Below, in pieces: positions 1-64,000 of a DNA stretch of 64,000 nt; the stretch's first letter is position 1; every line of letters starts with the position of its first letter. Location of the stretch: NCBI GenBank assembly GCA_048882045.1, contig JBHLRZ010000014.1, positions 18,708 through 82,707 of the forward strand. Reading direction: 5' to 3'. The notes beneath the pieces are model-generated. The model saw only the letters and a list, made by a program, of their open reading frames with translations. It made no database searches and was not told the origin of the DNA. The position numbers and the translations under genes were made by a program. The stretch comes from Candidatus Thorarchaeota archaeon. Its GTDB lineage: Archaea > Asgardarchaeota > Thorarchaeia > Thorarchaeales > Thorarchaeaceae.

Positions 1-149
1 AGAAAGTTTGAGCAAAGACGGTTGTAGGTCGATGAAATAGTGACGAATTATGGTTTCGCGCGTTTCACCGAGTTCACATGAATGACCAGAAAGTTGGAGA
101 AAAACTAGATTAAGTGGTCAGAGTCCTGCACTAGTAAGGAGATTGCAAA

Positions 150-773
150 ATGCCAACATATCTCAGAGCGAGAACCCCTCTTGATGGCTGGACTCGAATT
201 GTCAGGAAGATCATGCAGGCAGGGATGACACGAGTCGATGAGAGAGAGAGTGAAACTCGTTGGCTAGAGAACGTTATGATTCACATCTCAAATCCATACA
301 GTGATAGGGTCAGTGACAAGTATCCATTCAGTGAGGAAGTGCTCCGTGACAAATATGCCACTCAGTTACTCAATCCAGATAGAATGGATTTTGATTACAC
401 GTACGGAGAGAGACTTAATGCCTGGGGAGAAGAAACGCTTAATCAGATCGACTATGTGATTAAAAAGTTAGTAGAGAGTCCGCATTCAAGAAGGGCAGTT
501 GCTACAACCTGGGATCCAAGAAAGGACACGATTGTCGATGAGGTCCCTTGCCTTAACCACTTCGTATTCATGATGCGAGAGGGGTTTCTCGACATCTCTG
601 TGATGATTCGCTCAAATGACATGTATGGGGCATGGCCTGCCAACGTGTATGCACTTGGTGAGTTACTGACGTACGTTTCTGACAAGACGCGACTCAAACC
701 AGGAACCATCACCACCTTGTCAGTCAATGCCCATATCTATCGACATGATTGGGAAAAGGCCCATAAAGTTTAA
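150..773 (+). CDS. thyA: Thymidylate synthase, archaeal short ThyA type
   Basis: Motifs YTYGERL, SRRAVATTW, catalytic PCL, RSNDM..AWPAN, AHIY; GGAG ribosome-binding site upstream. Confidence 0.9.
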   Translation: MPTYLRARTPLDGWTRIVRKIMQAGMTRVDERESETRWLENVMIHISNPYSDRVSDKYPFSEEVLRDKYATQLLNPDRMDFDYTYGERLNAWGEETLNQIDYVIKKLVESPHSRRAVATTWDPRKDTIVDEVPCLNHFVFMMREGFLDISVMIRSNDMYGAWPANVYALGELLTYVSDKTRLKPGTITTLSVNAHIYRHDWEKAHKV

Positions 774-866
774 TCCGGTTCATTCATATAGACCTTTAAC
801 TCGGAAGGCATCAAATGGTTTCATTTAGTATCTTTAGGCACAACGAATGCAGCGGAGTGAAACTAT

Positions 867-1472
867 ATGGACGACGTTGATAAAAAGCTGATTTCCATAC
901 TCCAGGAAGATGGTAGGAAGAGTCTCTCAGACATCGGGAAGGAATTGAAGATGTCTCATGTAGCAGTGAGTAAGAGACTTGACAAACTTGTAAAGAAAGA
1001 GAAGTTGGTCAAGGTAACTGCAGGTGTGCATTCAGAATACCTAAATACGAAGATATTCTTCATGGCACTTGAAACCGAGGATATGGATGTAGCCGAGCGT
1101 ATTCAAGAGGAATACAAGAATTGTCCAAGACTTCTCATGTTTGCACCAGTGACAGGGAGATACAACATATTCGCGGTAATGGTTGCAGAAGACACATGGA
1201 GCCTCGAATCGGTCATTGGGACATGTAGTATGAGAACTGAACCAGGTGTGCGAAGATCAGAGAGTTGGTTCGGAAACGCTCCATCATATCCAAAATTCAT
1301 CCAACTGAACCTAGCCCCAAGTAATGCAGGATCTGACACATCACCATGTGGTAGGAAATGTGGATCGTGTAAGAGATATTTAGCAGACAAGTGTCTGGGT
1401 TGTCCATCTACAAACGCCTACAAGGGTACACTATGGGCATCACCTTCTAAGAAGAAAAAGAGCAAGAGTTAA
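867..1472 (+). CDS. Lrp/AsnC-family transcription regulator with C-terminal Cys-rich (metal/Fe-S) domain
   Basis: N-terminal MDDVDKKLISILQEDGRKSLSDIGKEL HTH; RAM-like domain (VTGRYNIF); C-terminal CGRKCGSC-x7-CLGC. Confidence 0.85.
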   Translation: MDDVDKKLISILQEDGRKSLSDIGKELKMSHVAVSKRLDKLVKKEKLVKVTAGVHSEYLNTKIFFMALETEDMDVAERIQEEYKNCPRLLMFAPVTGRYNIFAVMVAEDTWSLESVIGTCSMRTEPGVRRSESWFGNAPSYPKFIQLNLAPSNAGSDTSPCGRKCGSCKRYLADKCLGCPSTNAYKGTLWASPSKKKKSKS

Positions 1473-1506
1473 CTCTGGTTATGATGTGAACAACCACGTG
1501 AGACCA

Positions 1507-2076
1507 ATGAGTGACGTCTTCATTCATCCACTTGCTGCTGTTGACGAAGGAGCCAAGATAGGAAAAGGTACGAGAATTTGGCACTTTGCGCATGTGAGGG
1601 GAACTGCTACGATTGGGGAGAATTGCAACATCGGCAAGGATGTCTATATCGATGCAGATGTCGTGATAGGTAACAATGTCAAGATTCAGAATGGCGTTTC
1701 AGTGTATAAGGGCGTGACTATTGAGGATGATGTGTTTTGTGGACCTCACATGACATTCACAAACGATCTGTATCCTCGAGCTTTTGGAGATTCATTCGAA
1801 ATCTCTGACACCCTCGTCAAGAAAGGTGCATCAATAGGTGCACATGCAACAATCATCTGCAATACAACATTAGGAGAATACTGCATGATTGGGAGTGGAG
1901 CTGTTGTTACAAGAGACGTTCCAGATCATGGGCTTGTTGTTGGCAACCCAGCAAGACTTGTTGGATATGTCTGTCTATGCGGACATCCACTGAGTGATGT
2001 AGTTGAGAGAGATGACAATTCAGTAACGATGCGATGTACCAATTGCAAGTCAGAAATTAAGATATCAAAAGATTGA
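1507..2076 (+). CDS. Hexapeptide-repeat N-acetyltransferase (WbpD/WlbB-like) with C-terminal zinc ribbon
   Basis: IHPLAAVDEGAKIGKGTRIWHF, FTND.YPR, VVGNPAR; CLCG...CTNC; ATG 1507 preferred over GTG 1486. Confidence 0.85.
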   Translation: MSDVFIHPLAAVDEGAKIGKGTRIWHFAHVRGTATIGENCNIGKDVYIDADVVIGNNVKIQNGVSVYKGVTIEDDVFCGPHMTFTNDLYPRAFGDSFEISDTLVKKGASIGAHATIICNTTLGEYCMIGSGAVVTRDVPDHGLVVGNPARLVGYVCLCGHPLSDVVERDDNSVTMRCTNCKSEIKISKD

Positions 2077-2093
2077 GAGGAGAGTAGTCTCCA

Positions 2094-4190
2094 TTGTCCC
2101 ACCTGTACAAGAAATTCGTGAAGGAGAGAGTGACAGACCTAGTCAGTCAGAAGAAGAACATCAGAAATGTCACTATCATCGCTCACATTGATCATGGAAA
2201 AACAACACTCAGTGATTCACTGATAGCAGCCTCAGGACTTCTTTCCAAGGATGTTGCTGCTGTAGCAAGATTGTTGGACTACGATCTTATCGAACAGCAA
2301 AGAGGGATCACTATCAAAGCATCTGGCATCTCTTTGGTGCATTCCTACAACAACTCAGAATATCTGATCAATCTTGTCGATACTCCAGGTCACATCGACT
2401 TCTCAAGCCATGTGACCAGAGGATTGAGACTGACTGATGGAGCAGTAATAGTTGTTGACGCAATCGAAGGGATTATGGTTCAGACTGAAACCGTAACAAG
2501 ACAAGCAATGATGGAGCTTGTCAGACCAGTACTTTTTGTGAACAAGGTTGATCGATTGTTTAGGGAAAGGAAACTTTCAGCCCGAAAGACTGCAGTGGAG
2601 ATTAACAAAGTCGTACGAGAATTCAATGCTATGCTGGGCAAATATCTCGATGATGAGCTTCTGGAGCAATGGGAAGTATCATTCAGTAAAGGTTCACTCT
2701 CAGTTGGGTCCGCGCTGGACAAATGGGGACTTGACATCACTTCTCTGAAAAAAGAGAGTGGAGGAAAAGATGACGCTTCAGCTCTTGCTAATGCATTTCT
2801 CCAAATTCTTGAAGATATCGAAGAAGCTTATGGGACCGATAGAAGAAAGGAACTTGCCAACAGGCATCCAGTTTCAAGAGTCGTCTTGGATTCAGTGATC
2901 AGAGTCCTTCCAGACCCACAGGTAGCTCAGTCCTACAGAATCCCATCATTTTGGGAGGGAAATCTTGAGTCTCAGTTTGGTAAGAATCTACTGAACTGCA
3001 GTGATGATGGACCTTGCGTGTGCATGGTAGGCGAAGTGCAACCAGATAGACATGCATCAACTGTAGCTGCGGTTAGAGTGTTCTCAGGAGTTCTGAAGAG
3101 GGCTGAGCCTCTGATCAATCTAAGAACCAATGAAGAACGGAAGTCGTTACAAATCGGTCTGTATATGTCAAAGACGAGAGTTGATCTCCCATCAGTTCCA
3201 GCAGGAAATCTTGCGTTCATTTCTGGATTGAGGAATGTTGCCGTTGGTGATACGCTTGTGGGAAAGAAGGTCAAAGGATCTCAACCAATTAGTGGTCTGC
3301 AATATCCGACAGAACCAGTTGTCACCTACACTATAGAACCAAAAAATCTCTCAGAGCTTGGTAATATCCAACAACCAATCGAAGAGTACGTAAGCACTGA
3401 TCCAGCACTAGAATTCGAGGTCAATCCTGAAACAGGGGAAATGCTCATTTCTGGAGCAGGTGAGCTCCACATCGAAATCACTGTTGAAAAACTTGCAAGA
3501 CAAGGTGTGGAAATCCAACTGGGAAAACCAATGGTACTCTTGAGGGAGCAGATGACAAAGGATGGGAAACAGTCCACGGGTGGGACAGATGACACTAGCA
3601 CCTTTTCCCTTCGTGTGTTGATTGCTTCTGATGAAACCTCTCCAGAGAGTTTTGGTACAGTTCTAGCAACTGATCCGGGATCATCAAGCTGGATGGTAGA
3701 CGCATCATCACATCTCAATCCATTCAGTGATGAGATGGACTGGATCAGAGACGCATTCACCAGTGTACTCAGAAATGGCGTGACAAGTGGAGAGAGAATG
3801 CGAAGAATAGGAATAGTCATCGAATCAGTGAAGATCAAAACAGAAGCACCTGAAACATCATGGAGAGATATCACCCAACCACTACTTGAGGCAATTCGTG
3901 CTAGTGTAAAATCCGGAAAGCCAGTAGTCTTAGAGCCTTGGATCCACCTTGAGATCAGCTCTCCCGAGGAGTATGTTGGAGCAGTCACAGCCATCTTATC
4001 CAAGCGGAAAGGACATGTCTTCGAAATCGATTCTGAACGCTCACTCTACCGAATAGAAGCAGAGATTCCAGTTAGAGAATCTTTTGGATTAGCTAATGAG
4101 ATTCGTACCGCTACTTCTGGTTGGGTCACATGGGGAGCAGAGAAAGGCGGATTTCGAGATGTCAAAGATCCTGAACATAGGTTTGAATAG
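2094..4190 (+). CDS. Translation elongation factor EF-2 paralog, divergent, lacking the diphthamide loop
   Basis: AHIDHGKTT, RGITI, DTPGH, NKVD; domain III GAGELH; domain V LEP...ESFG..EIRTATSG; domain IV short with no H-x4-HRG loop. Confidence 0.85.
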   Translation: MSHLYKKFVKERVTDLVSQKKNIRNVTIIAHIDHGKTTLSDSLIAASGLLSKDVAAVARLLDYDLIEQQRGITIKASGISLVHSYNNSEYLINLVDTPGHIDFSSHVTRGLRLTDGAVIVVDAIEGIMVQTETVTRQAMMELVRPVLFVNKVDRLFRERKLSARKTAVEINKVVREFNAMLGKYLDDELLEQWEVSFSKGSLSVGSALDKWGLDITSLKKESGGKDDASALANAFLQILEDIEEAYGTDRRKELANRHPVSRVVLDSVIRVLPDPQVAQSYRIPSFWEGNLESQFGKNLLNCSDDGPCVCMVGEVQPDRHASTVAAVRVFSGVLKRAEPLINLRTNEERKSLQIGLYMSKTRVDLPSVPAGNLAFISGLRNVAVGDTLVGKKVKGSQPISGLQYPTEPVVTYTIEPKNLSELGNIQQPIEEYVSTDPALEFEVNPETGEMLISGAGELHIEITVEKLARQGVEIQLGKPMVLLREQMTKDGKQSTGGTDDTSTFSLRVLIASDETSPESFGTVLATDPGSSSWMVDASSHLNPFSDEMDWIRDAFTSVLRNGVTSGERMRRIGIVIESVKIKTEAPETSWRDITQPLLEAIRASVKSGKPVVLEPWIHLEISSPEEYVGAVTAILSKRKGHVFEIDSERSLYRIEAEIPVRESFGLANEIRTATSGWVTWGAEKGGFRDVKDPEHRFE

Positions 4191-4197
4191 ACACAAA

Positions 4198-6516
4198 TTA
4201 TCTTCGTAGGTAGAACCTTCGGTTCATCACATCGCCCAATAATGAGAGAACTCTACGATCGACAAGAGAAATGCTGTCCATCATTCTCAGAGCCCGTGTT
4301 ACATTGGAGAAAACTGCATTGAGATAGGGTTGAGCATCTACCATTTCAGACTGCTCTACCATCTGGAGATAGGAGTTCGCAATCTTGATGAGTCCAAGCC
4401 AATCCTCTGCGAGAAGGAAATTGTATTGACTCTCGTCGAACGATGGCGGTGAACCTTGGAATCTGACACGGTCTATATACGCGGCATATTGGTTTTCAAG
4501 GGCGAAGGAAAACCGACGGAGTACTTGAGACAACATTGCGGAGGTGGCTTTAATGAACTCGGTAGACTCAACGAAATCAGTTTCTGTGGTTACAACATCA
4601 CCAAATGCAATAGCAGCACCATAGAATCCTGTTGCCAACTCTGAGTAATCCTTGTTGTCATAGAATGCCCGAAGAGTCTGAACCAAGTACGTCTGTCCAA
4701 GCCAGTATTGTGCAAGTAATGCATCCGTGTTGAGAACCCCGTCATCTACGGGAGGCTGAATGCGTCCTCCAACCTCTAGACTGAGTGCATCGAGATTTTT
4801 CTTTGACGTCGAGAGTGCTGCAAACAGACCTGCCACATTTGCAAGTGGAGAATCACTCTGGCTCATCCGTTTCGATCTTTCGAGTAATGATGACCAAGAT
4901 TTTGCTAGGTATGGAACGACAATGGATACTCCATGGATGAACATTGACTCCTGTTCAGCAACTGCGTCTTCCAACATGCGATCAACATCGTCCAGAAGAC
5001 GTAACAATCGTAGAGGAATATCGCCTCCGTGTCGAGAGATTAACCAGACAACATCATAGGTCGCGATAGCCACTTCGATGAAAGCTCGAGGGTCTGTTGT
5101 AAACAAAGGCAGATACTGAACCAGGATTTCTCTCAACCCATCTCGAGAGTCTATGTCAGCACGTTCAGAAATCCTCATCTGTGATAGAGCGAGCCCCATC
5201 TCTGCCCCTAAGAGGGCTAGTTCCGAAATCCTTCCTTCGTCGAGGTGGTTTCTTCTCAATATAATTGCACGCTTGAAGGATTCAATACCAGTTGGCCAGA
5301 ATTCATCACATTCGGTACTTAGACACAACCAGCCTATTGCAGTTTCAGTTTCAGCCATTTCAAGGTCAAAATCAGGATTTGTTTCTTCCAATTCAAGAAG
5401 TGTTGCCTTGGCATGGTTTAGGAGATCAAGTGATTTAGTCATATTCTCGTGATCGCCAAGAAGTCCGTATGCAAATCCTAGAGCTGTGAGGGCTCTGTAA
5501 ACGTGGATATTTTGTTCAGGCGTTTTTTCATCGATACTGTTATAGATCCGGAGTCCTAATTCGAGTCTTTCGATGGCCTGAGGAACTCCTTCTCGCCATC
5601 CGTTAGCAAGAATGCTTGAGCCAATGATTACATGGGCCAGTCCAACCTCGTCCTTACTGACCAGACCAGCCTTGTGAGCAATGTCAAACAGCTCTGCAGC
5701 CTTATCTCCAGTCTTCCGCGCTTGTTCATGAGCAACAGTTTCATCACGAGTATTATTAACACCCAGCAGAAGGTTAACATGAGCTAGACTGACTTGGTCA
5801 GCGTTCTTTCGTGCAACCTTTTCTAGCTCTTTCAAGATTGCGCGAGATTCATTGTAATAGGCCAATTCAGTGAGAACACTTGCATAGTCGAAAGACACTT
5901 CGAAGGAGAAATTATCCATCCTCATTTCTTTGCTTATCTCTCTTAGTCTGTTTAGAAGAAGTTCAGCACCTACATAGAAGCCGACCTCAATCAAAATCCA
6001 ACTGAGGTTATGAACTTCATAGACTGCGAGATGAGATGTGCCAGCATGGCGTCTGTCATAGATTGCATTGAGGGTCATTAAGACCTCGTCGGCTAGGAAT
6101 GGTAGAAGTGGACGAAGATTGAGACGAATAGCTGAACTCAAGGCTTGAGCAAGTTCCCCAAGAATGTCAATTAGATTGGGGATAGCAGCAATATCTGGTT
6201 GAAGTTCACATTCAGCCCGTCGATGACTGCTAGTATATCTCGTGTCCAAGAGTAGTAACATCTCGGGTATTGTACGCTCTTGATGGAAGGACAAGCGTAT
6301 TGCTAGTTCAGTGAGCTTAGCACTTGCTAGTCCCGGTCTTCTGAGAATGATCTCTTCTATAGACCTTGCAATGTCAAAGAGGATGTTCGATTCATCAACA
6401 TCGTTGAATGGAATATTCTGGACAGCTGAAAGTCCATCATCAAGAGACAGATTTGCGCAGAGAATGTCTCTCAATGTAACAATCAACTGTGCCTGCAAAC
6501 GAGTATCTCCTCTCAT
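4198..6516 (-). CDS. Large all-alpha (TPR-like solenoid) hypothetical protein
   Basis: 772-aa Leu/Ala-rich ORF with repeated A..LG..Y and A..E.AIG helical-repeat-like segments; co-oriented directly downstream of the KaiC pair. Confidence 0.6.
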   Translation of the reverse strand: MRGDTRLQAQLIVTLRDILCANLSLDDGLSAVQNIPFNDVDESNILFDIARSIEEIILRRPGLASAKLTELAIRLSFHQERTIPEMLLLLDTRYTSSHRRAECELQPDIAAIPNLIDILGELAQALSSAIRLNLRPLLPFLADEVLMTLNAIYDRRHAGTSHLAVYEVHNLSWILIEVGFYVGAELLLNRLREISKEMRMDNFSFEVSFDYASVLTELAYYNESRAILKELEKVARKNADQVSLAHVNLLLGVNNTRDETVAHEQARKTGDKAAELFDIAHKAGLVSKDEVGLAHVIIGSSILANGWREGVPQAIERLELGLRIYNSIDEKTPEQNIHVYRALTALGFAYGLLGDHENMTKSLDLLNHAKATLLELEETNPDFDLEMAETETAIGWLCLSTECDEFWPTGIESFKRAIILRRNHLDEGRISELALLGAEMGLALSQMRISERADIDSRDGLREILVQYLPLFTTDPRAFIEVAIATYDVVWLISRHGGDIPLRLLRLLDDVDRMLEDAVAEQESMFIHGVSIVVPYLAKSWSSLLERSKRMSQSDSPLANVAGLFAALSTSKKNLDALSLEVGGRIQPPVDDGVLNTDALLAQYWLGQTYLVQTLRAFYDNKDYSELATGFYGAAIAFGDVVTTETDFVESTEFIKATSAMLSQVLRRFSFALENQYAAYIDRVRFQGSPPSFDESQYNFLLAEDWLGLIKIANSYLQMVEQSEMVDAQPYLNAVFSNVTRALRMMDSISLVDRRVLSLLGDVMNRRFYLRR

Positions 6517-6559
6517 CGAGAAGCAGGGTTTGGTGTTTTAAAACTTTCACAGAAAACTC

Positions 6560-7282
6560 CTATCGCTCAATTACAAAGTCATGCCATTCTCTAGAGGTGT
6601 CTGTACCTCTCATACGTTCCATTCTTATCTGGTGAATTGGTAGGTTTCCACGATCGTCAAGTCTGAAACGAAGTACAGCATCAGCAAGATAGGAAAATGT
6701 GGCATAGGTCTTTTCGTCATGAACACCCTCTTCCAGAACATACATGATGCTGTGGGAACTTTGAGTTATCCTTCCACTTAAACGCTGCACAGCCCTTGGC
6801 ATTGTGACAGGATTGGAGTGTAGAATCAATGTGGAGAGACTGTCAATTACGACCCTAGCAACAACGAGATCCTCAAGAACTTCTGAAAGAACTATGCCAA
6901 GCTCGCTTATGTCATCTACCTTTGCTAGTGAACGAGCACTGCTTGTCTTGGGAGCACCCATCCTCTCAGAATATCCATCGATAAAGATGAATTTCCCAGA
7001 TGCTTCCTGTTCTTCGATTGTCCATCCATGACGACTCATATCATTCCTAATAACGCGAGGAGAAACATCTGTTGTGACAAAGACTGCTGGAAATCCTAAT
7101 GCGATTCCTTCAGCGAGGAATGCCTCAGCATAGGTTGATTTTCCACTACCAAGTGGTCCGACGAGTAAATAGGAAACTTGTGTAAGCTGACCAAACTTCA
7201 CAAGGTCACTAATCATTGGACTAGCTCTGGCAGGCTGCAATTCCGCTGAGTCCAATTTTTCGGCCACCTTTTCGCCCCACAT
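6560..7282 (-). CDS. Single-domain KaiC/RAD55-family ATPase, partly degenerate
   Basis: Walker A GPLGSGKS, VVIDSLS, YLADAVL, ERMRG; VTTDV replaces the catalytic EE motif. Confidence 0.85.
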   Translation of the reverse strand: MWGEKVAEKLDSAELQPARASPMISDLVKFGQLTQVSYLLVGPLGSGKSTYAEAFLAEGIALGFPAVFVTTDVSPRVIRNDMSRHGWTIEEQEASGKFIFIDGYSERMGAPKTSSARSLAKVDDISELGIVLSEVLEDLVVARVVIDSLSTLILHSNPVTMPRAVQRLSGRITQSSHSIMYVLEEGVHDEKTYATFSYLADAVLRFRLDDRGNLPIHQIRMERMRGTDTSREWHDFVIER

Positions 7283-7289
7283 TTCTTGT

Positions 7290-8036
7290 TTAATGCCCTG
7301 GACTTATTTCTCCAGGCCAGACTCGGATGCCTTCGTCAGTAATCCTCATAGAGTGAATCCGTGAGCTGTGTTTTGAACCCCTTAATTTGAGGACCTCTAT
7401 TGACCTAGAACGTGACGTGTCCGAAATCTTCTCGTTATAGAGTACAATAACACCTGATGCTAAGAAGGCTTCGATATCAAAGACACCCAGGCCCTGATCC
7501 TGGGCAGGAATTTCACTCGTGAGTAGAAGAGTGCAACCGGTCCTTGTGAGGTTGGCGGTCAGTTTGAAGAACTCCTCTCGAAGAATATCACGACTCTTGA
7601 ACTTGTACGCCATGATTGAGAGAGTATCAAGTACAATCCGTTTCGCCTTAATCTTGTTGACATGGTTCATTATGATGGCTTCCAGTCCTGAAAGATCGAA
7701 ACTAGGATATTCACCAATTGTGACAGGAGTGATTTCTTTTGATGGAGAGAGATCTACGATTGAGATCTTCTTTTCCTTCACAAGCTTCTCCAGATCCATT
7801 CCAAACTGAAGCATGTTTCTCTTGATGAGATGAGGGGGTTCTTCCAGAGTGACAAACACCCCTGGTTCATTATATTCGACAGCACCTTTGTAGATGAACT
7901 GGGTAGCGAGTATACTCTTTCCAGTACCAGCCTTACCTGCAATGAGAATTGTGTCTCCTCTGGGAAATCCTCCCTCTGTCAGCTCATCTAAGCCGGGGAT
8001 ACCTGTCTTAACTCGGTCAATTATGTGGTCGCTCAT
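7290..8036 (-). CDS. Single-domain KaiC-family ATPase
   Basis: KTGIPGLDELTEGGFP, GKAGTGKS, FVTLEE, IVLDTLS, EVLKLRG. Confidence 0.92.
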   Translation of the reverse strand: MSDHIIDRVKTGIPGLDELTEGGFPRGDTILIAGKAGTGKSILATQFIYKGAVEYNEPGVFVTLEEPPHLIKRNMLQFGMDLEKLVKEKKISIVDLSPSKEITPVTIGEYPSFDLSGLEAIIMNHVNKIKAKRIVLDTLSIMAYKFKSRDILREEFFKLTANLTRTGCTLLLTSEIPAQDQGLGVFDIEAFLASGVIVLYNEKISDTSRSRSIEVLKLRGSKHSSRIHSMRITDEGIRVWPGEISPGH

Positions 8037-8362
8037 TTTGACACACCTTTCTTCTTTGTCTTAACTCCAGCACCAAGTACCATCTTCATCAGCATGTCCG
8101 GTTCAGGGATACCGGTCACTGACACTCCACCAATCATAACAGTAGGCAGAGCGAATATGCCATACTCCTCTGCAGCCTCAGGATTCTCTGATACGTTGAC
8201 GATTCTAAGATGGAAACTAGATGAACCAAAGTCTTCTATCGTTTCTCGTACCACTTCTTCAGCACGCGGACAAAATGCACATGAGTCGGATTTGAACAAG
8301 ACTACTTCAATGACATCATCATCCTTTTTTGATGACTTCCGACGCTTTTTCTTATCCGCCAA
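8033..8362 (-). CDS. Thioredoxin-fold protein (CAFC), KaiB-like C-terminal half
   Basis: CAFCP; IVNVSENPEAAEEYGIFALPTV (cis-Pro loop); 4-bp overlap with the downstream kaiC. Confidence 0.85.
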   Translation of the reverse strand: MADKKKRRKSSKKDDDVIEVVLFKSDSCAFCPRAEEVVRETIEDFGSSSFHLRIVNVSENPEAAEEYGIFALPTVMIGGVSVTGIPEPDMLMKMVLGAGVKTKKKGVSK

Positions 8363-8476
8363 ATGGTCGCACTCCTGGTTTGAGAAACGGCATGGTTCAA
8401 AACGATGTTTGTCACTTGAATGTTTTGAGGGTATCGAGTTTCCGTAAAAATTGCAGTTTGTTATATCTAGATATTA

Positions 8477-8869
8477 TCAAGCTCGCATCAGGCGACGAAT
8501 CATTGTAGCTGCCTTTCCGATGGGTCTGGAGTGATATCGTACACCTTTTGGCATCACAGCTGCTAGAATCAACGCTCCTGAACCCTTGCCAATCTTTTTG
8601 AAAACAGCTTTGCCTTCTGTGCACCTCAGACTGATATCTCGAATCTCTCCAAGCATGAGTTCCTTCCTGACTCGTTCAGCTGAGTCAGCAATGAAACTAG
8701 ACACTGCAGCTACCACATCCTTGTCAGTGCCTGATGAAACAGCAGAGGCAATTGAGAGACCATCATTTCTGACAAGGGAGGACAATGTGAATCCACCTTC
8801 CTTGTTCATACTCGAAAGGATTTTCGGAAGAGCGGTATAGTCAGGTCGTTGCATTGTGATGCGCTCCAT
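8477..8869 (-). CDS. Roadblock/LC7 (MglB-like) domain protein
   Basis: LVRNDGLSIAS...DVVAAVSS...AERVRKELMLGEI pattern; 130 aa. Confidence 0.85.
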   Translation of the reverse strand: MERITMQRPDYTALPKILSSMNKEGGFTLSSLVRNDGLSIASAVSSGTDKDVVAAVSSFIADSAERVRKELMLGEIRDISLRCTEGKAVFKKIGKGSGALILAAVMPKGVRYHSRPIGKAATMIRRLMRA

Positions 8870-8989
8870 CGAACCAGCGGTCTATCATCGAGTTATTGGG
8901 TTCCCTAATAAACCATCTGAAACTTCGTCCAACGACAGTAGAGATTTAAATGACCCTGCTCCACGCTTTAGAATACGGAGTCATTTGGG

Positions 8990-9538
8990 TTGACAGCTGA
9001 GTACCGTTTCAAGATAGTTATGTTAGGGGACGGTGCAGTAGGCAAGACAGCTATGACCACTCGTTTCACTCAGAACTTCTTTGAACAGGACTATAAACGG
9101 ACCATCGGAAGTGATTTCGCCATCAAACGTCTGGAAATCCCCGACATCGAAGCTATGGTGACACTACAGGTATGGGATTTGGCAGGACAGCCAAGGTTTG
9201 AGTCTGTAAGACAAGGCTTCTATCGTGGGGCTAGAGGAGGACTCCTCCTCTATGATGTGACAAGACGTCGTACATTCCTAAATGTAGATCGCTGGAAAGA
9301 GGAAGCCTTTAGCAACCTCCCCAAGGAGATACCTCTTGTCCTAGTAGCTAACAAGGTGGACCTAGATGAGAGTAGAGTGATTCCAATTGAGGAGGGTGAA
9401 GAATACGCTGAGGAGAATGGATTCCTCTATGTTGAATCAAGTGCCCTTACTGGAGAGAATGTCGAAGAAGCCTATACAACTCTCTGCAAGATAATGATAG
9501 AGGAATCAAAGAGCAGTTCAGAGAACAAAATCGTATAA
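8990..9538 (+). CDS. Rab-like small GTPase
   Basis: GDGAVGKT, TIGSDF, LQVWDLAGQPRF, FYRGARG, LLYDVT, NKVD, ESSA; no C-terminal prenylation cysteines. Confidence 0.95.
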   Translation: MTAEYRFKIVMLGDGAVGKTAMTTRFTQNFFEQDYKRTIGSDFAIKRLEIPDIEAMVTLQVWDLAGQPRFESVRQGFYRGARGGLLLYDVTRRRTFLNVDRWKEEAFSNLPKEIPLVLVANKVDLDESRVIPIEEGEEYAEENGFLYVESSALTGENVEEAYTTLCKIMIEESKSSSENKIV

Positions 9539-9541
9539 TCC

Positions 9542-18213: not shown

Positions 18214-19626
18214 TCATCCACCGCGAGATTTTTGGAGCTTCATCCTTTCGGACATGATGCACTTGTCACCCTTCCGACCCCCCATTGGACATCTCTTTGT
18301 GCCCATGGAGTTCATGCATCTTGCAGCAACCGCAGCTCCCATTGCTAGACCATCTTCCACGAAGAGGATATCGTGCATATCAGTCCAAAGAGATCCATCA
18401 TTAAGATGTAGATTTTCTGTGATGAGTTTGGGTTTCTGTCCAGTAATGATTGCACGCCCCGTAAGTCCCAAAGATGTATCTTTTAGAATTAGCCCCTCTG
18501 ATTCGATAATCGATATCAAGCGTTGAACGATTCCAGCCTGGATCACATCGATCACTGTAAGCAGTGTATTGGTGTCACTAGCATACACAATCGATTTCCC
18601 AAGTTTAGTAAGGTCATCTAGCCCAGATCCGTTGGTTCCTGCATCAACGCCAACTAACGTAGTTCCTGACTCTTCAGCAGCGCTTGCGTCTACAGGAACA
18701 GTACCGAACCGTTCGACTGATTTTGAAACCTTCTCAACCCTGATGATGCTATGGGCTTTCTCTTCCCATTTTGAATCAATCTGCAATTGCTGCGACTTGT
18801 TAGATTGTGGGATGTCTAGAACACTACCAGTCTTTGCATCTATCAGTCCAGTGCCCTTTGCCAATGCATCCGGTATTGCCCCTGCAAGCCCAGCAAAGGA
18901 GCCAATTGTTCTGGCATAGGGGAACCCGTCGTCTGTCACACGTCCTGCAAGAGTGGTCCCAAAATCAAGTGTAAAAACAGGATTTCGAAAATCAATGTCA
19001 GTGCTCTTTGCTGCACCCTTCAGTCCGGCACTGACAAGCTCTCCCTCCATCTCGTTTGCAACAATCTCAGTATTTGAAGGAGGAAGTGAACTCGCTACAG
19101 CCCCATCAAAGTACACCTTCTTTAACCAAGTATAGTCACGAATATCCGGAGGAAGATTCTCTGCTGAGATTGATGCAGTCATTTTCCTTGGAGGAATTCC
19201 TGCATTAAGACATCCATCAGCCAGAGCCTGCACAATAGTTCCTACTTCACTAGGACTAGCAAAACTTGCAGTCACTCCAGTTGAGCGGACCACAAAGTGG
19301 AGGTCACGCTCAATGTCAAGTCGCGCTTTCTTGAGAGTAGTTCTGAGAATGTCTGACACCAGTTCCGATACTGACTCTCTAGTAAGCTCCACACCAAAGA
19401 CAGTTCTTCCAAACACTTCTTCCTCTTCTTTGGGATGACGGACATCTCGAGTCATACGAACCTCTTTTTCGATTTCATAGATTTCAGCGGTTTCTAGATT
19501 TGTAGTCACAAGGACACACTTTGTGGTCGTGTTACCCAATTCAACAGATGCAACTGTGTAGAAAGGACCTTTCCGAAGTGATGATACTCCTATAGAACGA
19601 GGTCGTACTACTCGATCTTTTTTCAC
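18214..19626 (-). CDS. Methanogenesis marker protein 14 (DUF2114, actin-like ATPase fold)
   Basis: VASVELGNTTTKC, HFVVRSTGV, NEMEGEL, LDFGTTLAG, GLAGAIPDAL, EDGLAMGA, C-terminal PMGG....C. Confidence 0.85.
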   Translation of the reverse strand: MKKDRVVRPRSIGVSSLRKGPFYTVASVELGNTTTKCVLVTTNLETAEIYEIEKEVRMTRDVRHPKEEEEVFGRTVFGVELTRESVSELVSDILRTTLKKARLDIERDLHFVVRSTGVTASFASPSEVGTIVQALADGCLNAGIPPRKMTASISAENLPPDIRDYTWLKKVYFDGAVASSLPPSNTEIVANEMEGELVSAGLKGAAKSTDIDFRNPVFTLDFGTTLAGRVTDDGFPYARTIGSFAGLAGAIPDALAKGTGLIDAKTGSVLDIPQSNKSQQLQIDSKWEEKAHSIIRVEKVSKSVERFGTVPVDASAAEESGTTLVGVDAGTNGSGLDDLTKLGKSIVYASDTNTLLTVIDVIQAGIVQRLISIIESEGLILKDTSLGLTGRAIITGQKPKLITENLHLNDGSLWTDMHDILFVEDGLAMGAAVAARCMNSMGTKRCPMGGRKGDKCIMSERMKLQKSRGG

Positions 19627-19643
19627 AATCTGTCACTTCCATA

Positions 19644-20579
19644 TTAGACTAGTTTCTTGAACGGATGGTCATCAGAGGGCTCAATACCAAATTCGAGACT
19701 ATAAGACTCTGCAGCAAACACATCACACATGGCAACAACTGGAAACACTCGTTCTGCATTAGCTATTGGGCCATAGAGCACAAAGTCAGCACCCATCATC
19801 TGTACAATAAGATTTGAAGCAACATCTGCAGTCCGATATCCTTCTGGATTCGCCTTCTTGTGTTTTCTCAACCAGGACCACGATGAGGGAGCATTGTGTA
19901 CTCCGGATCCTGTTGGAAGTCCATAGACAGTCTTTGACACAAATGTGAATGCCGCAGCTGTACCAGCACCTGCACCCATTGCAGTCACTGCAGTATCTAT
20001 CAGGGGTTTGGTGATTCCAAGTTCCTTACTCAATGGTAGTAGTCCCTTGTCTAGTTCAAGTGCACCGGTGTCCAACACAGTTCTTCGCCCCCCGATAGAT
20101 GGGTCTTGGGGATTGAATGCAAGGATGATTGCACATTCATGTTGGATACTCTTGAGAGCCTCAATCTCCTCCTTAGTTGCAGAAACGTTGAGAGAGTTAT
20201 AGATGGCTCTGTCTAGAAGACCTATCTCCTCAGCATGAGTCAAACCAGCGATCCGAACTAGAGGTTCTGTCGAATCAATGAGGAACGGAGCATCAGTAAT
20301 GTCAGTCACGAAATCGATGTACTTCTTCAGTGCATCCTCGGTTTCCGAAAATATTTGGATTAAAGCAGGATTGCCAGTGAGTTGTGACATCTCATCCTGT
20401 TTCTCAATCAGAGCGGTTGCTGCCTTCTTATCGAAGACTCCCTTCTTGGTGTCCGTAACGATCTTGTGCCCTCCATAGAAGATAGTACCAGCAAGAACCG
20501 TAGCAGTTTCACCCGGGTTTCCACCTATCTTCACTCCACCTACATTATGGATGACCTGTTCTTTCTCAAAGACAAACAT
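19644..20579 (-). CDS. mtrH: Methyl-tetrahydropterin:corrinoid methyltransferase MtrH (MtxH-like), copy 1
   Basis: MFVFEKEQ, IGGNPGE..TVLAGTIFY.GH, PFLIDS, IYNS, GLPTGSGVHN, GADFVLYGPI, HPFKKL. Confidence 0.92.
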   Translation of the reverse strand: MFVFEKEQVIHNVGGVKIGGNPGETATVLAGTIFYGGHKIVTDTKKGVFDKKAATALIEKQDEMSQLTGNPALIQIFSETEDALKKYIDFVTDITDAPFLIDSTEPLVRIAGLTHAEEIGLLDRAIYNSLNVSATKEEIEALKSIQHECAIILAFNPQDPSIGGRRTVLDTGALELDKGLLPLSKELGITKPLIDTAVTAMGAGAGTAAAFTFVSKTVYGLPTGSGVHNAPSSWSWLRKHKKANPEGYRTADVASNLIVQMMGADFVLYGPIANAERVFPVVAMCDVFAAESYSLEFGIEPSDDHPFKKLV

Positions 20580-20583
20580 TGCA

Positions 20584-21270
20584 TCAACCCTCTCTCGCGT
20601 ATAGAATGGTCCCTGTGTCTTCTTCCTGAACTTCAATAATAGTGGAAGAGGGGTTCTCTGACACTATAGCATGTTTCATCTGACTCATGATCATTGAGGA
20701 TGTGGAATCGAGAATGACACCATACTCGGGCAACACTATCACATCACCGGTAATCGATGGTGTTCTGGTTGATTTCACTGGAGCCCTGAACTCAACCCAC
20801 ATAGCTCCCCCTGGAAACTCACCTGGGTCTTTGGTCAATAACTCTCCTGCTTTGGATGCGATTTCGGTAGGATTGATCTTGTTGATCATATCGATGAGTT
20901 CAATCTGCTCGCGGAATTGATCAATTCCTTCAAGGGGAACGTTCTCAATATACGGAATTGCTCCTTCAGCATCGATGATCTTTCGGGTTTCTCTGTCAAC
21001 TCCGTTATGATAGAGTGCACGCAATGACCTGCCAGTAAGATGTCCAGGAACCTCTGGACCAGTGAGAATCAGAAATCGAATATTCGGATTGGAGATGACA
21101 TTGATGATGACACGTTCAATTCCAATATTCTCAGTCTTGCAGGTACCGATGATTGCGCACTCAGTATCAACATCAATCTTCTTACCCAGTGTACAAATGG
21201 CTACACATTTGGAGGGGTCTCTAACTTCGAAATCTCCTTGGACCGGAGGCCATTCGGGTTCAGGATTCAT
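20584..21270 (-). CDS. mtrA: Soluble corrinoid protein MtrA (MtxA-like), no membrane anchor
   Basis: WPPVQGDF, CKTENIGIE.VI.NVISNPNIRFLIL.G.EVPGHLTG, GAIPYIEN; C-terminus hydrophilic. Confidence 0.92.
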   Translation of the reverse strand: MNPEPEWPPVQGDFEVRDPSKCVAICTLGKKIDVDTECAIIGTCKTENIGIERVIINVISNPNIRFLILTGPEVPGHLTGRSLRALYHNGVDRETRKIIDAEGAIPYIENVPLEGIDQFREQIELIDMINKINPTEIASKAGELLTKDPGEFPGGAMWVEFRAPVKSTRTPSITGDVIVLPEYGVILDSTSSMIMSQMKHAIVSENPSSTIIEVQEEDTGTILYAREG

Positions 21271-21285
21271 TTTATTGCATCCCTC

Positions 21286-22203
21286 CTATTCAAACGATGG
21301 GGGTTCAAAGAGTTCTCTGTCAATGTCCAATACACTGTTTGCTTCGGCTATGGTTGCGGCTATGGCATTCGAAATCAGAGCTGCTGATGTGAATATCTCT
21401 TTGGCATGAGATAATGAGCCAAACATTATGGCATCAGTTGCAAAGAGTTGTGCAGCCACAGTCGCTGCAACCACCGTCGAGATTCTTGTCGTGTCATCAT
21501 CCAATCCGGGTTGTCGGATGAATCGCCAAGCGGAAGGTGCATTGTGAGGAGCTAGACATGTTGGAAGTCCCAATTCTGATTTCACAGCAATGGTGGTCCT
21601 ATGCTCCAGTCCATAGCCAGAACCTACGGGCATCGTAGCCGGATCGACGATGGTTTTCTTTATACCCAATGACTCGGAGAATGTTAGTACATCACGTATT
21701 GTATCCATTCTATCTGGGAGCGTAGTGGCCTTTGGTGACCACCCAAGGATGACTGCCATGTCCAATGCACTAGCTTTGAGTTTGTCCTTCTCATCATCCT
21801 TCATTGACAGATTGATGGAGTTGAAGACCGCTCGGTCAGTGAGTCCAGTTTCTTCGCAGTATTCAATTGCACGAATGCGAGCGTTTGCATTTATTGACTC
21901 GAACATGAAGGGTCCTTCAAGATTCTCTGCTAGCCAAGAGAGATGATTCTCCATTGCCCGAGGAGTTCTACCAAATGCTTGAATCATCAATGGGAGTCCA
22001 GTTTTGTCAGACATTAATTGTGCAGTGTCAATCCATGACTTCGCGACTTCTTTGTCGAATATACCCTCTCGAGTGTCCTCCATTATTGACTGACCCTTGA
22101 AGAAGAGACCCCCAATCAGAACTGTGGGATTCTCACCAGGATTACCACCAATAGGAATACCTCCAAAGTCAAACACTTGTTGCTCTTTCTTGAAGACAAA
22201 CAC
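21286..22203 (-). CDS. mtrH: MtrH-family pterin methyltransferase, divergent copy 2
   Basis: VFVFKKEQ, IGGNPGENPTVLIGGLF, VFNSIN, GLPTCLAPHNAPSAW; GTG 22203 follows a GAGGTGA ribosome-binding site. Confidence 0.85.
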   Translation of the reverse strand: MFVFKKEQQVFDFGGIPIGGNPGENPTVLIGGLFFKGQSIMEDTREGIFDKEVAKSWIDTAQLMSDKTGLPLMIQAFGRTPRAMENHLSWLAENLEGPFMFESINANARIRAIEYCEETGLTDRAVFNSINLSMKDDEKDKLKASALDMAVILGWSPKATTLPDRMDTIRDVLTFSESLGIKKTIVDPATMPVGSGYGLEHRTTIAVKSELGLPTCLAPHNAPSAWRFIRQPGLDDDTTRISTVVAATVAAQLFATDAIMFGSLSHAKEIFTSAALISNAIAATIAEANSVLDIDRELFEPPSFE

Positions 22204-22207
22204 GATA

Positions 22208-23143
22208 TCACCTCTCAACCTTCCGTCTAGGATACAAATTAGCACGTTTGACAAGCTCAACAATACTCTCTGGCCAACCTATGCCCATCAAGTGTAGTCC
22301 ATTGACGCCATCGATCTCACGTATCACCTCTATGGTTTCAAGGGCGATTTGAATACCTTCCGCTTTCATTGCCTGAATCTTGGCCTGCTCCTCTTCTTGA
22401 CCTTTTGCAGAATCATCAAGTCGTCGAATGAACTCATCAGGAACCTGAATATCTGGAACATAGTCATTCATGAAGTGCGCCATCTCTGAGTCACGAAGCG
22501 GGATTATACCCACCAAAATGTTCAGTTTGTTGTCAGTTTGTCCCATGAATCTCTGTAAGAGAACAGGATCAAAGATCGCTTGAGTCTGAAAGAACTGTGC
22601 TCCCGCTTCGAATTTCGCTTTCATTCGACGTTGTTGATTTTCTAGTGATGCATCATTTGGATTGATGGTTGCTCCGAGATAGAACTCTGGTGTTCCCTCC
22701 AACTCATCACCCACAGAGTCAACTCCAGTGGAGAGATGTTTCGCCAGAGCAAGAGCCTCAAGAGTATCTAGATCGTTGACCATCTTTACATGAGGATGCG
22801 TTCCGAACCGAGTAGGGTCACCAGCCATGATGAGAAGATTACGCACACCAAGTGCGTATGCGCCATAGAGCTCGCTCTGAAATGCGATCTGGTTTCGGTC
22901 CCTTGTTGTCAGATGGAGGATAGGTTCAGCGCCTGCCTGAAGTACAAATGTGGAACATACACTGCTGCTCATGGTTGGAACTCCACGGGCATTGTCAGGT
23001 ACATTAATGGCATCACAGAAATCACGTATCATTTCAACACGATTTATTACTATTGATGAATCCGCCCCATGAGGTGCTCCAATCTCTCCCGTAACTACGA
23101 AATCACCTCTATCTAGTAATTGCTTGAGTCGTGTTTCGAGCAG
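22208..23143 (-). CDS. metF: Methylenetetrahydrofolate reductase (MetF family)
   Basis: FVVTGE, DAINVPDN, HLTTRDRN, GVRNLLIMAGD, K..AGAQFFQTQ, GIIPL, GLHLM; start is CTG 23143 or GTG 23158. Confidence 0.9.
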   Translation of the reverse strand: MLETRLKQLLDRGDFVVTGEIGAPHGADSSIVINRVEMIRDFCDAINVPDNARGVPTMSSSVCSTFVLQAGAEPILHLTTRDRNQIAFQSELYGAYALGVRNLLIMAGDPTRFGTHPHVKMVNDLDTLEALALAKHLSTGVDSVGDELEGTPEFYLGATINPNDASLENQQRRMKAKFEAGAQFFQTQAIFDPVLLQRFMGQTDNKLNILVGIIPLRDSEMAHFMNDYVPDIQVPDEFIRRLDDSAKGQEEEQAKIQAMKAEGIQIALETIEVIREIDGVNGLHLMGIGWPESIVELVKRANLYPRRKVER

Positions 23144-23189
23144 TTTGCAGACCTCCACAAATTCCTTCTCTGACTGACATGTGTTCCCC

Positions 23190-25007
23190 TTAATTGGTTT
23201 TGTTAGAAATCCAGCCCTTCTTTATCGCAATACTAAATGCAACTAATGACATGGATGATACTGTGGCAATCATTATTGGGATGGATACAATCAGTGGAGG
23301 AGAGGACATGGTTGTATGAGGACTGGAACCTATCTTGAAATCGGGGTAGTAATGATAGTCTGGATTGGCAGTAAGATTGTAGATGTCACCAACATCATAT
23401 CCTGTAAGAATGAAAGGCCCACAAGTAACATGAGGTGATTCAGCGTCAAATATTGGGTTCCATCTATCCCAGCTAGAAAATCCAATTCCTGAGAAGATAT
23501 GTTTTGGAATTATGAATTCATAGACAATGTTGTAGAAGTGCCAATACGACTCACTACTGAACTCCATCACTACTTTATACATGGAGGGAGCATATACAGA
23601 CATTAGATCGATGAAGGAGTCTGCAGCGAGATTTCCATAGGTCCTGCTCTCCAGTAGATAGATGAAAGTATATGCAACGTCTACTGCAGTTAACGGAGTA
23701 CCATCTGACCACGTTGCATTACGTAGTATGTTAAAAGTAAAACGCATGTTACCTTCAGGAACTGTTGGATTATCACGATTGGTTTCGACAAGCACAGACT
23801 CAGCAAGGTCAGGAATTGGGTTCATGTCAGGACCACGAGAATATAGAGAGGAATATAGGTTTTCAAGAATCATTCTTGAGTATATCGAGTATGGTAATGA
23901 AAAGTTGAGGGCATAGAAATTGAAGGTATCAGGTTCTAAGCTAAGGGCAATACCTACGGTACCCCCTTGAGTATCGTTAATCTTAAGCATCTTTCTCAAA
24001 GTCCACGGACCTGAGATGTATCGATAGATATCAGCAACATGACCTTTGAACTTGTCAGTTCTATATCCTTGGTAGATATTTGATTGACATATCACCAATT
24101 GCGGAACGTTGTAATGCAGAATCCTTTGAATTTCAACAGAAGCTTCAAGGACTTCTTCGTAGGTTCTCCCTGTTCGGAATTTTTCCATCCAGAAATCATA
24201 AGTTTCGTTTTTAAAGTTCGAAAAGTCAAAATTAAGATTCAAACCGAAATCATCATAGTAATAAAAACTCTTGAAAGCGTAAGTCATATCCCAAGAGGGG
24301 GGAAATTCCCACCCAGGCAATATCCAGCTCTCTATGTAGATCCAGTTTGTATCGATATGTAGAGAGTGAAGGGCTTCGATAGATAGATCAGCGATTTCGA
24401 GACCGTGATATGCATAATATCCTTCAATAGTAAATGGTTCACCATTCGGTGCATTTCTAAAACCTGTTGTACTGTTCATTGTAAAGCCAAGTTCATCGAG
24501 GAGTGCATTACCCCTCTCTATGTCAGCTCCATAGTAATGATTTTCAAGGAGTTCTTCTGCGCACCACCTGTTTACAGAAGGAAGTAGAGAATCATGCGGT
24601 GATGCATGACCTCGGTAAATATCATCTACAGCTTTTATCTTATTGAATGCAAAAGCAAATGCTCTTCGAAAACCAGAGATGTTCAGTGGGTAATGTTCGC
24701 AATTGAGAAGGATAGAAGTGTAGCCATTTCTTGGATACTCGAATATCTCGACATTTGGATCAGCATCGAGTAAATTGAAGCTTGAGAAACCAACATCCCC
24801 GATGTCGATTACTCCACTTTGAAGGGCAATGGTTCTTTGGTTATTTCCAACAATTACTTTGTAGACTACTTTGTCGATGAATGGTCCGATTCGGATGTCC
24901 TCTGGAATATCTATTGAAGCAACGAGGGGGAATTGAAGAGAGAGAAACAGAATGGTGCAACAGAAAGACAGCACACTCAGTGACCTCCTCAACACAAACC
25001 ACCACAT
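23190..25007 (-). CDS. ABC peptide-type (family 5) solute-binding protein, circularly permuted, C-terminal TM anchor
   Basis: RRAFAFAFNK, PDLA, ATWSDGTPLTAVDV, IIPKH, GPF; signal peptide and C-terminal hydrophobic helix. Confidence 0.85.
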   Translation of the reverse strand: MWWFVLRRSLSVLSFCCTILFLSLQFPLVASIDIPEDIRIGPFIDKVVYKVIVGNNQRTIALQSGVIDIGDVGFSSFNLLDADPNVEIFEYPRNGYTSILLNCEHYPLNISGFRRAFAFAFNKIKAVDDIYRGHASPHDSLLPSVNRWCAEELLENHYYGADIERGNALLDELGFTMNSTTGFRNAPNGEPFTIEGYYAYHGLEIADLSIEALHSLHIDTNWIYIESWILPGWEFPPSWDMTYAFKSFYYYDDFGLNLNFDFSNFKNETYDFWMEKFRTGRTYEEVLEASVEIQRILHYNVPQLVICQSNIYQGYRTDKFKGHVADIYRYISGPWTLRKMLKINDTQGGTVGIALSLEPDTFNFYALNFSLPYSIYSRMILENLYSSLYSRGPDMNPIPDLAESVLVETNRDNPTVPEGNMRFTFNILRNATWSDGTPLTAVDVAYTFIYLLESRTYGNLAADSFIDLMSVYAPSMYKVVMEFSSESYWHFYNIVYEFIIPKHIFSGIGFSSWDRWNPIFDAESPHVTCGPFILTGYDVGDIYNLTANPDYHYYPDFKIGSSPHTTMSSPPLIVSIPIMIATVSSMSLVAFSIAIKKGWISNKTN

Positions 25008-25082
25008 TGTCCTTGGCTGATGATTGATATTATGATTTTTATACGAGCAATCTGGGACTATGCTCCCCGAAATTGCATATGT

Positions 25083-26891
25083 CTACTCAGAGCGTTTTCT
25101 GTCCATTATCAAAAGCACTATGATACCAGCAGTGACAACTACATAAGTTGTGGAAAGAGTCATTGCTACAATTTGAAATATGGGATCAGATGTTACAGGC
25201 GGAAAAGTGTTGATGATGTCAGGTGTTATAGGTTGTCTTTGTGGGAGCCAATGATATAAGGGATTTACCGTCAATTCATAGAACTCACCAAGTTCGAAAT
25301 CTGTCAATACAAAGGGTCCACTTGTCACATGCGGTTCTTCCGGATCAAAGACAGGGTTCCAAGTATTCCAGCCCTCGTAGCCAATTGCTGTAAAGATGTG
25401 TTTTGGAATAATATAGTCATACGCAATCTTGCTGAAATGCCAATATGACTCAGAACTGAATTCAAAGACCACGCGATATGTAGATGGTGCGTATACAGCA
25501 ACAAGATCATTCAACGAACTTCCAGCTGGATTCCCGTAAGCTCTGCTTTCTAGTTGGTACAGGAATGTGAACGATATGTCTTCGGCTGTGAGCGACTGAC
25601 CGTCTGACCATGAGGCATTTTGTAGAATGTCAAATGTATAGCGCATGTGACCATCAGGAATCATAGAATTGTTGCTATGGGTTTCAGTAAGCATAGATAT
25701 TGCCAAGTCTGGTAGAGGATTCATATTTGGATCCCGTGAGTAGAGTGATGAATAGAGGTTCTCAAGAATTAAGTGAGAGTACATCAAGTTAGTGACGTAG
25801 ATGTTGAAACTGTATGGCTCCTGACCAAGGCCAATATTAAACAAGCCACCGTATGTACCATCGACTCTGTGAATTCGTCTCAAAGTCCATGGACCGGAGA
25901 AATATCGAAAATGGTCTTCAATATGACCTTGGAACTGGTCAGTTCTAATAGCTTCGAGATAGTTTGGCTGACATACTACAATGCGAGGAACATTGTAATG
26001 CAGAATTTTCTGAATCTCGGTTGAAGCTTCATAGACCTCTTCGTATGTCTTTCCATTGTAATATTTTTCAGTCCAATATGTAAAGGTATCATTTCTATAG
26101 TTGGAAAGACTATCTTCCCAAATCATAGTATCATATCCAAAAGTCCAGCTTATAACGACCATATCATATGAGGGAGGAAGAATCCATGGCCACCACCATG
26201 AATAGTACACATAACAATCAACATTCAGTGCGGAAAGAGCTTCACAAGCGAGTTGGGCAATCGTCCCAGATATGAAAGAACTTGAGGGAGAGTAGTACAC
26301 TATGACAGTAAATGGTTCGCCATTCGGTGCGTCCCTGAATCCTGTCGTGGAATTCAATGTGAAACCAAGTTCATCAAGGATTGCATTGCCTCTCTCTATG
26401 TCAGCCTCATAGTAATGATATTCAAGAAGATCTTCTGCGCACAACCTATTGGTCAATGGAACCACTGAATCATGCAGTGTTGCATGACCTTCGTAAACGT
26501 AGTTTAACGCCTTCGTCTTGTTGAAAGCAAAAGCGAAAGCCCGTCTAAAGCCAGTGATGTTTAGTGGATACTTGTTACAATTGATAGAAATTGAGTTATA
26601 CCCATTTCTTGGACATTCTAGGATGTCAATATCAGGATTCTCAAGTAATTCCGAAGTTTGTGTGTAATAATTCTCAGAGATTCTCCCAATATCGAGTACT
26701 CCTGATTGGAGAGCGAGTAGAGTGCCAGATCCAATGATTACTTTGTAGACTACACTGTCGATAAATGGGCCATAACGAATGTCTTCAGGAATATCAATTG
26801 ACACCACAAGTGGGAGCTGAAGAAATAGGACTAGGAAGATGCAACACAATGATAGTGCACTCCGTGACCTCCTCAACACGTTCCACCTCAT
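25083..26891 (-). CDS. ABC peptide-type (family 5) solute-binding protein, tandem paralog
   Basis: Colinear and highly similar to 23190..25007 (SIDIPEDIR.GPFID, RRAFAFAFNK, ENLYSSLYSR, WNP.FD.E.PHVT.GPF). Confidence 0.85.
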   Translation of the reverse strand: MRWNVLRRSRSALSLCCIFLVLFLQLPLVVSIDIPEDIRYGPFIDSVVYKVIIGSGTLLALQSGVLDIGRISENYYTQTSELLENPDIDILECPRNGYNSISINCNKYPLNITGFRRAFAFAFNKTKALNYVYEGHATLHDSVVPLTNRLCAEDLLEYHYYEADIERGNAILDELGFTLNSTTGFRDAPNGEPFTVIVYYSPSSSFISGTIAQLACEALSALNVDCYVYYSWWWPWILPPSYDMVVISWTFGYDTMIWEDSLSNYRNDTFTYWTEKYYNGKTYEEVYEASTEIQKILHYNVPRIVVCQPNYLEAIRTDQFQGHIEDHFRYFSGPWTLRRIHRVDGTYGGLFNIGLGQEPYSFNIYVTNLMYSHLILENLYSSLYSRDPNMNPLPDLAISMLTETHSNNSMIPDGHMRYTFDILQNASWSDGQSLTAEDISFTFLYQLESRAYGNPAGSSLNDLVAVYAPSTYRVVFEFSSESYWHFSKIAYDYIIPKHIFTAIGYEGWNTWNPVFDPEEPHVTSGPFVLTDFELGEFYELTVNPLYHWLPQRQPITPDIINTFPPVTSDPIFQIVAMTLSTTYVVVTAGIIVLLIMDRKRSE

Positions 26892-26936
26892 AATAATCTT
26901 AGAGGTTTGACTTTATCTTTTTGGTCTATCATTTCA

Positions 26937-28271
26937 TTAGGAAACCAGTCTTCGTAAGTTTCCAGCTGGTAAATCTCTATCCAACTTCTGGGCCACCTCA
27001 ATGTTGAGGTTGGCAACGACCTCGATGTGTTCTCCAGTGTAGTTCTCACTAACGATGTCGCCTTCCTCATGCAGCCAAGAAAGCAGTGACATCCCAGCAT
27101 TTCCATATGGGAGTATGATCTCGTATCTCTGCAAACGGGGCAGATGTTCCTTTACTGATTCTATCAATAGATCGAGATTCGTCCCGTCATGTGCGGATAT
27201 TGGCACTATTTTAGAAAGCGTGTCAGGAAGAGCATTGATTCTTACCTCGATATCTTTCTCATCGAGTAGGTCAATCTTGTTGAGTGCAGTCACAATCGAG
27301 ATACCATTTGCTCCAATCTCGTTGAAGGTCTCTAGACACGCTTCGACCTTTCGGTCCATCTCTTCGACTGGATCTGATGCATCAACAACGAGAATGATGA
27401 CATCTGCATCTGCAACTTCCATGAGGGTGGTGTTGAAAGCTTGAAGGAGTGGTCCAGGAAGGTCGCTGATGAACCCGACAGAATCTGAGAGAACTACCCG
27501 CCTACCGGGCATGTCAACTTCACTAGCCTTTGTTGAGAGTGTCGTGAAGAGCTCGTCAGCCACATCTACATCGGACCCTGTAAGTGCTCTGTGAAGTGTA
27601 CTCTTGCCAGCATTGGTATATCCAGCAATAGTCAACTCGATGAACCCTTCATGGACACGTTTCTTCTTCTTGGTCTCTTGCTCCTTTGATATTTTTTCGA
27701 GTTTCTCATTGATCTTTGAGAGTCGTCTGCGAATGTCCTTTATTCGCAGGTTTAGCAGATCTTCACCTGCGCCTATCTGTTCTGCAATTGGACGGTCTCC
27801 AGTATGTTCCTTCTGAAGTCGCATCCGAATCTGATGACGTTCAAACGGAAGTTCATATCGCAGTCGAGCCTGCTCAATCTGGAGTCGGGCTTGCTGTGTC
27901 TTTGCATGCTTGTCAAAAATCTCCAGAATAACCTGAGTTCTATCACGGACCTCAGTCTCCCAGAGCTCCATGAGTCTGAACACTTGACCAGATGTGAGTC
28001 GAGGAGAGAAGAGTACAAACTCAGGCTCATTGACCTCAATCCATGTCTGAATTTCTTGAGCCTTTCCAGAGCGTATTCCATACTTTGCAGCAGGTGCACT
28101 GATAATGTCGAATGAACCAACAACTGTGTATTCAGCGGTGGTCGCCAATGCCTCAAACTCACTAAGGAGGTCTGGTTCTGAATGACGCCGCCGTTGAACT
28201 AGTAATGCTGTTGCTTCGACCATTGACCCAACCTCAATCGATTTCGTCTTAAACGATTTGATTTCAGACAC
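26937..28271 (-). CDS. hflX: Ribosome-associated GTPase HflX
   Basis: DRTQVILEIF..HA, GAGE, AGYTNAGKSTL, LFTTL, SDSVGFI, NKID. Confidence 0.93.
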   Translation of the reverse strand: MSEIKSFKTKSIEVGSMVEATALLVQRRRHSEPDLLSEFEALATTAEYTVVGSFDIISAPAAKYGIRSGKAQEIQTWIEVNEPEFVLFSPRLTSGQVFRLMELWETEVRDRTQVILEIFDKHAKTQQARLQIEQARLRYELPFERHQIRMRLQKEHTGDRPIAEQIGAGEDLLNLRIKDIRRRLSKINEKLEKISKEQETKKKKRVHEGFIELTIAGYTNAGKSTLHRALTGSDVDVADELFTTLSTKASEVDMPGRRVVLSDSVGFISDLPGPLLQAFNTTLMEVADADVIILVVDASDPVEEMDRKVEACLETFNEIGANGISIVTALNKIDLLDEKDIEVRINALPDTLSKIVPISAHDGTNLDLLIESVKEHLPRLQRYEIILPYGNAGMSLLSWLHEEGDIVSENYTGEHIEVVANLNIEVAQKLDRDLPAGNLRRLVS

Positions 28272-28317
28272 ACGGAAAGATTCTTGGCTCTATTCGAACT
28301 CTCGGATTTGAGCTCTG

Positions 28318-30354
28318 ATGGAACATTTTGAAATACGAGCAAAGGATGGTCTCGCACGACTTGGACGGTTTACAACCAAACACGGCACTGTAAAGACTCC
28401 ACTTCTTATGCCTGTGGTTCATCCAGGAAAGTCTGTGATTAAACCTCAAGAGCTTGTAGACCACTTTGGATTTCAAATGGTAATCACCAACTCCTACATC
28501 ATTCGGTCACATGACAAGTTCAAAGATATAGCAGTTGAGAAAGGAGTTCATAAACTTCTAAGTTTCAAGGGGCCAATCATGACTGATTCAGGCACCTTTC
28601 AGATGTATTTCCATTCTTTGCCAGAGGAGGAGATTGATCCTCTCGAGATTGTTGAGTTTCAGAAGTCTATCGGAGCAGACATCGGTACCATTCTGGACGT
28701 TTTCTCTGATCCAAAGGTCGGAAAGTCAAAAGTCGAAGAAGACATGCGGGTTTCTCTTGAGAGGGCGGAGATGTCTGTTGACAAGAAAGGAGAGATGATG
28801 CTTGCAGGGACCGTCCAGGGAGGAATCTATCCTGACCTTCGTGAAGCTTCAGCGAAGGTTTTAGCAACTCTTGACTTTGACGTTCATCCTATAGGTGGCG
28901 TTGTTCCTCTAATGGAACAGTACCGGTATGCGGATATGGTGAGGGCTACTCTTGCAGCCAAGAAGCATCTACCGCTTGACAGACCAGTACATCTATTCGG
29001 TTGTGGCCATCCTATGCTTTTTGCTCAAGCTGCACTGCTTGGATGTGATTTGTTTGATTCGGCCTCTTACGCTAAATTCGCTGAAGCTGGGCGGATGATG
29101 CTTATCACTGGTACAGTTCATTTGGACCAATTAAACGAATTACCATGTGAGTGTCCAGTATGCAGTAATACAACTGCTCAGGAATTGAAAGGCCTAGAGA
29201 GAACAGAGCGGGATCTACAATTGATGAAACATAATCTGTACATATCTGCTGCAGAAATGCGACGAGTGAGACAGGCCATCTCGGATGGGAAACTGTTCGA
29301 ACTCGCAGCTACACGTGCTCAAGCTCATCCAACACTCCTAGAAGCGTTCAGTACAATGATGGACCACAGTAACATGTTGGTGGACTCGGACCCCATTGGG
29401 AAGACATCCTCAATATTCTATACTGGTCCTGAAACAATCAATCGACCAGAATTGGTAAGTTTCCATCGCCGCACTTTCGAAACGTATCCATACAGAAACA
29501 CGAAAACAATAATCATCGTTCCAGATGACGCTAACCGACCGTACACGGAAAGTGCAGGTACGATAATCAGCGAGGTCAGAAAAAGAAGCGATAAGGAAAT
29601 CATTCTCTTGTTTCTAACCCCCTTGGGTGTTGTTCCTTGGGAACTTGAACATGTTCATCCAGCCCAACAGGGAGTCTTTCCAGAAACCATCGATGAAACA
29701 ACGATTAACATCGTTCAACAGAAACTCCACAAGTTCCTTGAAAGCATCACCTACAAAGATTTGATCTGGTTCGAGCGACCAGCAGCGACGAACACAATCA
29801 TTGAATCAATCAAGTCCAGAGGAAACGTGGACATCCTAGACTCGGCTTCAGCTGTGATTGACAGACTTGGGGATTCGCCTGATGATCCACAAGACTGGAC
29901 CCGAAGGAAGCTCAGAGCCATACTTTCGTACCAGTGGGGCTCAAAAGTTTCAGGACTAGCTGACCACCAGGACTTGAAAGTAGAAATCTCGAGAAGTACT
30001 GGAAAGATACGACAGATCAAGTTGGGAGATGAAATCATCTTGACCCTTGTGCCGACAACTGGGCTCTTTACAGCAACCTATGAGGGTGGTCGCCAACTCA
30101 TAGAACATGGACTGGATTCAAAGTATAAGGTCAGGCTTGACGACGAGGTCCGCCAGTTTGTCATAGATGGAAAGTCAGCCCTAGCAAAGTTCATTGTACA
30201 TGCCAGTCCTGAGCTCCGTGCAGGCGAGGAGATTGCTGTAGTGGACAGTTCCAACATTCTACTAGGTGTAGGAAAAGCACTACTATCTGGAAGAGAGATG
30301 ATGACATTCCAGCGAGGAGTCGCTGTAAACATCCGGCATTCTCTGAAGAACTAA
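28318..30354 (+). CDS. tgtA: Archaeosine tRNA-guanine(15) transglycosylase with PUA domain
   Basis: TPLLMPVVHP, MTDSGTFQ, IGGVVPLME, HLFGCGHP, FDSASY, CECPVC zinc site, C-terminal PUA. Confidence 0.95.
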   Translation: MEHFEIRAKDGLARLGRFTTKHGTVKTPLLMPVVHPGKSVIKPQELVDHFGFQMVITNSYIIRSHDKFKDIAVEKGVHKLLSFKGPIMTDSGTFQMYFHSLPEEEIDPLEIVEFQKSIGADIGTILDVFSDPKVGKSKVEEDMRVSLERAEMSVDKKGEMMLAGTVQGGIYPDLREASAKVLATLDFDVHPIGGVVPLMEQYRYADMVRATLAAKKHLPLDRPVHLFGCGHPMLFAQAALLGCDLFDSASYAKFAEAGRMMLITGTVHLDQLNELPCECPVCSNTTAQELKGLERTERDLQLMKHNLYISAAEMRRVRQAISDGKLFELAATRAQAHPTLLEAFSTMMDHSNMLVDSDPIGKTSSIFYTGPETINRPELVSFHRRTFETYPYRNTKTIIIVPDDANRPYTESAGTIISEVRKRSDKEIILLFLTPLGVVPWELEHVHPAQQGVFPETIDETTINIVQQKLHKFLESITYKDLIWFERPAATNTIIESIKSRGNVDILDSASAVIDRLGDSPDDPQDWTRRKLRAILSYQWGSKVSGLADHQDLKVEISRSTGKIRQIKLGDEIILTLVPTTGLFTATYEGGRQLIEHGLDSKYKVRLDDEVRQFVIDGKSALAKFIVHASPELRAGEEIAVVDSSNILLGVGKALLSGREMMTFQRGVAVNIRHSLKN

Positions 30355-31499
30355 TTCGTCGGTTCTTCAGCTACTGCATAGAGAGGATGACCAGGTATCT
30401 TCCTAAGCGCATCAACTCCGCCCATAGGTAGGACCATCATCTGTGATGTTGGTGAATATAAACGAATAGGGGCACCTCGCTGCACATCAGCCTCTGGTGG
30501 GAGGAGTGAAACTGCGGAAATGTTGCCCACATTAAAATGGACTTCAACATTACTACCCACAAATATTACTTGGCTGATTTCACCAGCTATTTCATTGTCG
30601 CTATTACTTGTTGGTTGGACATGAAGATCCTCTGGCCGAACAGCACATCGGACATGCTCACCGACCTCAAAGGGATAGTTCTCAACCGGAGATAATCCTC
30701 TCACAGTTTGACCATCAGGCAGGTTGACTGTAAGCTCGGTCCCAATAGTGGATATCTCGCCATCAAGGAACGTACACTTACCGATGAAATCTGCAACAAA
30801 CAGGGTTTGTGGTTTGTCATAGATCTCTCGAGGTGGATCATACTGCTGGACATATCCAAGGTCCATTACTGCGACCATGTCAGAGATACTGAGAGCCTCA
30901 ATCTGGTCGTGAGTGACATACACAGTTGTGATGCCCAACTCTCCTTGAATTCGAAGAATCTCCTCACGCATCTCGTTCCTCAACTTCGCGTCAAGGTTAG
31001 AGAGTGGTTCGTCAAGGAGAAGCACATCCGGTTCGATAACTAATGCTCTTGCAAGAGCAACACGTTGCTGTTGTCCTCCTGAGAGTTGGTGAGGTGTCCT
31101 ATCACCGAGACCTCCCATCCGTACAAGTTCGAGAGCGTTATCCACACGTGACTTGACAGCAGCTTTTGTAAATTTCAATCCCTGAACACGTTTCAGCTTG
31201 AGTCCGTACGCAATGTTGTCAAATACTGTCATGTGTGGCCAGAGCGCATAATTTTGGAAACACATACCAGTATTCCTCTTGTTCGGAGGAACTTCGGTCA
31301 TCTCTCGGTCATCGAAAAAGATCTGACCTCTATCGGGAACATAGAATCCTGCTATCAGACGTAGAAGAGTTGTCTTTCCACAACCCGATGGACCTAGGAG
31401 AGTGGAGAGTCTTCCATCCTGTAGAACCATATTCACATCATCAGTGGCTACAACTTCACCAAACGTCTTTCGTAAGTTCTTTAGTGTGATTTCAACCAT
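30351..31499 (-). CDS. ABC transporter ATP-binding subunit (Fe3+/polyamine/sugar-phosphate type, TOBE domain)
   Basis: [47 protein letters not shown]. Confidence 0.95.
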
Positions 31500-31509
31500 T
31501 ATATTCACC

Positions 31510-33561
31510 TCAGATTCCTGTCATGGCAGATGCTCTGGTCTTCAGGATAGCATTGGTAACTGCTATCACAACCATTTGCATAACCATCATGAGAACACCG
31601 AGAGCTGCCGCGGGTCCGATTCCATATGTTGGCGGTAGTCCCGCGTACGTTTCATTAATCCAATATGTTAACGGTGCCTGATAGTAATTGGCACCACCGA
31701 GTAACAGACTCGTACTGACTTCACTCACGCAATATACGAATGAGAGAAGTGCTCCAGCAAGTACACTGACTCCAATTAATGGGACAACAATGCTCGTGAA
31801 AGTCTTATTTCTACTAGCCCCAACATTTTGCGCCGCTTCTTCTAACACCACAGGCGTCTGTTGCATCCCTGCATACGCTGCACGTACTGTGAATGGAAAC
31901 TTCCTCACCAAGAATGACATGATGATTAAGAACATTGGCCCATCGATTGGGAAGAATGGAGTATTGTAGAACAAGGTGAAGTATCCAGTAGCAATAACAA
32001 TACCTGGCAGAGCAATTGGAGATGTTACCAGCATGTCCAATGCCGTGCGACCCGGAATCTTCCGCCGAGATATGATGTATGCAGCAGATACTCCAAGCAG
32101 TACAATACCAAACGTTGCCACTGCAGCATAGCCTACTGTCCGAGTAAACGCCCCTTGTATGTCACCATTCCCTAATATCGCGTAGTTATTCCATGTTAGT
32201 GGTGGAAACAGCTCACTCGACCGATACTGAGAGAACGACAACAGTATAACACTAATCTGCGGTATTAGAGCGAAGAACAGAACTGGGATAATTACTAGAA
32301 ACATCAAAATCCAGGTCCTAGTTGAGAGGTGCCTAGTGCGTGGATTCCACTGACCACCTTTGCTCGCTGAAGCATAACTTCGCAAAGATGCGTATTTTCT
32401 GATGGCTAAGAAGCCCGACAACGCAAATACAAGCAAGATCATTCCTATCGCAGGACCCAATGGGTTGATATCCCCCGATTCGGCAATGATGCTGTCAAAC
32501 ACTTGGAACGCTAAGGTCTTCTGTGCTTGCAAATCCTCAGCATACACAATGGGAGTTCCTAGGTCCTCAATGCTAAGAATGAATGTGAGAATTGCTCCAG
32601 CTTGAATGCCTGGCATCGCCAATGGAAGAGTGACAGATCTAAAAAGTTTGAAGCCAGTTGCTCCCAAGTTTTCTGCTTGTTCCTCTAATGATGGATCAAT
32701 TCCCATGAACGATGAATAGGCATTGAGGTAAACTAGTGAAAAGAGCGAGAATCCTTGTACTATTATGATCGCCGCCAATCCATGGAATTCGAATCGAGTC
32801 CACTCCAAACCAAACAAATCAAAGAATGCAGCCGCCAAGTTGTTCAAGAAACCATTGGCACCCAAAAACCACTTGATTCCCATGGCGCCGATGAATGGAG
32901 TCGAGAGCATTGGAAACAGCAGGAGAGTCCTGAGAACACCCTTACCCGGAAATTCATAGCGTGCAATGATGAAAGCAAATCCAGTTCCTAATACAACCGA
33001 GATGATAGTGACGAAGACTGCAGAATACACAGAGTTAAGAATAACTCCAAGATCAATACCCCAGATCTCAATGTATCCAGCACCCGTTGGACGAATCCAG
33101 TTGAAGTCTGTAGGTTGCCATTGGGGAACATAAAATGCATTATTGAAGAGTTGAGTTATCAGATTCAATGAAACGCCAGTATCAGTCACAAATGAACCCC
33201 AAACCACACTGAGTAAAGGTGCAATCAAGAAGAGTCCGAACACAAAGATGATTCCAACTAGTTGAACCCAACTTAGAGTGTCCATCTCTCTTCCCATCTC
33301 TTCTGCATAAACACCCATCCTTTTTGAGAATCGGCGGATACTCTGTCCTGGATCAAGGAAGAACCGATACAGACGTATAATTCCGCGATAGATCCATTTG
33401 AAGAACGCTAGGATTCGATTACCAAGGCCGACAAAGAAACCTATGATAAAATAGCCTATTGAATGGAGGTCGATGGGAGCAGAGGACTCCATATCTTCAG
33501 GAATAACTTCAGATCCCATTTCAGTATCGAATTCACTCAGCCCCACATCTTCCACATCCAT
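31510..33561 (-). CDS. ABC transporter permease, duplicated (FbpB/AfuB type)
   Basis: Two EAA loops (LEEQAENLGA, LEEAAQNVGA); about 12 TM segments. Confidence 0.92.
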   Translation of the reverse strand: MDVEDVGLSEFDTEMGSEVIPEDMESSAPIDLHSIGYFIIGFFVGLGNRILAFFKWIYRGIIRLYRFFLDPGQSIRRFSKRMGVYAEEMGREMDTLSWVQLVGIIFVFGLFLIAPLLSVVWGSFVTDTGVSLNLITQLFNNAFYVPQWQPTDFNWIRPTGAGYIEIWGIDLGVILNSVYSAVFVTIISVVLGTGFAFIIARYEFPGKGVLRTLLLFPMLSTPFIGAMGIKWFLGANGFLNNLAAAFFDLFGLEWTRFEFHGLAAIIIVQGFSLFSLVYLNAYSSFMGIDPSLEEQAENLGATGFKLFRSVTLPLAMPGIQAGAILTFILSIEDLGTPIVYAEDLQAQKTLAFQVFDSIIAESGDINPLGPAIGMILLVFALSGFLAIRKYASLRSYASASKGGQWNPRTRHLSTRTWILMFLVIIPVLFFALIPQISVILLSFSQYRSSELFPPLTWNNYAILGNGDIQGAFTRTVGYAAVATFGIVLLGVSAAYIISRRKIPGRTALDMLVTSPIALPGIVIATGYFTLFYNTPFFPIDGPMFLIIMSFLVRKFPFTVRAAYAGMQQTPVVLEEAAQNVGASRNKTFTSIVVPLIGVSVLAGALLSFVYCVSEVSTSLLLGGANYYQAPLTYWINETYAGLPPTYGIGPAAALGVLMMVMQMVVIAVTNAILKTRASAMTGI

Positions 33562-33585
33562 GGTGTTGTTAGATTATACGAGTCA

Positions 33586-35013
33586 TCACGGAGTGAGGTA
33601 TGCGTTCAAATCTGCGAGCGTGTCCAAATACTGTTGATTGGCTGCTGCAGTCCATACTGTCTGCATGTTATAATAGAATGTGCTATCAGAGATCATCTGG
33701 TCGTTGATTTGCTTAGCAAATGCTATTGTAAAGTTGGTAGGTGTGCTCTCATAATCGATTGTCACAGGACGACCCATCATGACTGCCCAATCATCGAGTT
33801 GTTCAATTGTGATGTCTGAGGCCAAATAAGCACTGACCAGCGCATCCCAACAAAGGACTAGGTTGTCATGCGCATCATTGAACACAGCCTCAAAGTAGGA
33901 AATGAAGGCTGTATTGATTTCCACAGACAGAGTATCATTGAATTCGATACCAGATGTTGCAATAGTCTGATTATAGGTTTCGTACAGATCCTGGAAACCC
34001 TGACCGTATGGAGTCAGGAAGGCTGATCCAAGTACAGGCATCCTACTGACACCAGGTGTGAGCCAGACTGCTTGCCCTTCAGGAGACAAGACAAAGTCAA
34101 CAAAACCTTCAGCCAAGTCCATCTTTGGTGTGTCCTTCACAATAGCAATAGGGTCACCATTGACGATTGTTTCACCCTCAGGAATGATGTACTCACAGTC
34201 TGGATTGTTTGCCTGCGTGTTGTAACCATAAAAGTCAATTGACATTGCAACACCGACTTCTTGGTTCTCAACTGCTGCCTGGGTCTGAACAGATCCAGGA
34301 TACAGACGAGCACTTCCAGCCATTCTGGCCATTGTGACCCAGCCCGCATCCCAACCCATTCCTTGAGTAATGATCTCATAGATACGGGTATTGGATGTTG
34401 TTGCAGGTGCGTTACCCATAGCTATTGTGGCAGTAGGCAACAGCGAACCCCAAATGGGCTGAGCAAGATGTGTCCAGTTGTTTGGTGTGGGAAGACTGTT
34501 TGCGTCAAGGAATGCATGATTCACTGTGAAGCCAAATGTCGAGATAGCAGCGGCAACCCACACAACATCACTATTTGTATCGCGACGCTTCATATCGGTG
34601 TTGGCAATCTCATCAGGAACCCTATCAACGACTGCCTCAATTGAGGCCCAGTTTAAGGGCTCAAGATTACCATCTCGTTGCATTTGGTCAAATAGAGTGG
34701 GTCCGCCACCCCATAAGACATCAACTCCTCCGGCAGCGATAACATCATCCCAGAAACCACCATCTTGCGTCTTCCAAACAACATCTGTAATTCCATTATC
34801 AACAGCAAAATCTGATGCTAAGAATGCTGTTTCATATGCTGCGTGAATGGCAACGTCGTGACGAGTAAGAACAGTAATGCTCTGTCCAGGACCTGCTGGT
34901 CCACCCAAGTTAAGAACAACTATGGCACCACCAGTAACGACGACACCAATTACTACGACAGCAATAACTATCGTTTTCATATTTCGTGTACTTTCGAACT
35001 CTCCGGCCATCAA
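33586..35013 (-). CDS. ABC solute-binding protein (FbpA/AfuA-like) with N-terminal TM anchor
   Basis: DVLWGGG, FGFTVN, P.NW..LA.P, IDFYG, NGDPIAI, FVDFVLS.EGQ. Confidence 0.85.
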   Translation of the reverse strand: MMAGEFESTRNMKTIVIAVVVIGVVVTGGAIVVLNLGGPAGPGQSITVLTRHDVAIHAAYETAFLASDFAVDNGITDVVWKTQDGGFWDDVIAAGGVDVLWGGGPTLFDQMQRDGNLEPLNWASIEAVVDRVPDEIANTDMKRRDTNSDVVWVAAAISTFGFTVNHAFLDANSLPTPNNWTHLAQPIWGSLLPTATIAMGNAPATTSNTRIYEIITQGMGWDAGWVTMARMAGSARLYPGSVQTQAAVENQEVGVAMSIDFYGYNTQANNPDCEYIIPEGETIVNGDPIAIVKDTPKMDLAEGFVDFVLSPEGQAVWLTPGVSRMPVLGSAFLTPYGQGFQDLYETYNQTIATSGIEFNDTLSVEINTAFISYFEAVFNDAHDNLVLCWDALVSAYLASDITIEQLDDWAVMMGRPVTIDYESTPTNFTIAFAKQINDQMISDSTFYYNMQTVWTAAANQQYLDTLADLNAYLTP

Positions 35014-35320
35014 GTATCACCTTTTTGAGATAAACTTCTATTGATGTAATCTCACCGTCCCTTTTCAAAGCTCCTCTCAAATCTGCTAAGACTCGACACA
35101 ACTAAGTGTAGTATTAAAGCTTTGTCACCAATGCTCATGTGTTTATGGGCACACGTCCATTCATGAGGATTTGTTCGACATTTTGCTATTTGTTCAACAA
35201 TCGATGTTAGCTTCGACACAAAACGTAGAAGAGCCTAAAAGCCTAAATACTCATCACCTTTGTAACTGCTTACGTTTCGAGTACTCTTTTCAAGAAGATT
35301 CGAAGGAGGACAAACACGCG

Positions 35321-36352
35321 TTGAATACATACTTGAGGACGCGAAAGATTGCAGCAGTATTTCTACTCGCAGCACTTTTTGCTCCATATTTTATTAGCGT
35401 CGGTGTTGTCCCACCAAAAGTTGTAGGTCAAGAAGATCCACTAATTGTGATTGACATGACCCACGGTCAGTACTCTTCATACGTATTTGGAGAGGAAGAC
35501 ACTTGGTTGGAAAACAACCTGACTGCTATGGGATACGACGTGGTGTTCGCGTATGGTGGTCTTAACGACACCATTCTAGCGGATGCTGACGGTCTACTAG
35601 TCGGTGCTATCTATGGTACCAGCAACGGATTTACTAATCAGGAAGTCACTGATGTAGCTGATTGGTTTAATGCAGGTGGTAAGTTCATGTGGGTCGGATC
35701 TGACTCTGACTACGCAGGCTATGCCTACATCAACGCCAACTCATCACTCATTCTCGATGCTGTTGGTTCACATGTCTACCCTGAAGCCATTTCGATCAGT
35801 GATGCTATTTCCAACTGCAACGCTTCATACAGAGTCGTTGCGAACAAAACAAGCACTAATGCATTCGTTGCTAACATTGTTGACGGTGTCGATGCAGTAC
35901 TGATGCACGGTCCAACCTCACTCTACGGAAGCACTTCCGGAGCTGAGGGTACTGATGTTGTTGCACTTGAAACCACAACAATTGCCAACGTCTATCCAGT
36001 TCTCTATTACGGAGCTTCTGCAACCATTGGAGACTCTGACCTTGTTCCACCACTCGCAAACGATGATGGTGATTCAGGTGAGTTTGTCGCAATGACAATA
36101 GAGATGAATGCTGGAGAAGCAGGAACAGGTGTGATCATTGTTTCAGGTGCATCACCATACGGTGACTACCAGCCAATGTTCACAACTGAGTACTATGATG
36201 TACCACTAAATGGCGACGCACTTGTCAAACAGGCAATCGAGTTTGGCATGAATCCACCCACTGGGTTTGCAATTGATCCATTGCTTCTGATGGGTATTGC
36301 TGGCGCTGTAATTGTAGTCATCATCGTTGTAGTCGTATTGAAGAGAAGGTAG
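35321..36352 (+). CDS. Surface-anchored protein with GIFT/DUF4350-like domain
   Basis: Signal peptide; IVIDMTHGQ...L.D.D.L....FT..E...V.DW...GG; C-terminal IDPLLL + TM + KRR; TTG start follows GGAGG. Confidence 0.7.
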   Translation: MNTYLRTRKIAAVFLLAALFAPYFISVGVVPPKVVGQEDPLIVIDMTHGQYSSYVFGEEDTWLENNLTAMGYDVVFAYGGLNDTILADADGLLVGAIYGTSNGFTNQEVTDVADWFNAGGKFMWVGSDSDYAGYAYINANSSLILDAVGSHVYPEAISISDAISNCNASYRVVANKTSTNAFVANIVDGVDAVLMHGPTSLYGSTSGAEGTDVVALETTTIANVYPVLYYGASATIGDSDLVPPLANDDGDSGEFVAMTIEMNAGEAGTGVIIVSGASPYGDYQPMFTTEYYDVPLNGDALVKQAIEFGMNPPTGFAIDPLLLMGIAGAVIVVIIVVVVLKRR

Positions 36353-36404
36353 ATACCTATCTCAATGAGGTAGAGAAATCTACCTCTTCCCCTTTCTTTT
36401 TCTT
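36347..36404 (+). terminator. Hairpin + T-tract terminator candidate
   Basis: AGGTAGAT 36347-36354 / ATCTACCT 36378-36385, then CTTTCTTTTTCTT. Confidence 0.5.
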
Positions 36405-36513
36405 AATCCCGTTAAGTACCCACTGAATTACAAGATGAAACATAACTATGTTATGGGACACATTTAATTGTGATATCCTCTGGAAGAATAATCAGAGGTC
36501 TGCGATATTGAAG

Positions 36514-38970
36514 ATGCACTCAAGGATTCTGATTGTTGCTCTCTGTATAGTGTTATTCACAATACCTGTATTGTTTTCAAATTCTAGTATGATCACGCAC
36601 CTAGATAGTACACCAGAAGCCAAAGCTGTTGTAAGTCAGGCGGGTCAAATGGTTCTTTTTGATGAAGCTCATTGCGCTTATGGAAGCGCGGCATTCACGC
36701 CTGGGAATGCTTCGCTTTTTGCTTGGATTCTTGAGGAACACGGATATGACACAGATATGAACTTCGACCAACCTCTCGACTCAGGAATACTCAGTGGGGT
36801 TGACGTTCTCATCCTAGTCTTCCCAATGGTTGCATTAACTGCAAGTGAGATTACAGCTGTTGAGAATTTCGTTCAGGCGGGTGGGGGGCTTCTCCTTGTT
36901 GGTACTGATAATAATCCAGTATGGGGATTCACACCATTCAATCTCAATGCTCTTTCGCAGACATTTGGTATCACTTTCAGTACAGATGTAGCTGATTCGT
37001 GGTTGGACAAAACTACCGAATTGGATACTCATCACCTGACATATGATGTAAGTTCAATTCATTCTAACATAGACTTCAAATTGAGAGGGACTATACTCAC
37101 GGTTGAAAGTCCAGCTTCCACGATTGTTGAACACGATGGAGATCCAGTTGCTGCGGTTTCTGAATATGGAACTGGCAGAGTTGTAGGTGTTGGCTCTCTC
37201 GCGCCTTTCTTGGAGTACCGTGAAGGAACTATAATGCAGAATGAGAAGGACGACCTATTCCAATTCTCACTTAATACTGTAGACTGGTTGGCTGGTAATT
37301 CACCCAGAAAAGTTACTGTCCCAGAGATAGCTGTGATTCCGGTGGGCTCGGGACCGTCTCTCTCAACAGCAGAGGTTGAGGGATACAGAGCATATACTGG
37401 AACCATCCATGACCACACAGTTCATAGTGATGGTGCTGATACACCTGGAGATATGCTGTGGGCGGCTGTAACAAGAGGGCAGGACTACTTCATCATGACA
37501 GACCATAGCTATGAATCTCCCAATCCTCTAGGACTGGGTGGTGTGACGGGAGGATTTGCCATGAGGGCAATTGCTGAAGCCAGCGGGTTAGACATAGAGA
37601 TATTCGCTGGAGCAGAGCTTTCAAGAGGGCATCATTCATTGGCGTTTCCATTGACAGAGAACATCTACACAGATACTCAAGAAGGGATGATCGCAGGTGC
37701 TCGAGCACAAGGTGCGTTCATCTCTCTATGTCATCCAACAATTGCAGAAGGTTATCTGGTTTCTTACGAAAACTTTGAAACATTGGGTTATGACGCCCTA
37801 GAAGTGACAGATGACAGCTATTCGCACGGTCTTTGGGACGAGGGGTATACAAAGAACTTCTACGGTGGCAATGATGGACACCAGTACGAGGATGTCGGAA
37901 ATGTCCTCAATGTTGTGTTTGTCGACAATCCTACAGGACCTGATGGGAGACTCTCCGCAACGGATATCATCGATGCCATTATGAACAAGAGAATTGTGGT
38001 AATAGACAAGTATCAAGATATAATCTATGGACAGCAAGTCTGGTTGGATCGATATTTTGACCTTATGGAAACAGCAGAAACTGATATTGCAGCCGCATCC
38101 GCTTTGGTAGAATCTGCAGGTGGAAATGGAACATCTCTCGCAGAACTCTATCTGAGAGATGCACAAAGGGCATACAGTCAGGGGAGTCCCCAACGAGCAA
38201 TCTTTGCTGCTGCAAATGCAACATCTGATGAGGCTTTGAACATATCAATTGAAGTCATTGAGCCACCAGAACCCCGATACATATACCCTGAAACGAATCA
38301 CGACCTCACATTGAATGTTTCAAGTTCTATTGGCAATTCGGTTCAATTCAATATAACACCATATAGAGTAGTAGGATTTTCGTCTGGTGTGATTAACGAA
38401 GAAGTCATTATACCTGCAAGTGGTCATACAAGTTGGACAACTTCAGTTACGACACCTCTAGAGGGTTATTGTGCATTGATATTCAATCTTCATGAGTTTA
38501 ATACAACTACGAAGCTATCGCCTGTAGTTTATGGTGTAGGTGAACTTACGAATGTAGGTGTACATTATGAGATTGAAAGAGATGTGGACGGAACATATGT
38601 GACCGCACAGTTTGCAATTGTGCGAGGTAATCATCGGTTGCTCAGTGGTGCAATAGGGTTCTATAATGATGGTTCCGGTGAGCAAAACATCACTCTCGCT
38701 ATAAGAACGAACGTTATTGAGGGGACCATTGGCCCATATCTTAAGGGAACAATAATCACACTCCATGCAGTCATATACGACGTGTTTGGAGGAGTGTTCG
38801 AATCACCTGACGTTCAATATACTGTCACAACTGATCCTCTTGAACCAACAACCACAGCAACTGGCCCACCTCCAATTGTGATTGATCCATTGCTGTTGGG
38901 TGCCATTGCTGTTGGTGTTGTTGTTGTCATCGTGATAGTGGTAATGTTGATGAAAAGGAAGGGAACCTAG
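36514..38970 (+). CDS. Surface-anchored protein: GIFT/DUF4350-like domain + PHP metallophosphoesterase + beta-rich domains
   Basis: VLFDEAH domain; PHP motifs HDHTVHSDG, TDHS, GAELS, CHP, GNDGH; C-terminal IDPLLL-TM-KRK. Confidence 0.8.
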   Translation: MHSRILIVALCIVLFTIPVLFSNSSMITHLDSTPEAKAVVSQAGQMVLFDEAHCAYGSAAFTPGNASLFAWILEEHGYDTDMNFDQPLDSGILSGVDVLILVFPMVALTASEITAVENFVQAGGGLLLVGTDNNPVWGFTPFNLNALSQTFGITFSTDVADSWLDKTTELDTHHLTYDVSSIHSNIDFKLRGTILTVESPASTIVEHDGDPVAAVSEYGTGRVVGVGSLAPFLEYREGTIMQNEKDDLFQFSLNTVDWLAGNSPRKVTVPEIAVIPVGSGPSLSTAEVEGYRAYTGTIHDHTVHSDGADTPGDMLWAAVTRGQDYFIMTDHSYESPNPLGLGGVTGGFAMRAIAEASGLDIEIFAGAELSRGHHSLAFPLTENIYTDTQEGMIAGARAQGAFISLCHPTIAEGYLVSYENFETLGYDALEVTDDSYSHGLWDEGYTKNFYGGNDGHQYEDVGNVLNVVFVDNPTGPDGRLSATDIIDAIMNKRIVVIDKYQDIIYGQQVWLDRYFDLMETAETDIAAASALVESAGGNGTSLAELYLRDAQRAYSQGSPQRAIFAAANATSDEALNISIEVIEPPEPRYIYPETNHDLTLNVSSSIGNSVQFNITPYRVVGFSSGVINEEVIIPASGHTSWTTSVTTPLEGYCALIFNLHEFNTTTKLSPVVYGVGELTNVGVHYEIERDVDGTYVTAQFAIVRGNHRLLSGAIGFYNDGSGEQNITLAIRTNVIEGTIGPYLKGTIITLHAVIYDVFGGVFESPDVQYTVTTDPLEPTTTATGPPPIVIDPLLLGAIAVGVVVVIVIVVMLMKRKGT

Positions 38971-39034
38971 TACTGTGAGATGGATATCAGTTGGGCATAC
39001 CACTTAATAGCCAAAAGCTTCCTCTTAAGAATTC

Positions 39035-40945
39035 ATGAGGAAGCAATGGCTTATCATGGCACTCTTGCTAGTGCCATTAGTATCAGTAGCTGTGGTTTTT
39101 CCCAATGCCAAACCTGTAGACGCATGGGGATTGACAACCCATCAGTTCCTAGTTACGGAGGCGTCTAGTGGTATAACAAATGCTAGCTGGGCAGCAGCAT
39201 TTCAATACTACTCGCCAGAGCTCTTGTCTGGTTCTACAGCTCCCGACCAAGCTTGGCAAGACTGGGACAACCATCTCTACTATCCTGAAACAGGAGAACA
39301 TGATGCACCATATGCAGCTCAAAGATGGTTTGATTTCGCAGTTGCTAATTTCACTGCTGAAACCTGGGAAGATGGTTTCTTTGCGATAGGTGTTGCATCA
39401 CACTATATGGTGGATCCAGCAATATTGCTGCATACTGATGCTGCGGGAGATCCTGCGGTGTTTGATGGTCATTCAGCATACGAAGGTGATATCAATGCTA
39501 ACTTGGGAAGTCTTACACTTGATACTCCTGGAGAATTTGAGATTGCAAATGTGACAGATAGGGTCGTTCAACACGCTATTTTTTCACATCAGTTCCTTGA
39601 TTATGTCTTAGACGAATACCTGACAAATGAAACAGAAGCAATTGCTACAAACGCGACAATCAAAGCATTCACAGAGGATTGCTTATCCATGGCTCTGAAT
39701 AGCACACTCAGTCTATTCTATACGGCAACACTCGGACTAAATGCTCCGGATGTTACAGTCACATACGAGTACGTAGCACTTGTTGACTACGCTCATACTA
39801 ATGACTATATTGACTACAGTGGAGAGTCCCGATTGGTAGGTATCAACCAGACTCTGGGAAGAGCTGGATTTCAGATGATAAACCATGATACTGCTATCAC
39901 ATCTGGAGCACTTACTGGAGTCGACCTCTTCATAGCGACTTGTGGATTAGACGAATACACGACAGATGAGTTAACTGCGATATCCACCTGGGCGGCATCA
40001 GGCAACAAGACAATCCTTCTCACTGGAAGGGGAGACTTCTCTGAGTATGTAGACACTGCCAGACCAAATCAGATTCTCGAAGCAGTTGGGGCTCACATCC
40101 GTGTCAATGATGACAACGTCTACATGCTAGACACATACAATCTTTGGTACAATGACCTCAACTACATACCTCCATTACCAGACACAGCAGGTTTGATGAA
40201 TGGCGTGAGTACAATTACATTCTATTCGCCAACAAGTCTGTACTTCACTGATGATGGCCCGGTTCTTCCCATCCTCTATGCCAACGTAACTGGTTATCAG
40301 ACAGACCAGATACCACCAGCTCCAGTTGTGATCTATGACAACACTGATGATGGCGAGAATGGTGAACAGATACCACTGGCTGCAATAGAAGAGATTGGCA
40401 ACCTGAGGCTCCTTGTCGCAGGTACGACATTCTTCAGTGACTTCGACTATGGTAAGACTTCCATTTTTGACAATATCATTCTCCTAGAGAACTTCTTGGA
40501 ATGGGCAACGAATCGAACGATTGGCGAAGTATCTGACGTGGATGAGGTCGGACCACGGATTGGAGACGTAGGTTTCACGCCGAGTATGCCCAGCAACACA
40601 CAGGACGTGACATTCACTGCAACAGTTACCGATCCAGGTGGTGTGGACACTGTATCTCTTCAATACGAAGGTGATTCAGGTACGGTTACAGTCGACATGA
40701 CTGCATCTGGTGATGACTACTCTGGTGTGATAACAGGGCTCTCGGATGAATCAATCTTGGTGAAAATAGTAGCAACTGACACAGATGGTAACACTGCAGT
40801 AAGAGGATATTTCACAGTGACATGGGGCGGCGGTGATACAACTCCTCCTCCACCCACACCATTCGATCCAACTCTATTTCTAATGATTGGAGGAGTCGGT
40901 TTGGTCGTGGTAGTGATTGTCGTTGGTATTATGAGACGAAGATGA
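39035..40945 (+). CDS. Surface-anchored Zn-dependent phospholipase C / S1-P1 nuclease-family protein + GIFT/DUF4350-like + Ig-like domain
   Basis: Signal peptide ends at DA|WGLTTH (N-terminal Trp motif), PD, NH, SHY..D, LH, HSAYE; VDYAH domain; C-terminal FDPTLFL-TM-RRR. Confidence 0.8.
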   Translation: MRKQWLIMALLLVPLVSVAVVFPNAKPVDAWGLTTHQFLVTEASSGITNASWAAAFQYYSPELLSGSTAPDQAWQDWDNHLYYPETGEHDAPYAAQRWFDFAVANFTAETWEDGFFAIGVASHYMVDPAILLHTDAAGDPAVFDGHSAYEGDINANLGSLTLDTPGEFEIANVTDRVVQHAIFSHQFLDYVLDEYLTNETEAIATNATIKAFTEDCLSMALNSTLSLFYTATLGLNAPDVTVTYEYVALVDYAHTNDYIDYSGESRLVGINQTLGRAGFQMINHDTAITSGALTGVDLFIATCGLDEYTTDELTAISTWAASGNKTILLTGRGDFSEYVDTARPNQILEAVGAHIRVNDDNVYMLDTYNLWYNDLNYIPPLPDTAGLMNGVSTITFYSPTSLYFTDDGPVLPILYANVTGYQTDQIPPAPVVIYDNTDDGENGEQIPLAAIEEIGNLRLLVAGTTFFSDFDYGKTSIFDNIILLENFLEWATNRTIGEVSDVDEVGPRIGDVGFTPSMPSNTQDVTFTATVTDPGGVDTVSLQYEGDSGTVTVDMTASGDDYSGVITGLSDESILVKIVATDTDGNTAVRGYFTVTWGGGDTTPPPPTPFDPTLFLMIGGVGLVVVVIVVGIMRRR

Positions 40946-40951
40946 ATTTCA

Positions 40952-40996
40952 GAGTTGGTCTGATCAATGTCGGACCATCTCTCCTTCTTTTTCTTA
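40952..40996 (+). terminator. Hairpin + T-tract terminator candidate
   Basis: TGGTCTGA 40956-40963 / TCGGACCA 40970-40977 (G-U pair on +), then CTTCTTTTTCTT. Confidence 0.55.
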
Positions 40997-41134
40997 TGCT
41001 GTCGGATTGAGTGAGAAAAAACATCAGTCCTCTCGATTTCAGAATAGGGCTTTTCGAAAATCGGAGAGGCTTACCTTCATAAGCTTAGGTTGAGTACTGT
41101 TTCACGATAATAAAGAGAGAAGAGGGGTTGCAGG

Positions 41135-41779
41135 ATGTCGCACGCTTATGACTCCGGTGACCTTGAACGCGAGATAGAGATCGGTATTGTTAGCGCTTTT
41201 GGCTGGTCTGTAATCGAGTTCGAGGCGGTATTGTTTCAGAAGTTTCTAGTTATGTCAGGATCTAAATCTTTGACTACAGAAGATATGTTTCGCAACTATC
41301 TTCGAAATATGGAGGCTAAGGGATATGTGTCGCCTTTGGAATTCCATGGTCGGAGAGCATGGAAACGCCTCGTGATAGAATCTGAAATTGAAGAACCAGC
41401 CATGACACCAGAAGAGGTCAAAGAGTTCATAGCAAAGGCACAGGAAGCAAACAAGCAAGCTAGCAAGAAGAAGAAAGTGGTTGGTAAACAGAGAGTCAAC
41501 GAATTACACGTCCTTGCAGACAATATAATTCGAACCTTGGACCAAGTCATGCCAAGTCTAAAGAAACAGAAGAAGCCTTGGGAGAGGTCATTGATTGATC
41601 ACATAGAAAGAATGCACAAGGCCCTCACTGAATCCAAGGATGAGTTTCTCAAATATGTCAAGAAGAATCTACCACCCGCCTACGAACCAATGAATAAACT
41701 CCTCAATTCGAAGGGAGAAGAAATGTTCCTTCTAAGTCTTCGAGTCATAGAATCGGGACAGAGAGCCTATCCATCCTGA
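41135..41779 (+). CDS. Hypothetical protein (possible winged-helix N-terminus)
   Basis: 214-aa ORF following GAGGGG; FRNYLRNMEAKGYV pattern; no family recognised. Confidence 0.6.
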   Translation: MSHAYDSGDLEREIEIGIVSAFGWSVIEFEAVLFQKFLVMSGSKSLTTEDMFRNYLRNMEAKGYVSPLEFHGRRAWKRLVIESEIEEPAMTPEEVKEFIAKAQEANKQASKKKKVVGKQRVNELHVLADNIIRTLDQVMPSLKKQKKPWERSLIDHIERMHKALTESKDEFLKYVKKNLPPAYEPMNKLLNSKGEEMFLLSLRVIESGQRAYPS

Positions 41780-41787
41780 TGAGTCAA

Positions 41788-42702
41788 CTAGAAGTATAAA
41801 TTCCCTTTGAGAACCGTAACTGCAGTTCCCGACACTTTTACCTGATCAATCGATTCTTGGTCACCCTTAACCTCGACAAAGATTTTTCCAGGTCTTTCCA
41901 AATAATGACCTTGTTCAATAACGATGCTTGTAACTGGAAAGGGTGTATCCATAAAGCCATACTTGATGAGATAGCTCCCAAGGCTACCAGCAGCAGAACC
42001 TGACACTGGATCTTCGTAAACTCCCAATGCAGGTCCAAAATGACGAACCTGAGCATCGGACGTCGGTTCTCGTGTATCTCGTGTGAACACACTCAAAGAA
42101 ACATAGTCCGACTCTGCTTGGAGGGCTTTTAATCGGTCCCAGTTAGGTTTGATTCTGTCAAGAGACCTCTGAGTTGACACTGGTATCATCAAGTGTGGAG
42201 TACCTGTGCTGACTGTCTGGAGAGGATTTGGTGAGTGGATGTCAGCTAGAGATAGCCCGAGAGCCTCTGCATGGTCTTTCGGATCGTAGGTTTCCATGAA
42301 CTGCGGCTTTTTGTGAGTGATCTGAATCTCGTGATGTCCAGTGGCCTCATTCTTTACTATCTCTATGTCAAGCACACCTGAATTGGTTTCTAGCCTGGAA
42401 TTGGTGATGTCCTGAACAAGGTCGATATAGCCAGCTTCAACGAGTGCATGATAAGCTGCTATTGTTGGGTGTCCAGAGAAATCTATCTCGCTCTTAGGCG
42501 TCATGTAACGAAACCTGAAATCGGCGCTACGAGACTTTGAAACAAAGACGGTTTCTCTCACATTCATCTCGCGTGCTATCTTATGCATGGTCTTTTCACT
42601 GACATGATCAGCTCCTAGTACAACTGTTGCAGGGTTTCCACCAAACGGTGTGTCAGTGAATGCATCGACCTGAATAACTTCGAGTTTGTGTGTATCGTGC
42701 AA
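41788..42702 (-). CDS. PhzF-family isomerase/epimerase
   Basis: QVDAFTDTPFGGNPA, ETVF, EIDFSGHPT, STG, EDPVSGSA, EQG. Confidence 0.92.
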   Translation of the reverse strand: MHDTHKLEVIQVDAFTDTPFGGNPATVVLGADHVSEKTMHKIAREMNVRETVFVSKSRSADFRFRYMTPKSEIDFSGHPTIAAYHALVEAGYIDLVQDITNSRLETNSGVLDIEIVKNEATGHHEIQITHKKPQFMETYDPKDHAEALGLSLADIHSPNPLQTVSTGTPHLMIPVSTQRSLDRIKPNWDRLKALQAESDYVSLSVFTRDTREPTSDAQVRHFGPALGVYEDPVSGSAAGSLGSYLIKYGFMDTPFPVTSIVIEQGHYLERPGKIFVEVKGDQESIDQVKVSGTAVTVLKGNLYF

Positions 42703-42765
42703 GGGATATCAACACCATGACACTGCTCTCTCTGACTAATTAAGAGTTCCATGATATTCTGGATT

Positions 42766-43032
42766 CTACTTATTTTCCATGTGTTTTGAAAAGTTCTCTT
42801 TATGCTCAGCATGGCTCAAAACCTGTCCTGCTGGAATAACCTTTGCTGGACCGAATCTGGCTTTGGCAGGTTCATAGTGACAATCAAGTAGAGTTGCGAC
42901 CCACATATCACGACCTGACTTAGATGAGTTTACGCTTGTACCTCTTTCTCTCCGATGTGTAAGGTTCCCACTATAGACATAGAACGCCAAAGATAGGAAC
43001 AAACCGAAACCTGTCAGGTACAGAATCAACAT
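42766..43032 (-). CDS. Small hypothetical protein with N-terminal TM helix
   Basis: 88-aa ORF with hydrophobic N-terminus; TATA-like CTTAAAT about 30 bp upstream. Confidence 0.4.
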   Translation of the reverse strand: MLILYLTGFGLFLSLAFYVYSGNLTHRRERGTSVNSSKSGRDMWVATLLDCHYEPAKARFGPAKVIPAGQVLSHAEHKENFSKHMENK

Positions 43033-43152
43033 AATTGTTAACTATTGTGAATATATTCGATTTAAGGTTTCTGCTGGAACAGTTCCTTCTCTAATCATCT
43101 TAATTAGAAAGGATTCCCTTCTCAATCCTAGGAATGAGAAGGTGAGTCTGAT

Positions 43153-43806
43153 ATGTCACACCAAGAGCTTCGTGACAGATTGCGAGTGAATCTGATAGAG
43201 TTCACGAGAGATGCATTCAAGATGCTTCCAACTATGGATAATCCGTCAATCTTGGACATTGGATGTGGAACAGGAGTACATACAATTGAGCTAGCCAAGA
43301 TGTGCAATGGACATATCACCGCTATTGACATCGATATCCCCTCACTCGTTTCACTTCGAAAAAGAGTAGTGGACTTGGAACTCTCACATAGAATTTCTGT
43401 AAAACAGGCATCTATACGCGATCTCAACCGCGTCGAAGAAACCTACAACATAATTTGGGCAGAAGGTTCGATCTACGTAGTGGGCTTTGAGAATGGAATT
43501 CGAGATTGGAAAAGGCTTCTCTCAAAAGATGGTTTTCTTGTAGTGCATGATGAGGATGCAGGTCTTGAACAAAAGATACAGATCATAAAGAAACATGAGT
43601 ATCGACTACGAGGACAGATCAGGATACCTCACGAGGACTGGGAGGAGAGATATTACAAACCCCTTCTAAGTGTTCTAAGCAGGAAGAAGCTTGTTCCAGC
43701 AGAAGAAAACAAGCTAAGAAAGGAAATTGACACATTCAAGAGAACCAGAATGGGATCGGTATTCTTCATATTGCAGAACAAGTCGAAACCATTTTGGAAG
43801 AGATAG
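43153..43806 (+). CDS. Class I SAM-dependent methyltransferase
   Basis: ILDIGCGTG, ITAIDI, IIWAEGS; AGGTGAG ribosome-binding site. Confidence 0.9.
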   Translation: MSHQELRDRLRVNLIEFTRDAFKMLPTMDNPSILDIGCGTGVHTIELAKMCNGHITAIDIDIPSLVSLRKRVVDLELSHRISVKQASIRDLNRVEETYNIIWAEGSIYVVGFENGIRDWKRLLSKDGFLVVHDEDAGLEQKIQIIKKHEYRLRGQIRIPHEDWEERYYKPLLSVLSRKKLVPAEENKLRKEIDTFKRTRMGSVFFILQNKSKPFWKR

Positions 43807-43813
43807 AAGAAGG

Positions 43814-43897
43814 TGGCGAGCATATGGGAATCGTGGTAGGAGGGGGGAGTTTCGTAATTGAGGGCATGTAACGAAAAACTAGCCCACACGCTCGCCA
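43814..43897 (-). ncRNA. Unannotated structured element (15-bp outer helix + inner hairpin)
   Basis: TGGCGAGCATATGGG 43814-43828 vs CCCACACGCTCGCCA 43883-43897; both mismatches become G-U pairs on the minus strand. Confidence 0.35.
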
Positions 43898-44130
43898 TGT
43901 TTTCTAGTTTAATAGTGTTTATGCCCGAGGAGTCCTACTTAGACTGATATTAATCCATTGTTCTACCTATTAAAGTTTGTTTTGGTAATGTGTTATTTCA
44001 CAAAATTAGACGCCGGTAGACTTGAAAATAATAGACCTATTTCATATGGGGTTTTACAACCCTCTGAATCAATTAACACGGTTAATTTTTTCTTAAAGTG
44101 AGATAGTTCACTATTGATAACAACTTAGAA

Positions 44131-44171
44131 TGAAAAAGAGAGTGGAGTGCGCGCTAAAGAAAGGCACGCAC
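44131..44171 (-). terminator. Hairpin + T-tract terminator candidate of tes
   Basis: Minus strand GTGCGTGC...GCGCGCAC, then CTCTCTTTTTC. Confidence 0.5.
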
Positions 44172-44185
44172 ACATTTCTTGAAGA

Positions 44186-45832
44186 TCAATCACCAGAATA
44201 TGGTTTGGAAATACTTTCTTCTTCAACCTGGGTTGGTTTGTGACCTTTACGCCACTCCTCAATGGGTTTTGAGAACTTCTCCTCGACCCTGGACCTATGA
44301 ATGGTGTTCATGGTGCAGAAGGGAATGATTCTACCATCCGGAACGGAGTAGTTGATGTCACAGTGCTGTATACGCTCAAGGTCAAAGTTGTAGGGATCTT
44401 GGAAGTGCATCATCCCGAGCATGATGATTCGTCGCATCAGTTTAGCGAGTGACTCATAGTCCCCACGATTCAAGAAAGCTCCCAGCAGGTCCTTGATGAG
44501 CCCCTTCTTCTTTATGTGTCTGATACCTGCAGCAAGTTTGGCCTTGGCACGCTTACTTGCTCCTCTTGCTTCATCAGCATAGAGGTTGGCAATCTCCTCA
44601 AGTAGGACCAAGAACTTGTCAACATCAATCAGGTCAGTGATTGGCCTGTAGTTTCCATCATCATCAATGTAGATGAAAGTAGCCATTCCGCACGCAAAGT
44701 GTGAGCTGAGCTCAAGATCCGGACCACCCTTGATCAGACCTAGTGCACGACCAACTGGCATCATTGATGGTACAGGGTACCACTCGGTTGCAGGGATCTT
44801 GCCACCTGATTGTTCCTCTATGAGATGAATTGCATCAGGAATTGTTATTCGCATATCCTTGCGAGCTGCGTGATCGATTCGACCAGTTATGCTCACAGGC
44901 TGGAAGTTGACACATCTGACAACATCACGATTCTCAACTGCAAAATTGATTATGCCCCCGAGTTGGTCATCATTGACTCCACGGACAACGGTTGGGACCA
45001 ACACAAGTGACTCCATTCCGACTTCACGAGCATTCTGTATAGCCTGCTTCTTCAGAGGAAGAAGATTAGTTCCACGAGCTGCGAGATAAGGATCAGGAGT
45101 GACACCATCAAACTGCATATAGATGGTTGAGAGACCAGCATCGCGCAATTCCTGTAGATACTCCTTGCTTTTTCCTATTCGGATAACGTTACTTGCAATC
45201 TGAACATGCTTGAATCCAAGCTCCTTAGCCCACTTGATATACTGCGGGAGGTGCTTACTGACAGTTGGCTCACCTCCTGCGAACTGAAGTGCAGGTGCTG
45301 GAACTGGCAAATTACTTCGAAGGTTTCTCATCATCTCCAAGACCTGTTCGGGTTCTGGCTCATAGACTGTTCCACCCTCGGCTGCAACAGCAAAACAGAT
45401 TGGGCATCGAAGGTTGCATCTATTTGTAACATCGAGAAGGGCAAGTGCTGTGTGTGATTTATGCTCAGGGCACTGGCCACAGTCCTCAGGACAACCCTTC
45501 ACAGTTTCAGTTCTGGGATTATCGAGACCGATGGACTTGTACCACCACTTCTGAGCTCTTCTGAACATCTCGACATCGCCCCAGTAAACATCAATAAACT
45601 CACCGTGATCTTCGCAGGTCTTCTTGTACATGACCTTGCCATCGTCCTCATATAGAGTGGCTGTAATCACGTGTACTTTGTCGTCAGTAAGGAAACATTC
45701 AGGACATATCGACTCGGTATCGTAAGGAAGTTCCTTGACTGGGTATCTCTCGACATGATACCTGGATATTGACCCACCATCCTCATGCTTGATGGGCTCT
45801 TCGGGTATTGGTTTAACTTCATCAGTAGCCAT
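44186..45832 (-). CDS. tes: Radical SAM tetraether (GDGT) synthase, Tes/MJ0619 family
   Basis: N-terminal CPEC...CEDHG, CPEDCGQCPEH, NRCNLRCPICF, GGEPT, NFQPVS, HFACG, CDINY, IIPFC. Confidence 0.88.
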   Translation of the reverse strand: MATDEVKPIPEEPIKHEDGGSISRYHVERYPVKELPYDTESICPECFLTDDKVHVITATLYEDDGKVMYKKTCEDHGEFIDVYWGDVEMFRRAQKWWYKSIGLDNPRTETVKGCPEDCGQCPEHKSHTALALLDVTNRCNLRCPICFAVAAEGGTVYEPEPEQVLEMMRNLRSNLPVPAPALQFAGGEPTVSKHLPQYIKWAKELGFKHVQIASNVIRIGKSKEYLQELRDAGLSTIYMQFDGVTPDPYLAARGTNLLPLKKQAIQNAREVGMESLVLVPTVVRGVNDDQLGGIINFAVENRDVVRCVNFQPVSITGRIDHAARKDMRITIPDAIHLIEEQSGGKIPATEWYPVPSMMPVGRALGLIKGGPDLELSSHFACGMATFIYIDDDGNYRPITDLIDVDKFLVLLEEIANLYADEARGASKRAKAKLAAGIRHIKKKGLIKDLLGAFLNRGDYESLAKLMRRIIMLGMMHFQDPYNFDLERIQHCDINYSVPDGRIIPFCTMNTIHRSRVEEKFSKPIEEWRKGHKPTQVEEESISKPYSGD

Positions 45833-45962
45833 AATTGTTCTCTCCATGACCACATGGCATTATATAGAACCACCACTGAACAGGGTGGTATTAACGGTCA
45901 CGAGGGCAAATAATCAGAATATAAGTTATTCCACATGTCTCCGAGTATGAAGAGTGTGCTTC

Positions 45963-46277
45963 TCATTCTGAGTCTTCGTCCTCGATTAAGAGGACATACC
46001 CCTCGTTGAAGCCACCTCGAGCTAACAACTTAGTGTGTCGTTGGAGTTCCAACAATGCAGGATCAGTTTTCCTTAGTTTAATGAGTGCATCAATCGCCTC
46101 TTGGATATCAACAAGTTCTTCAGAGTCACCTGAAAAGAGGAACTCCTGAGCTTCTTCGACAATTTTCTCTCGCAGAAGAACATCTAGTTCATCTTTGCTG
46201 GCAACTCTTACTTTGGGATTTCCACCCTTCTCACGAATAATATTAGGTATCTTGTCCCGGACAAGTTTGTCCCTCAA
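45963..46277 (-). CDS. All-alpha NTP pyrophosphohydrolase (MazG-like, KLVRDKIP family)
   Basis: KLVRDKIPNII, KIVEEAQE, EELVDI.E, RGGF; TTG start follows AGGTGA. Confidence 0.85.
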   Translation of the reverse strand: MRDKLVRDKIPNIIREKGGNPKVRVASKDELDVLLREKIVEEAQEFLFSGDSEELVDIQEAIDALIKLRKTDPALLELQRHTKLLARGGFNEGYVLLIEDEDSE

Positions 46278-46291
46278 TAGTATCACCTTGA

Positions 46292-46975
46292 TTATTTGAT
46301 TGCTAGAGCAACCTCGACTTGGTATTTGGCCACAGCGAGGAACTCGTCGATAGCTTGCTGCACAGCTCCAGGAATGACAGAAGTCCATGGTGCGTCTGAG
46401 TCTCGTGGAGTAGATTCTGTCATAGCTTCGAATGGAAGGAATTTTGGAGTGAATGAATCATCAAAAGATATAGTTCCAACCCATTGACCCTCGCTATCAA
46501 CAAACTCATAGGTGGGGAGGAACTTCTTCATGCCGTCAGGTATTATTGCATTCCAGTAAATGGACATACCATTGAACTGTCCAATATCTCCTAGTTTGAT
46601 GTTGTATGAATCAAGAGTTGCTTTTGCTGTGACAAGTTTGTATAGAATCCCAATACGACAGTTCAGACATTGATTGAATTCGATTCCATCACCACTTGGT
46701 TCCACATATGCGATACCATTCTTCTCTATGTTGTTGTCATTGCAATGAACACAGAGGTCCATACCCCATCTGACTTCCAAATGGTCACTGAAAGGCCCCT
46801 TGACGAACCTATCTGCTGCACCCTCAAAGGCGGATTTCACCGCAGCTACACCTTCATGATCCATCTTTGTCCAAATGACTTTCCACACCTCAAGAATGTC
46901 CTGCCAGAGAATGTTCATTATCATGTCAGCGAGCTTGTCCAGCGGTCGTTCTTCAAGGGCACTCATATCAAACAC
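46292..46975 (-). CDS. Hypothetical protein with two CxxC motifs
   Basis: CVHC and CLNC; no family recognised. Confidence 0.6.
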   Translation of the reverse strand: MFDMSALEERPLDKLADMIMNILWQDILEVWKVIWTKMDHEGVAAVKSAFEGAADRFVKGPFSDHLEVRWGMDLCVHCNDNNIEKNGIAYVEPSGDGIEFNQCLNCRIGILYKLVTAKATLDSYNIKLGDIGQFNGMSIYWNAIIPDGMKKFLPTYEFVDSEGQWVGTISFDDSFTPKFLPFEAMTESTPRDSDAPWTSVIPGAVQQAIDEFLAVAKYQVEVALAIK

Positions 46976-47049
46976 TACACAATCGATGAGTCAAATATCA
47001 ATTAAACATTGGTCGGACCTCCTGATGGTCAAATGGGATTAGCCCAAGG

Positions 47050-47277
47050 TTTTTAACTAGGACACGACGAGTAAGCGAAGAGCGAATAGGTGAGAAAAGG
47101 ATGGATTGCCAAATTCACTAACTCATGTGAAAATAACAGTAGTCCATTCTCTGAATACGAGCCTGCTGGATTTTTCAAAGAGTACTCAGAACTAAATGGG
47201 AGAAAACATCTTTCCCTATCGGTTGGTCGGAGTGCACATGTGAGTTACAGAGAACTTTGCAAGAGTTGGTGAGTGAA
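47050..47277 (+). promoter_or_regulatory. TATA-like box and long structured ileS leader containing a 6-codon uORF
   Basis: TTTTTAAC at 47050; AGGTGA + ATG GAT TGC CAA ATT CAC TAA (47101-47121); 47114-47124 complementary to the ileS SD region 47263-47273. Confidence 0.4.
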
Positions 47278-50200
47278 ATGTTCAAACCAGTACCCAGTCA
47301 AGTCGACTTCGTTGCCCAGGAAAAGGAAATACTCAAGTTTTGGGAAGATTCACAGACTTTTGAAAAACTTAGGAAACTAAGAGCAGAGGGACCAATATGG
47401 TCGTTTCTGGATGGTCCCATTACAGCCAACAATCCTATGGGCGTTCATCATGGTTGGGGACGAACCTACAAAGATCTATACCATCGTTTCAAAGCTATGC
47501 AGGGATATCACACACGTTACCAGAACGGATTCGACTGTCAGGGACTCTGGGTAGAAGTCAATGTGGAGAAAGACTTGGGCTTCAAGGGTAAGCTAGACAT
47601 CGAAAAGTTCGGATTGGAGAAGTTCATACTACTGTGCAAACAACGTGTCTTGAAGTATGCTTCCGTCCAGACTGAACAAAGTAAGAGATTAGGCTATTGG
47701 ATGGATTGGGACAACCTAGAAACCTTGCAAACTTTACATGATGCACTTGGTAAAGACCCACAAGAAGTGATGACAATAGACGGTGTCGAGGGACCAGTTA
47801 CAGGAACAGTAGAGCAACTCGTAGGAAAACTGGGTACTCCAGAGATCGGAGGTTCATACTTTACATTCTCGGAAGACAACAACTATACTATCTGGGCAAT
47901 GCTGAAGTCCTGTCATGATAGGGGATGGATATACAAGGGCAGAGATGTCATGCCATGGTGCGCCCGGTGTGGTACGGCAATAAGCCAGCACGAGATTGTT
48001 ACAGAAGGCTACAGAGAGTTGACACACGCGAGCATAACTCTGAAATTCCCGCTATTGAATCGTCCTGGAGAGAGCCTTCTTGTATGGACAACCACTCCAT
48101 GGACCTTGAGCAGTAACGTTGCAGCTGCTGTTGGTCCAGACCTCACCTATGTCAAAGTCCGTCAAGGTGATGAGATATTCTACCTGAGCCGTGGGACTCT
48201 CCATATGTTGAAAGACAAATACGAAGTGTTAGAGGAACTAGTTGGTTTTGACATGGATGGGTGGACCTATCAAGGTCCTTTTGATGAACTACCAGCTCAA
48301 AAGGAGAGTGGAGTAGTTGGAAAGCATAGAGTGATTCTCTGGGATGAAGTGGGGGAGGAAGAAGGTACAGGTATAGTACATGTCGCTCCTGGTTGCGGAG
48401 CTGAAGACTTCGAACTTTCTAAGGAATGGGATCTTGCTGTAATCGCACCCCTCACAGAGAATGGCATCTTCATAGAAGGTTTTGATTGGTTGACAGGGAT
48501 GCATGTGAACGATGTAGCTCAACTGATATTTGATGATTTGAAAAAGAAGGGAGTTCTTTACAAAGTAGAGGACTATACTCACAGATATCCGGTTTGTTGG
48601 AGATGCCAGGAGGAATTGGTATTTCGTCTTGTTGACGAGTGGTTCATCTCTATGGGAGAGAAACTAGACGTTCCCTATGAAGAGGTCACAGAGGAACAGA
48701 AAGAACGAAATCTGCGTTACCAGATCATGGAAGTCGTCATAAACGATACTAATTGGTATCCCTCCTTTGGAAAAGAAAGGGAGCTTGACTGGTTACGAAA
48801 TATGGATGACTGGATGATCTCAAAGAAGAGATATTGGGGACTTGCATTACCCATATGGGAATGCTCGAGCTGTGGCCATTTTGACATAGTTGGTAGTAGA
48901 GAAGAACTGAAGGAACGTGCAGTGTCGGGTTGGGACTCCTTCAAAGGTCATTCACCGCATCGACCATTTATCGATGAGGTGGAGTTAGAATGCGGTGAAT
49001 GCGGAAAACGAATGAAACGCATTCCAGATGTTGGTAATCCCTGGCTCGATGCTGGGATAGTAGCTCTGAGCACGATGAGGTACAACTCTGACAAAGAATA
49101 CTGGAACAAGTGGTTCCCTGCAGACCTCATAAGTGAGAGTTTTCCAGGCCAGTTTAGGAACTGGTTCTACAGTCTTCTTGCAATGAGTACAATCTTAGAG
49201 CGTAAAGCACCGTTCCGAGATGTGTTCACATATGCTACTTTGACAGCTGAGGATGGAAGACCGATGCATAAGTCATGGGGAAACATGGTAGAGTTCAATG
49301 ATGCTGCCGATACGATGGGAGTGGATGTCATGCGTTGGCTCTATTGTGCTCACAAACCTGAGAAAGACCTTGCTTTTGGATACCACAGAGCGGACGAAGT
49401 TCGGCGGCAATTTCTCATACCCCTATGGAATGTCTATTCCTTCTTTGTCACGTATGCACTTATCGATGGATGGGTTCCCAATGAGGAGAAACTGTCACTA
49501 AGCCTGCTGGACAAGTGGATACTATCGAGACTGAATGAGGTCACTCGTGAGGTTACGGAATATTTGGAATCTTATGAACCAAATATGGCAGTCGCTTCAA
49601 TGGATCGGTTCATTGACCATCTAAGTAACTGGTACCTACGAAGAAGTCGTCGACGGTTTTGGACAGAGGCTGGTGCTAGTTCGGAAGCAGATGCAGACAA
49701 GGCAGCGGCATATGACACATTATATCAAATACTGGTCACTCTCTCTCGTCTGATGGCACCCTTTGTACCATTCGTTTCTGAGGTGATGCATCAAAACCTC
49801 GTGAGGAGTTTTGACTCAAATGCACTAGAGAGTGTTCATCTTTGTGATTGGCCCAAGGTTGGTGATGTTGATGAAAAGCTCAACAATGAGATGGCTATTG
49901 TCCTTCGAGTGGTTTCGTTAGGGCATGCAGCGAGAAATCAGGCCAATATCAAACTTCGTCAACCACTTTCAGAAATAGCATTTGCAGTTGGTTTGGACAC
50001 AGAGCGTGAAGTTGTCATGCGCTATTCAGATTTGATAGGTGATGAACTGAATGTCAAGAGCGTTCGTTTACTGGATGTTGAAGCGGAAGTAATCAGTTAT
50101 CAGCTGAAACCACTACCAAAGCAATTGGGACAAAAATATGGATCACGATTCCCTGTTGTTCGAGATGCAATACTGAACTTAGACGCACGGGCTGCAGCAG

Positions 50201-50631
50201 GTCAACTCCAGTCGGGCAAATCTGTAGAGGTGACAGTCGATGGAGAAAAGGTCGAGATATTACCTGAAGAGGTCGAGGTGATTGTAGAAGCAAAAGAAGG
50301 ATTCTCAACAGCTTCTGATGGTTCATATCTAGGGGCTCTAACTACAGAACTGACACACGAGTTGAAACTAGAGGGATTGGCTCGCGAATTTGTGAGGCGA
50401 GTTCAGAACCTACGCAAGTCCGCTGATCTAAAAGTCAACGAGAAGATAGAGGTTCAGTATTCCTCGAGTACACTAATGGGTGAAGCAGTCGAGGTTCATA
50501 CAGGGTATATCTCAGATGAAACTTTGGCTGTGTCCTTGGAACAATCGAAAAAGCCCTCAGGGAAATTCCAAGAGAAATACACCTTTGGTGAAGAAACACT
50601 TGTAGTAGCAGTATCTCCTAGTGAGAGTTAA
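47278..50631 (+). CDS. ileS: Isoleucine--tRNA ligase (type 2-like, variant GVHH/PMHKS motifs)
   Basis: DGP.TAN, GFDCQGL, WTTTPWTL.SN, GTGIVH.APG.G.ED, DW.ISKKRYWG, PMHKSWGN, LSNWYLRRSRRRFW, EG.ARE.VRRVQ.LRK. Confidence 0.95.
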   Translation: MFKPVPSQVDFVAQEKEILKFWEDSQTFEKLRKLRAEGPIWSFLDGPITANNPMGVHHGWGRTYKDLYHRFKAMQGYHTRYQNGFDCQGLWVEVNVEKDLGFKGKLDIEKFGLEKFILLCKQRVLKYASVQTEQSKRLGYWMDWDNLETLQTLHDALGKDPQEVMTIDGVEGPVTGTVEQLVGKLGTPEIGGSYFTFSEDNNYTIWAMLKSCHDRGWIYKGRDVMPWCARCGTAISQHEIVTEGYRELTHASITLKFPLLNRPGESLLVWTTTPWTLSSNVAAAVGPDLTYVKVRQGDEIFYLSRGTLHMLKDKYEVLEELVGFDMDGWTYQGPFDELPAQKESGVVGKHRVILWDEVGEEEGTGIVHVAPGCGAEDFELSKEWDLAVIAPLTENGIFIEGFDWLTGMHVNDVAQLIFDDLKKKGVLYKVEDYTHRYPVCWRCQEELVFRLVDEWFISMGEKLDVPYEEVTEEQKERNLRYQIMEVVINDTNWYPSFGKERELDWLRNMDDWMISKKRYWGLALPIWECSSCGHFDIVGSREELKERAVSGWDSFKGHSPHRPFIDEVELECGECGKRMKRIPDVGNPWLDAGIVALSTMRYNSDKEYWNKWFPADLISESFPGQFRNWFYSLLAMSTILERKAPFRDVFTYATLTAEDGRPMHKSWGNMVEFNDAADTMGVDVMRWLYCAHKPEKDLAFGYHRADEVRRQFLIPLWNVYSFFVTYALIDGWVPNEEKLSLSLLDKWILSRLNEVTREVTEYLESYEPNMAVASMDRFIDHLSNWYLRRSRRRFWTEAGASSEADADKAAAYDTLYQILVTLSRLMAPFVPFVSEVMHQNLVRSFDSNALESVHLCDWPKVGDVDEKLNNEMAIVLRVVSLGHAARNQANIKLRQPLSEIAFAVGLDTEREVVMRYSDLIGDELNVKSVRLLDVEAEVISYQLKPLPKQLGQKYGSRFPVVRDAILNLDARAAAGQLQSGKSVEVTVDGEKVEILPEEVEVIVEAKEGFSTASDGSYLGALTTELTHELKLEGLAREFVRRVQNLRKSADLKVNEKIEVQYSSSTLMGEAVEVHTGYISDETLAVSLEQSKKPSGKFQEKYTFGEETLVVAVSPSES

Positions 50632-50656
50632 GATTTCAACGAGTTTCTTTAACTGG

Positions 50657-52009
50657 TCACGGCAAACTTGGTTTCCTGATTAATACATCCAGGAGTGTGT
50701 GAAAGGCTTCTGCATTGTCTATCAAAGACCGAATGGAAACCCACTCATTTGGACCATGGACATTGTCACCAATAGGACCAAAATCAAAGAGCTCGACACC
50801 TTCAGGCGCGAAGTATCTGGAATCAGAACCACCAAAGCCCTCCATAATACGATAAGGAATGCCTTCTTTCTCAAGTGCCCACCTGAAGGCTCGGATAAGG
50901 TGTGAGTCTGGATCACAGTTAACAAAGCCAATTCCAGCATGGACCTTCAATGAAAAGTAGTCCACTCTCGCCTTTAGTGAATCTTGAAAGGCTGCGTCCA
51001 CAGCTTCGCCATCATTGGTCATCGCACGGACATCTAAGTAGAGCCTCCACAAGTCACCTTCCTTGGACAATATGTTAGGGCAGATATTTGTCCCCTTATC
51101 TGATGGTTCGGTGTGGAACTTTGTCATTGACAATGCGAGAATGGCTCGCATCAAGTCGGTAAGGTTTGAATCATATGAAAATTCAGCACCCTTTGGATCA
51201 GGATGAATTACATCCATCTCAACATAATCAGGAACGACATTGCTCTTAAGAAAGGGTCCACGAACATCTTGGACTACAGCTTGAGAGTTAAGGTCGAGGT
51301 ATTTTGAGGCAGCAATCATCGCATGGCGATCTACTCCAAACCGCATGTATGCACTGTGTCTTGACTCTGTGCCAAATGTTTCCGTGTCGATCTTGATGGT
51401 CTTCTTTCGACCTTTCATCCTCTCCGTGCGTTCTTTCACATGAATGATTGTGGGTAACATGTTCCTTCTGCGGTGGATTATGTCTTGCCCATTCCCATCA
51501 GCAACAACCACAAAGTCGGGAAAGAGACCATGCTTGAGTAGATGTTCTTTCAACACTCCTGCACCTCTGCGTCCCCCAATCTCCTCATCACCAGTTACCG
51601 CAATCATCACAGTACAGGGCAGATCAGATTCAACCAGTTTCTCCGCCATAAGAAGAAGTGAAACGATGTTTCCTTTGTCATCACATGTACCCCTTCCATA
51701 CGCCCTGTCTCCATCAACTGTCAGCTTCAAAGGGTCAGTCTTCCACTTATCTCGATCAAAGGGTACTACATCGAAATGGGCGATGAAGAGGATTTTGAAT
51801 CCCCCATGACCCCAGCGACCAAATGCTGTCGTGTATCCGTCTTCTTCAATAATCTCAGTATGGAATCCTAAAATGGCGAGAGTGGAGTTGATGTATTCGG
51901 GACAAAGACGAGTGGCTTTCATATCCTCTGTGTTTCTGGTGTCAAAGGCTACAAGAGTTTCCAAGAGTTCTATAGGATCTAGTGTCATCTCACTCACAGA
52001 ATCACTCAT
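50657..52009 (-). CDS. M20-family metallopeptidase/deacylase (DapE/ArgE-like)
   Basis: AHFDVVP, YGRGTCDDKG, DEEIGG, GGSDSR, VHGPNE; start 52009 or 51988. Confidence 0.9.
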   Translation of the reverse strand: MSDSVSEMTLDPIELLETLVAFDTRNTEDMKATRLCPEYINSTLAILGFHTEIIEEDGYTTAFGRWGHGGFKILFIAHFDVVPFDRDKWKTDPLKLTVDGDRAYGRGTCDDKGNIVSLLLMAEKLVESDLPCTVMIAVTGDEEIGGRRGAGVLKEHLLKHGLFPDFVVVADGNGQDIIHRRRNMLPTIIHVKERTERMKGRKKTIKIDTETFGTESRHSAYMRFGVDRHAMIAASKYLDLNSQAVVQDVRGPFLKSNVVPDYVEMDVIHPDPKGAEFSYDSNLTDLMRAILALSMTKFHTEPSDKGTNICPNILSKEGDLWRLYLDVRAMTNDGEAVDAAFQDSLKARVDYFSLKVHAGIGFVNCDPDSHLIRAFRWALEKEGIPYRIMEGFGGSDSRYFAPEGVELFDFGPIGDNVHGPNEWVSIRSLIDNAEAFHTLLDVLIRKPSLP

Positions 52010-52041
52010 ACGAAGTGAGTCAAAAGTATATCCACTAATGT

Positions 52042-52089
52042 GAAAAGACAAAGAAAACGTAGAGCAAGGGACAGTGGAGCTGCCCCTTG
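52042..52089 (-). terminator. Hairpin + T-tract terminator candidate of the EF-2 gene
   Basis: Minus strand CAAGGGGCAG-CTCCA-CTGTCCCTTG, then GTTTTCTTTGTCTTTTC. Confidence 0.55.
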
Positions 52090-52104
52090 TACTTAAGAAA
52101 CAGA

Positions 52105-54318
52105 CTAGGTTCGCTTGTAGACCCATCTACTCCATGAACTAAGACTTGGTAGCTCTTCTGGCATGTTCTTCCTTTTCCGTATCTCCAGGATGATTTCCTC
52201 CTGCAAGTTGCCCGGCAGAGGGTCAAATCCTTTGAACTCGTAACCGAAGAAACTGCGTCCAGCTGTAGCACTCCTGAACTCATCAGCGATACCGATGGTT
52301 TCTGCTGTGGGTAGTGTACCCTTAACAGCGACTACATCTTCCTCACCCTCGATTGTGACAATCTGACCTCTGTGACTAGTCAGTACCTTGATGACTGCAC
52401 CCTGTGTATCAGGTGGTGTCTTTATGTCAGTATTGAGGATTGGTTCGTACAGACCTGGTTTACCTGTAAGAAAGCCCATGTTCAGACCTGAGCTGACCAT
52501 CGTTGCTACTTCGTTGTATCCAGTGTGGGCAGGATCAGTGTGCACTGTTGCATCTGTGAGAACAACCTTGACTCCCATCACGGGTTCCTTTGCAATTGGA
52601 CCACCTTCAATGAATTCTCTGAATGTAGACTGAAGATAGGAGAAGATTCGATCGAACCTCTGAACACCACTCATAGCATCAACTAGCATTGATGACTCGT
52701 AGATGTCGAGTATCTTGCGAGCTTCCTTTGCATCCCAACCAGCCTCATCTCGAAGGATCTGTGCACGCTCCCTTGCTGGCATGTCAGCTGTAATCCTCTT
52801 CTTTCGGATGAGTTCGACAGTCTTCTCATCGAGTGGTTCTAGATACATCCGAATCCTGTTGTGACCGTTTGGTGACTTGGTGTGGAATTCGTCACCACGG
52901 TCTGTCATCTTCTCACGATAGACGATGATTGGTTCTGAAACCTTGATCTTGACCTGTTCATTGATTCGCTTGGTCAGAATCTCGATTTGCAGTGGATCAA
53001 TACCATCGAGGCGGTACTCACTAGACTCCTTGTCATGGAAGAATCTCGCTGTCGGGTCAGCCATGATCCACTTGGATACTACTTCACCAAGTTTAGCAAT
53101 TTCCTGTGGGTCGATTGGTTTGATACTTCGGCTCACAACTGGTTCACTGACATATTCGATAGCCTCGAAGCCCTTCATCTCTGAACCAGGAGCGACAAAC
53201 GTTTCACCACTAGGACACATGAATCCAAATACTGAGAACAGATTGCCAGCTGGCACCTGATCCATATCCAAGATATCAGTAATCTCTTGGACTCCTAGAC
53301 GCTTCACCTTCGCATTCTGACGCATATTTACAAGCTGAATCTCTTGTCCAGATTTTATTGTTCCAGAGAAGATACGACCAATTAGAGTTGGGCGTTTGGA
53401 TTTTGGATCTATGAATATTTTGCAAATCATTCCGCAGAGAGGACCATTTCTATCAACATTCACCAATGCCTTGCCTTCGGGACTATCCAGGTCGCCTTTC
53501 CAGATTCGAGGAATCTTGTACTGCTGGGCATCCTTCGGGTTTGGTAGATGCTTTACAATCATCTCAAGTAAAGCATCATCGAGTGGCAAGTTCTCCCTAA
53601 GCCATTTCTCATCGCCCTCGTTGTACTTCTCGAATACAACATTGGGCTTGATTCCCTTCTTCTCGAGGGTCTTCATTGTGAATGCCCAACCAGTCTTTGC
53701 ACTACCGATTGCAACACTACCATCCTCAAAGCGTACTCTCCACTCGGAAGCGTACTCCTTTGGTGCAACCTTCTTGATAAGCTGGTTCACCTTGGCGACA
53801 ATGACGTCGATTCGCTCGTACACCTTTGCTGGAGGGAGCTTTAGCTCGTTGATGAGTCGGTCGACCTTGTTGATGAACAGGACTGGTTTACATGCCTCTC
53901 CACCGACTGCCAAGCGGATGTTTGTTTCAGTCTGGGTCATGACGCCTTCGAGTGCGTCAACAAGAATGACTGCACCATCGCTAGCACGTAGTGCTCGAGA
54001 AACCTCACCTGTGAATGACAAGTGTCCTGGTGTGTCTGAGAGCTGGACAAGATATTCCTCACCTTCAATTTCGAAGTTGAGTAGCACAACGGAAGTGAAG
54101 ATAGTGATACCTCGCTCCTGCTCTTCTTCATCGGAGTCAGTCATCAGTGCCTGTCCTGCTGCAGCATCAGACATCAGACCAGCGCGACGCATCAGATAGT
54201 CTGTGGTCGTTGTCTTACCGTGATCGATGTGAGCACTGATAGAGATGATTCTCTTGTGTTCATAATCGTCTGAAAGGATGAGCCTCTTGATCGCATCAGG
54301 CTCTTTGATCTTAACCAT
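52105..54318 (-). CDS. Translation elongation factor EF-2 family protein (full length, HTG in place of HRG)
   Basis: AHIDHGKTT, ERGITI, DTPGH, NKVD, SPNGHNR, HTDPAHTG, RSATAGR; not in an rps12-rps7 operon. Confidence 0.93.
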   Translation of the reverse strand: MVKIKEPDAIKRLILSDDYEHKRIISISAHIDHGKTTTTDYLMRRAGLMSDAAAGQALMTDSDEEEQERGITIFTSVVLLNFEIEGEEYLVQLSDTPGHLSFTGEVSRALRASDGAVILVDALEGVMTQTETNIRLAVGGEACKPVLFINKVDRLINELKLPPAKVYERIDVIVAKVNQLIKKVAPKEYASEWRVRFEDGSVAIGSAKTGWAFTMKTLEKKGIKPNVVFEKYNEGDEKWLRENLPLDDALLEMIVKHLPNPKDAQQYKIPRIWKGDLDSPEGKALVNVDRNGPLCGMICKIFIDPKSKRPTLIGRIFSGTIKSGQEIQLVNMRQNAKVKRLGVQEITDILDMDQVPAGNLFSVFGFMCPSGETFVAPGSEMKGFEAIEYVSEPVVSRSIKPIDPQEIAKLGEVVSKWIMADPTARFFHDKESSEYRLDGIDPLQIEILTKRINEQVKIKVSEPIIVYREKMTDRGDEFHTKSPNGHNRIRMYLEPLDEKTVELIRKKRITADMPARERAQILRDEAGWDAKEARKILDIYESSMLVDAMSGVQRFDRIFSYLQSTFREFIEGGPIAKEPVMGVKVVLTDATVHTDPAHTGYNEVATMVSSGLNMGFLTGKPGLYEPILNTDIKTPPDTQGAVIKVLTSHRGQIVTIEGEEDVVAVKGTLPTAETIGIADEFRSATAGRSFFGYEFKGFDPLPGNLQEEIILEIRKRKNMPEELPSLSSWSRWVYKRT

Positions 54319-54467
54319 CAGGTTGTCTCCTTGTTACTATTGATTGTCCCCTCGTGTTTAGCTAAGATAGCATCTCCCCAACTGTAATGATCACACGAGA
54401 GAACTCGTCGGGGGCACCGGAAGCCTTACCGGTGACTTGCGCGACCTCGCGCTTGGATTATTAAAAG
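54319..54467 (-). promoter_or_regulatory. TATA-like box and structured 5' leader of the EF-2 gene
   Basis: TTTTAATAA on minus at about 54458-54466; hairpins CACCGG/CCGGTG 54415-54434, GCGCG/CGCGC 54439-54452, ACGAG/CTCGT 54395-54408; GGAG SD at 54327-54330. Confidence 0.4.
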
Positions 54468-54474
54468 TATTTCG

Positions 54475-54885
54475 TCATGGACTCTCCTTTCGAAGGAATA
54501 CTATAACAAGAATCGGGAGGACAATAAGGAGAATCAGAATCAGCAGGGATGGAGTAGGGGAAAAACTAGTTGACACGAAAGTGACATGCTGAGTTGATTG
54601 AGCAAACATATAGAGTGAGAGTGCGACATGAAACGAAGCCCATCGCTCAAGCCACTTCTTCTTGACTGTGATTGTGTAATGTGCATAGGACAACCAAAGA
54701 CCGATCAAACCTAACGTGAGGTAGATGAGTGGTTCAAATCGAACACCACTAAAGGGGGTTCTAGGCTGTGTAACAACATAGATGTAACCTATCACACCGA
54801 CGATTAGGAAAACAACTGCATGTAATAGCAACCATGCCACAGTATACTTCCTTTCTGGATAATCATCCAAATTTCTAGAGCACAT
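54475..54885 (-). CDS. Small 4-TM membrane protein
   Basis: Four hydrophobic segments; paralogous to the adjacent ORF. Confidence 0.6.
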   Translation of the reverse strand: MCSRNLDDYPERKYTVAWLLLHAVVFLIVGVIGYIYVVTQPRTPFSGVRFEPLIYLTLGLIGLWLSYAHYTITVKKKWLERWASFHVALSLYMFAQSTQHVTFVSTSFSPTPSLLILILLIVLPILVIVFLRKESP

Positions 54886-54907
54886 GTTATGGACTCTCCA
54901 TTCGAAG
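54477..54907. repeat. 19-bp direct repeat (1 mismatch) bracketing a membrane-protein gene
   Basis: ATGGACTCTCCTTTCGAAG 54477-54495 and ATGGACTCTCCATTCGAAG 54889-54907. Confidence 0.7.
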
Positions 54908-54932
54908 TGTGAAAGATCCTGCAGTGCACCTC

Positions 54933-55409
54933 TTATGGGGGTTCTTCTTTGAGCCACCAGAATTCTCCAATTGTACCACCTCGATGTTCGTATGATCTCT
55001 CCCAATTAGCCAGAATGATGATGAGTGCAGGGGGAATGAGTAGTATCAGTATTGGGAGGAGATATGCTAGAAAGACGCTTTGATAGGACAGAGTTGTTAG
55101 TGCTGCAGAAATGAGTGCTGTGATTTGAAGCAGTAAAATCGACACATGGATAACCCCCCATATAATCAGGGTATTTGTCCTTAGTGTTGTAGCATAGTGC
55201 GCCATGGCAATCACTAGTGCAACGATACCAAGTCCTCCATGGAGAAGCGATACTCCTAGGGATATTATGCCATTGAATGTAGATTCTCCATATCTTAGAG
55301 ATTCAAGGTAAGCGAGATAGGAAAATTCTAGATGGACAAGCATATGGAAGAGAAAGGCACTAGCAGTGAATTTCTTCACTGGATTATGTAGCTCCTTCAT
55401 GAAGCACAC
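54933..55409 (-). CDS. Small 4-TM membrane protein
   Basis: Four hydrophobic segments; K[YF]T..H, AHY, W...HV and LILLI shared with its neighbour. Confidence 0.6.
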   Translation of the reverse strand: MCFMKELHNPVKKFTASAFLFHMLVHLEFSYLAYLESLRYGESTFNGIISLGVSLLHGGLGIVALVIAMAHYATTLRTNTLIIWGVIHVSILLLQITALISAALTTLSYQSVFLAYLLPILILLIPPALIIILANWERSYEHRGGTIGEFWWLKEEPP

Positions 55410-55423
55410 TTCTTCCTATTCAT

Positions 55424-56203
55424 TCATCGATGTGCAATGACAACCATTCGTTCCGAGTTTGCAGCGTATGGGAGTCGTGGCAGCTTCGCAGCACCGTATA
55501 GCTCGACCTTCTTGAACCCGACTTCTTCAAGCATCTCACTGATCTCAAGTGCAGTGTACATCCTGATGTCGTTGTTTGACAATGCATCCTCGTCCATCAA
55601 GACAATTCTTTCATTCTCAGTGTCTATGAACGTGGCAGGTCGGCCAGTGAGGAGGCCAGCATGAGCGTCAAGAACATGTGGTTCATTGAGGAGGTATCCT
55701 CCATCTAGAGGAGTCCAAGTCCTCTGAAACTTTGGAATATTGTATGGATTCATCAGATCAAGAAGGAAACAACCATCCTTATTCAGAGCGGAATAGACTC
55801 CCTTGAGGACCTTCTTGTTCTCTTCGTGATCAAAGAATCCAAAACTGTGACTGAGTAGGATTGCTGCATCGAACTGAGACTTGTAGTCCATTGCCCTCAT
55901 ATCACCAGTATAGAAGTCCACAGTGACATCACTCGACCTGGCAGTTTCCTTACCCGCATCGATGAGGACCTCTGCGATGTCAAAGGCTGTGACTTTGAGC
56001 CCCCGCTTGGCTAGTTCGACGGATTGGTCTCCTGCACCACAGGCAATGTCTAAGACAGAGTTCCCTTTCTTCAGATCGAGTGTTTCCATGATGAAGTCAG
56101 CAATGAAACGGTCATAGTGCTCTATTCCCGGAATCTGGCGTCTGTGCCGTATCCTGAATATCTCAGCCCAGAATTCGTTCCAACCAAGTTCGACCTTGTC
56201 CAT
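55424..56203 (-). CDS. Class I SAM-dependent methyltransferase
   Basis: VLDIACGAG, GDMR, FDAAI...SFGFF, LNKDG.FLLD; start at MDKVELGW. Confidence 0.9.
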   Translation of the reverse strand: MDKVELGWNEFWAEIFRIRHRRQIPGIEHYDRFIADFIMETLDLKKGNSVLDIACGAGDQSVELAKRGLKVTAFDIAEVLIDAGKETARSSDVTVDFYTGDMRAMDYKSQFDAAILLSHSFGFFDHEENKKVLKGVYSALNKDGCFLLDLMNPYNIPKFQRTWTPLDGGYLLNEPHVLDAHAGLLTGRPATFIDTENERIVLMDEDALSNNDIRMYTALEISEMLEEVGFKKVELYGAAKLPRLPYAANSERMVVIAHR

Positions 56204-56299
56204 CGCTAGCACATCCTGACGTGAACGAGTTCTCCTTCCTGATATGAAGATTGTCATGCTAATGAAATGAGTTGAAAATAAAGAGCAATCACTCAAAGA

Positions 56300-56427
56300 A
56301 GAGAATTTGGAGAAAGTCCGCAGTCTTTTCCTTCTCCGCCGGGAGGGACGCAGTATTAACAGGAAAACTCGAAATGAGCATAATCCTGCGGAATCGTTTC
56401 TCCACCTGAAATGGAGGTTAGTTCTCT
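56300..56427. ncRNA. Unannotated multibranch structured element
   Basis: Nested inverted repeats AGAGAATT/AGTTCTCT, TGGAGAAA/TTTCTCCA, TCCGCAG/CTGCGGA, TTTTCCT/AGGAAAA. Confidence 0.35.
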
Positions 56428-56581
56428 AAAAAACCTTTAGGTTCTGCATAAATGTACCAAATTTAGCATAAATCGGTTATTTTGAGCATTTTTCGATTTT
56501 ATATTGTTAAGTCCCGTTTTTGCTCCATTTTTTCGAAATCTAGTTGAGATTTTCGTGCATTGTTCTAGATATCCTGAAAAT

Positions 56582-57556
56582 CTAATTGACTCGACGCAGG
56601 AAAACTACCACAGAAACCACCAAGATGAGAATAACGAGTGGGAAGAAAAGTGGGATTCCTCCGAAGTCTGGTATTGCATCATGGATTGGCAGATTGTACT
56701 CGGATTGCCAGAGTTGGACACCAAGATAGTCAGTGAAGACATCATCATTAAATTGCATCCCTGGATATGTGGCTTCACCTCCCCATTCCCAATCAGAGAT
56801 GGCCCACATTACTACCAACGAATCACCCTCTTGAGTGACGCTTCGACCATGATTGTTCAATAGGTCAGTCTTGACAAAAAGAGAGGTGTTGGAAACACTC
56901 AGTCTACTAATTAGCTGCGTAGAATCAAATTCAAGTTTCTGCATATCCAAACCATATCTGAGATCGAGATAGTTTCCCCAGCACTCAGTAACGAACTTTG
57001 ATTCGATCCTTAAGACAAGCTCAGCATGAGGGGCTAGTGTAATGTTTATCAAATCGATTCTAGGATTGCTGTAAGATAGAAAGAAATCAGCAGGGAATCT
57101 GTAACTAATTTCTACTGGCAAGTCTTCTCTCGATGTGATGTTGTAGACGATCGATGCATTATAGTTTGAGTGATTGCCTTCAATGGAAACATTGGTTTCA
57201 AGATTGGACGATATTTCGTAAGGAGTCCAATCATTCCAAACAAATGAAACTGGAAAATAGACATCGTAATCAGCAGTATTTGAAATGTTATAGAAGGATG
57301 AAGTTTCGATATCATGAGTAAGGTTTTCCCCGCCAATTAGGTCGGGAGTATTCGAAATATTGACTGTGGCGTGGGATAGCCACACATCAGTGTTTATGGA
57401 CGAAACCAAACCAAAGGTGTAAACGCTGGACAATGGAGGGGCAGAGGTCTTGTGTACTACTGAGGCATTCAAACAAACTAGGAGCAGGAGAGTAGCATAC
57501 GCCACTTGGTTCCGTTTCACAATACCGACCACGGTTGCATATCCTAATAGATTCAA
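56582..57556 (-). CDS. Secreted, C-terminally anchored beta-rich hypothetical protein
   Basis: N-terminal hydrophobic segment, many N-x-S/T sequons, C-terminal TM + RR. Confidence 0.65.
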   Translation of the reverse strand: MNLLGYATVVGIVKRNQVAYATLLLLVCLNASVVHKTSAPPLSSVYTFGLVSSINTDVWLSHATVNISNTPDLIGGENLTHDIETSSFYNISNTADYDVYFPVSFVWNDWTPYEISSNLETNVSIEGNHSNYNASIVYNITSREDLPVEISYRFPADFFLSYSNPRIDLINITLAPHAELVLRIESKFVTECWGNYLDLRYGLDMQKLEFDSTQLISRLSVSNTSLFVKTDLLNNHGRSVTQEGDSLVVMWAISDWEWGGEATYPGMQFNDDVFTDYLGVQLWQSEYNLPIHDAIPDFGGIPLFFPLVILILVVSVVVFLRRVN

Positions 57557-57602
57557 TTGAACTTGGTGGTGTTTCTATTTACACGATGAAAAAGGTTGGA
57601 GA

Positions 57603-57678
57603 TGGTAGTCCCGCCAGGATTTGAACCTAGGTCCGGTGGGCCAGAACCACCGATGCTTGGCCACTACACCACGGGACT
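57603..57678 (-). tRNA. tRNA-Gln (anticodon CTG), CCA encoded
   Basis: AGTCCCG acceptor stem (A1-U72), anticodon stem GGTGG/CCACC with loop TTCTGGC, T-arm GGTTCAAATCC, 3' ACCA; no intron. Confidence 0.97.
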
Positions 57679-57786
57679 ATCCGAATGAATCCGGGATTGC
57701 TCTGTCCATTTTTCATCTTTTCGGTTTAGAAGCACCCTGACATAGTGTTTATCAGAGAGCATGTTTGCAGCTAGGCCGAACTTACA

Positions 57787-58521
57787 ATGCCGTTCTGGTA
57801 TGAATTGACCTACGAGAGATTCAAGCAAGCAGCAAGAGCGACAGAAGTAGTGGTCATGGTTACGGGGGCTCTTGAGGCACATGGAAAGCATCTTCCACTA
57901 GGAACAGATAACATCCTGCCCAATTATCTTGCTGAGAAGATTGCCAACAATACAAATGCTCTCGTCCTCCCGACAATACCATTTGGAGAGAGTTGGGACT
58001 TCAATCACATCGAGGGTACTATCTCAATTCATCCAACAGCATTGGTCGACTATTATGTTTCGGTTTTGAAGGGGATCTTCAAACATGGATTCAGATACGT
58101 CCTAGTCCTGAATGGACATGGAGGCAATGCAGCCATCATCAAGCAAGCTGCAAAGACAGCAACCAAGAAAGGGGAACGCATAGTCATCATCGTAAACTGG
58201 TGGAGAGATCTAGCAAAGACTGCACGTTCACTTGTGGAGGAAACACCAGGGGGTCATGCAGCAGAAGACGAGACCTCCGAAGTCTTGCATGTAAGACCAG
58301 ACCTTGTTGACATCAAGGTTGCAGAGGCACATCGTGTGGAAACAAAGTTCGAAATCATATCTGGCACATACAGAGCCGAACTTCTCCCTGCTGGTATGTA
58401 TGGAGACCCGAAGAAGGCAACAGAGGAAAAAGGTCGGCTGATTATGGAGCAGGCGGAAGAAGAGATAATTGAACTTGTCAATCAGCTTGAACATGGGAAA
58501 CTACCAATAGAGAAGACCTAG
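57787..58521 (+). CDS. Creatininase/amidohydrolase family protein
   Basis: GALEAHGKHLPLGTD, NGHGGN, GHAAEDETS, GDP.KAT.EKG. Confidence 0.92.
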   Translation: MPFWYELTYERFKQAARATEVVVMVTGALEAHGKHLPLGTDNILPNYLAEKIANNTNALVLPTIPFGESWDFNHIEGTISIHPTALVDYYVSVLKGIFKHGFRYVLVLNGHGGNAAIIKQAAKTATKKGERIVIIVNWWRDLAKTARSLVEETPGGHAAEDETSEVLHVRPDLVDIKVAEAHRVETKFEIISGTYRAELLPAGMYGDPKKATEEKGRLIMEQAEEEIIELVNQLEHGKLPIEKT

Positions 58522-59333
58522 ATTCCCACCTTGAAGATGAGTGCGTCACGAAGGACTCGTTGGAACATTCTGAGTAGATTAGTTCCTTCTGTTGCGATGG
58601 TATCAAATACTGGATAACCTTCCAAGTCAAGCATCTGGACCATGTAGTCTACTGGGAGCGCGTTTGGTAGATCTCTCTTGTTTAGTGAGATGATGATTGG
58701 AAGTGTAGCCATCCTGTCTGTACCAAGAGCAATCCTTAGTTCTTGTATTGATGCAAGATTTTCATTCATCTGCTCGGGAGTGGAGTCAGCCATGAAAATG
58801 ATCCCGTCGCAGTCTCTAAGCACTTTGATCCGTTGACTGGCATGCCGTCTCTGACCAGCTACGGTGAACACATCAAACACGATTCTCTCACTGGCAGTGA
58901 CTGGGACAAAGTCGAAGAAAGTAGTTCGCCCGAGCTCGTCTGCGATCTCAATGATCTTGCCTTTTGCTAAAGACCTGACATTGGCAAAAAGCCAACGAAG
59001 TGCAGTGGTTTTACCTCCTAAAGAGGGGCCATAGAATACAATCTTGATGTGGACACGACCCAGCTCATCGCGTTTCAACACATGACCAGGAACTATCTCA
59101 GATGCTGTCTGAGGTTTGATGAGTGCTCTGCGCGCCAGATCAGCAGTAGTCGCAGTATCAATTCGGACCTCATCTGTCGATGCAACTAACCGACCCATAG
59201 ACACAGCCCCGGGCTCAGTCCCGAGGGGTCGTTCAGGAGGCACTGTTATGCTTTCGCTAACTCTAACTGGGGGTGCTTCCTCTTCCTCCTTCCGCTTCTT
59301 CGAGCGCCCAGTCAACCTGCGGAACACGGACAA
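58518..59333 (-). CDS. MglA-like small GTPase with long N-terminal extension
   Basis: KIVFYGPSLGGKTT, RTTFFDF, FTVAGQ, DGIIFMADS, NKRDLPNA; TTG 59333 follows GGAGAGG. Confidence 0.88.
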   Translation of the reverse strand: MSVFRRLTGRSKKRKEEEEAPPVRVSESITVPPERPLGTEPGAVSMGRLVASTDEVRIDTATTADLARRALIKPQTASEIVPGHVLKRDELGRVHIKIVFYGPSLGGKTTALRWLFANVRSLAKGKIIEIADELGRTTFFDFVPVTASERIVFDVFTVAGQRRHASQRIKVLRDCDGIIFMADSTPEQMNENLASIQELRIALGTDRMATLPIIISLNKRDLPNALPVDYMVQMLDLEGYPVFDTIATEGTNLLRMFQRVLRDALIFKVGI

Positions 59334-59442
59334 TTGCCTCTCCAAAATAACGAGCCTCTACCAGTCTTAAATCTTCGGGGGACTTCATCCACGTACTTAT
59401 GACACGAACTTTATCTGTAAGAAACCTTTCGACATTGTCATT

Positions 59443-60567
59443 ATGACTGACAAGATTGACCCCCAGTTAATTGCAGACCTATGGCCAACACTCAGTAAGA
59501 TGACCTACCTCAACAATGCAGCAACTGGGATTCCTCCAAAGAATACCTTCGATGCGATGAAAGCATATTTGGACAATAAAGCCCAAGCAATCGGAAATTT
59601 CGAAGAAACTCTAGCCAACATCAAGACAACAAGACAACTCTTGGCTAAACTCTTGGGAGGGGATTATAGCCAATATGGATTTGTTGCGAGTACGAGTGCT
59701 GGAATAAACTCGTTTGCACATAGTATAGAATATCCTAAAGGCTCAAACATTGTATTGTGTGATTTGGAATTTCCAGCAAACTATGTACCATGGCAAAACT
59801 TGTGCAAGTTCTGTGACGTGGAATTACGAATTGTGAAGTCAGTTGAGGGTGGAGTAGATTCAGAAGCAATCAAAGAAAAGGTCGATGACAACACACGAGT
59901 GCTGGCAATCAGTCAGATTCAATTTGGTACTGGTTTTCGTTCAGACCTCAAAGAGTTGGCAAATCTAGCTCATTCACACGGAGCTCTCCTCTCAGCTGAC
60001 ATCATTCAAGCAGCGGGATGTTTTGACACGAATCTTGTAAAAAGTGGAGTGGACTTTGCTACAGGTCAATCCGCAAAGTGGCTACTCGGACCAATCGGAG
60101 CGGGGTATGTTTTCGTTAGCAAATCGATAATGGATGAGGTGAAGCCCCGGTTCTTGGGTTGGTGGGGTGTTGAAAAAATCATGGAGTTTGGATACTTCGA
60201 GAGGACACCATTGGCAGATGCTCGCAAGTACCAAATTGGGTCACCAGCAATGATTGCCTATGTGGGCCTATTGGAGTCACTCAAGACATTACTCAAGATT
60301 CCAGGAAAGACTCGTGAGCAAGTAGCTATGAGCAATGCAGACTACCTACGCAAGAAACTTTCAGAGATTGGAATTCCTTACTATGAATTTGGGGCTAAAA
60401 ACAACTCTGCAACTGTTTCATGTGAACCACATGATGTTGAGAAATTGCATGAAAAGATGTTGAAGAATAGGATACATGTTTCTGTTAGGAATGGACGTTT
60501 GCGGATATCTCCACACTTCTATAACAATCACGAAGAGATTGATACAATAATCGAGTTTATGAGGTGA
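59443..60567 (+). CDS. PLP-dependent aminotransferase class V family protein
   Basis: YLNNAATG, EFPAN, DIIQAAG, KWLLGP.GAG, LRISPHFYN. Confidence 0.9.
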   Translation: MTDKIDPQLIADLWPTLSKMTYLNNAATGIPPKNTFDAMKAYLDNKAQAIGNFEETLANIKTTRQLLAKLLGGDYSQYGFVASTSAGINSFAHSIEYPKGSNIVLCDLEFPANYVPWQNLCKFCDVELRIVKSVEGGVDSEAIKEKVDDNTRVLAISQIQFGTGFRSDLKELANLAHSHGALLSADIIQAAGCFDTNLVKSGVDFATGQSAKWLLGPIGAGYVFVSKSIMDEVKPRFLGWWGVEKIMEFGYFERTPLADARKYQIGSPAMIAYVGLLESLKTLLKIPGKTREQVAMSNADYLRKKLSEIGIPYYEFGAKNNSATVSCEPHDVEKLHEKMLKNRIHVSVRNGRLRISPHFYNNHEEIDTIIEFMR

Positions 60568-60571
60568 TCAG

Positions 60572-61252
60572 ATGCTCGACCAAATAAACGACAATGTCTA
60601 CTTCATTCTGAGCCGTTCGTTTGACTCCAACATCATATACATCAATTCCGGTGATAGACAGGTCCTTGTTGACACAGGCACTGGAATGTACACCTCAAAT
60701 CTTGACCAAGACTTACAGACAAAGGGATCATCAATTCAGTCGATTACCGATATCGTACTCACACATTGTCACATCGATCACATAGGAGGAGTCATTCCCC
60801 TAATTGAAACCGGGTCTCCGAAACTGCACCTTCATGAAGCTGAGGCGAGAATTATCAATAGTGGAGACATGTCACGAACACTAGGTGATACATTTGGAGC
60901 AGACTTACCACCCTTCAAAATTGATGTGATGTTGAATGAGGGGGACCTCATTGATTTTGGAGATGTTAAACTAAAAGTATACCATACTCCGGGTCACTCA
61001 TCTGGTAGTATCACAATGGAGATTCTGGACACAGGGATTCTAATCACGGGAGATACTCTATTTCCTGGTGGTAGTTTCGGAAGAACAGATTTTCCTGATG
61101 GTGATGAAAAGAAATTGGTCGAATCTCTAAGAAGGATATCAGAAATGGACTTCCAGATTGGTTTACCTGGTCATATGAATGCGATGAAATTCAATGCTCG
61201 CCATTCGGCATTGAAGTCGTATGAGATGGCAAAGAACTGGTTCAGGGTGTAG
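60572..61252 (+). CDS. MBL-fold metallohydrolase (glyoxalase II-like)
   Basis: THCHIDHIGG, HTPGHS, TGDTLF, GRTD, PGH. Confidence 0.92.
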   Translation: MLDQINDNVYFILSRSFDSNIIYINSGDRQVLVDTGTGMYTSNLDQDLQTKGSSIQSITDIVLTHCHIDHIGGVIPLIETGSPKLHLHEAEARIINSGDMSRTLGDTFGADLPPFKIDVMLNEGDLIDFGDVKLKVYHTPGHSSGSITMEILDTGILITGDTLFPGGSFGRTDFPDGDEKKLVESLRRISEMDFQIGLPGHMNAMKFNARHSALKSYEMAKNWFRV

Positions 61253-62237
61253 TGACGGTTTCGACCAATTCATCGATGTCGAATATGTCTGCTTCAGACA
61301 CAGATTCGCCCTTGTCGAGATACTTAGACTCGATTGCTTTCACAAGTGCGTATACTGACTCACTTGAAGGAGTTTCAATGTCAAGTTGTTTCGCTAGACG
61401 AATTACTTCACCGGTAATCGAGTCAATCTCAGTCCTCTTGCCTGAGCGAAGGTCTTGAAGCATTGAGTTTATGTTATCACCTGTTGCCTTTGCAGTTCCT
61501 AATGCATAGCGTACAGGATCATCAGTAGTGAGTTCTATACCCAAGGCTTCAACCACCTGAACTGCTTCTTCAACTAAACGAACAACGAGACCACGGAGAG
61601 CCGCATTTCCATAGACTTCACCATTGCTGAGTCCAGTCAGGGCACCAACAGGATTGATTCCGCAATTAACAAGTGTCTTTGTCCAAACGACACCCTCAAT
61701 ATTATCGCTTGATCGGACATCAAATCCGACCTCCTTCATCATTTCAGACAACTTCTCGACAAAGGGATAGTTCTCGGGATATCTGGATCCTATCTCAGTA
61801 AGACCGCAACCTGTAGCGTGAACAACCCCGGGAATATCTCGTAATGCCCCCATGCAAGTTGTAGCGCGCAGGACCTTGGTAGTGCCTAACTCCTCGGCAA
61901 CCAGCTCCTCGGTTCCTAGACCATTCTGGATGAGTAGGACATATGCTCCAGCATCGACTAAGTGCTTGGCACTACGTGCAGCTGTGATTGTATCATAGGT
62001 CTTTGTCGTGATGATAACAAGGTCTGCCTCAGAAACCTCTGATGCGTGACTGATTGCTTTCAGATGAAACTCGTGATGGCCCATGACTCCCACGATTTTG
62101 AGACCTTGTGCCTGAATGGCTGCTATGTGTGGGTTCCTCCCCACAAGTGTAATCTCAGTATCTTTGATTCGACTTAGGAATGCGCCATAAAGGCTTCCAA
62201 TGGCTCCTGACCCCACAATCACAATCTTCATTTTCAA
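61242..62237 (-). CDS. panE: 2-dehydropantoate (ketopantoate) reductase
   Basis: GSGAIG, QNGLG, W.K..VN..INP, SMLQD...GKRTEID.I.G. Confidence 0.93.
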   Translation of the reverse strand: MKMKIVIVGSGAIGSLYGAFLSRIKDTEITLVGRNPHIAAIQAQGLKIVGVMGHHEFHLKAISHASEVSEADLVIITTKTYDTITAARSAKHLVDAGAYVLLIQNGLGTEELVAEELGTTKVLRATTCMGALRDIPGVVHATGCGLTEIGSRYPENYPFVEKLSEMMKEVGFDVRSSDNIEGVVWTKTLVNCGINPVGALTGLSNGEVYGNAALRGLVVRLVEEAVQVVEALGIELTTDDPVRYALGTAKATGDNINSMLQDLRSGKRTEIDSITGEVIRLAKQLDIETPSSESVYALVKAIESKYLDKGESVSEADIFDIDELVETVTTP

Positions 62238-63043
62238 TCAACCTTGGATTCATTCTTTTTCTTTCTCAGACTGCTAACATCACTGGCTATCGCGTCGAGA
62301 TTTTTCATTATTATACGTACTGACATGGCAAGATTCTCGTCATTGTCAAATTCATCCACAATCATACGTAGCTCTTCACTTGGAAGGTCTTTCATATCCT
62401 TGGCGAATTTGACCATAAGTGGGAGAGACCGAATGATGTTGTCTACCATTGTCACATCAGAATAGACTGCAGTGCGACTCATAGGATTAAGATCAATCGT
62501 TATGACAAATTTGTTAATAGCCTTCAAAGCCTCTGTCCTGTCGCCATCCTCCAGTGGGACTAAAACGACATCAGCAGCTCCTATTCCCTCTGGATCCACC
62601 TTTCGACGGTTACTCTTCAATTCAGGGATTATCTCAGATGGTCTGTCATGAGTTCCAAATAACTGCTTCACTCCTGCTTTCGAGAGCATATCCTTGATGG
62701 CATCTTCACGCTCTTTCCTATAATAGAACAGGTTGACTTCAAGAGGAGCATTCGTTAGTTCTGAGAGTTCAACCAACTCATCCGGTACGAGGGCACATGC
62801 ATTACCATTGACACTTATCACTGGATGTTCGGCAAGTAACATTGCCGCAACAGCTACACGTGTTGCCTTCTCAGCCAGCTCAGTGGTCTTCTCTCCTATC
62901 AGATAATCAAAAGCTTCGCCTCGACCGTGTGCCAAGAGACCAGCTGTGGCAACTATATTGAGGTCGTGTCCCTCGATTATAGCTTCGCGAGTTTCAAGTG
63001 AGATCCTGCGAGGGTGATCAGAGGGTATCTCAATCTTTGTCAA
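62234..63043 (-). CDS. pps: Archaeal phosphopantothenate synthetase
   Basis: HPR..SL..RE, AHGRGEAFDYLIGE, ISVNGN, VPLEDGDR, IDLNP.SRTA. Confidence 0.95.
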   Translation of the reverse strand: MTKIEIPSDHPRRISLETREAIIEGHDLNIVATAGLLAHGRGEAFDYLIGEKTTELAEKATRVAVAAMLLAEHPVISVNGNACALVPDELVELSELTNAPLEVNLFYYRKEREDAIKDMLSKAGVKQLFGTHDRPSEIIPELKSNRRKVDPEGIGAADVVLVPLEDGDRTEALKAINKFVITIDLNPMSRTAVYSDVTMVDNIIRSLPLMVKFAKDMKDLPSEELRMIVDEFDNDENLAMSVRIIMKNLDAIASDVSSLRKKKNESKVD

Positions 63044-63945
63044 TTGAGTAACCTCCCGCCTTCGTGAGCAATTTCACTTACTGAAACTTCCTCAGACTTC
63101 CAGTATTTTGAGAGGATTCTCTGAGCGATATAGGTATCATCCTTCTCACAAAGGCAGAATACAGAATCACCCAACATTACCATACTGGAATCAACAAGTC
63201 CCACTCTCTCGAGTTCATCGAGCGCATCCTTCACTCTTCTCGTCTTTAGACCGATCTCGTCAGAAAAAGCTCGGGAACAATCAACAAAGGTGTCTATTGA
63301 TGGATCAGCCACGATTCTCTCCACAAGGTGGTCTCCAATGGCGTTTATTTGTTCACGAGTTTGAGGGTTTGTTAAAACATCAGCAGTTTCTAGTCCGGGA
63401 GCTCCAGCAAGCACGGCACGTAGAGAATCAAGATAGAGAATTTCCTTGATCTCCCCTATTCCTGGTCCGCCAGGCTTTACTCTAACTTCAATGCCACCAA
63501 CAGTTTGTGCAAGAACATCACCAAGACCAGTGTGATTCTCAATCTCTGCAATATGTGCAAAACCGGATGCCCTTTCGTAGTCGATATCATCATCGAGAAG
63601 ATGAGCGAGGGCAAGTGCAGTCCCTAGAGCACCAGCACCTGAGGCTCCAAAACCCGCTCCTGAAGAAAGAGAGGAATTGTGCTCAACGTGGACCTTGAAC
63701 GTCCGCTCATATTCTTCTGTCAATCTTTGTACCACCGTCTTCGTGACCTTCGCATCGATACGTTTGTTGTTGTAATTAGTTGTTATTTCTAGGGATGAGT
63801 GATTCTCTACGGTCACAGTAGTTTCTGTCCCCATATTCACCGAGAAGCCTGCACCTGTTGAACCACAATGAAGTGGATCCTCGTCTTCATCAAAGATGCG
63901 AAAGATTCCGGTGACATGTCCTGGCACGAAAGCTTTCGCTGTCAT
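63040..63945 (-). CDS. pok: Pantoate kinase (GHMP family)
   Basis: AFVPGHVTG.F, GSTGAG, GAGFGASGAG, TGLGDV, R..PG.PG, SMVMLG; ATG 63945 preferred. Confidence 0.93.
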   Translation of the reverse strand: MTAKAFVPGHVTGIFRIFDEDEDPLHCGSTGAGFSVNMGTETTVTVENHSSLEITTNYNNKRIDAKVTKTVVQRLTEEYERTFKVHVEHNSSLSSGAGFGASGAGALGTALALAHLLDDDIDYERASGFAHIAEIENHTGLGDVLAQTVGGIEVRVKPGGPGIGEIKEILYLDSLRAVLAGAPGLETADVLTNPQTREQINAIGDHLVERIVADPSIDTFVDCSRAFSDEIGLKTRRVKDALDELERVGLVDSSMVMLGDSVFCLCEKDDTYIAQRILSKYWKSEEVSVSEIAHEGGRLLN

Positions 63946-64000
63946 TGATGCATCCGGTCGAGTCGTCAAGGTGTCAGTCAAGATACCATCTCTGTAAGCA

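Follow-up and report, generated by a model that had tools for sequence, protein, structure and literature searches.

A Thorarchaeota locus pairs GIFT-domain surface proteins with an AfuA/P5PA-like importer in a candidate organophosphate-harvesting module

Introduction

The closest described counterparts of the importer studied here are the AfuABC and P5PAB systems of Pasteurellaceae, which import sugar phosphates and pyridoxal-5'-phosphate (PMC4546632, PMC8427247). Like these systems, the locus that we describe from a Thorarchaeota MAG (an Asgard archaeon) encodes an SBP-dependent importer whose SBP is publicly annotated as a Fe3+ binder, and putative equivalents of the Ser/Thr/Gly loops that hold the phosphate do not vary within the family of this SBP. 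The Thorarchaeota SBP resembles the bacterial proteins over just one lobe (E 1e-11 to 1e-5); unlike them, it is TM-anchored and has a C-terminal extension of ~130 aa; the bacterial loci are also without linked surface hydrolases or a GIFT protein. A second parallel, drawn from general knowledge, is with bacterial Pho-type loci (phosphodiesterases with Ugp- or Phn-type importers), which likewise place extracytoplasmic phosphoesterases beside an SBP-dependent importer; their components, however, are not orthologous to those described here, and the Thorarchaeota enzymes are membrane-tethered and share a common GIFT module.

The GIFT domain is present in IFT52, OST48, and site-1 protease (S1P). 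Here the domain is found in the archaea most closely related to eukaryotes, where it is joined to enzymes whose active sites can be read and is linked to a transporter. These enzyme fusions and the transporter link make the locus a tractable test system for the role of GIFT, be it docking, oligomerisation, or ligand holding. What is new is the conserved unit of importer and GIFT protein G1, the Metallophos and ENPP enzymes that are swapped in beside it, and the finding that, among solved structures, the SBP is nearest to P5PA and AfuA.

Results

Organization of the locus

All six ORFs were found where the first-pass annotation had placed them in the window, the whole 64,000-nucleotide stretch of DNA that was analysed. 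The features are as follows.

30351..31508, minus strand: ABC ATPase (Pfam ABC_tran 6.3e-37, TOBE_2 5.4e-9)
31510..33561, minus strand: fused double permease, 683 aa (Pfam BPD_transp_1 in two stretches, one for each half)
33586..35013, minus strand: SBP, N-terminally TM-anchored, of the AfuA/P5PA/FbpA cluster (Pfam SBP_bac_6 8.5e-16)
35014..35320, no strand: divergent promoter spacer with two conserved TATA-like boxes
35321..36352, plus strand: G1, with signal peptide, GIFT domain (aa 37-315), C-terminal TM, and KRR (AF2 model, fold comparison)
36448..38970, plus strand: G2, with signal peptide, GIFT domain (~aa 65-290), PHP domain (aa 316-518), helical/beta stalk, and C-terminal TM (profiles, conserved residues)
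39035..40945, plus strand: G3, whole ORF (ORF call)
39035..39124, plus strand: G3 signal peptide, aa 1-30 (...VDA|W; hydrophobic N-terminus)
39125..39745, plus strand: G3 Zn-dependent phospholipase C domain, aa 31-237 (PF00882, fold comparison)
39767..40528, plus strand: G3 GIFT domain, aa 245-498 (fold comparison, hhalign)
40556..40945, plus strand: G3 Ig-like beta-sandwich stalk (aa 508-598), Pro/Thr linker, DP motif, TM helix, and RRR tail (model secondary structure)

The longest ORF of G1 spans 35171-36352 (+). Because a conserved TATA-like box falls within this long ORF, we moved the predicted start to TTG at 35321 (with GGAGG at 35305-35309) or to 35333. G2 probably starts at Met23 (position 36514), and ATG at 34980 is the probable start of the SBP. 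The distance from the SBP start (34980/35013) to that of G1 (35321) is then about 310-340 bp. Within the spacer, the box GTATTAAAG at 35111-35119 (minus-strand reading) serves the SBP operon side and CCTAAATA at 35242-35249 the G1 side, and both are present again in orthologous spacers from several genera. A comparison of the orthologous spacers revealed no conserved palindromic operator.

G1, G2, and G3 share a GIFT domain

The first-pass annotation described three consecutive secreted, C-terminally anchored proteins with a common domain, and the signal peptides, TM helices, and sequence comparisons all bear this out. Each protein ends in a hydrophobic helix followed by KRR, KRKGT, or RRR, and an outward-facing topology is predicted from the signal peptide, C-terminal anchor, and sequons. 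Pairwise BLASTP gives E-values of 1e-8 for G1/G3, 5e-4 for G1/G2, and 2e-4 for G2/G3, an hhalign comparison of the G1 and G3 families gives a probability of 99.2% (E 1.6e-19, 225 columns), and each protein weakly matches Pfam DUF4350/IFT52_GIFT; as the three lines of evidence concur, the shared domain is well beyond chance. Among the profiles of the GIFT superfamily (DUF4350 PF14258, IFT52_GIFT PF23355, ABC_transp_aux PF09822), DUF4350 matches G2 at E 2.8e-6 and 28.2 bits (hmmscan; cut-off 30.4), or 31.1 bits in the genome scan, and the scores for G1 (14.3 bits) and G3 (16.8 bits) are below cut-off. A GIFT Pfam match at E<0.01 is seen in only 2-3 of 62 G1 orthologues; precomputed PF14258/PF23355 matches occur on many G3 orthologues.

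The fold agrees with the profiles. The AF2 model of G1 (pLDDT 89) matches IFT52-N with Z 19.8 (219/228 aligned), OST48 with Z 18.4, Wbp1 with Z 16.3, and S1P with Z 16.0 in VIA-align 2, against Z 14.5 or less for generic GATase1-like folds, and Foldseek agrees with this ranking. For the GIFT domain of G3, IFT52-N (Z 22.0, 216/228 residues aligned) and OST48 (Z 19-19.8) again lead, with the next class at 14.2 or less. Both domains thus resemble IFT52-N/OST48 more closely than they do generic class-I glutamine amidotransferase folds and share the fold of IFT52-N, OST48/Wbp1, and the S1P GIFT-like domain (Z 16-22). The GIFT (DUF4350) identity proposed earlier therefore holds by fold (Z 18-22) and, with lower profile scores for G1 and G3, is supported by profile, and the Foldseek comparison with IFT52-N that had been suggested finds G1 to be IFT52/OST48-like.

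Two closer affiliations are not supported. OST48, like the arCOG01314 (DUF4350) proteins, shares with G1 the order of signal peptide, GIFT domain, and C-terminal TM; a specific OST48 relationship is nevertheless unsupported, as a genome-wide search with OST48_N (PF03345) gives no match at E 1 or better. A precomputed PF03345 match occurs on 1 G3 orthologue among the 120 listed. The only STT3 match lies on contig C11, unlinked to any GIFT gene, and a separate, better DUF4350 match (C12) is the likelier arCOG01314 member of this genome. GldG resembles G1 in that its gene adjoins an ABC transporter, but GldG accompanies an ABC-2-type system (GldA/GldF) without an SBP, whereas the transporter beside G1 is a type-I importer by Pfam (BPD_transp_1 permease halves and SBP), which argues against G1 as a GldG-type auxiliary protein.

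In addition, the same genome fuses GIFT domains to S8 proteases, so GIFT is a general surface module that is not specific to the importer system.

The enzymatic domains of G3 and G2

The N-terminal domain of G3 matches Zn_dep_PLPC (PF00882) at 34.6 bits, above the gathering cut-off of 26.8, and nearly all G3 orthologues carry this match. In VIA-align 2, the G3 model superimposes on B. cereus PC-PLC with Z 23.6 and rmsd 2.3 (201 aligned, model 31..236 to chain 1..243), and the bacterial Zn-PLCs together (B. cereus PC-PLC, Listeria PlcB, and the C. perfringens alpha-toxin N-domain) give Z 22-23.6 and rmsd 2.3-2.8. Like G3, these enzymes have an N-terminal Trp generated by signal cleavage and nine Zn ligands; unlike them, G3, which is 15-19% identical, adds a GIFT domain, an Ig-like stalk, and a membrane anchor, an architecture confined to Asgard archaea among the matches listed. 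W31, H36, D71, H80, H123, D127, H133, H146, and E150 of G3 are 90-100% conserved in 57 orthologues. From their spacing and established knowledge of the PLC site, we take these nine residues to be the Zn ligands, and the trinuclear-Zn phospholipase-C-type site appears intact.

Trp31, which follows ...VDA, pairs with residue 1 of mature B. cereus PLC in the model alignment, and the earlier remark that the catalytic Trp is exposed by signal cleavage holds for this reason; A30 and W31 are at least 90% conserved, and the model has pLDDT <50 at residues 18-30. The domain had also been described as a Zn phospholipase C/S1-P1 nuclease, and the first half of this description is the one supported here. 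G3 has no Pfam match to S1/P1 nuclease (PF02265) at E 0.1 or better, and no S1/P1 nuclease fold is among the best 50 matches listed for it (Foldseek, VIA-align 2), so that neither sequence nor fold supports an S1/P1-type domain.

The PHP domain of G2 matches Pfam PF02811 at 1.5e-3 (19.3 bits versus a cut-off of 26.4) and NCBIfam CehA/McbA (NF038032) at 7.7e-12 (45.2 bits versus a cut-off of 80). Since the E-values are significant yet the scores fall below the curated cut-offs, G2 is a divergent PHP member at best. Nevertheless, H321, H323, D352, H353, E390, H396, H429, D476, and H478 are invariant in 11 orthologues with 22-60% identity, so that HxH, DH, E, H, H, and DxH are all kept. The PHP metal site is intact, consistent with the original description of G2 as a GIFT domain fused to a PHP metallophosphoesterase.

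Ligand clues from the importer

Matches to characterised transporters are distant for every component. For the ATPase, the best NCBIfam matches are PhnT2 and PotA, both below their cut-offs; the fused permease (12 TM) matches PhnU2 over residues 173-672 as well as ThiP-type fused permeases, all below cut-off. All matches of the SBP to characterised proteins are weak and cover one lobe only, with NCBIfam scores far below cut-offs. Searched against the PDB, the SBP family profile finds P5PA (6wce) at 2.7e-11, 8x1a at 1e-9, HitA at 5e-6, and AfuA (4r72) at 8e-6. P5PA and AfuA, the nearest solved relatives, bind phospho-ligands (PMC8427247, PMC4546632). These weak one-lobe matches suggest that the SBP is AfuA/P5PA-like, in line with the AfuABC-type importer proposed earlier; in public annotation it is named as Fe3+-binding.

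In the one-lobe alignment with P5PA, the best PDB match, the phosphate ligand Ser183 faces a Ser that does not vary, the Ser-Gly-Thr loop coincides to within 2 residues with an invariant Thr/Ser-rich loop, and the ring ligands Tyr103 and His203 correspond to invariant Trp and Tyr; the SBP family has invariant Gly/Ser/Thr loops. When aligned with HitA (6ivy), the FbpA-type Tyr-Tyr pair, which binds the iron in FbpA, faces a Phe-Tyr pair that is invariant in the 14-sequence SBP family. With Phe at one Tyr position, an FbpA/HitA-type ferric-iron SBP is not supported.

Linkage across Asgard families

Across Asgard families, no gene accompanies the SBP more constantly than G1, and the conserved unit is the importer with a G1-type protein and not the trio, as G2 and G3 come and go. 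In many genomes with importer and G1, G3 was not found, in some others G2 is absent from the locus or relocated, and one family has G3 and the importer ~800 kb apart. Family f1 has the order ATPase<permease<SBP | G1>(G2)>G3 in many genera at 50-65% identity; the synteny takes in the whole neighbourhood, including ArcTGT and downstream genes, and for this reason proves little by itself. In family f2, SBP and G1 remain together and the G2|G3 pair is on a different contig.

Other families differ in the enzymes or in gene order. In f12 (3 genomes), a Metallophos+PKD protein lies inside the SBP operon with G1 and G3 alongside, and in f22 the order is G3, a GIFT+PHP protein, the ATPase, and a G1-like gene that immediately precedes SBP and permease. 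In f5 (4 genomes, 38-88% identity), the gene read divergently from the SBP encodes an ENPP-type phosphodiesterase (PF01663), two G1-like genes lie past the permease, and G3 is unlinked from the importer. In four families, four different phosphoesterase superfamilies are found beside the same importer, in one case inside the SBP operon. The SBP family and the G3 family are also distributed alike: they occur together in one set of Asgard families and hardly at all outside it. The swap is a non-orthologous replacement, which argues for a real coupling of importer and enzyme. Linkage is therefore conserved for the importer and G1 but not throughout for the trio, and it is stronger than could be known from one locus because other families pair the same importer with a different phosphoesterase superfamily.

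Discussion

The retention of the importer and GIFT protein while the enzyme is swapped points to surface organophosphate harvesting, and on balance we lean towards the view that the locus is an Asgard cell-surface module that harvests organic phosphate compounds. Tethered enzymes would cut phosphodiester or phosphomonoester bonds in external substrates, phospholipid head groups being a first guess for G3, with nucleotides or other organophosphates possible for the partner enzymes. A small phosphorylated product would be caught by the AfuA/P5PA-like SBP and then imported, and the GIFT domains of G1, G2, and G3 may form a common docking, oligomerisation, or ligand-holding module near the transporter. 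The enzymes come from broad phosphoesterase families, which do not single out one substrate. In the surface phosphoesterase system feeding an importer that was first proposed, the active sites, the GIFT identity, and the linkage endure; the trio as a unit does not, and the S1/P1 alternative drew no sequence or fold support among the matches listed. Harvesting of this kind suggests a route by which sediment Thorarchaeota could draw on detrital lipids or nucleic acids for phosphorus or for the carbon and nitrogen of head groups. An Asgard importer family publicly annotated as an iron transporter would also gain a role that can be tested, organophosphate uptake, and the exchange of one phosphoesterase superfamily for another beside it gives a clean comparative signal and a guide to ligand choice.

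An unlikely alternative is that the system scavenges extracellular nucleic acids and not lipids, with G3 as an S1/P1-type nuclease, G2 as a PHP exonuclease or nucleotidase, and a nucleotide importer. Zn-PLCs and S1/P1 nucleases form one superfamily, and the W1...H6 spacing of G3 resembles that of P1 nuclease. Nucleotide phosphodiesterases occur within the ENPP, Metallophos, and PHP families, and an AfuA/P5PA-type site for ring and phosphate would suit a nucleoside monophosphate. Against this stand the profile and fold results for G3, whose fold matches are PC-PLC, alpha-toxin, and Listeria PLC.

It is rather improbable that the importer takes an unrelated solute (Fe3+, thiamine, polyamine, or 2-aminoethylphosphonate) and that adjacency reflects shared regulation or inherited gene order with no hand-off. 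The iron annotation, the block synteny in f1, and the unlinked G3 in f5 would fit, as would the best NCBIfam matches of all three importer parts, which are putative 2-AEP (PhnS2T2U2) and polyamine systems; the replaced Tyr, the phospho-ligands of the nearest solved relatives, and the four enzyme superfamilies beside the importer argue otherwise. Finally, an envelope or glycosylation role, in which OST48/Wbp1-like GIFT proteins hold lipid-linked glycans and PLC/PHP act on dolichol-(pyro)phosphate carriers or on lipids of the cell itself, would agree with the OST48/Wbp1 matches of G1 and G3, the OST48-like topology of G1 (signal peptide, GIFT, one TM helix, basic tail), and the proposal that GIFT binds sugars or lipid-linked oligosaccharide (PMC7226087), but is very unlikely. 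OST48_N is without a match in this genome, whose one STT3/AglB gene sits on a different contig. Judged by sequence features, prokaryotic DUF4350/ABC_transp_aux clusters come nearest, and this architecture is common among archaea as arCOG01314 (PMC5898192). The SBP-dependent importer would also be left unexplained.

Returning to organophosphate harvesting, a more speculative extension, which we hold to be a long shot as a whole, is that the G1-type protein belongs permanently to a type-I ABC importer as an extracytoplasmic accessory subunit, that GIFT-GIFT docking of interchangeable hydrolases (PLC, PHP, and perhaps S8 proteases) makes a modular exo-enzyme hub, and that an expanded Asgard surface GIFT family was the stock of the eukaryotic OST48, IFT52, and S1P domain. 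The C-terminus of G3 also has relatives outside this locus: residues 497-636 resemble the C-termini of many other surface proteins of the same genome and its relatives, and Big_7 matches occur among G3 orthologues.

Gene organization of the locus

The locus lies in a 3.6-Mb, 93%-complete Thorarchaeota MAG, on contig C14, of which the window covers positions 18708-82707. Every protein studied has its closest homologues in Thorarchaeota and other Asgard archaea. It holds a minus-strand importer and, divergent from it, the genes for three surface proteins with a GIFT domain: G1 (GIFT only), G2 (GIFT and PHP) and G3 (zinc phospholipase C, GIFT and Ig). The source databases name these proteins 'zinc dependent phospholipase C family protein', 'hypothetical protein' or 'Fe3+ SBP', and no paper in the literature searched joins Thorarchaeota and phospholipase C. 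Hydrolases encoded next to an importer follow an ordinary logic; the novelty lies in the GIFT-linked architecture, in a GIFT-only protein as the constant companion of a type-I importer and in the exchange of enzymes.

Features of the locus (window positions)
30351-31508, minus strand: ABC ATPase
31510-33561, minus strand: fused double permease
33586-35013, minus strand: substrate-binding protein (SBP), with an N-terminal membrane helix
35242-35249: TATA-like box CCTAAATA, inside the longest G1 ORF and kept in orthologous spacers
35321-36352, plus strand: G1, start codon TTG at 35321, preceded by GGAGG at 35305-35309
36448-38970, plus strand: G2
39035-40945, plus strand: G3
36290-36352, 38900-38970 and 40860-40945: C-terminal motif, also present at loci L021, L023 and L025
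Flanking the locus: archaeosine tRNA-ribosyltransferase-like ORF

The longest G1 ORF (from 35171) is over-long, as it runs about 150 bp further upstream (35171-35320), through the gene's own conserved TATA-like promoter box; automatic calls at the first start codon would add 50 residues to the protein. Given this box and the GGAGG, we moved the start to the TTG, which leaves a divergent spacer of about 310-340 bp, close to the promoter region of roughly 300 bp first proposed. A shared operator in the spacer was rejected, as an alignment of 11 orthologous spacers shows nothing beyond two TATA-like boxes.

G1, G2 and G3 are secreted and C-terminally anchored, as the first-pass annotation had it: each opens with a signal sequence, and at the C-terminus a DP motif is followed by a hydrophobic helix and a basic tail. 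This ending, which is common to the three and to other GIFT paralogues, reads (G)F/I-x-I/L-D-P, followed by the TM helix and a Lys/Arg cluster, and resembles the three-part PEP-CTERM/PGF-CTERM sorting signals. An archaeosortase-type sorting signal was set aside because the 93%-complete genome has no match to the Exosortase_EpsH family, and the C-termini are therefore taken as plain anchors.

The shared domain is a GIFT domain

That one domain is common to all three proteins is borne out by pairwise BLASTP (1e-8, 5e-4 and 2e-4) and by a profile-profile comparison of the G1 and G3 families (62 and 57 orthologues, respectively), which align over 225 columns with 99.2% probability (E 1.6e-19). The Pfam models DUF4350, IFT52_GIFT and ABC_transp_aux match G1, G2 and G3 weakly, with G2 at about the cut-off. 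As the G1 family alone barely touches these models, its assignment rests on the fold and on the profile-profile comparison. The AF2 model of G1 (pLDDT 89) is closest to the N-terminal GIFT domain of IFT52 (Z 19.8, 219/228 residues, rmsd 3.0), followed by human OST48 (Z 18.4), yeast Wbp1 (Z 16.3) and the GIFT-like domain of site-1 protease (Z 16.0), with generic GATase1-like and ThuA folds at Z 14.5 or below. The GIFT part of the G3 model likewise finds the IFT52 N-terminus (Z 22.0) and OST48 (Z 19-19.8), the next class scoring at most 14.2. These comparisons identify the shared domain as GIFT, in line with the first proposal.

The top structural matches are eukaryotic, likely because those are the GIFT structures that have been solved; by protein-language-model features (protein atlas), the nearest clusters are prokaryotic DUF4350/ABC_transp_aux families. 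These neighbours argue against a specific orthology to OST48, as do the lack of any OST48_N match in the whole genome and an AglB gene that is unlinked to the locus. WBP1 homologues have been reported from Heimdallarchaeia only (Eme et al., PMC10307638), and no result of our analysis shows G1 to be a thorarchaeal WBP1. The layout of signal peptide, DUF4350 and C-terminal TM helix is known across archaea as arCOG01314 (PMC5898192).

G2 and G3 carry outward-facing predicted phosphoesterases

Residues 31-237 of G3 match Zn_dep_PLPC above the gathering score, and the model superimposes on B. cereus PC-PLC (Z 23.6, rmsd 2.3), with the N-domains of clostridial alpha-toxins and Listeria PLC next (Z 22). 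Model residue 31 falls on residue 1 of the PC-PLC chain, which places the catalytic Trp at the mature N-terminus as predicted. W31, H36, D71, H80, H123, D127, H133, H146 and E150 are 90-100% conserved among 57 orthologues of 47-79% identity, and the spacings H-x3-D-x5-H and H-x3-E fit the known PLC/P1 trinuclear zinc site. Of the two enzyme types initially suggested for G3, phospholipase C is the supported one; for S1/P1 nuclease, no match was seen in Pfam at E 0.1 or better or among the fold matches listed.

The fusion of GIFT to a PHP domain in G2 also holds. The CehA/McbA model for PHP-type metallohydrolases matches residues 316-518 at 7.7e-12, which is below its cut-off, as does PHP, and nine residues (H321, H323, D352, H353, E390, H396, H429, D476 and H478) do not vary among 11 orthologues with identities as low as 22%. 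Both proteins face outward, and from their active-site conservation and family matches both enzymes look active.

The substrate-binding protein is close to P5PA and AfuA

The SBP has an SBP_bac_6 domain and is annotated by JGI as an Fe3+ SBP. When a profile of 14 family members was compared with solved structures, P5PA (6wce) came first (2.7e-11), followed by the 'iron-compound' SBP 8x1a (1e-9), HitA (5e-6) and AfuA (4r72-4r75, 8e-6). P5PA binds pyridoxal-5'-phosphate (PMC8427247) and AfuA binds hexose and heptose phosphates (PMC4546632). In HMMER alignments, the phosphate ligand Ser183 of P5PA corresponds to a Ser that is invariant, its Ser147-Gly148-Thr149 loop lies within an equally invariant loop rich in Thr and Ser, and its ring ligands Tyr103 and His203 stand opposite an invariant Trp and Tyr. 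The Tyr-Tyr pair of HitA is aligned to an invariant Phe-Tyr, which makes a classical ferric site unlikely on alignment grounds. The earlier label of an AfuABC-type importer is fair as a description of the sequence-space neighbourhood; membership and a phosphorylated ligand are putative.

A GIFT-only protein is the most constant partner of the importer

Synteny was compared using genome searches and tblastn. In the window's own Asgard family (f1; many genera, 50-65% identity), ATPase, permease and SBP diverge from G1, an optional G2, and G3. Because the flanking genes also keep their order, this alone is weak evidence. Three genera (L037-L039) lack G2 in the cluster, and in another (L036) the gene has moved; loci L053, L055 and L056 have G1 and G2 without G3, L054 has G1 only, and G1 is duplicated in several genomes. 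The trio is thus not the constant unit; it is the linkage of SBP and G1 that recurs across families.

In family f2, SBP and G1 stay together, and a different contig carries G2 and G3 as a divergent pair of their own. The SBP operon of f12 contains a calcineurin-like phosphoesterase of 758 aa that also has a PKD domain (at L029:3925-6201, for example), alongside G1 and G3 in three genomes; two more have SBP and G1 alone. Family f22 has G3, a GIFT+PHP protein and the ATPase, then a G1-like gene that immediately precedes SBP and permease. In f5, where two of the genomes are closed, some 800 kb separate G3 from the importer. Here a type-I (ENPP-type) phosphodiesterase of 525 aa (at L047:10862-12439, for example) is encoded divergently from the SBP in four genomes (38-88% identity), and past the permease there are two G1-like genes. 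The importer's constant partner is the GIFT-only protein, and because the same importer adjoins four different phosphoesterase superfamilies, the arrangement is best explained by a functional hand-off.

Across 201 Asgard genomes, the SBP family occurs in 85 and the G3 family in 51, in nearly the same families (f1, f2, f5, f12, f14, f22 and f26), a co-occurrence that is descriptive only, as related genomes are not independent. G3 occurs without an SBP match in f25, and neither was found in the remaining families of this set, including 0 of 40 f9 genomes.

We propose that the tethered phosphoesterases would liberate a small phosphorylated product outside the cell, at its surface, that the AfuA/P5PA-like SBP would capture it for import by the ABC system, and that the GIFT domains may keep the enzymes close to the transporter or retain the substrate. 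Domain identities, conserved active sites, topology and gene linkage are what the analysis shows; substrate, imported ligand and any assembly through GIFT are inferred. For G3, the modeled fold makes lipid head groups a first guess. Nucleotides are a serious alternative as the substrate class, since nucleotide phosphodiesterases are found in the ENPP, Metallophos and PHP families.

A 411-aa f12 protein without a Pfam match (L029:7808-9043), encoded on the opposite strand between G1 and G3, is kept in L040 and L043. In the closed f5 genome G051, the 1078-aa permease ortholog (L047:5879-9115) fuses an LVIVD-repeat beta-propeller, an unusual extracytoplasmic add-on to an ABC permease, to its BPD_transp_1 halves; a 535-aa transglutaminase-core protein in the same importer/GIFT cluster (L047:3439-5046) is kept in L048, L051 and L052. 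A candidate fusion of SBP and purple acid phosphatase in f22 was rejected, as the full-length protein (813 aa) contains fn3-like Pur_ac_phosph_N modules only and lacks a Metallophos catalytic domain.

GIFT proteins elsewhere in the lineage

As a surface module, the G1-type GIFT domain has expanded in this lineage. The window's own genome has at least nine GIFT-bearing ORFs, among them two fusions to S8 subtilases and several anchored proteins with more than one GIFT domain, and a G1-type profile matched only 433 of 1.84 billion cluster representatives, some with the domain in tandem arrays or in giant proteins. Tandem genes occur at L013, L014 and L038; elsewhere (proteins P0241, P0264 and P0273) the domain is found in up to four repeats per protein or inside giant proteins of 3489-4308 aa. 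Orthology of the S8 fusions to site-1 protease was rejected, their catalytic domains being closer to Thermococcus Tk-SP (3afg, 1e-52) than to S1P (1e-21). They lie on contigs C3 (113107-116103, L022) and C15 (24817-29232, L024) of genome G000; the former also ends in a TM helix and basic tail, and thereby shares its domain order with eukaryotic site-1 protease; the GIFT-like domain of that protease is a top structural match of G1 (Z 16).
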